From a virus: DNA of 39,388 nucleotides. Positions 1-39,388 of the stretch are shown here, piece after piece; position 1 is the first letter of the stretch, and each line of letters starts with the position of its first letter. Location of the stretch: IMG/VR virus record IMGVR_UViG_3300027852_000025, positions 1 to 39,388 of that record; one strand, written 5' to 3'. The notes below the pieces were generated by a model. That model was not told where the DNA came from and searched no databases. It worked only from the letters and a program-made list of their open reading frames with translations. The position numbers and the translations under genes are program-made.

Positions 1-127
1 AAAACGCTTATTGCTTTTGGATATTGTAGATAACACTTGACTAATTGCGTATATCGCATTAAGATAAGCACATGAATAACAAACAAACAGCAGGCAAGTC
101 CTGCAAGAAAGCGGGTCTTAGTGGAAT
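1..127. repeat. Terminal direct repeat, left copy (identical to 39262-39388); circular-assembly overlap
   Basis: Bases 1-127 (aaaacgcttattgc...cttagtggaat) recur exactly at 39262-39388. A 50-codon ORF (39142-39294) and the promoter and start of the 72-260 gene run across the junction. Confidence 0.95.
37..65 (+). promoter_or_regulatory. Sigma70-type promoter P1 (TTGACT-N17-TAAGAT) whose predicted start site falls on the ATG at 72
   Basis: TTGACT at 37-42, 17-nt spacer, TAAGAT at 60-65, then 6 nt to the ATG at 72 with no Shine-Dalgarno in between. The spacer carries the dyad TGCG-TATAT-CGCA (46-58). Confidence 0.55.
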
Positions 128-260
128 TATTGAACTAAGCAAGTTAAGCGGTAAACCGCAAAGAACGCTCTATGATTTATTTAATAATAATCGCTTAGAG
201 TTTAATTTGCTGGTTTATGGTGCTGTGCTTAAACGAGCTTATGAGGCGTTAAACGAATGA
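72..260 (+). CDS. Small helix-turn-helix DNA-binding protein (62 aa)
   Basis: ATG ORF directly after P1. The segment IIELSKLSGKPQRTLYDLF looks like an HTH. Its stop overlaps the next start as ATGA. Confidence 0.6.
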   Translation: MNNKQTAGKSCKKAGLSGIIELSKLSGKPQRTLYDLFNNNRLEFNLLVYGAVLKRAYEALNE

Positions 261-673
261 AGCATCTTTACTATGTTCATCCATCGACACTATATGGCGA
301 CATGAGAAATCTAGGCACTGCAATTCGTGAAGAAAGTAAAATACTTGGCAAGCCTATTCAGGTCATGTTTGAGAAGGCCAAGCAGAAAAAGACACTACCA
401 CAAAATAGCTACTTTCATTTACTGGCTAACATGGTGTGCAAGGAAACTGGAGAAGACATAGAAGACTTCAAATACCGGCTTAAATTACAGATAGGGTACT
501 ACGTAGAGGTAATGGTAGAGAACGTGGCTGAGAAGCGCCCTAAATCGCTAAGTAAGGCATCTTTAGAGGACTTAATACTGTTTATTGATGCTGTGATGAC
601 GGTGTGTGATTTGTTAGAGATTAAGTTTATGCTTCCTGATGAGTATTATCGGAAGATTGGCGCAAAACAATAG
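257..673 (+). CDS. NinB/Orf-like recombination mediator (tentative)
   Basis: 138 aa, ATGA-coupled to the upstream gene. KKTLPQNSYFHLLANMV and the C-terminal LEDLILFIDAV...EIKF resemble my recollection of lambda NinB (RSLDQNRKLWACL...; FAELLELIQAF). The size and the nearby NinG fit. Confidence 0.45.
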   Translation: MKHLYYVHPSTLYGDMRNLGTAIREESKILGKPIQVMFEKAKQKKTLPQNSYFHLLANMVCKETGEDIEDFKYRLKLQIGYYVEVMVENVAEKRPKSLSKASLEDLILFIDAVMTVCDLLEIKFMLPDEYYRKIGAKQ

Positions 674-692
674 AGTTATAAGGGTGTAGGTT

Positions 693-881
693 ATGAGAAA
701 GTTTATCAAAGAATTAACGTGTACAAGATGCCATGATGTAAAAGAAACTTTTTCTGAAATTGTTTACAGTCAAGGCGATAGAGTTTGTCTTGATTGTAAA
801 AAAGAAACTCAGGCAGATGATAATAGAGCTTTTGATAGAGATATGGCTCTAAGGGCCTTTAACCCCAACTCACAAGACTAG
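693..881 (+). CDS. Small zinc-ribbon protein (62 aa)
   Basis: ATG preceded by aagggtgtagg. Two CxxC pairs (CTRC, CLDC). Confidence 0.6.
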   Translation: MRKFIKELTCTRCHDVKETFSEIVYSQGDRVCLDCKKETQADDNRAFDRDMALRAFNPNSQD

Positions 882-900
882 ATACTGATTTAAAGAATAA

Positions 901-1062
901 GCGGTCGTGGTGGAATAGGTAGACATATTTTTATGGATATTCTAGTAACAAAAACGTGGTGCGATATAGCTGGCAGAAAATCGAACTTACCAGCTACTAG
1001 ATTAAGTAAAAAGAGCGCATCAGATCAATGCGTTGCAGGTTCGATCCCTGCCGGCCGCACCA
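901..1062 (+). tRNA. tRNA-Leu(UAA)-like gene interrupted by a 68-nt intervening sequence (about 935-1002) in the anticodon loop
   Basis: Acceptor GCGGTCG (901-907) pairs with CGGCCGC (1052-1058). U8/G9 are present. The D arm GUG-GAAUAGGUAGA-CAU nearly matches the E. coli tRNA-Leu D loop. T arm is GCAGG-TTCGATC-CCTGC (1035-1051). A73 and an encoded CCA lie at 1059-1062. Anticodon stem is TTTTT (928-932) with AAAAA (1008-1012). A 6-bp variable-arm hairpin spans 1015-1033. Deleting 935-1002 leaves the loop AUUAAGU. Confidence 0.7.
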
Positions 1063-1085
1063 TATTACTGATTAAAGGTGAAGAT

Positions 1086-1370
1086 ATGAAGGTTTTACAC
1101 CTGACATTAAAAAAGAAGTGGTTTGATATGATCGCTAGTGGTGAAAAACGAGAAGAATATAGAGAAATAAAGCCATATTGGAATAAGCGATTAAATAAGC
1201 AATATGATGTTATTAGCTTTAGAAACGGGTATTCAAAAGATGCACCAAAAATGACAGTTGAGTTAAAAGAAATATCAAGAGGAAAAGGCGTTGTTGTATG
1301 GGGTGCGCCTGTATTTGAACCAGTTTACATATTAAAGCTTGGCAATATTTTAGCCGCACCATATAAATAG
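1086..1370 (+). CDS. ASCH-domain (PUA-like, RNA-binding fold) protein, 94 aa
   Basis: ATG at 1086 preceded by aaaggtgaag. MKVLHLTLKKKWFDMIASGEKREEYREIKPYW is a typical ASCH N-terminus. The track ORF start at 933 lies inside the tRNA and is rejected. Confidence 0.6.
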   Translation: MKVLHLTLKKKWFDMIASGEKREEYREIKPYWNKRLNKQYDVISFRNGYSKDAPKMTVELKEISRGKGVVVWGAPVFEPVYILKLGNILAAPYK

Positions 1371-1380
1371 ATAAGGAATT

Positions 1381-1593
1381 ATGATGAAAGTATTTGAGGT
1401 TATTACAGAGAATAGCGATGAGGATAAAAAAGTAATTCAGACAGTCGAATATGTTACTTCTGAGATTGATTCTATTTTAGATGTTGTTGACTTTTTTACT
1501 GAATATTGCGACCAATACGATATTGACTTAAAAGGAGTAAGAGAAGTTCTCGTTATATCTCAACACTTAAACGGTGATAACAATGACAACTAA
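1381..1593 (+). CDS. Strongly acidic small protein (70 aa), unknown function
   Basis: ATG after aaggaa. About 17 Asp/Glu against 5 Lys/Arg by eye. Confidence 0.6.
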   Translation: MMKVFEVITENSDEDKKVIQTVEYVTSEIDSILDVVDFFTEYCDQYDIDLKGVREVLVISQHLNGDNNDN

Positions 1594-1909
1594 CTTCCAG
1601 CAAGAAGTGAATAAGGGCGCTGTTAAGTGTTCGCGATTAACAGACGATGAATCAACTGATTGGTGCTTGGCTGATGCCACCAGAGAGTCTTTGCGTGAGC
1701 ACATGAAGTTATTGAAAGATGCATATGCAGAGATTGAAAGATTAACCAGTTTACAGATAAACGAAATTGTTATTGGCGATAGGCGCGTACTGAGTAATGA
1801 GTCAGAAGGAACTATTTTAGGCGTTACTGAGTGGGATAACAAAATAAAGGAAGCAGGGCTAACTGGTAGATGGTGTCAAATTATTATAAGGCCAGTAAAT
1901 ACAAAATAG
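1583..1909 (+). CDS. Hypothetical protein (108 aa)
   Basis: The ORF opens with GTG at 1574. The ATG at 1583 is preferred and overlaps the upstream gene by 11 nt. Same strand and operon. Confidence 0.55.
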   Translation: MTTNFQQEVNKGAVKCSRLTDDESTDWCLADATRESLREHMKLLKDAYAEIERLTSLQINEIVIGDRRVLSNESEGTILGVTEWDNKIKEAGLTGRWCQIIIRPVNTK

Positions 1910-1986
1910 GGGTATGTGAAGATGGTAGATATAAAAGAAGTGCTTAATAAATGTGAAGATACTTGCGTGGTCAGTAGGGGAGCAGG

Positions 1987-2568
1987 ATGAGCAAGAAGCC
2001 TATATGCAAGGTATGCAAAAAAGAGTTTGAGAAGTTTAAATCAACTCAGAAAGTATGCAGCCATACTTGCGCCATAGAGCTAGTTAAGCAAAAAAATGAA
2101 CGAGAACTAGCCAAGCACAACAAGACCAAAGAAAAGCTTGATAGAGCTGATATACGTAAGCGTAAAGAGGCATTAAAGAGTAAATCTGACTGGATTAAGG
2201 AAGTCCAGGTAGTGTTTAACCAGTTTATCAGGTTAAGAGATGATAAATTACCTTGTATTAGTTGTGATGATACTCAGTTAGACAAGTTTAAAGGCGGCTC
2301 TTTTGATGCAGGTCATTATCGTAGTCGAGGAGCTTCACCTGAGTTAAGATTTAATGAGGATAATTGTTTTAAACAATGTAAGAAATGTAACCGTCAATTA
2401 TCTGGCAATGTAGCCAATATGAGAATAGGGATATTAAAGCGAATAGGGCAGGCTAGGCTTGATATAGTAGAAGGGCCTCATGATGCTATTAAATATACGA
2501 TAGATGAGCTAAAAGAGCTTAAGGCACGCTATAAACAGAAGATAAAGGAGTTAACAGATGTGCAATAA
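1987..2568 (+). CDS. ninG: NinG/Rap-family recombination endonuclease
   Basis: N-terminal CxxC...C zinc cluster, then LPCISCD...FDAGHYRSRGASPELRFNEDNCFKQCKKCNRQLSGN...RIGQ. This is close to lambda NinG (LPCISCG...WDAGHYRT...[24 protein letters not shown]...RIGQ). Confidence 0.88.
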   Translation: MSKKPICKVCKKEFEKFKSTQKVCSHTCAIELVKQKNERELAKHNKTKEKLDRADIRKRKEALKSKSDWIKEVQVVFNQFIRLRDDKLPCISCDDTQLDKFKGGSFDAGHYRSRGASPELRFNEDNCFKQCKKCNRQLSGNVANMRIGILKRIGQARLDIVEGPHDAIKYTIDELKELKARYKQKIKELTDVQ

Positions 2569-2761
2569 GGTAAGCTACAAAACCAAATCAGACGCTAAAA
2601 AAGATGCTGACTTTATCAAAAAATCATCAAGGACAAGGAGGCGGTTAGGTGGCCGTGATTCAGGAAAAGACATTAAAAGGCTAAAGCCTTATTTGTGTCC
2701 TGTATGTGGAGATTATCATCTAACAACGGCAAAGCAGCATAAATACACTAAAAGTAAATAA
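2558..2761 (+). CDS. Small basic protein with C-terminal CPVCGDYHLT zinc motif
   Basis: ATG preceded by aaaggag with 7-nt spacing. Overlaps ninG by 11 nt. Confidence 0.6.
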   Translation: MCNKVSYKTKSDAKKDADFIKKSSRTRRRLGGRDSGKDIKRLKPYLCPVCGDYHLTTAKQHKYTKSK

Positions 2762-2763
2762 TT

Positions 2764-2913
2764 ATGATTAAACAAATAGTATTAGGCATGTTGTTAGCTT
2801 CCGCTATGTTTGCCACTGGAATTGAAGCTTGCGATTCTGATGATCTTACTGACTACGAAGTATTAGTAGAGATAACACTTGATGGCCCTAGCGGGTGGAA
2901 ATTTAAGAGGTGA
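2764..2913 (+). CDS. Small signal-peptide-bearing protein (49 aa), below the ORF-track cut-off
   Basis: Hand translation: MIKQIVLGMLLASAMFATGIEACDSDD... It fills the gap between two genes exactly. The start is 2 nt after the upstream stop, and the stop lies within the RBS of the next gene. Confidence 0.45.
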   Translation: MIKQIVLGMLLASAMFATGIEACDSDDLTDYEVLVEITLDGPSGWKFKR

Positions 2914-2916
2914 ATT

Positions 2917-3375
2917 ATGGGTAAATATGACGAACCAGAACAAGCAGTAATATTTGATATGGATGGAACATTAGCTGATTGTGAACATAGAAGGCATTTT
3001 GTTGAAGGAAAAAAGAAATACTTTGATAAGTTCTATGACGCAATGGACGAAGATACCACAAATAGCGTTATATGTGGGTTATGCAATATGTATTTTATGA
3101 ACAACTGGCATGTAATTATCTGTACAGGAAGGCCTGAAAGTTATAGGAATATAACCGAAAAATGGCTTAAAGACCATGGTGTATTTTATAAAGAGTTAAT
3201 GATGCGCCCTAATGATCGTAAATATGATCCTGATTTCGAGGTTAAGCAGACAATGCTTGATGAAATATTGAAAGATAGAAAAGTTCATGCAGCTATTGAC
3301 GATAGAAATCAAGTTGTCAATATGTGGCGAAGGAATGGAATTACTTGTATGCAAGTTGCAGATGGTGGTTTTTAA
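2917..3375 (+). CDS. HAD-superfamily phosphatase (polynucleotide 3'-phosphatase / nucleotidase-like)
   Basis: DxDxT motif FDMDGTLAD at the N-terminus, CTGRP (motif II-like), and a late IDDRNQ acidic motif. RBS aagaggtga. Confidence 0.7.
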   Translation: MGKYDEPEQAVIFDMDGTLADCEHRRHFVEGKKKYFDKFYDAMDEDTTNSVICGLCNMYFMNNWHVIICTGRPESYRNITEKWLKDHGVFYKELMMRPNDRKYDPDFEVKQTMLDEILKDRKVHAAIDDRNQVVNMWRRNGITCMQVADGGF

Positions 3376-4049
3376 TGAATTATGAAATTGTAAAAAGCAA
3401 AAAGCTGCTTCTTGACTTTATTGATTGGCTGCCAGAGTTAGAAGATCATGAGATATTCTATCTAGCTTTGTTTGCTAGAAAGAAGTATGCTCCTGACCTT
3501 AAATACTCAAAAACAGATAAAACTCAATTAAAAAGATTTACATCTACAAAAGACAAGCTATTTCATAAAATAAAGCAGCTAGAGTGCGAATTAGGAAGTT
3601 ATTATTTGAAAGGAATGGAGGCACCACAAGAATCACTAGCCTTGTACATTACAGTTAATCCAAGAAGCCAAACGAACGCTTCAAGGAATATGCTTATAAA
3701 ACTAGCTCATTTAGTAGGCGAGCCTTATAACGGTCATAATTTACATCAAATTGCTTTATCTGAGATACAAAAAGCAAAGTCATATACAAGGTATGTGGAT
3801 TTTGATATTGATTCTAAGGAAGAGTCTTTAGAGGATATTAAATTAAAATTAATTGATATTGTAGGCTCGGATTGTTGGAAGATATTAGAAACTAGGGGCG
3901 GTTATCATATTCTTGTAAACCCAAATAATTCTAATAATAAGTTTTGGTATAACAAGATTAAAAGTGCGTTCGTGTGTGACGTTGTTGGCGACAATATGAT
4001 TCCGGTAATAGGATGTACTCAGGGTAATTTTATTCCTAAGTTTGTTTAG
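3375..4049 (+). CDS. Archaeo-eukaryotic primase (AEP)-like protein, candidate phage primase
   Basis: The start at 3375 overlaps the upstream stop as TAATG. Three motifs occur in AEP order: YVDFDID (DxD), ETRGGYHILV (sGxGxH-like), and FVCDVVGD...IPVIGCTQGN. No DnaG-type primase is present elsewhere. Confidence 0.4.
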   Translation: MNYEIVKSKKLLLDFIDWLPELEDHEIFYLALFARKKYAPDLKYSKTDKTQLKRFTSTKDKLFHKIKQLECELGSYYLKGMEAPQESLALYITVNPRSQTNASRNMLIKLAHLVGEPYNGHNLHQIALSEIQKAKSYTRYVDFDIDSKEESLEDIKLKLIDIVGSDCWKILETRGGYHILVNPNNSNNKFWYNKIKSAFVCDVVGDNMIPVIGCTQGNFIPKFV

Positions 4050-4076
4050 TAAGTATATTAAGTGTGGAGAGATAGA

Positions 4077-4385
4077 ATGAGATTAATTACAAGAGAGAGC
4101 AATGCAAACAAAGCTGCTGAAAACTGGAAAAAACAATATAATTATGATGGCGTATGGCCAGATAAGCTTGAAATATTAGATAGACTTGAAAAATTAGGGG
4201 TTAATCCATTTCCTGATGACGTTGACTCAGTAATAGGAAATACATCATGGACAAGGACAATATGCTATGAATGCAGAGCTGAAAATATAGATGTTGTTGA
4301 GATAGGCGAAGATAAAGATTATGAAAGCTATACAACCGAAATATGCAAAGCATGCTTACTTGAGGCGTTACAATTAACTAAATAG
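4077..4385 (+). CDS. Hypothetical protein (102 aa) with CYEC...CKAC cysteine pairs
   Basis: ATG at 4077 lies 5 nt after ggagag. The track start at 4062 is GTG. Confidence 0.55.
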   Translation: MRLITRESNANKAAENWKKQYNYDGVWPDKLEILDRLEKLGVNPFPDDVDSVIGNTSWTRTICYECRAENIDVVEIGEDKDYESYTTEICKACLLEALQLTK

Positions 4386-4542
4386 GTGATATATAAATAC
4401 ATTAGGAGAATTTAAGTGCTTGAAATGTGGGAATGAATTTAAATGTACTCATGGGCCACATGTTGTATGCAATAGATGCGGTCACTTGTATGTGAAATGG
4501 GTAAATTACCAAAAGATGAAGAGAAATAATTTTAGGTGATAT

Positions 4543-4686
4543 ATGAGCGAAGACAAGCCTGAAAAACTCGATGTATGGGGAAGTCATATGTTAAATAAGT
4601 GTAATAAGCGATTGAGAAATCGTAGAAAAAGAGACGCCGGAAAGAAAAGAAGGTTAATTGATAAGGAAAGGGCTAATGAAAAATAA
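4543..4686 (+). CDS. Possible small, highly basic protein (47 aa)
   Basis: Hand translation: MSEDKPEKLDVWGSHMLNKCNKRLRNRRKRDAGKKRRLIDKERANEK. ATG follows aggtga. Below the track cut-off. Confidence 0.3.
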   Translation: MSEDKPEKLDVWGSHMLNKCNKRLRNRRKRDAGKKRRLIDKERANEK

Positions 4687-4745
4687 ACTAAAATACTCTC
4701 CAACTCCAACGTGTATTGTATTTGGTCTGACTTTATTGTTTTGGG

Positions 4746-4982
4746 CTATTTTGGCTTATGGGTTGTTAGGATAATAGAGCGTAGAGTTTTACGTCTTAAA
4801 TCCAATAAAATAACCTTATCCAAAGCTTCACCGCTTAAGCACTCTAAATCTGCCTGAGTTAATGTGTCATGCTCAGGTATTGCAGGAGGCAAAGGTAGCT
4901 CAACAACGATAGGCTTTTTAACCTGTCCGCAGCTAATCACAAAACTTGTAATTGCGATTATTATCAGGGTTCTTATTTTCAT
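4746..4982 (-). CDS. o-spanin (outer-membrane lipoprotein spanin subunit)
   Basis: MKIRTLIIIAITSFVISC has a lipobox-like VISC, followed by the proline-rich LPLPPAIPEH. The start lies inside the 3' end of the i-spanin gene in another frame. The track start at 4988 is TTG, so the ATG at 4982 is preferred. Confidence 0.65.
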   Translation of the reverse strand: MKIRTLIIIAITSFVISCGQVKKPIVVELPLPPAIPEHDTLTQADLECLSGEALDKVILLDLRRKTLRSIILTTHKPK

Positions 4983-5178
4983 TATCAACGCCTCTAACTA
5001 GTGCCTCAGTGGCCTTATTTGAATGCTCTCTAGCGACTTTCTCATCTTCTAGCTCTTGCTCTACTGCTTTTCTCTTCTCGTTCGCTAGAGACGCTTTAAG
5101 GGCTGCTATGATAATTGCCATAATGCCGATAAGCGCACCGCCAAAAGCTAATAATTTGCCCTTCATAAAGGAAAACAT
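4933..5178 (-). CDS. i-spanin (inner-membrane spanin subunit)
   Basis: N-terminal TM (LLAFGGALIGIMAIIIAAL) followed by a charged helical region. Lies directly after the holin and overlaps the o-spanin start by about 50 nt. Confidence 0.6.
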   Translation of the reverse strand: MFSFMKGKLLAFGGALIGIMAIIIAALKASLANEKRKAVEQELEDEKVAREHSNKATEALVRGVDNENKNPDNNRNYKFCD

Positions 5179-5376
5179 TTACTTTTCTCCCACTGGGCCT
5201 TTAGTGGCGTTTCTCAGCAATACCATGACTACAGATATTCCCATAAACACTATGCCGTAATATCCGTCTAATTGGTCTTTAACCATAGGCAAAGTTTGCT
5301 CAACAACGCCTAATACAGCAATAATCGCTGCTGTGTCAAATGTACGTGACTTACTTATTAATCCATTATATTTCAT
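5179..5376 (-). CDS. Holin candidate (65 aa, two predicted TM segments)
   Basis: Hydrophobic stretches AAIIAVLGVV and YYGIVFMGISVVMVLL with a charged C-terminus. Abuts the spanin pair. Confidence 0.55.
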   Translation of the reverse strand: MKYNGLISKSRTFDTAAIIAVLGVVEQTLPMVKDQLDGYYGIVFMGISVVMVLLRNATKGPVGEK

Positions 5377-5381
5377 AATAT

Positions 5382-6596
5382 TTACCCTATATTTAATTGA
5401 TATACATCAACTTCACCAGCTTGGCCCATATTTGAGTTAAATAAAACCTTAGTGAAGTCCTTATTAACAACCGCATGGGGTTCTGTCCAGTAACCACCGT
5501 CAACATTATTAGTATCGGCTAATTTAATATGCTCGCCTGTCTCGATGTTAACTTGAAATATTCCGTTCGTGTACCATTGAAGGCCGCCTTTATTTGCGTA
5601 GGTGCTCATAATTACATAGCCTGGCTTATTATATCCTTTGCCTGAGAAGTGCATCGCTGTACTTCCACCACCCTCATACAGTGAGAATAGTTTATTAACT
5701 GCGCCGGTTTCACAATCAATCGCTTCTACAAAACCTGATTGATAATTGGATATAACCGCTACGTCACGCCCGTTTTTATCAAGACAAATATCTGAATGTG
5801 GGCCTAAACCTGCTAAGTTAACAGATTGTGAGAAGTCTCTGCTATACGCCATCAATCCATAAGGCAATTGTGATCTGTTCTTAATGTCGTTTGGTACGTG
5901 CCATGAAGGAATAATGTATTTTCCAGAGGGAGACATGCTTACATGATCAGGCCTACCTATTCCGTTTCCATCAGTTGCAAAGTCAAAGCTACCGACAATC
6001 TTATCTAAATCCATATCCCATACAATTAAACCAAGCGGCTCAAAGTCTCTTGTTTCAACCTGAAATCCCCAAAAGCGATAATCAGCGCTAGGGCTCCCTT
6101 CTTCTTTAGTCCAGCACCTTGCAGCATTAGGCCATATATCTTCAACTGAGCTTAAATCAGCGACTACATTTACGGAATCTGTGACAACATTGTGTGTGCG
6201 GATAAGCTTTCCGCCTTTATGGCTAAGTTTGTACAGTAACTTTGGATCTGTAGGGCTCCACTGAGGCTCAGAACCGCTTAATGTTATTTTCTTTATATAC
6301 TCAAACGTATTAGCGTCATATAAATGCCAGAATCCGTCTTTAGCTTTAACCAATATTAAGCTTTCATCGGCATTAAATGCCTGTCTGCGGGAATAGTCAT
6401 TACGAGCAAAACCAACTGGAGGCTGATTAATATAGTCGGTAACTCTTACAGTATCACCAGCTATAACAGGTGGTTTAATAGGTGGGTCTATGACTGGTGT
6501 AACAGGCTCTATGATTGGTTCAACAACTACATCCACGACTTTAACATCTGCGTCTAATTCAAGCTTAAGATTGATATTAATATTTACAGTGTTCAT
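5382..6596 (-). CDS. Beta-propeller protein (TolB / oligogalacturonate-lyase-like fold) with proline-rich N-terminal linker
   Basis: Repeated blade-like strands: MSPSGKYIIPSW, GFWHLYDANT. The C-terminal IETGEHIKLADTNN...EPHAVVNKDFTKVLFNSN...VDVYQL resembles my recollection of PL22 lyase C-termini. The N-terminus contains EPIIEPVTPVIDPPIKPPV. Confidence 0.45.
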   Translation of the reverse strand: MNTVNININLKLELDADVKVVDVVVEPIIEPVTPVIDPPIKPPVIAGDTVRVTDYINQPPVGFARNDYSRRQAFNADESLILVKAKDGFWHLYDANTFEYIKKITLSGSEPQWSPTDPKLLYKLSHKGGKLIRTHNVVTDSVNVVADLSSVEDIWPNAARCWTKEEGSPSADYRFWGFQVETRDFEPLGLIVWDMDLDKIVGSFDFATDGNGIGRPDHVSMSPSGKYIIPSWHVPNDIKNRSQLPYGLMAYSRDFSQSVNLAGLGPHSDICLDKNGRDVAVISNYQSGFVEAIDCETGAVNKLFSLYEGGGSTAMHFSGKGYNKPGYVIMSTYANKGGLQWYTNGIFQVNIETGEHIKLADTNNVDGGYWTEPHAVVNKDFTKVLFNSNMGQAGEVDVYQLNIG

Positions 6597-6597
6597 A

Positions 6598-6903
6598 TTA
6601 ATCCTTGGTGTGGTGCTTTTCTACATGCTGAGTGATTCTATCGTGTGCGTGATATGCTGATTCCCTGTTTTCTTTTTCATATACGATTAATGAGTCTACT
6701 TTGATATTTATAGCTTTTTGACATGTATCAAGACTCTGATCTAGTTTATCGTATCTTGTCTCAATCTTTCTATCTAACTTGTTTAAAAGAAGCCTGCCAA
6801 GCCAGAATGATAACGTGCCAAGAGAAGCAAATAGAGCGCCGGTGACACTAATTGCTATCGTCACTAGTAGATCGTGATCTATCAGTATCTGCTCTGCTTC
6901 CAC
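6598..6903 (-). CDS. Membrane-anchored protein (101 aa), N-terminal TM plus coiled region
   Basis: GTG start overlapping the upstream stop as TAGTG. Hydrophobic LLVTIAISVTGALFASLGTLSFWL followed by a charged helix. Confidence 0.55.
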   Translation of the reverse strand: MEAEQILIDHDLLVTIAISVTGALFASLGTLSFWLGRLLLNKLDRKIETRYDKLDQSLDTCQKAINIKVDSLIVYEKENRESAYHAHDRITQHVEKHHTKD

Positions 6904-7382
6904 TATAAGCCCTTATGACGGCGAAAAGCAAAACTATGGAGAATGCTATTAAGATTATGCCAATGACCATTAATAGCTCCCATTGTGCCTACAATTAATT
7001 GTAGGACAGACAAAGACAGCATTATATGCTCATAATAAACCGCCTGCATATCATACAAAGACAAGCAAACACTAATGACTAAGTTTGCCATAATAGCAGC
7101 AGATATAACCGCTAATCCTCTACCTGCTAAATATATATAGCCCATCGTAAACAAGGCTTGAATTAACATCTTATACATAAAAAAAGGGGCCATTTCTGTG
7201 TATTCATAGAAATAAACCCCGCTTTCTGGATCAAGTAGAATCTCTTGATAGCCTGTCATCATAAGAAACTCAATAAATAATACCGCCCCTATCCATCTAT
7301 GTTTAGTGTTAAATCCTATTATAGCGATTAAACCAGATGTTATTAATAGTGGAAGTGAGAGTATATCTATTAATTCATTCAT
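6903..7382 (-). CDS. Polytopic membrane protein (159 aa, about 5 TM)
   Basis: ATG start. Hydrophobic segments run throughout. Located between the endolysin and the holin/spanins. Confidence 0.6.
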   Translation of the reverse strand: MNELIDILSLPLLITSGLIAIIGFNTKHRWIGAVLFIEFLMMTGYQEILLDPESGVYFYEYTEMAPFFMYKMLIQALFTMGYIYLAGRGLAVISAAIMANLVISVCLSLYDMQAVYYEHIMLSLSVLQLIVGTMGAINGHWHNLNSILHSFAFRRHKGL

Positions 7383-7443
7383 TTAGGCTTGCCTTTGCCT
7401 TTTCTCTTTTTCGGGCCTTTATTTCCTGCCATAACTATTTCTC

Positions 7444-7872
7444 CTATGGATTAAATATGATTATATCACCATCACGTGAATTTGTAGATATTTCGATATG
7501 TAGCCATGTTCGTGTACGCTCTGCATTTTCCATCCTTCGTATATAAGGATACTTATCCTGATGGTTAAGAATATGGAAATAAACATACTCAGCATCATGT
7601 TCGCTAAACTTCAAATCAAAGCCAGTACCAAAGCGATGTGCTGAAAATTCAGCCCCTACCGTGCTATTAGGCGCTCTTAAACCAGAGTTTTTATAGTTAC
7701 CACCTAATGACCAGTCATTAATCGTTATCGGCCCGAAATCACCCCTTAAATCCTCAAGCGTGGGCACTGTGTTAGCATTAATAAAGTCTACCGCCCTTTC
7801 ACCTATAGCTGGATGCTTGTAAATGTCAGGGCTAACTAATTCCTCAAGGCTAAAATGATCTGATAGCTTCAT
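7444..7872 (-). CDS. Endolysin, peptidase M15 (zinc D-Ala-D-Ala carboxypeptidase-like)
   Basis: FSLEEL near the N-terminus, the H-x6-D motif SAHRFGTGFD, and a late WLHIE histidine. ATGA-coupled to the tailspike gene. Confidence 0.75.
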   Translation of the reverse strand: MKLSDHFSLEELVSPDIYKHPAIGERAVDFINANTVPTLEDLRGDFGPITINDWSLGGNYKNSGLRAPNSTVGAEFSAHRFGTGFDLKFSEHDAEYVYFHILNHQDKYPYIRRMENAERTRTWLHIEISTNSRDGDIIIFNP

Positions 7873-9662
7873 AGATTGACCGGATGGAATGGACCATGCT
7901 TAGACATTGTGCCGCCCATATCAACTCCAAAGCTAGAATACGGCTCGCCATCAGAGCCTACAAAGTAGCCTAATCCAGTGACACCAGTACCGACACATGG
8001 ACTAGCTGCCTTTAACGATAAATCATAGTTAGTTTTATCTGTGAATAACGGGTCTGCATTTAAGCTATTTGCATCCTGGTTTGAGTTTGTTAGATAATCA
8101 GCCCAATTGTATTCTGTGCCGTTCCAGCTAAACGCATTTGTAACACGAGTATTATTATAACAGCCGTAATCTATAGTAACTCCACCAAGTACAGCAGCAG
8201 CCGTTACAAATATTTCTAGCGTGTGATTTTCTGTTATGCAGTTCCTAATAGTCCATCCACCGGATGCATCAATATAAATACCGTGATTACTAACTACAGT
8301 ATTTTCATAATTGTCATAAAAACTGCAATTATATATTACCCCTGTTGAAGTTCCGACCATCCCACAACCCGACTTGAAATTGCCAGAAGCAACGCAACCA
8401 TACATATTAAAAGTCGCTGTATCGTGTGCCGTAAACCCGTCACCAGATGCTGAAACAGTAGCATCACCGTTTAAATTGCACGTTGTGCCATGACAATTAA
8501 CAGAGCCTGTATTATTTGCGCTAACACCATCATTTAAGTTACTTGAATAGTTACCAAACCAGTCAACAACAACAGCAGCAGCAGTTTGAAATAGCCCATT
8601 TACTGCGGCGGTTGATGAAGAACAGTTATATAGAGTTGTTGAACCAACTGCTACCGCTATTCCGCTACTAGTGGCTCCAGTTGATGAGCACCTTGTTAAT
8701 GTAGATGTAGTGGCAGAATCAACAATTCCCGCTCCTGTTACGGCTACATCTGTCATAGCCGCTAAAACTAACCCACTATTAAGCGTTATAGTCTCGGTGG
8801 TATTAACATTGCTAATCGTAACTGAATCACCAACACCAGAAAAAGCAGAATCCCATGTTCCTGACTTAACCTCTAAAGTACAATTAACAAGCGTTTGAAT
8901 AATCCCAGTCATGCCCGATGTATTTAAAACATCAAAGGTCGCATCTGAACCACCGACTACATCATCAATATAAAGCTGTCCATCACTATCAGTGACTGTA
9001 AGCCCTGTTGATGTAATTACGGCCTCTCTAGCATAAAGCAATCTTCCTGTTGCGCCACCCCTAGCTAGCCAATTAGTGATTGAGCAATTATTAAGCGCAA
9101 CAGTACAGGTTTGTAATTCAAAAGCATTGTAAGCAAGTGAGCCAGCTACGCCAACCATTGCAACATTGGTTAAAATACAATCGTTATTTAATGATCTAAA
9201 GCCTTTGCTTGTGGCTGCATTATTTGGCTGGTAAATAGTTAAATCTGTGTAAGTATGCCCTGCTCCTGTGGATATAGTCTCTACACATTCGCTTGTTACG
9301 GCATTTGTTGCGCTGCCTCTGATGACGCAATTATTAACATTAAGATCTGTGCCTGTGCCACTTACAAGAAGGCATCTTACGCCATCAATTAACTCAAGGT
9401 TTTGTATTGTTACATTGCTAGCTGTACCAACCGTCATGCAGTCTCTTAATTCTTCGCCATCTATAATAGGATCTACACCAGTACCATAAGCATCATAAGT
9501 AACACCTGCATCACCGATTAATGTAGCACCGCCAAATACTTCAGCTCGATTAAAATAAACCGTATCACCAGATGTAATCCCAGCATCAGCATTAACAGCA
9601 GTTATACTTGCGTGTGTAGCGGCTGGAACAGTTACGCCAGCAGAAACATAATAAAGAGCCAT
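7869..9662 (-). CDS. Tailspike/depolymerase with right-handed parallel beta-helix repeats
   Basis: 597 aa rich in N/T/G/S/V with recurring xNxxIxNC-type rungs (NVTIQNLELIDG, NVNNCVIRG, LNNCSITN, LYNCSSS, IYNCSFYDN, IRNCITEN). Confidence 0.65.
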   Translation of the reverse strand: MALYYVSAGVTVPAATHASITAVNADAGITSGDTVYFNRAEVFGGATLIGDAGVTYDAYGTGVDPIIDGEELRDCMTVGTASNVTIQNLELIDGVRCLLVSGTGTDLNVNNCVIRGSATNAVTSECVETISTGAGHTYTDLTIYQPNNAATSKGFRSLNNDCILTNVAMVGVAGSLAYNAFELQTCTVALNNCSITNWLARGGATGRLLYAREAVITSTGLTVTDSDGQLYIDDVVGGSDATFDVLNTSGMTGIIQTLVNCTLEVKSGTWDSAFSGVGDSVTISNVNTTETITLNSGLVLAAMTDVAVTGAGIVDSATTSTLTRCSSTGATSSGIAVAVGSTTLYNCSSSTAAVNGLFQTAAAVVVDWFGNYSSNLNDGVSANNTGSVNCHGTTCNLNGDATVSASGDGFTAHDTATFNMYGCVASGNFKSGCGMVGTSTGVIYNCSFYDNYENTVVSNHGIYIDASGGWTIRNCITENHTLEIFVTAAAVLGGVTIDYGCYNNTRVTNAFSWNGTEYNWADYLTNSNQDANSLNADPLFTDKTNYDLSLKAASPCVGTGVTGLGYFVGSDGEPYSSFGVDMGGTMSKHGPFHPVNL

Positions 9663-9663
9663 G

Positions 9664-10116
9664 TTATACCCCTTGAGTAATTGAGACTAACTGAGTATCA
9701 GCAGCTACAGCAGGGCCAGCAGCAACATAAGTCGCTAAAGCTGGAACACCTAATAAGGCTATTCCTGCGCCTGATATATCAACATTAGAGGGCATGTAAT
9801 ACCCTGTAGTAGCAGCACCTGCTACAATAGTTAGATTAGCCAACGCATTAGCTTCACTCGTGCCAAATACAACACGTATAGCCTCTGTAGCAGCCCCGTT
9901 ATTAACAATATGTACTCGACCTGCGCCAAGTTTAACGCCTGTTGCCAAAGCAATAGCCTCACCTGTTGCGTCCATTGTTAAATCAGGGCTATAGCTCGAT
10001 GGTTTAAACCCGTCTGCCGTATGAATTGCACCACCTGAGCTTTTGTTAGGAACGCGCTCATTAGATTCTACATCTAATGAAAATCCTAGGCCGCTTGGCC
10101 CTGGTTGATCAGTCAT
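9664..10116 (-). CDS. Hypothetical virion-module protein (150 aa, Ala/Gly-rich)
   Basis: ATG ORF lying between the two tailspike genes on the same strand. Confidence 0.55.
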   Translation of the reverse strand: MTDQPGPSGLGFSLDVESNERVPNKSSGGAIHTADGFKPSSYSPDLTMDATGEAIALATGVKLGAGRVHIVNNGAATEAIRVVFGTSEANALANLTIVAGAATTGYYMPSNVDISGAGIALLGVPALATYVAAGPAVAADTQLVSITQGV

Positions 10117-10172
10117 AATATTATCCTCTTAAATTAAATCGTAAATCATTATACATTGTCTTTTATTCTCTA

Positions 10173-12197
10173 TTAACTTACCCGATAAGCAATATTTACA
10201 ATAAAATCAGATGCTGCGTTAACATTTGCGTTAGTAGTTAAGCTTGCATAAATTCCGTTGTTTGTTGTTGATCTCATAACCTTGTCACCACTTACATAGC
10301 ATTGCTTAGAATTGAAATCATCTATAACACAAACTTGAGTTTCTGTTCCTGCGCCAGTTGAGGCCCCGCCATGATCAACTGTTAGCGTAGCTATAGCTGT
10401 ACCTGTCACAAAATTAGGGCTCAACATTTCAGCATATTCTAATGACATATTAGAGCCTGACCTGATCCCGCCATCTGCGCCACTTCTGATAATTAATTCA
10501 ATTGTAGTGCTTGCGCCTGGATTTTCAATTATATACTGAGAGACAACAAGATCACCTTGCCTTACTTTATTTGTTTGGTCTTGTCCTTGGTCATCAATAA
10601 CAACACCCGTACCTAGTGATCCTATCTCAATTTGGGATATTTCATTGCCACGAGCGCCTGGTTCTATTCTTATCCCGTCTGGATTATCTGAGGCTAGACC
10701 TTCTTGTCTTACATTAACAAACATATTCTTTACAGCTTTACCCTCAGATATTGTATAGGTTACGGTGGCACCTGGATTTTGAGACCACGGCTTATCAAGC
10801 GTCAATGTATCCACTGTATTTGAAACTATGCGTCTACTCTCTCCAGGTAACCCAGACGTAAGAGTTACAGTATCATTTGTAAAATTAAGCGCATCACCTG
10901 CTACAACAGACCATGTTTTGCTTGTATCAACTAATGTTCCTGTCGTTGTGCTGGTAGATGTTCCTGAGTCAGCAAAGCTAGCTACATCATTAAGAACCAT
11001 TAATGCGTCTTTAATTGATTCACCGCCGAAGTTTGAGAATAGGTTTCCTGTTCCTGCTATTAAATCAAGTCCTCTATTTAAGCTTGCAGCACGTTTAATA
11101 TTGCTAAATATATTAGCATTTGGCCCGTCTGCTAAATTACCGGATGAATCAGGGCCAAGGAATATTCCTGTTTGAGTTCTTCCAGCGTCACCAAATAAAG
11201 TAAACCCGTCAAAAGCGTTAAAATAAGGCCCGTTCCCACTTTGGCCTATTGCATAAATTAATTTTGCACTTGCCGTTGTATAAGCTATTTCAAAATCTCT
11301 AGATACGCCATAGTTGCCATATGTGAAATCCAGAGCAATGGCTCCTGTGCTTGAGATTAGTGATATATTAACTATTCCCCAGCGCTCTCGCTGGGTAGTA
11401 GTATCTATAATTACACCTGTACCTGTGCCCGTGTAATTAAGATTAACGCCCGTTGTTTCGCCTTCAAAAACAACATCAGACGCACCTATAGTCAATGTAG
11501 TAGCGTGATCATAAACAGCTTGCCCGTCTGCATTTGCAGGGAAAAATACTTTACCTCTTGAGACTCTAGCTATTACAGTGGCCTCCTCTATTGCTGCGCT
11601 GTCATCAGTAGTGCCATCAGCTTTAGCGCCAAACCATTTAACATTTACGCCATCTGTTTGTGGCCTAACCCATGCGGTTGATCCATCCCCACCTGTTGGT
11701 ATAAACACTGTTCCACAATATAACGAGCTTGAATCAGAGTAGGTGGCAGGAGATGCGCCAACAGCTGCAACAAAATATCCGCCATCACTGCCTTCAACGA
11801 CCAAAGACTTACCAGAGACAGGCGTTAACAATACGGCGGCTGCCTTATTTGCCACGGTGTAGCCGGTTGCAGAAGCGCTTGCATTTTGCGGATCAGCGTT
11901 TAAATTGTCAGCAAATTGTATTGCATTTGATGTATCGTTTGCATCAGCTTCAGCAGCAGTAGGAAAGCACCAAAGATCGTAATCACCATTAATAAACGGG
12001 ATAAATCTTGCGCTTCCTGCTGTAATCGGGAATCCTTCTGTATCTAATTCTGCTTTTACCAATAAAGTACCAGCAGCGGCATCTGTTGCCATGCTTAACG
12101 GGGTAACGGTGCCTTGATCATAAGCTTTCAGCCACCAGTTAGCCAAGGTTAACTTATCGTATTGCGGTATGGTTAGTGCTATTGGTGCATATGCCAC
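10173..12197 (-). CDS. Tailspike/tail fibre with pectate-lyase-3-type beta-helix domain
   Basis: VNVKWFGAKADGTTDDSAAIEEA matches the WFGAKGDGxTDD signature of the pectate-lyase superfamily and of tailspikes. GTG start overlaps the upstream stop as TAGTG. Confidence 0.65.
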   Translation of the reverse strand: MAYAPIALTIPQYDKLTLANWWLKAYDQGTVTPLSMATDAAAGTLLVKAELDTEGFPITAGSARFIPFINGDYDLWCFPTAAEADANDTSNAIQFADNLNADPQNASASATGYTVANKAAAVLLTPVSGKSLVVEGSDGGYFVAAVGASPATYSDSSSLYCGTVFIPTGGDGSTAWVRPQTDGVNVKWFGAKADGTTDDSAAIEEATVIARVSRGKVFFPANADGQAVYDHATTLTIGASDVVFEGETTGVNLNYTGTGTGVIIDTTTQRERWGIVNISLISSTGAIALDFTYGNYGVSRDFEIAYTTASAKLIYAIGQSGNGPYFNAFDGFTLFGDAGRTQTGIFLGPDSSGNLADGPNANIFSNIKRAASLNRGLDLIAGTGNLFSNFGGESIKDALMVLNDVASFADSGTSTSTTTGTLVDTSKTWSVVAGDALNFTNDTVTLTSGLPGESRRIVSNTVDTLTLDKPWSQNPGATVTYTISEGKAVKNMFVNVRQEGLASDNPDGIRIEPGARGNEISQIEIGSLGTGVVIDDQGQDQTNKVRQGDLVVSQYIIENPGASTTIELIIRSGADGGIRSGSNMSLEYAEMLSPNFVTGTAIATLTVDHGGASTGAGTETQVCVIDDFNSKQCYVSGDKVMRSTTNNGIYASLTTNANVNAASDFIVNIAYRVS

Positions 12198-14311
12198 TAT
12201 TTCTGCTCCTGTTCTGGTCTTTCTGTTGCTTCTATATCATTTATCAACTGAGTGAACGCACGTCCAGCAGCAGGGCTTTTATGACTTAATTTTCTAATTT
12301 TCTTCATTTCGGCTTTCCATGTAGGATCATACAATGCTTTTGATAATGCTCTAACTCGTTTATCAAACATAGCATCCTCACCAACAGAGGTTATTGTGCT
12401 AATAGGAGATCTGAATAAGTCTCTAAATGACTGAAATACGCCACCTCTTAACTCTCTTTTAATTTCTTCTCTTGCTGCGGTCTGTGATCCACCTGGACGT
12501 CCTAAGCTAGCCCTTTTTAATGATGTTTGCAGGTATTTAAGGTTTTTCTTTGCCTCACCATCTAATGAGTTAAACAAAGCCTTATTGCTTTTTTCGTTAG
12601 GGAATAAAGCCCTAAAAAACTGACCTGGAACATTCTCAACAGAACCTTCCTCAGCTATAGACTTAATAGAACCTAATCTTTTTTCTAACTCAATTCTTAT
12701 CATCTGATCCCACGCTTCAGGGTCTATTTCTTTTATCGCTTTCTTTGCCTGAGCCGTTATTTCAGGGTTTGTTTGAGCTGGATCAAATATTTTAGCGTGT
12801 ATTTGCTTTAATTGAGTATCATCTAATTCTGCAATCTTACCAATTATAGAGTCTTGCGCCTTTACGACAGGCGGAGAAGCCTCAGAAAACACGCGCCTTG
12901 CTTCTTTATATGCTGGACTGGCATCATCTATCTGATTCAATAAAATAGATTGAACATCACGAAGCTCTGCTTTTGTTGTGTTTCCTACAGATCCTTCACC
13001 AACCTTGTTTATCATTTGATCTATTTCAATTTTCGCATTATGCAGCCGCTTTAAAGACGGATTAACACCTTTTTTTGGCTCCTTAATTAGTTTCAAAACA
13101 CGCTTTAGAGAACCCGATATTTCGCCAGAATCTGGCAAATCATCTAATTTTTCAATAATATTTGATCTAATTGGTGCAAGATCAACAACAGCACCCTCTT
13201 GAAATGCCTGATTATATAAAGGTGACGCCTTCTCTGATCTAATATTTTTAGCTTTGTTTATTGACGCAATAGCCGCCGTTCTAAACTTTTCAGGCCCAGT
13301 TACAATAGATTCCGGTGGTGCTATCTGACTTAAGAAAGTTTCAACGGCATCACCGGCCGCTTTATTTTGCTTTGTTAGCCCTTGAACAGCAGATTTTGTA
13401 CCAGCTGGAAGATTAGCAACAAAGGCCTGTCTTTCTAACTGTGCAGGAACAACTGTCTGTTGAGCTTGAAATATTGGTATTCCTGTTTGCTCGCTAGCTT
13501 CTTGTGCTGCTCTTACATTTCCAGCTACTTGATCTATCTCTTGCCTTGCTGCGCCAACTTTAGCGGCCTGCCTTGACCCTCTAAATGCTTGAACTGCTGG
13601 CACTACTGCTTCAGCAAGTCCGCCTGTGACAGCAGCTATAGCTGTTTCTGTAGGGTCTCTTTCTTCTCTACCCAATGCAACGCCAGTCTCTTGCAGTGCT
13701 TGTTCTGTTGCTCCTGCACCTATTGAGCCAATAGCAACTTTTTGTAAAACACTCTTACCAAATGATGCTGCTCTAGCGGACGGAAGAAATGATAAAACTT
13801 GAGCCGCTGCTGTTGTTACGTCTTGCGCTGAGAAACCAGGGGCATTTAATACCGATCTACGCACACCACCTTCTGGTGTTGGAACCTCGATAATTGTTGA
13901 TCCATCTGGTGTTTGCTCAAAAACTGCCTCTGGAACTTGCTCTTGTATAATATCTTGTTGTGCTTTTGGATTAAATGTAGACAACATACCAAGCGCAATC
14001 TTAAATGTCTCACCCTCTGGTGTAGTTCCAAATTCAGGCAACTCACCAAGCTCTGGGGTTTCCGCTATCCTTTCTGAACCAGTGAAAAAATCACCTATTC
14101 CTGTCGGCCTATCAGCAGACTCTAAAATACCTCCTTGACCTCTTGCTGTTTCACCGGCAGTAGGTTGCTCAGAAACAAATTTTCCAGTTTTTAAATCTAT
14201 AATACCTGATGGCTTTTCCTGCTCATTTATAGCAGGCTGATTAGATGCGCCCTGAGCTATGTCAGGCTGATCTTTTTCAACTGCGCCGGTATTTAGGTTT
14301 ATAACAGCCAT
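12197..14311 (-). CDS. Large virion protein (704 aa), possible internal/ejection protein
   Basis: Long Ala/Gln/Glu/Lys-rich, mostly helical-looking sequence. Tightly coupled to its neighbours in the tail module. The function is inferred from position only. Confidence 0.45.
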   Translation of the reverse strand: MAVINLNTGAVEKDQPDIAQGASNQPAINEQEKPSGIIDLKTGKFVSEQPTAGETARGQGGILESADRPTGIGDFFTGSERIAETPELGELPEFGTTPEGETFKIALGMLSTFNPKAQQDIIQEQVPEAVFEQTPDGSTIIEVPTPEGGVRRSVLNAPGFSAQDVTTAAAQVLSFLPSARAASFGKSVLQKVAIGSIGAGATEQALQETGVALGREERDPTETAIAAVTGGLAEAVVPAVQAFRGSRQAAKVGAARQEIDQVAGNVRAAQEASEQTGIPIFQAQQTVVPAQLERQAFVANLPAGTKSAVQGLTKQNKAAGDAVETFLSQIAPPESIVTGPEKFRTAAIASINKAKNIRSEKASPLYNQAFQEGAVVDLAPIRSNIIEKLDDLPDSGEISGSLKRVLKLIKEPKKGVNPSLKRLHNAKIEIDQMINKVGEGSVGNTTKAELRDVQSILLNQIDDASPAYKEARRVFSEASPPVVKAQDSIIGKIAELDDTQLKQIHAKIFDPAQTNPEITAQAKKAIKEIDPEAWDQMIRIELEKRLGSIKSIAEEGSVENVPGQFFRALFPNEKSNKALFNSLDGEAKKNLKYLQTSLKRASLGRPGGSQTAAREEIKRELRGGVFQSFRDLFRSPISTITSVGEDAMFDKRVRALSKALYDPTWKAEMKKIRKLSHKSPAAGRAFTQLINDIEATERPEQEQK

Positions 14312-15480
14312 TATCTATTCAAGCTCTTAATTGTTTCTTCAATGGTTAGTGTGTTTTGAACCGCTGTATCTTGTATATCTTGCAGAGTAAACACGCCTTT
14401 TTTAGTTCTAATAGGCTCACCAAAATTAAATCTGAATGTGTCTGGGTCACCTCCTGAGCCAACATGCTTAGTGAATTGACTCTGCTCTCTTTGATTAAAC
14501 CAATTGGCACGATCAAGGGATTTAATTCTTGCTTCATTAGCTGATTGAGAATTACCTATTGTGCCTGTTATCGCCTCAGTTACACCGAACTCAAAATCAG
14601 TTGTTGGCCCTTTAAAGTTCTGCAATTGCTGTAATGACAGTTCTTTTAGTGCTGAATCTAGCCCAGCCTCATCAGTTACATCAATACCAGGCACCAATCT
14701 ACTCAAACGTAACTTTGTAGAGCCTGACAGCCCTTGACTAGCTGTTTTAGCCAGCGTCAGCGCCTTTCTGGTTGTTCTTGCAGATCGTGCTGCATTCCTA
14801 TTTCTTTCAGATAATTCCTGCTTAATAGTAGATGCGCGTTTTTCTGTTAACTTGGCTCTCTCTTCAAGCGCAACAGATTCAACACCTAGCTTAGCTTTTT
14901 CTGATGGCGTAAGCTGTTTTGCTCCAGGTATTACAGTTCGTGTAAATGACTCTGTCTCAGGAGAAAATACTATGGAGCTTTGCTCTCCAGTAACTGGGTC
15001 AGTTTGCGGGGCAAATGCTCTTGCAGACGCTCCTGTTTTAGCTGGTATTATTTGAGATGCTAATTCCACAGCCTGCTGAGAGCGAGTTAAAAGCTCGCCC
15101 GGGTTTGTTTGTGCCAACTGTATGGCTTCGTCTGTTTCATCAGTTGGAAGACCTTCGCGCTCTAAGTCAAGTTTTCTGCGCTGCAAACTTGATATTACAT
15201 TAGTAATATTTCCAGCTTGTAAATCAGGGATTATCTGCTGTCCGGCAACACCAAGAGATTTAATAATTTGCTGCTGCCTTGCATTGAATCGGGCCTCTTG
15301 AGTTGGAACACCGGCCTCGGTGGTTTGAGCCTGAGCCTCTAAGATTCTAGCCCTTAAAGGGGCATCTTTTGCTTGCTGCGCTAGCTGACTGATCCGACTA
15401 ACATTCAAAAGAGCATTGGAAAAAGTCTGACCAACATCAGTCATTCTGCCTTGTAGGGCTATTTCTGGTCTAACCGCCAT
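14311..15480 (-). CDS. Virion protein (389 aa), possible internal/ejection protein
   Basis: Gln/Ala-rich. Start and stop are coupled to flanking genes. Function inferred from position only. Confidence 0.45.
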   Translation of the reverse strand: MAVRPEIALQGRMTDVGQTFSNALLNVSRISQLAQQAKDAPLRARILEAQAQTTEAGVPTQEARFNARQQQIIKSLGVAGQQIIPDLQAGNITNVISSLQRRKLDLEREGLPTDETDEAIQLAQTNPGELLTRSQQAVELASQIIPAKTGASARAFAPQTDPVTGEQSSIVFSPETESFTRTVIPGAKQLTPSEKAKLGVESVALEERAKLTEKRASTIKQELSERNRNAARSARTTRKALTLAKTASQGLSGSTKLRLSRLVPGIDVTDEAGLDSALKELSLQQLQNFKGPTTDFEFGVTEAITGTIGNSQSANEARIKSLDRANWFNQREQSQFTKHVGSGGDPDTFRFNFGEPIRTKKGVFTLQDIQDTAVQNTLTIEETIKSLNR

Positions 15481-16213
15481 GATTGATACCTAGCATTTGA
15501 TAGTTAACTTTCATGTATTCGCCATTTGTAACAACAGCATCAGGATGTATTTTAAGCACTTCTTGAGCTATTACTCCGAAAGAATCACCAAATAAGCCTA
15601 GTGAATTTGCTATCTTATTCCATGTCCACGAGTAAATATTATGGCCTTTTTCTGATCCTATTTTATTTACGTTTTCTTTTAGCCTGTTATCTGACGCAAA
15701 TATCGCAGCTCCACCCAAAGTCGTGCCTAATCCTGCTATATTTGCAGCGCCCTGCTGACCAGCACTAGCTGCCCCCACTTTCCCAGCAGCTATAGCGGCT
15801 GCCGCGTCTGTTTCAAGTCCACCTTGAGCCGCCGCCGTGCCTGAACCTATATTCAATAGATCGGCTATGCTTGTTTTTTGGCTTTGTATAAGAGGGCTAG
15901 CAGCCAGTAAAACATTATTACTTAGCTGTTGGAGCGTATCACCAGCGCTTAACCTGCCACTAGCTGCCGCTGATTGATTTGTTTGTGTATTAGCGTTTTG
16001 TAATGCAAGATCAAATAAAGGATTATTTTGCAAGAAATCAAATTGTTGTTGCGGGTCTGTTAAAAATCCAGCCTGCTCTATTCCGCCTAAACCTAACTCT
16101 CTAAATGGCTCGAATCTTTGGGCAGCCGCTTCAGCCGCTTCAGCCTGTAATTCAGCTCCTTGTAATGTAGCGCTCGCTACACCTGACCCCGTTAATTTTC
16201 TGACAAAACCCAT
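15470..16213 (-). CDS. Virion protein with C-terminal peptidase-S74 intramolecular chaperone domain
   Basis: SDNRLKENVNKIG...YSWTWN...GVIAQEVLKIHPDAV...VNYQMLG is the self-cleaving chaperone signature (S-D-x-R-L-K) known from endosialidases and tail fibres. The N-terminal 170 aa are Ala/Gly/Gln-rich. Confidence 0.65.
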   Translation of the reverse strand: MGFVRKLTGSGVASATLQGAELQAEAAEAAAQRFEPFRELGLGGIEQAGFLTDPQQQFDFLQNNPLFDLALQNANTQTNQSAAASGRLSAGDTLQQLSNNVLLAASPLIQSQKTSIADLLNIGSGTAAAQGGLETDAAAAIAAGKVGAASAGQQGAANIAGLGTTLGGAAIFASDNRLKENVNKIGSEKGHNIYSWTWNKIANSLGLFGDSFGVIAQEVLKIHPDAVVTNGEYMKVNYQMLGINHGG

Positions 16214-16653
16214 TAATTCATCCTCATAATAACAACATCATGTTTTACATCGTTTTTGATGTAATCGTTTTTGATGCTTCCAGTCTCAATAAATCCAAAC
16301 TCTTTAGCAAAACTAATAACGTTTGGGTAACATTCTGGAATTTCGGAATAAATAATGGCGTTTTTAGCTTCACCGAACTTTAAAGCTATTCGCGCAAACT
16401 CTCTTGCATATTCTTTTCGGTATTCAGGCAACACTTGAATGTGTAATTCAATACCTTTATTGTTAGTATGATAAATCATTATAGCTATAATGTCATTATC
16501 TACATAACCCGCTATATATTGGTATTCATTGCTTATTGGTATTTCTATATTTTCAACCGCTGGACTATTGTCATCATTGATTAGATCGTATATTTCTGGA
16601 TGACATAGAACTTTTTTTATATGCTCTATATTGGTTATTTCTCTTACCATCAT
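16213..16653 (-). CDS. GNAT-like acetyltransferase-fold protein (146 aa)
   Basis: The pattern ...IAIMIYH...ELHIQVLPEYRKEYAREFARIAL...AKEFGFIETG follows GNAT beta4-alpha3 and C-terminal motifs, but the Q/RxxGxG/A loop is degenerate. The ATG at 16653 overlaps the upstream stop as TGATG. Confidence 0.45.
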   Translation of the reverse strand: MMVREITNIEHIKKVLCHPEIYDLINDDNSPAVENIEIPISNEYQYIAGYVDNDIIAIMIYHTNNKGIELHIQVLPEYRKEYAREFARIALKFGEAKNAIIYSEIPECYPNVISFAKEFGFIETGSIKNDYIKNDVKHDVVIMRMN

Positions 16654-16892
16654 CAAAATAGACTATCTAGTAGTGCAATAGCATTATTAAGCTCTAATTG
16701 TGTATCAAAGTTTAGCCTATCTCTAACGCTGCCTATTCCTAATTCAATGAAATATCCTCCATTTGAGGCGTCATGGTAGCTAAAAATATTAGCTATAATA
16801 CATCTTTTTTCAACTCCGTTGTTGTCAGTATAGACCAGTAATTTATCTGATGCGCCGCCTATAGCTAAAGTGGTCAAATTTCCTCCCCCCAT
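16653..16892 (-). CDS. Hypothetical virion-module protein (79 aa)
   Basis: ATG ORF overlapping both neighbours by a few nt. Confidence 0.55.
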   Translation of the reverse strand: MGGGNLTTLAIGGASDKLLVYTDNNGVEKRCIIANIFSYHDASNGGYFIELGIGSVRDRLNFDTQLELNNAIALLDSLF

Positions 16893-18205
16893 TCTATAAC
16901 AGCGTCAACAGTTGCATTGCCTGTGTATGTAATAATAACAATATCTCCATGAGTCAGATAAAAATCAATAGTATCTCGACTTGGATTGTCAACAAATGTC
17001 GATGAGTTTGCCTCTACTTTGAACTCTGTAGTCTGCACAGCATTAGCGGCCACTATAGCGGTTGCAGCAGTATCAACCTCGACAAACGAGCCATTACCTA
17101 TTGCCGCGAATGCTTCGCCAGTCAATGAAGCAAGGGTGTTTGATTGCCACACCTTGACAGTAACTCGCGCTGTAGAACTTGCAGTTACTCGTGCAAACCT
17201 TAAATCTCTAGTGTTGATCTTTGTGTTAATAGTAAGCGGATTATAGATAGAAACTATAGGATAATCTGTATTATTGCCGCCCTGAGAGCCTATTGCCGAG
17301 CCATATTGCTCACGCCCTGATTTTCCGCCTTCAGAAGTTATATCCACGCAACCAGCAAGAAGTGACACATCTTGTGTAGCGCCTTTTGTGCATTTATACG
17401 ATGCTGGTAAAGCAGGATTTTCAATAGTTAAAGTCGTTAGCGTGCCTAGTAATGACAGCGTATGAACAAGCTGTAAGTTTATAAAGAATTTATAATTACC
17501 GACACCGCGCCATTGATACTGAATGTCGTAAACATTGCCTTTAGTTAAATCAAAACCAATTACGCTAGAAGTGTTGATTAGCTCCTCTACATCTGCCGCA
17601 CCGCCTGACCGTCTAACGGAATACAACAAACCATCTGCTTTTACCCTGAAGAAAATACCATTCTCATCATTGAATAAACCAAAGTCTACTTCTCCATCAT
17701 TCCCAGCGCCTGGAATAATAACGGCAGTTGAGTATAAGTGACCTCTATTTGGCTGATAACGTGGATGCCTACGGCTATGAACCTCAACTGTGCTAACTAC
17801 ATTTGCATCTGAGGTATCTAATACCAAAGCACCGTTTGCACTATACATCCCATTAGCGTCTGCCGCTGTTAAGGCTGTTTCAGCAACTCCGTTAAGCTCT
17901 GCCGACCACATAGAAGGCGAGATATCGAACGTCCACAAGCCATGAAATAAACTCTGATCTAACGATGCTTTTGGTCTACCCCATGCATCAAGGGTAATAT
18001 CACCTGCACCCCACACAATATCTAAGGGAGCGCCATCAGTATCAACCGTGATAGATGCACCACCATCATCGACTGTTATAGATCCTCCGCCATCATCAAC
18101 CGTGATAGAGTTTCCACCATCCTCAATAACAAAGCCAGTGCCGAACTTTTGCTCAACTAAAACAGCATCTTTTAAAATATTTAATGGTAACAGTATTAAG
18201 CTCAT
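16874..18205 (-). CDS. Virion structural protein (443 aa) with N-terminal 9-aa tandem repeats
   Basis: The ATG at 18205 is ATGA-coupled to the upstream stop. The track start at 18217 is GTG. Contains the ITVDDGGxS repeats. Confidence 0.6.
   Translation of the reverse strand: MSLILLPLNILKDAVLVEQKFGTGFVIEDGGNSITVDDGGGSITVDDGGASITVDTDGAPLDIVWGAGDITLDAWGRPKASLDQSLFHGLWTFDISPSMWSAELNGVAETALTAADANGMYSANGALVLDTSDANVVSTVEVHSRRHPRYQPNRGHLYSTAVIIPGAGNDGEVDFGLFNDENGIFFRVKADGLLYSVRRSGGAADVEELINTSSVIGFDLTKGNVYDIQYQWRGVGNYKFFINLQLVHTLSLLGTLTTLTIENPALPASYKCTKGATQDVSLLAGCVDITSEGGKSGREQYGSAIGSQGGNNTDYPIVSIYNPLTINTKINTRDLRFARVTASSTARVTVKVWQSNTLASLTGEAFAAIGNGSFVEVDTAATAIVAANAVQTTEFKVEANSSTFVDNPSRDTIDFYLTHGDIVIITYTGNATVDAVIEWGEEI
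18026..18133 (-). repeat. Four imperfect tandem 27-nt (9-aa) coding repeats
   Basis: The protein reads IEDGGNS-ITVDDGGGS-ITVDDGGAS-ITVDTDGAP. On the + strand the same period shows as accgtgatagat...gactgttatagat...aaccgtgatagag. Confidence 0.8.
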
Positions 18206-18642
18206 GTTCCTATCCACACGTTTTGGCTAATAGTGGTGAATTGTATAGACATAAACTTCTGATTCATAATCACACAAGGCTCCCCAAAAACAGTATCACC
18301 ACTGCCAGAAGTGACTGTCACATCAAAAGTTGCGTCCAATATTGCAACGTCTACAGTTTCCCCGACAGTATCACTAGTTATAGAAGGAAGAATTATCTCT
18401 ACTGGAGCCGTGTCAGCCTCAACTATTATTAACGCACCATAAGCAGATGAATCAAGCGTTAAATCATTACCCGCTATTATAACCACCTGCTTTCCTGCTA
18501 CTGCATCGCGAGAACCGCCTGACCTCTGCCATAATTGGAACAGAATAGTATTCTGCCTTTCAAAATATGACCTTACTTCAGGGTCATTAAAAAACTTATC
18601 TGGAATTTTTAATTGCGGAGGCGGATTGACTAGAACGCTCAT
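18202..18642 (-). CDS. Hypothetical virion-module protein (146 aa)
   Basis: ATG ORF overlapping the upstream gene by 4 nt. Confidence 0.6.
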   Translation of the reverse strand: MSVLVNPPPQLKIPDKFFNDPEVRSYFERQNTILFQLWQRSGGSRDAVAGKQVVIIAGNDLTLDSSAYGALIIVEADTAPVEIILPSITSDTVGETVDVAILDATFDVTVTSGSGDTVFGEPCVIMNQKFMSIQFTTISQNVWIGT

Positions 18643-20069
18643 CTGCCTGCTAGCCTTAAGTCAATGGCAGCAGAATATAGATTAAACGCGACAGGATCTG
18701 ATGTGGTTAACCTAACTGTCATATCATAAAAGCTTTTCATGCTATACCATTCTGCTTTTATATTAAATTCGCCCTGCCTACCTATCCTCATCCATGTTCC
18801 CTCATCCCATGACCTCCCGCCATCGTATGAGGCTTCTATCATAATCATAGGATCATCACCTTGCCCAGAAACTAACCCTGTTCCTGTCTCAATAATGAAT
18901 TCCATACGGCTCATCTGAACCCGTTGTCCTTTTTGGCCTAAGAAATCACCGTTTACAGTGCCGATCACTCTTCTTCTGCGCCAAACCTCACCAGCCTGAT
19001 TATATGTATCAAAATCCAGCGCATTAAGATTTCCATTGGATCTATCGCCGATAATTACCTTTCCATATATATTAAGCACTGATCCGGCATTATATCTTCC
19101 GCTAGTGAGGCCCTCTGATAACTCAAACCAGCCATTTAATCCAAGCTCTTCAATTAAACACCAGGTCTTATTAGCGGTTGGAAATGTCAATATATAAATA
19201 CTTTTATTATCAATCGTACATATTTCGCCAAAAGCATCACTTGTAAAAGAATAGCTCTGTATTGCCCCAGCTATTGCCGCCGTGCTTATTGCTTGCTCTT
19301 GTCCGCCTCTAGCTCTGTAAACCTGCAAGTCAGAGCCCAACCAATAAATAAACTCTTTCGAGTTATTAACAGACCACTTAGCGGATAACCCTATATTTAT
19401 TATTTGCCCCTCTATTCTACTGAATGGCGGCGTACCAACCCCAGAGTTATACCAGTTCTCACACGTTCTATCTCCAAATCTATATAAAATCTGGTCAAAA
19501 ACATAATCTCTTACTAGTTCATCTGGGCTACTCTCTGCATTTACTGCATTAAGACTTGATGCGGAAGCGCCATTACCAACATCACTAAAAACAGTAAGAT
19601 TAGAAAAAGTATAAGCAAATTGATTGTTAATAAAATCAACAGACAAAGCTCCAACAATACTAGAATCTGTAACCACAGTGATTAGATTTGTTGAATTACT
19701 ATATTGATATACTTTTTTATGAGTGACAATGTACATATTGACGCCATCATCTGCAAAAATGCAGCGCTCATACCCAACAATTGTGCCTCTATCTATATGA
19801 GTTCCATCTGACAAGAACTCATATAATGTCTCACCAACGACTCTATATCCGACCTCTATCATTTGGTGCATTCCGCGATCAATTCCAGCTGTTACGCTAC
19901 CTAAGTTTTTCTGACCAGGGAATGACTTAATCACATACTTGTCTTTTCCAGACTCTAAAACTTCGTGGTAAAAACCACGGGTTTCCTGAGATGACAAAGG
20001 TCTTGATCTGTCTAAATATGACGGGCCCGTTATGTTAACTGGAACGGTCTGGAATTGAGACTCGGCCAT
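18639..20069 (-). CDS. Virion structural protein (476 aa), tail/adaptor region
   Basis: ATG ORF with its start 1 nt from the upstream stop. Function not assignable by eye. Confidence 0.55.
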   Translation of the reverse strand: MAESQFQTVPVNITGPSYLDRSRPLSSQETRGFYHEVLESGKDKYVIKSFPGQKNLGSVTAGIDRGMHQMIEVGYRVVGETLYEFLSDGTHIDRGTIVGYERCIFADDGVNMYIVTHKKVYQYSNSTNLITVVTDSSIVGALSVDFINNQFAYTFSNLTVFSDVGNGASASSLNAVNAESSPDELVRDYVFDQILYRFGDRTCENWYNSGVGTPPFSRIEGQIINIGLSAKWSVNNSKEFIYWLGSDLQVYRARGGQEQAISTAAIAGAIQSYSFTSDAFGEICTIDNKSIYILTFPTANKTWCLIEELGLNGWFELSEGLTSGRYNAGSVLNIYGKVIIGDRSNGNLNALDFDTYNQAGEVWRRRRVIGTVNGDFLGQKGQRVQMSRMEFIIETGTGLVSGQGDDPMIMIEASYDGGRSWDEGTWMRIGRQGEFNIKAEWYSMKSFYDMTVRLTTSDPVAFNLYSAAIDLRLAGR

Positions 20070-20698
20070 TATGGTGTAGAGCCTTCTATTCGCATAACCG
20101 GCGCTGGGCCATAACGCCCCAACTTATCTTTGTTGTTAGCCCCGCGTATTGCATTTATGAAATCTTGATAGTAAGTCGCTGCTGATTGCGGCTGCTCTGT
20201 ATGCTTTTTTAGCGCCCACATGGCGCCAAACAGGTAAATAGTAGGGAAGTTTGTCAGTACATCGTTTGTAGTATTTGAAGATGATAATACTGTAAAGTCT
20301 TTATAATACTGGATCTCACCTGCATAAACTTGATCTGAAACTCTATCAAATTCTATCTGGTCGGTGATAGTAAAGAACTGTGGCAACCCAACATCACTTA
20401 AGATATTCAATTGACTCGGTGTTCTATATCTTAACTCATAAGATTCGCCGTTAACTATCTGTATTCGTAGCTTACGAGCTGATTGATAGCCTGTAGGCAA
20501 CGCTACAAACCTATCAGATGTGTTAGTAGCAAAAGCCGTTAAAGTCTCCTCTGATCTTAATTGAAGAGGCTCAACGGTATTGGCTAACATTTCAGACTCA
20601 GCAAGATCAATAAAAGTATCAATCTTTAAATCCAAGCCATCACGGTGAGACCAGTCTATAATTTCAGCTTTTAAACCAGTGTAATCTGCTAATGACAT
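20069..20698 (-). CDS. Virion structural protein (209 aa), possible head-tail adaptor
   Basis: ATG ORF downstream of the capsid genes. The call rests on position only. Confidence 0.45.
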   Translation of the reverse strand: MSLADYTGLKAEIIDWSHRDGLDLKIDTFIDLAESEMLANTVEPLQLRSEETLTAFATNTSDRFVALPTGYQSARKLRIQIVNGESYELRYRTPSQLNILSDVGLPQFFTITDQIEFDRVSDQVYAGEIQYYKDFTVLSSSNTTNDVLTNFPTIYLFGAMWALKKHTEQPQSAATYYQDFINAIRGANNKDKLGRYGPAPVMRIEGSTP

Positions 20699-20714
20699 TA
20701 TCCCACCTTATTAA

Positions 20715-20945
20715 TTAATCTTCTTGTTCGGGTTCTTGCTCTTCTTGTTCTGTGGTCTTCTTGCGTCCGTCTACTTTTTCCATCCAAACAGCACTGAATT
20801 GATCTTTAGCGGGAATAACTACGGCCTTTCCCTTTTCGTCTTTTTCTGTTGAATGCTTTATAGGCTTAAGCGTTAGCTCTGTTCCTTCTCTACGCAAAGT
20901 ACCATAGATAAAACCTTTCTGACCTTTTTTAACTTTTACTTTCAT
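20715..20945 (-). CDS. Small protein with acidic C-terminal tail (76 aa)
   Basis: ATG ORF with RBS acggag upstream. The C-terminus is EQEEQEPEQED. Confidence 0.55.
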   Translation of the reverse strand: MKVKVKKGQKGFIYGTLRREGTELTLKPIKHSTEKDEKGKAVVIPAKDQFSAVWMEKVDGRKKTTEQEEQEPEQED

Positions 20946-20961
20946 GCTTTACTCCGTTAGT

Positions 20962-20984
20962 TCTTCCCCCAAAATGAGGGAAGA
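20962..20984 (-). promoter_or_regulatory. 7-bp stem-loop after the capsid-associated gene (no U tract)
   Basis: The minus strand reads TCTTCCC-tcattttgg-GGGAAGA, lying between the stop at 21001 and the RBS of the next gene. It may be an attenuator or an RNA-stability element. Confidence 0.3.
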
Positions 20985-21000
20985 TTATTAACATTACCGA

Positions 21001-21474
21001 TTAAGCGATTGTGAAACCATCAGCATAATCAACAGTAGCGTCTATCGCACTCATAGGAGTTAGATAAGCCGTAACTGTGATTGTTGGAGATGTTCCAGCA
21101 GTCGTATAGCGTATGCCAAGATAACGCTCATCATCACCAGCACCCGTTGGAGGGATAGGGATGGCAAAGCGATAACCGGCAACCAATAGATCAGCATCTT
21201 GAGCAGGAGCGCCAGGCGTTCCAGACTCATAAATACGGCGACCCATAGTCACATAACCAGATGTTTGAGCAGCAACGGATGAATATTCAACATCAAATGT
21301 GTAATCCTCATCACCTGTTGTCTGATCAGCAGCTACATCAACAACGAATAAAACCGCCATTGCTTCACCGTTACCAATTGACTGAGCAACGCCCAAATCA
21401 ATCACGTTTGTACCTACCGCCGTAGCTGTAACAGCCTGCGCGTCCGATAGTAATAGTTGTGAATCTACATACAT
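21001..21474 (-). CDS. Capsid-associated protein (157 aa), possible decoration/cement protein
   Basis: Lies immediately downstream of the major capsid gene. Ala/Thr/Gly/Val-rich and beta-looking. The call rests on position and composition. Confidence 0.4.
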   Translation of the reverse strand: MYVDSQLLLSDAQAVTATAVGTNVIDLGVAQSIGNGEAMAVLFVVDVAADQTTGDEDYTFDVEYSSVAAQTSGYVTMGRRIYESGTPGAPAQDADLLVAGYRFAIPIPPTGAGDDERYLGIRYTTAGTSPTITVTAYLTPMSAIDATVDYADGFTIA

Positions 21475-21484
21475 AGTATTCTCC

Positions 21485-22501
21485 TTAAGCCACTACTGCT
21501 TCGGCATTAGTGATACGGTCAACAAGTTTCACGGGAATACCCAGGAACATCATTTGTTGAATGGTTTGGCCAAACTGATTAAGAGCTGGCTCAATAGTAA
21601 CAGCGCCTGAGCTACGATCTAACGCCATAATGCGAAGATGAGAAGCCACTGTTCTATTCACATAGAAGTTAGCATTAGCACCTGGGCCATTAGGCAAATG
21701 ATCAATAGAGCGAGACATAAGCTTGTCTATTGCAGTAGCTGCTGTGATTGCTTGAGTAGTCGCCTTAGCAACCAAATCAGATACATCAATGTTAGGAATT
21801 CGCACAACTTCGCGCCAATCTTTAACAACTAAGCCATTTTTCCACTTCCATTCGTCCATGTATGCGCGGAAACGGTTATTGCTTGCATCGAATGCGTCAC
21901 CTAAACCAAGGTCTTCATGGTCTAAACCAGCACTTGAGCCCTTGGGGAATACACCAAAAACTTTATTTTCACCCCAGTTAACTAGCCAGATTGATGTATT
22001 ATCTGAGCCTGAACCGCCGGCACTGATAATATTCTGAGCATTAGCTGCTGCCAAGTCATTATAGCGAGGTGCAAGACCTACATATTCTTCTGGATTAGCC
22101 GCTGAACCATAAATCAATGTTTCTGCTTGTGCTTGAGACATAGCCTCAACAAAAGCGTCTGCTTCACTCATGCGGTAAGCGTTAACATTACCATTTAGCT
22201 CTGCTTCGTCTTTGTCAATCTCAGATCGCGCAGACAAAATTGCAGCGTTTTCTGTTACCTGAACCTTAGTTGATTTAGATTTCGGTGTGCCTTGATTAAT
22301 CAGGCGGTAGTAAACAGTGGGAAGGCCAGTACGAATACTTGTCTGCTCACCTGTTGGAAGATTACCCTCTTTAAATAACATATCATCGAGGATTCGGTTT
22401 GATTGAGATAGTAATTCAACCGTTTTTGCCACTTTGCCGTCTGGGTCAATACTTTTTGCCCAATCATGCATAGTTAGCACTGTACTTGCGATAGTAGCCA
22501 T
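21485..22501 (-). CDS. Major capsid protein
   Basis: 338 aa, directly after the scaffold-like gene and downstream of the portal, following the standard head-module order. Confidence 0.6.
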   Translation of the reverse strand: MATIASTVLTMHDWAKSIDPDGKVAKTVELLSQSNRILDDMLFKEGNLPTGEQTSIRTGLPTVYYRLINQGTPKSKSTKVQVTENAAILSARSEIDKDEAELNGNVNAYRMSEADAFVEAMSQAQAETLIYGSAANPEEYVGLAPRYNDLAAANAQNIISAGGSGSDNTSIWLVNWGENKVFGVFPKGSSAGLDHEDLGLGDAFDASNNRFRAYMDEWKWKNGLVVKDWREVVRIPNIDVSDLVAKATTQAITAATAIDKLMSRSIDHLPNGPGANANFYVNRTVASHLRIMALDRSSGAVTIEPALNQFGQTIQQMMFLGIPVKLVDRITNAEAVVA

Positions 22502-22530
22502 GTTTTAGCTCCGTTACGTTTCCTTAAAAT

Positions 22531-23430
22531 TTAACTGTTCTGTTTCCCATAAAATACGTCTGCGATGGGAGTTGAATCAGTCGCTTGTTTTGCTTTAGGC
22601 TTTGTCACAACTGGCACTTTTTCACGCTTTTTACTTATCTCACGGCCTTTCTCTTGAAGCTCATCATACTTAGCAGCTTTCAAAATAGTTGTCATGTGAT
22701 GCTCACGTGTAATCTGACTGAACTCTTCTTGAGTAAATCCGGCTTTAACCGCGTAGCTATTCAAAGTAGTCATATCCTTTGTATAAGCTTCTGTTGGCTT
22801 GTTATCGTCATCGAACCATTGCGGGTTAGTTCTAAAGAACTTCGCTTGCTCCTCTACGATAAGTGCTGGATCATCAGCAGGAATATCACGCTCTAACTTA
22901 ACTTTCTCAAGTGCATTTTTGCGTTTATCTGCTAACTCTTTAAGTTCAATGTACCTGTCGGGATCATCTTCCTTCAGCTCTACCCAGTTAATCTCTTCGT
23001 CTTCTGTAACAAGAACTTCTAACAAGTCTCGCATTTCAGAAACTTCTGATTTCGCTTTGAGTAGGTTTTCACGTTCAGTCTCACGCTCTGCATCAAAGGT
23101 TTTACGCTCATCTGACAATGCGGTTGTCTTCTTCGTGTAATCAGATTGCATCAAGTGACCATCACGCCACCTTTTAACGTCATTGAGGTCTATCTCTTCT
23201 CCATCTAATTCGATGAATAAAGACTCCTCTTCTTCGTCTTTGCTTTCTGACTCTTCGGATTCTTCTGATTCCTCAGTCTCTTCCGGTTTATCAAGTTTTT
23301 CCACTTCCTGTTCAGGCGCTTGATCTTCCTGCTTCGTAACTTCGGCTTCTTCGGTTGGCTTTTTAGGCTCCGCTTCGGTCAAGTCATTATAAAACTGGTT
23401 GGCTGGTTCCACTTGTGGATTGTCAGACAT
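22531..23430 (-). CDS. Scaffolding protein
   Basis: 299 aa, very acidic (EETEESEESEESESKDEEEE) with long charged helical stretches. Lies between portal and capsid. Confidence 0.55.
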   Translation of the reverse strand: MSDNPQVEPANQFYNDLTEAEPKKPTEEAEVTKQEDQAPEQEVEKLDKPEETEESEESEESESKDEEEESLFIELDGEEIDLNDVKRWRDGHLMQSDYTKKTTALSDERKTFDAERETERENLLKAKSEVSEMRDLLEVLVTEDEEINWVELKEDDPDRYIELKELADKRKNALEKVKLERDIPADDPALIVEEQAKFFRTNPQWFDDDNKPTEAYTKDMTTLNSYAVKAGFTQEEFSQITREHHMTTILKAAKYDELQEKGREISKKREKVPVVTKPKAKQATDSTPIADVFYGKQNS

Positions 23431-23450
23431 GCTTTATTCCTAAAATTGGT

Positions 23451-23518
23451 TATATAGGTATATTAGCCTATATATAGTTAAATGCCAAATACTTGACGTT
23501 AATTTATTGACGCGTCAA
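23451..23518 (-). promoter_or_regulatory. Regulatory dyads upstream of the scaffold/capsid genes
   Basis: A perfect 12-bp palindrome TTGACGCGTCAA (23507-23518) with another TTGACG at 23493-23498, plus an 8-bp inverted repeat TATATAGG-N8-CCTATATA (23451-23474). Confidence 0.4.
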
Positions 23519-23794
23519 CTATTTGTCTTTATTTGCATCAAGTGTTTGCTGAGCCATCTTGCCAGTTGTTAATAAAGTATTTAAGAAGTCTTCTAGCGCA
23601 TTCATATTTTGCATTGTGCGCCAAGCCTCGTCTCTTTCCTCCTTATCTTCTGCTTTAGATGAGCAAAACTTATTGAATATATCTGTTTTAACTATAAGCA
23701 AAGCCTCTTGATAAGCCTTGTTATTAACTACTTGCTGACCCATAGCAGCAAATGCTACTTCTCGCTTCTCTTGTTCGTGCTGCTCGCTCATCAT
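23519..23794 (-). CDS. Hypothetical head-module protein (91 aa)
   Basis: The ATG overlaps the portal stop as TAATG. Confidence 0.55.
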   Translation of the reverse strand: MMSEQHEQEKREVAFAAMGQQVVNNKAYQEALLIVKTDIFNKFCSSKAEDKEERDEAWRTMQNMNALEDFLNTLLTTGKMAQQTLDANKDK

Positions 23795-32893: not shown

Positions 32894-32996
32894 TATACGA
32901 GTCCAACTCCTGAGCCTCTAAGTCGGTTCTCACCTCATAGCATTCCTCAGTCTCTTCTTCGTCTGGCTCTTCGTAGTATTTGTCGTTGTTACACAT
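32865..32996 (-). CDS. Possible acidic 43-aa protein
   Basis: Hand translation: MCNNDKYYEEPDEEETEECYEVRTDLEAQELDSYNDDGLYNEE. RBS aagga upstream. It fills the 32894-33008 gap. Confidence 0.35.
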   Translation of the reverse strand: MCNNDKYYEEPDEEETEECYEVRTDLEAQELDSYNDDGLYNEE

Positions 32997-33008
32997 GGAA
33001 GTTGATCC

Positions 33009-33275
33009 TTAATCGTTATTTCTTTGAATGTACACAACATTAGAATCATTCACAGTCTTATATGGCTTCTCATAATATAAATACTTTCCTGACTCGCAGG
33101 TTAGCCATAGAACTTGATCTGGCTGCGTTATAACATCTATGCATTTAGTTATTTTATATCTGAAATACCAACACTTCCCGTCATCACTTCTATGCACCCT
33201 TGCAATACCATCATCAGCTGAATTAGACCATGCCACGTAATCCCACCCGAATAAGAACCTATATAGTTTATACAT
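33009..33275 (-). CDS. Hypothetical protein (88 aa)
   Basis: ATG after gggag, 1 nt after the upstream stop. Confidence 0.55.
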   Translation of the reverse strand: MYKLYRFLFGWDYVAWSNSADDGIARVHRSDDGKCWYFRYKITKCIDVITQPDQVLWLTCESGKYLYYEKPYKTVNDSNVVYIQRNND

Positions 33276-33276
33276 C

Positions 33277-33495
33277 TTACAGCTCCCACTTATTCAAATT
33301 ATTTAGATCAGACTTGCAACTATCTGAGCAGGTAGGCTGGAAATTAATGCGCCTGGATTCCGCATAAGTTGTCTCTATTGGCTTATCACACATGAAACAT
33401 TCACATTGATGCATCTTGTTCATGTCTCCGTGTGTTTCTACTTTGTTTGACCAGATAGCAAAGCGGCTTGTGTTTTGTTGTTCTTGCATTCTCAT
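33277..33495 (-). CDS. First leftward early protein (72 aa, Cys-rich)
   Basis: ATG preceded by gaggggga. About 30 nt downstream of a consensus-like promoter. Confidence 0.6.
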   Translation of the reverse strand: MRMQEQQNTSRFAIWSNKVETHGDMNKMHQCECFMCDKPIETTYAESRRINFQPTCSDSCKSDLNNLNKWEL

Positions 33496-33528
33496 TGTAT
33501 CCCCCTCGTTTATGCTTAACGTGTAACC

Positions 33529-33557
33529 ATCTTATGATTAATTAATTCTCGTGTCAA
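33529..33557 (-). promoter_or_regulatory. Leftward early promoter (TTGACA-N17-TAAGAT)
   Basis: On the minus strand, TTGACA lies at 33557-33552 and TAAGAT at 33534-33529. The spacer contains the 10-bp palindrome ATTAATTAAT (33537-33546). Confidence 0.65.
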
Positions 33558-33592
33558 CACTTTCTGAGTATTATTTATATATTTATATTATG

Positions 33593-33622
33593 TTGACTTG
33601 AAATGACGTATAGCGTTAAAAT
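33593..33622 (+). promoter_or_regulatory. Rightward early promoter P2 (TTGACT-N18-TAAAAT) whose predicted start site falls on the ATG at 33629
   Basis: TTGACT at 33593-33598 and TAAAAT at 33617-33622, then 6 nt to the ATG with no SD. The spacer carries ACGTATAGCGT, related to the P1 spacer GCGTATATCGC. Confidence 0.55.
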
Positions 33623-33628
33623 AGAGCT

Positions 33629-33826
33629 ATGACTAAATTACAAGAATACTGGAGAGACCTACCCAGTCATAAAAAGCAGGCACTAGCGGATCAAGTTGGT
33701 ATGAAGAAAGGCAGCTTATCTAATGTATTTAACGGCACAGTTAACCCTAGTCTTGATTTGATTAAGCGATTAATTAAAGAGACTAATAAGAAGGTTAAGT
33801 TTGCATGGTTTTTGGAGGATAAATAA
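33629..33826 (+). CDS. Cro/YdaS-like helix-turn-helix regulator (65 aa)
   Basis: QALADQVGMKKGSLSNVFNG is an HTH. It is the first gene of the rightward block and is divergent from the leftward promoter. Confidence 0.6.
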   Translation: MTKLQEYWRDLPSHKKQALADQVGMKKGSLSNVFNGTVNPSLDLIKRLIKETNKKVKFAWFLEDK

Positions 33827-34002
33827 TGAATAGCTTTTACAGAGGTCAGGCAGCAATGGCTTTATTCTTTGCTTTTTTTCAAGATATTCTAGGCAAAGAT
33901 GATTACATTGAGCTTATTCATAACCATTGGATTAATACACCAGCATGGATATGGATTATACCCTTGCTAGTTGTTTTCTATTTTGAATTTAGGACTAAAT
34001 AA
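33826..34002 (+). CDS. Small membrane protein (58 aa), below the ORF-track cut-off
   Basis: Hand translation: MNSFYRGQAAMALFFAFFQDILGK...PAWIWIIPLLVVFYFEFRTK. The ATG overlaps the upstream stop as TAATG and is preceded by ggagga. Confidence 0.5.
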   Translation: MNSFYRGQAAMALFFAFFQDILGKDDYIELIHNHWINTPAWIWIIPLLVVFYFEFRTK

Positions 34003-34091
34003 AAAACCGCCCATTAACTTAATAATGAAGCGGCAACCAAAGCCCTGTCAGAAAGCTTACTGGCTTGATAGGGATTATAGAGGATTTAAAA

Positions 34092-34301
34092 ATGAAAAGA
34101 TATGACACAACAGGAGTAGGCGGATTAGATGAGAGTGCAAATGGCGACTGGGTTTGGTATGAAGATCATTTAAAGGATAAAGAAATTACACTATTAAGAT
34201 TCGACAGTTACTTAATGGAATGCGTGGGAATGAACGACGAACAAAGACAGCAAGCAATTGAAATTATATCAGCTACTTTAGAGGGTAAAGATAATGAGTG
34301 A
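34092..34301 (+). CDS. Hypothetical protein (69 aa)
   Basis: ATG at 34092 after agagga. The track start at 34065 is a TTG. Confidence 0.5.
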   Translation: MKRYDTTGVGGLDESANGDWVWYEDHLKDKEITLLRFDSYLMECVGMNDEQRQQAIEIISATLEGKDNE

Positions 34302-34500
34302 AGAAATTGATTGCGATAAGCAACTTGCAGCAGAAATGAACGCAATAGCAAGCATGATTGACTATGCAGACAAGCAAGGACTTCTAACTGAGGTTATTTA
34401 TACGCTTGCAAATTCATTATTATACACAGATATACACGCAATAAAGCCAGAGACAATACCTCAACAAGCTGCTTGCGCGTTGCTTGAATGGGATTGCTGA
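34294..34500 (+). CDS. Hypothetical acidic protein (68 aa)
   Basis: ATG overlapping the upstream gene by 8 nt. Confidence 0.55.
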   Translation: MSEEIDCDKQLAAEMNAIASMIDYADKQGLLTEVIYTLANSLLYTDIHAIKPETIPQQAACALLEWDC

Positions 34501-34541
34501 TATTTAAATAACACCTACTAAAGATAAAAGAGGGTTTAGCA

Positions 34542-34847
34542 ATGATAAAGGAACATAGATCGAAAATTCAATACTCATCTAGCAGATTAAGAAGGGCTAG
34601 ATTGCTTTATTTTAACATAATTACGCCTAAAATACCGGAAGGAATAGAAGGTGTAAGGCTAGTTAATGAAATATCAGTGAAGCTACAAGAGCGCGGCTTA
34701 TACTCAATGAAGACTAACAATACAGACATATGCTTTAGTATCTATAGACACATGTATAAACGCACATCAAATAAATATGATAGCTGGTATTCGTGGCTTG
34801 CTGAACATGGCTATGGGCATCATCCGTGGTTTAGAAAAGCAGCTTAA
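34542..34847 (+). CDS. Hypothetical basic protein (101 aa)
   Basis: ATG after agaggg. Confidence 0.55.
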   Translation: MIKEHRSKIQYSSSRLRRARLLYFNIITPKIPEGIEGVRLVNEISVKLQERGLYSMKTNNTDICFSIYRHMYKRTSNKYDSWYSWLAEHGYGHHPWFRKAA

Positions 34848-34876
34848 TTTTAACACAATAGAGAGAAAGCCAAACA

Positions 34877-35590
34877 ATGATAAATTATAAAGTTCCTAGA
34901 GACATTAGAGTTAATACGATACATAAATCTAATAACTGGGGCGATTTCATAATCACGTGTTATGTAAATGCTCTCAAAGTTGGTATTTATTTTATAGGAT
35001 CAAAGAATGAATATTTTGTTGCATCTGCTCACATTAGAACTGGCAAAGTTTCTGATTCAGAAATAGCTAATAAGCATAAATCTACAAAATTGACACAGGA
35101 TAGGATAATAAATTTACTTGATTACGATCAATTTACTGGTGAATTTACATGGAAAATACAAAGAAGGCATTTAAAAATAGGCGATAAAGCCGGGCATTTG
35201 CGATCAGATGGCTATATTTATATTAAAGTTGATGGAAAAACATACCTTGCTCATAGATTGGCTTGGCTTTATATGGCAGGAGAATGGCCTTCCGATGAAA
35301 TTGATCACATAAACCATAGAAAGAATGATAACCGGATTACAAACATTAGAGTCGTTACTCATGTTGAAAATAGCAAGAATAAGTCATTATCTATAAATAA
35401 CACTAGTGGATGCATTGGAGTTTGCTTCGACAAAGCAAGAAATAAATGGCGTTCAAACATTCGTGCAAATGGTAAGGCAATGCCTCTTGGAGATTTCACT
35501 GATAAAAATGACGCTGTTATAGCTAGAAAAATGGCTGAAATAAAATACGGATTTCATGAAAATCATGGCTCTAACTCAACCACCCTATAG
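34877..35590 (+). CDS. Free-standing HNH (HNH_3) + AP2-domain homing endonuclease, paralogue of 27769-28527
   Basis: AHRLAWLYMAGEWPSDEIDHINHRKNDNRITNIRVVTHVENSKN plus SGCIGVCFDKARNKWRSNIRANGK...GDFTDKNDAVIARKMAE. The N-terminal SNNWGDFIITCY...KVGIYF matches SNHCGDFIITFY...KVGLYF in the other copy. Confidence 0.85.
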   Translation: MINYKVPRDIRVNTIHKSNNWGDFIITCYVNALKVGIYFIGSKNEYFVASAHIRTGKVSDSEIANKHKSTKLTQDRIINLLDYDQFTGEFTWKIQRRHLKIGDKAGHLRSDGYIYIKVDGKTYLAHRLAWLYMAGEWPSDEIDHINHRKNDNRITNIRVVTHVENSKNKSLSINNTSGCIGVCFDKARNKWRSNIRANGKAMPLGDFTDKNDAVIARKMAEIKYGFHENHGSNSTTL

Positions 35591-35612
35591 GAGGGAGAAA
35601 AAGAAGTTTAGC

Positions 35613-35648
35613 AAATAAAAACGCCTTGAACATTTACGGACAAGGCGT
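35613..35648 (-). terminator. Intrinsic terminator of the gp49-like gene
   Basis: The minus strand reads ACGCCTTG-tccgtaaatgtt-CAAGGCGT followed by TTTTATTT, 14 nt after the stop at 35662. Confidence 0.6.
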
Positions 35649-35661
35649 ATAAATTACAACT

Positions 35662-35973
35662 TTATTTGCTATCAATATACAGGCTTTGCTTAAGTAGATA
35701 ACCTTCAAGTGCCCATATTTTATTCTTTGCATGGTCTCTTGCTATTTTTCTACCTAGCTCTGCATTGAAGTTTTCAGGACTGGCGCAAGCAGATTCACCA
35801 ACGACAGTAAACCCGTTTTGCAATGTTAAAACGCATACTGTTAGCTGGCTTCCTTCGAATAGATGGAATTGCTCTGAGCTGATAACCTCTTCAAGCCTGG
35901 CTGGTGTTACACGAGGTGCTGTTAAGCCTTTTTTGATTATTTCTTCTTCTACGCTATCTAATTTAGATGACAT
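35662..35973 (-). CDS. N4 Gp49 / Sf6 gp66-family protein (unknown function)
   Basis: TVCVLTLQNGFTVVGESACASPENFNAELGRKIARDHAKNKIWALEGYLLKQ matches the conserved core I recall for this family (CVL.L.NGF.V.GESAC.SPENFD.E.G..IA...A..KIW.LEGY.L). It is the only minus-strand gene inside the + block. Confidence 0.65.
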   Translation of the reverse strand: MSSKLDSVEEEIIKKGLTAPRVTPARLEEVISSEQFHLFEGSQLTVCVLTLQNGFTVVGESACASPENFNAELGRKIARDHAKNKIWALEGYLLKQSLYIDSK

Positions 35974-36020
35974 GATTTTCTCCGATTGTTTATTTAGATT
36001 AATGCTTAGGATTAGACTTA

Positions 36021-36049
36021 ATTATACACCAAACGCAAAAAAACCTCAA
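36021..36049 (-). promoter_or_regulatory. Promoter of the gp49-like gene (TTGAGG-N17-TATAAT)
   Basis: On the minus strand, TTGAGG lies at 36049-36044 and a perfect TATAAT at 36026-36021. About 40 nt of leader with GGAGA precedes the ATG at 35973. Confidence 0.6.
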
Positions 36050-36068
36050 TTAAGAGGCTTAATTACAC

Positions 36069-36098
36069 TTGCCAGAGAGGGGTGGCAGGTATTATACT
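36069..36098 (+). promoter_or_regulatory. Promoter of the replication operon (TTGCCA-N18-TATACT)
   Basis: TTGCCA at 36069-36074 and TATACT at 36093-36098. It is back to back with the gp49 promoter. Confidence 0.45.
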
Positions 36099-36191
36099 AG
36101 TCAACGCGAACTGACAAAGTACGGTGGAATATATTATATCTTAGTATATTAAACACCGTCAATACAAATCTGTATTAACAAAGGCGGTAAT

Positions 36192-36407
36192 ATGAACAGA
36201 GAAAAATTCAATAAATTATTAGTTAAATCTTATCTAATACTAAAAGATACTGTGAGCCCTATTAAAGACTGTGATTGCCATAATAAAGACAATCCACTGG
36301 TATGCGCTCACTACTCAACTAATTATCGCTGTAAGTTCAATTTAGGCCAGTTCACGGTAGGAAAAACGATATATATTAACTGCGTTAAAAGGCTTCCAAG
36401 TGAATAA
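36192..36407 (+). CDS. Cys-rich hypothetical protein (71 aa)
   Basis: ATG after aaaggcgg. First gene after the 218-nt intergenic region. Confidence 0.55.
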   Translation: MNREKFNKLLVKSYLILKDTVSPIKDCDCHNKDNPLVCAHYSTNYRCKFNLGQFTVGKTIYINCVKRLPSE

Positions 36408-36999
36408 TAAAAACTCGTTTATCCTGTATTTAGACCAGCAAGATTTATTTAATAGATTGCCTGATGAAGTAGCTGGAAAGCTTATTAAGCACATATTCAG
36501 TTATGTTAATTGCGAGAATCCAGAATCAAATGACATGCTGATAGACATTGCATTTTCATCTATAAAACAATCACTTAAGCGAGACCTTAAGAAGTGGGAA
36601 TCACAAAGAAAGCAACGTAGTGAAGCTGGTAAAAAGAGCGCCTTATCAAGAGCCAACGAAAAGCAACGAGCGTTAACGAGCGTTGATTCTCGTTCAACGA
36701 AATCAACTGTAAGTGTTAGTGGTAGTGTTAATGTCAGTGTAAGTGAGAAGAATAAAAAGAATACCTGCAAAACATCTATTCCTGATGGATTTGATATTTC
36801 AGATAGAGTTAAGCAATGGGCTATAAAAAATAATCATTCTAATCTTAATGCTCATCTTGAATCTTTTAAATTAAGCTGTGAATCTAAAAACTATAAATAC
36901 GTTAATTGGGATTCAGCATTTATGAAAGCCATTAGGGATAATTGGGCAGGTATAAATAACAAAGAAAATAATCAGCAATGGGAGCTTGGCACACGATGA
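36400..36999 (+). CDS. Replication organiser / initiator-like protein (199 aa)
   Basis: GTG start overlapping the upstream stop. Lies directly upstream of, and ATGA-coupled to, dnaB. Two domains are joined by a low-complexity linker whose DNA carries phased repeats. Confidence 0.45.
   Translation: MNNKNSFILYLDQQDLFNRLPDEVAGKLIKHIFSYVNCENPESNDMLIDIAFSSIKQSLKRDLKKWESQRKQRSEAGKKSALSRANEKQRALTSVDSRSTKSTVSVSGSVNVSVSEKNKKNTCKTSIPDGFDISDRVKQWAIKNNHSNLNAHLESFKLSCESKNYKYVNWDSAFMKAIRDNWAGINNKENNQQWELGTR
36655..36745 (+). repeat. Iteron-like repeat cluster inside the organiser gene (candidate origin)
   Basis: AACGA occurs at 36655, 36665, 36675 and 36696, including the tandem AACGAGCGTT x2 at 36665-36684. 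Six tandem hexamers TAAGTG-TTAGTG-GTAGTG-TTAATG-TCAGTG-TAAGTG follow at 36710-36745, then an A-rich run. Confidence 0.5.
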
Positions 37000-38270
37000 A
37001 AGCTAATTATGAGCAAACTGTAATAGGCACGATATTAAAAAATCCTAGTGAATTAGAAAGTATTGATTTACTAGCTGATGACTTTGAAATCGAATCTCTT
37101 AAATTAATATATCAGCAAATTCTTGATATGTACGTCGATAACAAGGTTATTGATATATTCACCGTTTCAACTGAATTAGAAAAAACATCACCTGGAAATC
37201 CTTGGCTAGCTTTAGTTGGTCAAGCTCAAGTTGATGCAATGAGCGCAAGAAGTCTAATATCTCATGCGAACCACGTTAAGCGAGAGAGCAAAAACCGTAA
37301 AGCTAAACTGATATGCAGCGAATTATTAGATCGAATTGATAGCAATGATGAATTACTTGATGAAGCCGTAAAAGAGCTTATGGAGCTAAATCAAGTTAAT
37401 TCAAAGCATGAGCACACCATCAAAGAGACTCTAAGCCATGCTGTAACGATCATAGAGGCCTCTTGTGAGAACGAAGGCATAACAGGCATACCAACAGGCA
37501 TCAAACAACTAGATGATGTCTTAGGCGGCTTCCATGAGTCTGATTTGTATGTAGTAGGGGCGCGTCCTGCAATGGGTAAAACAGCTTTCTTATTGAATTT
37601 GGCAAATGCACACAATGAATCGTCAGGATTAATCAGTGCTGAACAACCAGCAGAGCAGATAGGATTAAGGCTTATTGCGATAAATGGGAAAATAAACGCT
37701 CAAAATATGCGCAACGGAACTATGGATGATTTCGAGTTTGCAAAATTAACTAGCTCAATGAGCAGATTACAAGATAAGAATATCTGGATAAATGATAAAT
37801 CAGGGATAAATATTATTGAAATAATCAGACAAGCAAGAAAATGGAAACACCAACACGATATTAAGATTATTTATATTGATTATATTCAGCGCATTAAATG
37901 GACTGACCAGAGAATCGCTAAATGGGAGCAGGTCGGAAACGTGGTAGGCGCACTTAAAGAGCTTGCAAGGGACTTAAATATACCAATAGTGGCATTGGCT
38001 CAAGTCAACAGAGATGTCGAGAAACTAGCGGATAAACGGCCCAGTATGGGGCATCTAGCGAACAGTTCAGAGATAGAGAAAGAAGCTGATGTGATCATGA
38101 CGCTATATCGTGATGAAGTTTATAACCCAGATACTGATGACAAGGGAATAATGGAGGTTAACGTATGCAAAAACAGACACGGCCAAATAGGTAATGTCAG
38201 AACATTATGGTTACAACAGTTCATGAAGATAGAAGATTACGATAATAGGGCCTACGCACCACAACATTAA
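36996..38270 (+). CDS. dnaB: Replicative DNA helicase, DnaB family
   Basis: GIPTGIKQLDDVLGGFHESDLYVVGARPAMGKTAFLLNLA (Walker A), IIYIDYIQ (Walker B), and ALAQVNRDVE. The ATG at 36996 overlaps the upstream stop as ATGA. Confidence 0.9.
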   Translation: MKANYEQTVIGTILKNPSELESIDLLADDFEIESLKLIYQQILDMYVDNKVIDIFTVSTELEKTSPGNPWLALVGQAQVDAMSARSLISHANHVKRESKNRKAKLICSELLDRIDSNDELLDEAVKELMELNQVNSKHEHTIKETLSHAVTIIEASCENEGITGIPTGIKQLDDVLGGFHESDLYVVGARPAMGKTAFLLNLANAHNESSGLISAEQPAEQIGLRLIAINGKINAQNMRNGTMDDFEFAKLTSSMSRLQDKNIWINDKSGINIIEIIRQARKWKHQHDIKIIYIDYIQRIKWTDQRIAKWEQVGNVVGALKELARDLNIPIVALAQVNRDVEKLADKRPSMGHLANSSEIEKEADVIMTLYRDEVYNPDTDDKGIMEVNVCKNRHGQIGNVRTLWLQQFMKIEDYDNRAYAPQH

Positions 38271-38306
38271 CGGCATATGCCAGAACAGTTTAAATAGAGG
38301 TGAGAT

Positions 38307-38462
38307 ATGAATAATGAAATATTATGGGAGCGCATGTTTAAGTGTATTTCATGCGGGAATATTCACAGGGTTAAATCTATAAGACGACAATTAGATAAAG
38401 AACAACAAGTAAGAGAAAGAAAATGCGCTGAGTCAATTATTAAAGCTAGAGAGGATAAATAA
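38307..38462 (+). CDS. Small CxxC protein (51 aa), below the ORF-track cut-off
   Basis: Hand translation: MNNEILWERMFKCISCGNIHRVKSIRRQLDKEQQVRERKCAESIIKAREDK. RBS agaggtga. Confidence 0.45.
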   Translation: MNNEILWERMFKCISCGNIHRVKSIRRQLDKEQQVRERKCAESIIKAREDK

Positions 38463-38504
38463 CATGCAATCACAATCAATGATGATAGATGGAATGGGGG
38501 AATT

Positions 38505-39149
38505 ATGAAGGGTTTAAATCTATATGGAGGACTTGGTGGGAATAGGAAACTATGGGAAGGGATTGAGGTTACAACAGTTGAAAATGAACAAAAAATAGCA
38601 GATGTATATAAACGACTACATCCTAATGACCAGGTAATAGTCGATGATGCTCATCAGTATTTACTAGATCATTATACTGAGTTCGATTTTATATGGAGCT
38701 CTCCACCATGCCAGACGCATAGTAAGATGAATAAGGCAACAAGGCATAAACTTAATCGTTATCCAGATATGACGCTGTATCAAGAGATATTATTTTTACA
38801 GCATTTTTTCAAAGGGAAGTGGGTTGTTGAAAACGTAGCCCCATATTACGAGCCGTTAATAGAAGCAAAGAAAGTTGGAAGGCACTTATTCTGGACAAAC
38901 TTTGACTTTGAAGCCAATGATGTTGATAGACCACCTGGCTTTATAAATATGGCTAATTTAGCTGGTAAAAAATCCTTAATGGATTGGCTTGATATTCACT
39001 ACGAAGAAAATATTTATTATGGTAGAAATCATTGTCCGGCTCAGATATTGAGAAATTGCGTACACCCTAAACTGGGGTTGCAGATATTTAATGAGGCAAA
39101 TAATAACTCTACTGATGATAACCAGTTAGATATGTTTGATAATGGATAA
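38505..39149 (+). CDS. Compact DNA (cytosine-5)-methyltransferase-like protein (214 aa)
   Basis: Motif I LYGGLGG, motif IV SSPPCQTHS, motif VI VVENV, and a motif-X-like LRNCVHPKLG. There is very little room for a target-recognition domain. Confidence 0.7.
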   Translation: MKGLNLYGGLGGNRKLWEGIEVTTVENEQKIADVYKRLHPNDQVIVDDAHQYLLDHYTEFDFIWSSPPCQTHSKMNKATRHKLNRYPDMTLYQEILFLQHFFKGKWVVENVAPYYEPLIEAKKVGRHLFWTNFDFEANDVDRPPGFINMANLAGKKSLMDWLDIHYEENIYYGRNHCPAQILRNCVHPKLGLQIFNEANNNSTDDNQLDMFDNG

Positions 39150-39294
39150 ACCAATTTACACGATAGAGCCAGTTAAAGGCGGTTACCAGGTAGTTCGCGA
39201 AGATGGCTCGATCGTAAACGAGGCAACATTCGATAAGCTTTGGAAAGCAGAAATTAAATTAAAAACGCTTATTGCTTTTGGATATTGTAGATAA
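39142..39294 (+). CDS. Small hypothetical protein (50 aa) spanning the circularisation junction
   Basis: Hand translation: MDKPIYTIEPVKGGYQVVREDGSIVNEATFDKLWKAEIKLKTLIAFGYCR. The ATG overlaps the methyltransferase stop. The last 33 nt lie in the terminal repeat and equal bases 1-33. Confidence 0.45.
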   Translation: MDKPIYTIEPVKGGYQVVREDGSIVNEATFDKLWKAEIKLKTLIAFGYCR

Positions 39295-39388
39295 CACTTG
39301 ACTAATTGCGTATATCGCATTAAGATAAGCACATGAATAACAAACAAACAGCAGGCAAGTCCTGCAAGAAAGCGGGTCTTAGTGGAAT
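39262..39388. repeat. Terminal direct repeat, right copy (identical to 1-127)
   Basis: Exact 127-nt match to the window start. It duplicates promoter P1 and the first 19 codons of the 72-260 gene. Confidence 0.95.

What the first reader, a model, noticed from the sequence alone, without database searches (positions are those of the whole stretch)
901..1062. tRNA-Leu(UAA)-like gene split by a 68-nt intervening sequence too short to be a group I intron
Every part of a class II tRNA is present and correctly spaced except the anticodon loop.
- The 7-bp acceptor stem has one G-U pair.
- The D arm is Leu-type (GAAUAGGUAGA).
- There is a long variable-arm hairpin, a canonical TTCGATC T loop, A73 and an encoded CCA.

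The five-U strand at 928-932 finds its partner AAAAA only at 1008-1012, leaving 75 nt between them. Removing 935-1002 (or equivalently 933-1000, since AT flanks both ends) gives the loop A-U-UAA-G-U, with U33 and a purine at position 37. The mature length would be 94 nt.

The D loop, the long variable arm and A73 all point to Leu. tRNA-Leu(UAA) is the classic bacterial host of a group I intron, but those are about 200-300 nt. No bacterial or phage mechanism is known for excising a 68-nt insert at this position.

The insert has its own structure: helices 941-947/995-1001 and 968-973/990-995. It can also pair with the 5' strand of the variable arm (957-963 with 1016-1022), so the precursor could be held in a non-tRNA fold.

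Three alternatives remain: a new kind of small tRNA intron, a decoy or regulatory tRNA-like RNA, or a tRNA inactivated by an insertion.
Basis: partly seen in the sequence, partly recalled or inferred. Interest (0 to 1): 0.85.

Follow-up and report, generated by a model that had tools for sequence, protein, structure and literature searches.

The report
Insert-bearing tRNA-Leu-like phage gene
A phage genome carries one complete leucine-tRNA gene whose anticodon loop is split by 68 extra bases, partly a decayed backwards copy of the gene's own tail; it is probably kept as a tRNA-shaped RNA that no longer decodes, and a new kind of short tRNA intron is the main alternative.

Summary
Bases 901-1062 hold every part of a class II tRNA-Leu, with 68 extra bases in the anticodon loop. 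It is not the N-terminus of the ASCH protein.

- **The ARAGORN intron call is not evidence.** It recurs in 91% of shuffled middles.
- **The split anticodon stem and loop are non-random.** At fixed positions a parse this good has p of about 0.001.
- **The restored anticodon arm is highly atypical.** It has no G-C pair (1 of 1538 tRNAs), A32 (0 of 107) and G37 (9%).
- **The insert holds a decayed inverted copy of the gene's own T arm, acceptor strand and ACCA.** The match is 21 of 24 bases; no control reached its score.
- **The tRNA body is flawless and has 59% G+C.** I infer that it has been under selection since the insertion.

No group I, bulge-helix-bulge or Rfam match was found, and no RNA ligase.

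Elsewhere, viral and metagenome contigs hold about 50 tRNA-Leu-like genes with 40-70 extra bases. No such gene was found in 185,579 cellular genomes. A clean subset restores canonical loops, and its split anticodon stems covary. The window fits neither group well.

My ranking is non-decoding tRNA-like RNA 0.4, true short intron 0.3, pseudogene 0.2.

The parts
901..907 (+). acceptor stem, 5' strand (GCGGTCG)
   Evidence: Pairs 7/7 with 1052-1058, one G-U.
910..926 (+). D arm, Leu type (GTG-GAATAGGTAGA-CAT)
   Evidence: The same D arm recurs in the tRNA-Leu-like genes of other contigs.
928..934 (+). 5' strand of the split anticodon stem (UUUUU, 928-932) plus loop bases A32 and U33
   Evidence: A stem at this fixed position has p of about 0.011-0.014. 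No G-C pair.
935..1002 (+). 68-nt insert (equally 933-1000, because AT flanks both ends)
   Evidence: No Rfam match at E<=10. No second copy in the window or in any fetched locus.
941..1001 (+). Insert's own fold: 7-bp helix 941-947/995-1001 stacked on 5-bp helix 969-973/990-994. The 3' strand 990-1001 is continuous, and a 21-nt bulge lies on the 5' side.
   Evidence: fold and direct reading. The likeness to the acceptor/T-stem stack of a tRNA is my inference.
955..988 (+). Decayed inverted copy of the gene's own 3' end (T loop, T-stem 3' strand, acceptor 3' strand, ACCA)
   Evidence: Local alignment of its reverse complement with 1039-1062 gives 21/24 identities and 2 gaps, score 26. None of 3000 shuffles or 6518 genome 36-mers reaches that score. 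Pairing score z=8.1 against a family mean of 0.27. MFE fold.
1003..1012 (+). Loop bases U34 A35 A36 G37 U38 and the 3' strand of the split anticodon stem (AAAAA, 1008-1012)
1015..1033 (+). Long variable arm (GCGCAT-CAGATCA-ATGCGT)
1035..1051 (+). T arm (GCAGG-TTCGATC-CCTGC)
1052..1062 (+). Acceptor stem 3' strand (CGGCCGC), A73 and encoded CCA

Best explanation
The gene descends from a phage tRNA-Leu(UAA). Its anticodon loop took up an insert made partly from an inverted copy of the gene's own 3' end.

Since then the tRNA body has been kept intact: acceptor stem, D arm, variable arm, T arm, A73 and CCA. The 86-nt middle has drifted towards A+T.

I think the product is a tRNA-shaped RNA of about 162 nt that no longer decodes.
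- It is transcribed within the rightward operon, between the small zinc-ribbon-like gene and the ASCH gene.
- It is cut out by the normal tRNA end-processing enzymes, RNase P at the 5' end and 3' trimming to CCA, which read only the acceptor/T-arm/elbow part.
- It may be charged by LeuRS, which in E. coli does not read the anticodon.
- The enlarged arm cannot reach the decoding centre.

Shown here: the anatomy, the inverted copy, the contrast in G+C, the oddity of the restored anticodon arm, and the existence of many similar phage genes.

Inferred: expression, processing, charging, and what the RNA is for. Candidate roles are a decoy or substrate mimic for tRNA-binding factors, or a punctuation mark for processing the operon's mRNA.
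For: - **Selection on the body.** All four body stems are fully paired, with one G-U each in the acceptor and D stems, and the conserved bases are in place. The body has 59% G+C; 927-1012 has 33% and the genome 39%.
- **Decay is one-sided.** The inverted copy differs from its source by 3 substitutions in the strict alignment, 5 in my manual alignment over 1035-1062, plus 2 indels. Every substitution is G/C in the tRNA against A/T in the copy. The source still forms a perfect T arm and acceptor stem, so the changes fell on the insert side. Only 2 of the 5 give G-U and 3 give A-C, so the pairing itself does not look selected.
- **The restored anticodon arm looks unfit for decoding.** It has 0 of 5 G-C pairs (1 of 1538 standard tRNAs in my loci, 0 of 107 Leu-UAA). 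It has A32 (0 of 107) and G37 (9%). The usual loop is CUUAAAA (85%).
- **The unspliced RNA prefers a non-tRNA fold by 9 kcal/mol**.
- **No cleavage or ligation machinery was found.** There is no group I, bulge-helix-bulge or Rfam match. The proteins scanned include no RNA ligase or kinase.
- **A wider set exists.** Fifty unique tRNA-Leu-like genes, the window's included, have 80-110 nt between the D and T arms. Default ARAGORN calls none of them, and 38 have a perfect 7-bp acceptor stem.
- **Most of that set cannot decode.** Their middles are hypervariable and often begin with a tri- or tetraloop hairpin. Only 4 of 50 keep a stem at the fixed anticodon-stem position, which equals chance.
- **The insert-bearing state persists under selection.** L245 and L265 show 5 compensatory acceptor pairs and 2 in an insert hairpin.
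- **The set is not cellular.** None was found in 185,579 species' genomes.
- **A related phage carries one.** L232 has such an element, with a tetraloop-capped first hairpin, next to the homologue of the window's neighbouring gene.
Against: - The split anticodon stem plus a U33/UAA/purine-37 loop at the right place is unlikely by chance (0.09-0.12%). That is easier to explain if decoding still matters or if the insertion is recent.
- TTA is the commonest Leu codon in the phage, 306 of 738.
- No homologue of this particular element was found, so selection on it is inferred from one sequence.
- The wider set is heterogeneous and was gathered with a pattern that fixes part of the D and T arms. 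It may not be one family.
- No function is demonstrated for any member.
- If the misfold dominates in vivo, even RNase P processing is doubtful.
Confidence: 0.4

Rival explanations
1. True short intron. The 68 nt are removed from the precursor by RNA cleavage and ligation, giving a 94-nt tRNA-Leu(UAA) that reads TTA, the phage's commonest Leu codon.

A possible route, inferred only:
- The insert's 7+5-bp stacked helix with a continuous 3' strand imitates an acceptor/T-arm minihelix.
- tRNA end-processing enzymes therefore cut beside it. An RNase Z-type cut one base after the helix would fall exactly at 1002/1003.
- A host RNA ligase then joins the halves.
For: - The parse at fixed positions has p of about 0.001.
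- The body is intact while the inverted copy has decayed.
- Codon usage favours a TTA reader.
- Analogues exist in other phage contigs. L367/L372/L381/L388 and L379 have 49-50-nt inserts made of an 8-9-bp terminal stem plus ACCA. Those inserts are bounded exactly so that CUUAAAA is restored.
- In those analogues the split anticodon stem has 2 compensatory pairs, the acceptor stem 5 and the variable arm 3.
- L395 and L190 have tRNA-like inserts, ending in CCA in L395, inside a CUC|AAAA loop.
Against: - The restored anticodon arm is nearly unprecedented: 0 G-C pairs, A32, G37.
- The insert lacks the terminal stem and CCA of the clean cases. Its helix starts 6 nt inside the 5' junction.
- No ribozyme or intron model matches.
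- No ligase or healing kinase was found. The HAD/PNKP-like phosphatase at 2917-3375 stands alone.
- The precursor is predicted to misfold.
- No bacterial pathway for such splicing is known (own knowledge).
Confidence: 0.3
2. Pseudogene. A once-functional phage tRNA-Leu(UAA) was inactivated by an imprecise templated insertion, a foldback or template switch that copied its own 3' end backwards. It has not yet decayed.
For: - The insert is flanked by a 2-bp AT repeat and contains an inverted copy of nearby sequence. Both are typical of repair or replication errors.
- The element is sporadic. Ten contexts of the neighbouring gene's homologues lack it, as do 80 ASCH loci.
- The anticodon arm is poor, and the transcript misfolds.
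Against: - The inverted copy is already about 12-18% diverged with two indels, yet the 76-nt body has no defect.
- All differences lie on the insert side, towards A/T. If both copies were neutral, the chance for five changes is about 3%. This is my estimate and the manual alignment.
- Other insert-bearing tRNA-Leu-like genes show compensatory evolution, so such genes can be kept.
Confidence: 0.2
3. Small mobile DNA element (MITE-like). The 68 bp are a non-autonomous transposable element with short terminal inverted repeats (TCTAGTA/TACTAGA) and an AT target duplication, which landed in the anticodon loop.
For: AT occurs at both junctions, and there is a subterminal 7-bp inverted repeat.
Against: - No second copy exists in the window, in about 400 fetched loci, or in GenBank phages at blastn sensitivity.
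- The left repeat is 8 nt inside the junction.
- Half of the insert is a copy of the host gene itself.
Confidence: 0.04
4. Not an RNA gene. The stretch is the N-terminal coding part of ORF 933-1370, or a chance tRNA look-alike.
For: An ATG at 933 opens an ORF in frame with the ASCH gene.
Against: - All of the best 80 viral relatives of the ASCH protein, and the closest of 3617 database homologues, align from the Met encoded at 1086. Longer homologues have unrelated extensions.
- Four perfect stems plus the conserved D and T loops, A73 and CCA are not a chance product.
Confidence: 0.02

Closest known systems
Group I intron in bacterial and plastid tRNA-Leu(UAA) genes
   Same: The host gene is the same, tRNA-Leu(UAA), and the interruption is in the anticodon loop. 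With boundaries 933-1000, the 5' exon ends in U and the insert ends in G.
   Different: The insert is 68 nt, against roughly 200 nt or more for a group I core. No Rfam intron model matches. The position is 31/32 to 33/34, not U34/A35. A 2014 review states that all phage group I introns known then lie in protein genes, none in phage tRNAs (PMC3984707).
Archaeal and eukaryal protein-spliced tRNA introns (bulge-helix-bulge)
   Same: Short, with no ORF, poorly conserved in sequence, and placed in the anticodon loop.
   Different: No 3-nt bulge / 4-bp helix / 3-nt bulge can be drawn at these junctions (direct reading). The position is not 37/38. The genome is a tailed phage whose nearest hits are Cellulophaga and Polaribacter phages. 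Bacteria are not known to have the splicing endonuclease (own knowledge).
Phage T4 stable RNAs, species 1 and 2 (rnaC, rnaD)
   Same: They are phage-encoded stable RNAs of 119-139 nt in the tRNA region. Their function is still unknown (own knowledge). rnaC has a canonical T arm (CCGGG-UUCGAAU-CCCGG) preceded by long extra hairpins. It is therefore a tRNA-related RNA that cannot decode.
   Different: rnaC has no recognisable Leu-type D arm or 7-bp acceptor stem in my fold. There is no sequence similarity. The window's RNA keeps a full tRNA body with CCA.
Bacterial and phage Y-RNA-like YrlA (tRNA-mimicking module)
   Same: A non-decoding RNA that keeps acceptor, T-arm and D-arm mimicry, with a long helix leaving from the anticodon-stem position (own knowledge of Chen et al. 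2014).
   Different: The topology is permuted. In YrlA the RNA ends lie in the long helix and the acceptor end is closed. The Rfam YrlA model does not match the window at E<=10.
Short inserts ending in CCA in the anticodon loops of tRNA-Leu genes of large phage contigs
   Same: Phage tRNA-Leu (UAA or CAA) with a 49-71-nt ORF-less insert in the anticodon loop, an intact class II body and an encoded CCA.
   Different: - Those inserts are a terminal 7-9-bp stem, or a whole small tRNA-like fold, followed by N-CCA in all but L190. They are bounded exactly so that CUUAAAA or CUCAAAA is restored.
- Their anticodon stems hold G-C pairs and covary.
- The window's insert has no CCA in the sense orientation. 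Its helix starts 6 nt inside the junction, and the restored arm is atypical.
Engineered tRNA scaffolds for RNA expression
   Same: A foreign RNA is placed in the anticodon arm of a tRNA body, which gives processing and stability (PMC3753655, listed; the details are own knowledge).
   Different: This is a laboratory construct, offered only as an analogy for how the body could serve a non-decoding RNA.

Membership tests
Canonical bacterial class II tRNA-Leu | 7-bp acceptor stem, A73, 3' CCA | tested here: met
   901-907 pairs with 1052-1058. A is at 1059 and CCA at 1060-1062.
Canonical bacterial class II tRNA-Leu | Leu-type D arm with G18 G19, T arm with a TTCRA loop, long variable arm | tested here: met
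   The D arm matches that of standard tRNA-Leu genes in fetched loci.
Canonical bacterial class II tRNA-Leu | Contiguous 5-bp anticodon stem and 7-nt loop in the gene | tested here: not met
   68 nt lie between the loop halves. Default ARAGORN and Rfam at gathering scores find no tRNA.
Canonical bacterial class II tRNA-Leu | After in-silico removal of the insert: an anticodon arm typical of decoding tRNA-Leu(UAA) | tested here: not met
   ARAGORN accepts the 94-mer. However, the arm has 0 G-C pairs (1 of 1538 tRNAs), A32 (0 of 107) and G37 (10 of 107).
Canonical bacterial class II tRNA-Leu | Rfam RF00005 score of the spliced 94-mer | not testable with these tools
Group I intron | Conserved catalytic core (P3-P9), about 200 nt or more | tested here: not met
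   The insert is 68 nt. No Rfam match at E<=10 on 850-1110, and none at gathering scores in the whole window.
Group I intron | U before the 5' splice site and G as the last intron base | tested here: met
   With boundaries 933-1000 these are U932 and G1000. This is weak evidence, because the boundaries are free by 2 nt.
Bulge-helix-bulge intron | 3-nt bulge / 4-bp helix / 3-nt bulge across the two junctions | tested here: not met
   No such pairing can be drawn between 933-940 and 1002-1007 (direct reading; fold).
Bulge-helix-bulge intron | Host with a tRNA-splicing endonuclease (archaea, eukaryotes) | tested here: inconclusive
   The host is unknown. The phage's nearest hits are Cellulophaga and Polaribacter phages, and it carries NinB, NinG, DnaB and a typical tailed-phage head module. 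This points to a bacterial host.
CCA-ended inserts in phage tRNA-Leu (class seen here) | Insert is a terminal stem of at least 7 bp, or a tRNA-like fold, followed by N-CCA and flush with both junctions | tested here: not met
   The terminal-stem filter does not list the window. Its helix is 941-947/995-1001, and there is no CCA on the sense strand.
CCA-ended inserts in phage tRNA-Leu (class seen here) | Removal restores a canonical loop (CUUAAAA or CUCAAAA) on a stem with G-C pairs | tested here: not met
   The restored loop is AUUAAGU on a U5/A5 stem.
   The window has 108 nt between the arms.
   The middles share no sequence. The set was defined by a pattern that fixes part of the arms. Only L232 is linked to the window, through a shared neighbouring gene.
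YrlA (Y RNA-like) | Match to Rfam RF02553 | tested here: not met
   No match at E<=10 on 850-1110.

The most novel reading that the evidence does not exclude
The 68 nt are a genuine intron of an undescribed class of short, ORF-less introns in the anticodon loops of phage tRNAs.

In this class the insert imitates a tRNA acceptor/T-arm minihelix, or a whole small tRNA. The cell's own tRNA end-processing enzymes, RNase P and a 3' endonuclease, cut at its two ends. An RNA ligase then rejoins the tRNA halves.

The window would be a divergent, CCA-less member. The CCA-ended inserts in L367, L379, L395 and L190 would be the clear members.
Probability: 0.2. Interest if true: 0.9.

Novelty: new variant of a known kind. 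Interest (0 to 1): 0.62.

Why it matters
Phage tRNA genes are usually read as simple codon supplements or as spare parts against host anticodon nucleases. Introns in bacterial tRNAs are known only as group I ribozymes.

This element shows that phages keep tRNA-Leu bodies whose anticodon arm carries 40-110 extra bases. In some contigs the extra piece is bounded so exactly that a canonical anticodon loop would be restored.

- **If these inserts are spliced,** bacteria or phages have a tRNA-splicing route that nobody has described.
- **If they are not,** phages maintain a widespread class of non-decoding tRNA-shaped RNAs. That would revive the 50-year-old puzzle of T4 species 1 and 2 RNAs with many new examples.

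There is also a practical lesson. Standard tRNA finders miss these genes, and ARAGORN's intron mode over-calls them. Gene callers then translate them as false N-termini, as happened with the 145-residue ORF here.

Tried and rejected
- **Close relatives of the element.** Exact and degenerate scans of viral contigs with exon and junction strings found nothing. blastn of the spliced tRNA and of the insert against GenBank phages gave only generic T-arm hits. The window's own contig could not be retrieved.
- **Synteny.** 80 ASCH loci and 28 NinG loci hold no counterpart. Among contexts of the upstream gene's homologues, only L232/L233 carry a tRNA-Leu-like element.
- **ARAGORN -i as evidence.** Rejected after the shuffle control, in which 91% of shuffles were still called.
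- **RNAduplex energy as a statistic for insert-exon pairing.** Rejected because loose multi-loop duplexes in other genome windows reach similar energies. I replaced it with alignment-type scores.
- **Selected RNA pairing between the insert and the T arm.** Rejected. It is unique to the window, and the substitutions give as many A-C as G-U.
- **A linked RNA-repair module.** The HAD/PNKP-like phosphatase (2917-3375) has no kinase or ligase partner. The next ORF looks like an archaeo-eukaryotic primase by motif.
- **A conserved partner protein across the insert-bearing set.** None found.
- **Bulge-helix-bulge, group I and YrlA membership.** Not met.
- **MITE.** No other copies found.
- **First gapped pattern.** It mostly returned tandem tRNA pairs.
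- **L401.** It proved to be a tRNA-Leu 5' fragment followed by a normal tRNA-Tyr.
Full report
**What is there**

Bases 901-1062 on the + strand read as a complete class II tRNA.
- The acceptor stem is 901-907/1052-1058, 7 bp with one G-U.
- The Leu-type D arm is GTG-GAATAGGTAGA-CAT.
- The variable arm has a 6-bp stem.
- The T arm is GCAGG-TTCGATC-CCTGC.
- A73 and an encoded CCA follow.

Between the two strands of a U5/A5 stem lie 75 nt instead of a 7-nt loop. Removing 935-1002, or equally 933-1000, leaves the loop AUUAAGU.

Default ARAGORN, Rfam at gathering scores and Rfam at E<=10 all see nothing. It calls the in-silico spliced 94-mer a normal tRNA-Leu.

Two details need correcting.
- AAAAA also occurs at 950-954 and GAAAA at 976-980, so the U5 strand has other possible partners.
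- The strongest pairing of the insert was missed (see 'The insert').

**Not protein-coding**

ORF 933-1370 is in frame with the ASCH gene. All of the best 80 viral relatives, and the closest of 3617 database homologues, begin at the Met encoded at 1086. Longer homologues have unrelated N-termini.

The element sits 19 nt after the stop of a 62-residue zinc-ribbon-like ORF and 23 nt before the ASCH start. It lies in a rightward block that also holds NinB-like, NinG, a HAD/PNKP-type phosphatase and DnaB.

The window is a near-complete tailed-phage genome, with terminase, portal, scaffold and major head protein. Its few DNA hits are to Cellulophaga and Polaribacter phages. It has no other tRNA.

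**How much the 'intron' parse is worth**

I shuffled 927-1013 while keeping the tRNA body. ARAGORN -i still reported a full-length intron-containing tRNA in 547 of 600 trials, and 13% of those were Leu. The program's call is therefore not evidence.

A stricter test fixes the stem at its proper place, directly after position 26 and within 2 nt of the variable arm.

| Requirement | Shuffles | Real 85-nt genome windows |
|---|---|---|
| 5-bp stem | 1.35% | 1.06% |
| plus U33 and purine 37 | 0.48% | 0.35% |
| plus a Leu anticodon | 0.12% | 0.09% |

The split stem and loop are thus probably a true remnant of a tRNA-Leu(UAA) anticodon arm.

That arm is very odd for a working tRNA, however. I compared it with 1538 distinct standard tRNAs in the loci fetched here.
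- Only one of them has no G-C pair in the anticodon stem.
- Among 107 tRNA-Leu(UAA), 85% have the loop CUUAAAA.
- None of the 107 has A32, and 9% have G37.

**The insert**

Its reverse complement aligns with the gene's own 3' end. GTTCGA-TCCCTGCCGGC-----CGCACCA matches GTTCGATTTTCTGCCAGCTATATCGCACCA at 21 of 24 positions with two gaps. None of 3000 shuffles or 6518 genome 36-mers reaches that score (MAFFT view).

On the RNA this gives about 24 bp between 956-988 and 1037-1063. The minimum-energy fold uses it and beats the cloverleaf by 9 kcal/mol (-50.6 against -41.6).

The feature is unique to this element. Its z score is 8.1, against a mean of 0.27 in 49 other insert-bearing genes.

Every substitution is G/C in the tRNA against A/T in the copy. 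In my manual alignment over 1035-1062 there are five. Two give G-U and three give A-C.

I read this as a neutrally decaying inverted duplicate, not a selected pairing. The source copy is still a perfect T arm and acceptor strand, and the body has 59% G+C against 33% for 927-1012. The decay therefore fell on the insert side only. This argues that the body has been under selection since the insertion. It is an inference from a single sequence.

The insert also folds on itself. A 7-bp helix (941-947/995-1001) stacks on a 5-bp helix (969-973/990-994), and the 3' strand is continuous. This is the layout of a tRNA acceptor/T-stem stack, and it ends one base before the 3' junction.

**No known excision machinery**

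- No group I or other ribozyme model matches.
- No bulge-helix-bulge can be drawn.
- The scanned proteins include three homing-endonuclease-like ORFs and a stand-alone HAD/PNKP-type phosphatase, but no RNA ligase or polynucleotide kinase.
- The ORF after the phosphatase has primase-like motifs.

**Relatives**

No close homologue of the element was found. ASCH and NinG loci lack it.

Among phages that share the upstream gene, one (L232/L233) carries a tRNA-Leu-like element beside that gene. It has the same T stem, 80 nt between the D and T arms, a tetraloop-capped first hairpin and no split anticodon stem.

**A wider phenomenon**

I scanned for a Leu-type D arm and this T arm separated by 80-110 nt. 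Together with the window and L232, the scans gave 83 distinct sequences from viral and metagenome contigs.
- Thirty-three are tandem standard tRNAs.
- Fifty are not callable as tRNAs.
- Thirty-eight of all 83 have a perfect 7-bp acceptor stem at the right distance, and the unforced GTGGTGGAAT(T) motif is conserved.
- Rfam's tRNA model spans several of them above its threshold.
- Their middles share almost no sequence.
- ARAGORN -i gives them arbitrary anticodons.
- Only 4 of 50 have a stem at the fixed anticodon-stem position, which equals chance.
- Many start with a tri- or tetraloop hairpin.
- L245 and L265 show compensatory changes in 5 acceptor pairs and 2 insert-hairpin pairs.
- No partner protein recurs, and only 12 of 49 loci hold other tRNAs.

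The same pattern in 185,579 cellular genomes gave 13 matches. All are explained by standard tRNAs or stray fragments.

**A cleaner subset**

A second pattern and the fixed-position test revealed tRNA-Leu genes in large phage contigs, inside big tRNA arrays. Their inserts are bounded exactly.
- L367/L372/L381/L388 read ACAGA-C|49 nt|UUAAAA-TCTGT.
- L379 reads AGGGA-CUU|50 nt|AAAA-TCCCT.
- Each of those inserts is an 8-9-bp terminal stem plus ACCA, with a shared core CCAGUG...GGGGCAGCACC.
- L395 and L190 read CUC|65-71 nt|AAAA. Their inserts fold as small tRNAs. L395's ends in U-CCA, and Rfam itself calls it a tRNA.
- Across L367-type and L379, the split anticodon stem has 2 compensatory pairs, the acceptor stem 5 and the variable arm 3.

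I found no paper describing such inserts. A 2014 review states that phage group I introns are all in protein genes.

These cases make short phage tRNA introns plausible as a class. The window does not share their hallmarks: it has no sense-strand CCA, its helix starts 6 nt inside the junction, and its restored arm is atypical.

**Weighing**

Three readings survive.

1. **A non-decoding tRNA-shaped RNA.**
   - It explains the intact G+C-rich body, the drifting A+T-rich middle, the unfit anticodon arm and the absence of machinery.
   - It also fits the many other phage genes of this build.
   - T4 species 1 and 2 RNAs are an old precedent.
   - It leaves the Leu-compatible loop to an 8% coincidence, and its function is unknown.
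2. **A true short intron.**
   - It explains the loop, the intact body and the TTA bias, 306 of 738 Leu codons.
   - It must accept an almost unprecedented anticodon arm and an unknown mechanism.
3. **A pseudogene.**
   - It explains the sporadic presence and the repair-like origin.
   - It does not explain why only the insert copy decayed.

I give them 0.4, 0.3 and 0.2.

**Verdict**

This is a real and unusual gene. It is not an artefact and not coding sequence. The most useful outcome is the link to a larger set of insert-bearing phage tRNA-Leu genes that I could not find described in the searched literature. Some of them look like exact, possibly spliceable, CCA-ended inserts.

Noticed in passing
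L367:1327-1459(-), L372, L381, L388; L379:7383-7516(+): tRNA-Leu(UAA) genes in large phage tRNA arrays with a 49-50-nt insert in the anticodon loop. The insert is an 8-9-bp terminal stem plus ACCA with a shared core CCAGUG..GGGGCAGCACC. It is bounded so that CUUAAAA is restored. It sits after C32 in one lineage and after U34 in the other. The split anticodon stem covaries.
   Followed up: partly
L395:1697-1848(+), L190:1617-1769(+), L269 (element): A tRNA inside a tRNA. tRNA-Leu(CAA)-type genes (CUC|..|AAAA) whose 65-71-nt insert folds as a small tRNA, ending in U-CCA in L395. Rfam calls the inner one in L395 (1732-1793, 38.2 bits). L269 also holds a nested tRNA-like sequence.
   Followed up: partly
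L395:4626-4820(+): A 195-nt Rfam tRNA hit (42.9 bits). It reads as tRNA-Gln(UUG) with an insert of about 118 nt between positions 35 and 36, again ending in CCA. The phenomenon is therefore not limited to tRNA-Leu.
   Followed up: no
L238-L341 (for example L245, L265, L240/L242/L289, L273/L291/L302, L318/L325): About 45 distinct tRNA-Leu-like genes with a perfect body and a hypervariable, structured 80-110-nt middle. They are mostly solitary. They occur in viral and metagenome contigs but not in 185,579 cellular genomes.
   Followed up: partly
L223 (984-3619): Seven ARAGORN -i 'intron tRNAs' in one cluster. Several share the same acceptor stem (GGACTGA) and T arm, so they look like a tandem family of insert-bearing tRNA-like units.
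   Followed up: no
L088/L100:6495-6625, L093:8645-8747: G+C-rich phage contigs with NinG carry class II-like tRNA-like genes. ARAGORN parses them only with 37-nt or 13-nt 'introns'.
   Followed up: no
L119:9412-9581(-): A Leu-type D arm and acceptor stem with an 81-nt middle. The middle contains a second, sense-oriented, perfect T-arm hairpin (GCAAG-TTCGATT-CTTGC).
   Followed up: no
L353:2840-2976: A bacterial MAG contig with repeated 5' fragments of a tRNA-Leu gene (CCCCGTGGTGGAATTGGTAGACAC appears twice) ahead of one complete tRNA-Leu(tag).
   Followed up: no
window 2917-3375 and 3375-4049 (+): A stand-alone HAD/PNKP-type phosphatase (Pfam E=4e-31) with no kinase domain. It is followed by a 224-residue ORF with primase-like motifs (DFDID, RGGYHIL) and no family match.
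   Followed up: partly
window 27769-28527(-), 32216-32893(-), 34877-35590(+): Three free-standing homing-endonuclease-like ORFs (HNH_3+AP2, NUMOD/I-HmuI-like, HNH_3) in a 39-kb genome.
   Followed up: no
window 1032-1008 (- strand): On the opposite strand, the variable-arm hairpin followed by the complement of the A-run scores as an intrinsic-terminator-like site (CGCATTGATCTGATGCG CTCTTTTTAC).
   Followed up: no
window 933-1370 (+): Public protein collections hold a 145-residue product (P0001, 100% identical) that starts inside the tRNA-like gene. This is a gene-calling artefact caused by the uncalled RNA gene.
   Followed up: yes
L254, L258, L284 (about 150-390 nt after the D arm): A small ORF of about 60-75 residues recurs immediately downstream of three otherwise unrelated insert-bearing tRNA-Leu-like genes.
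   Followed up: no
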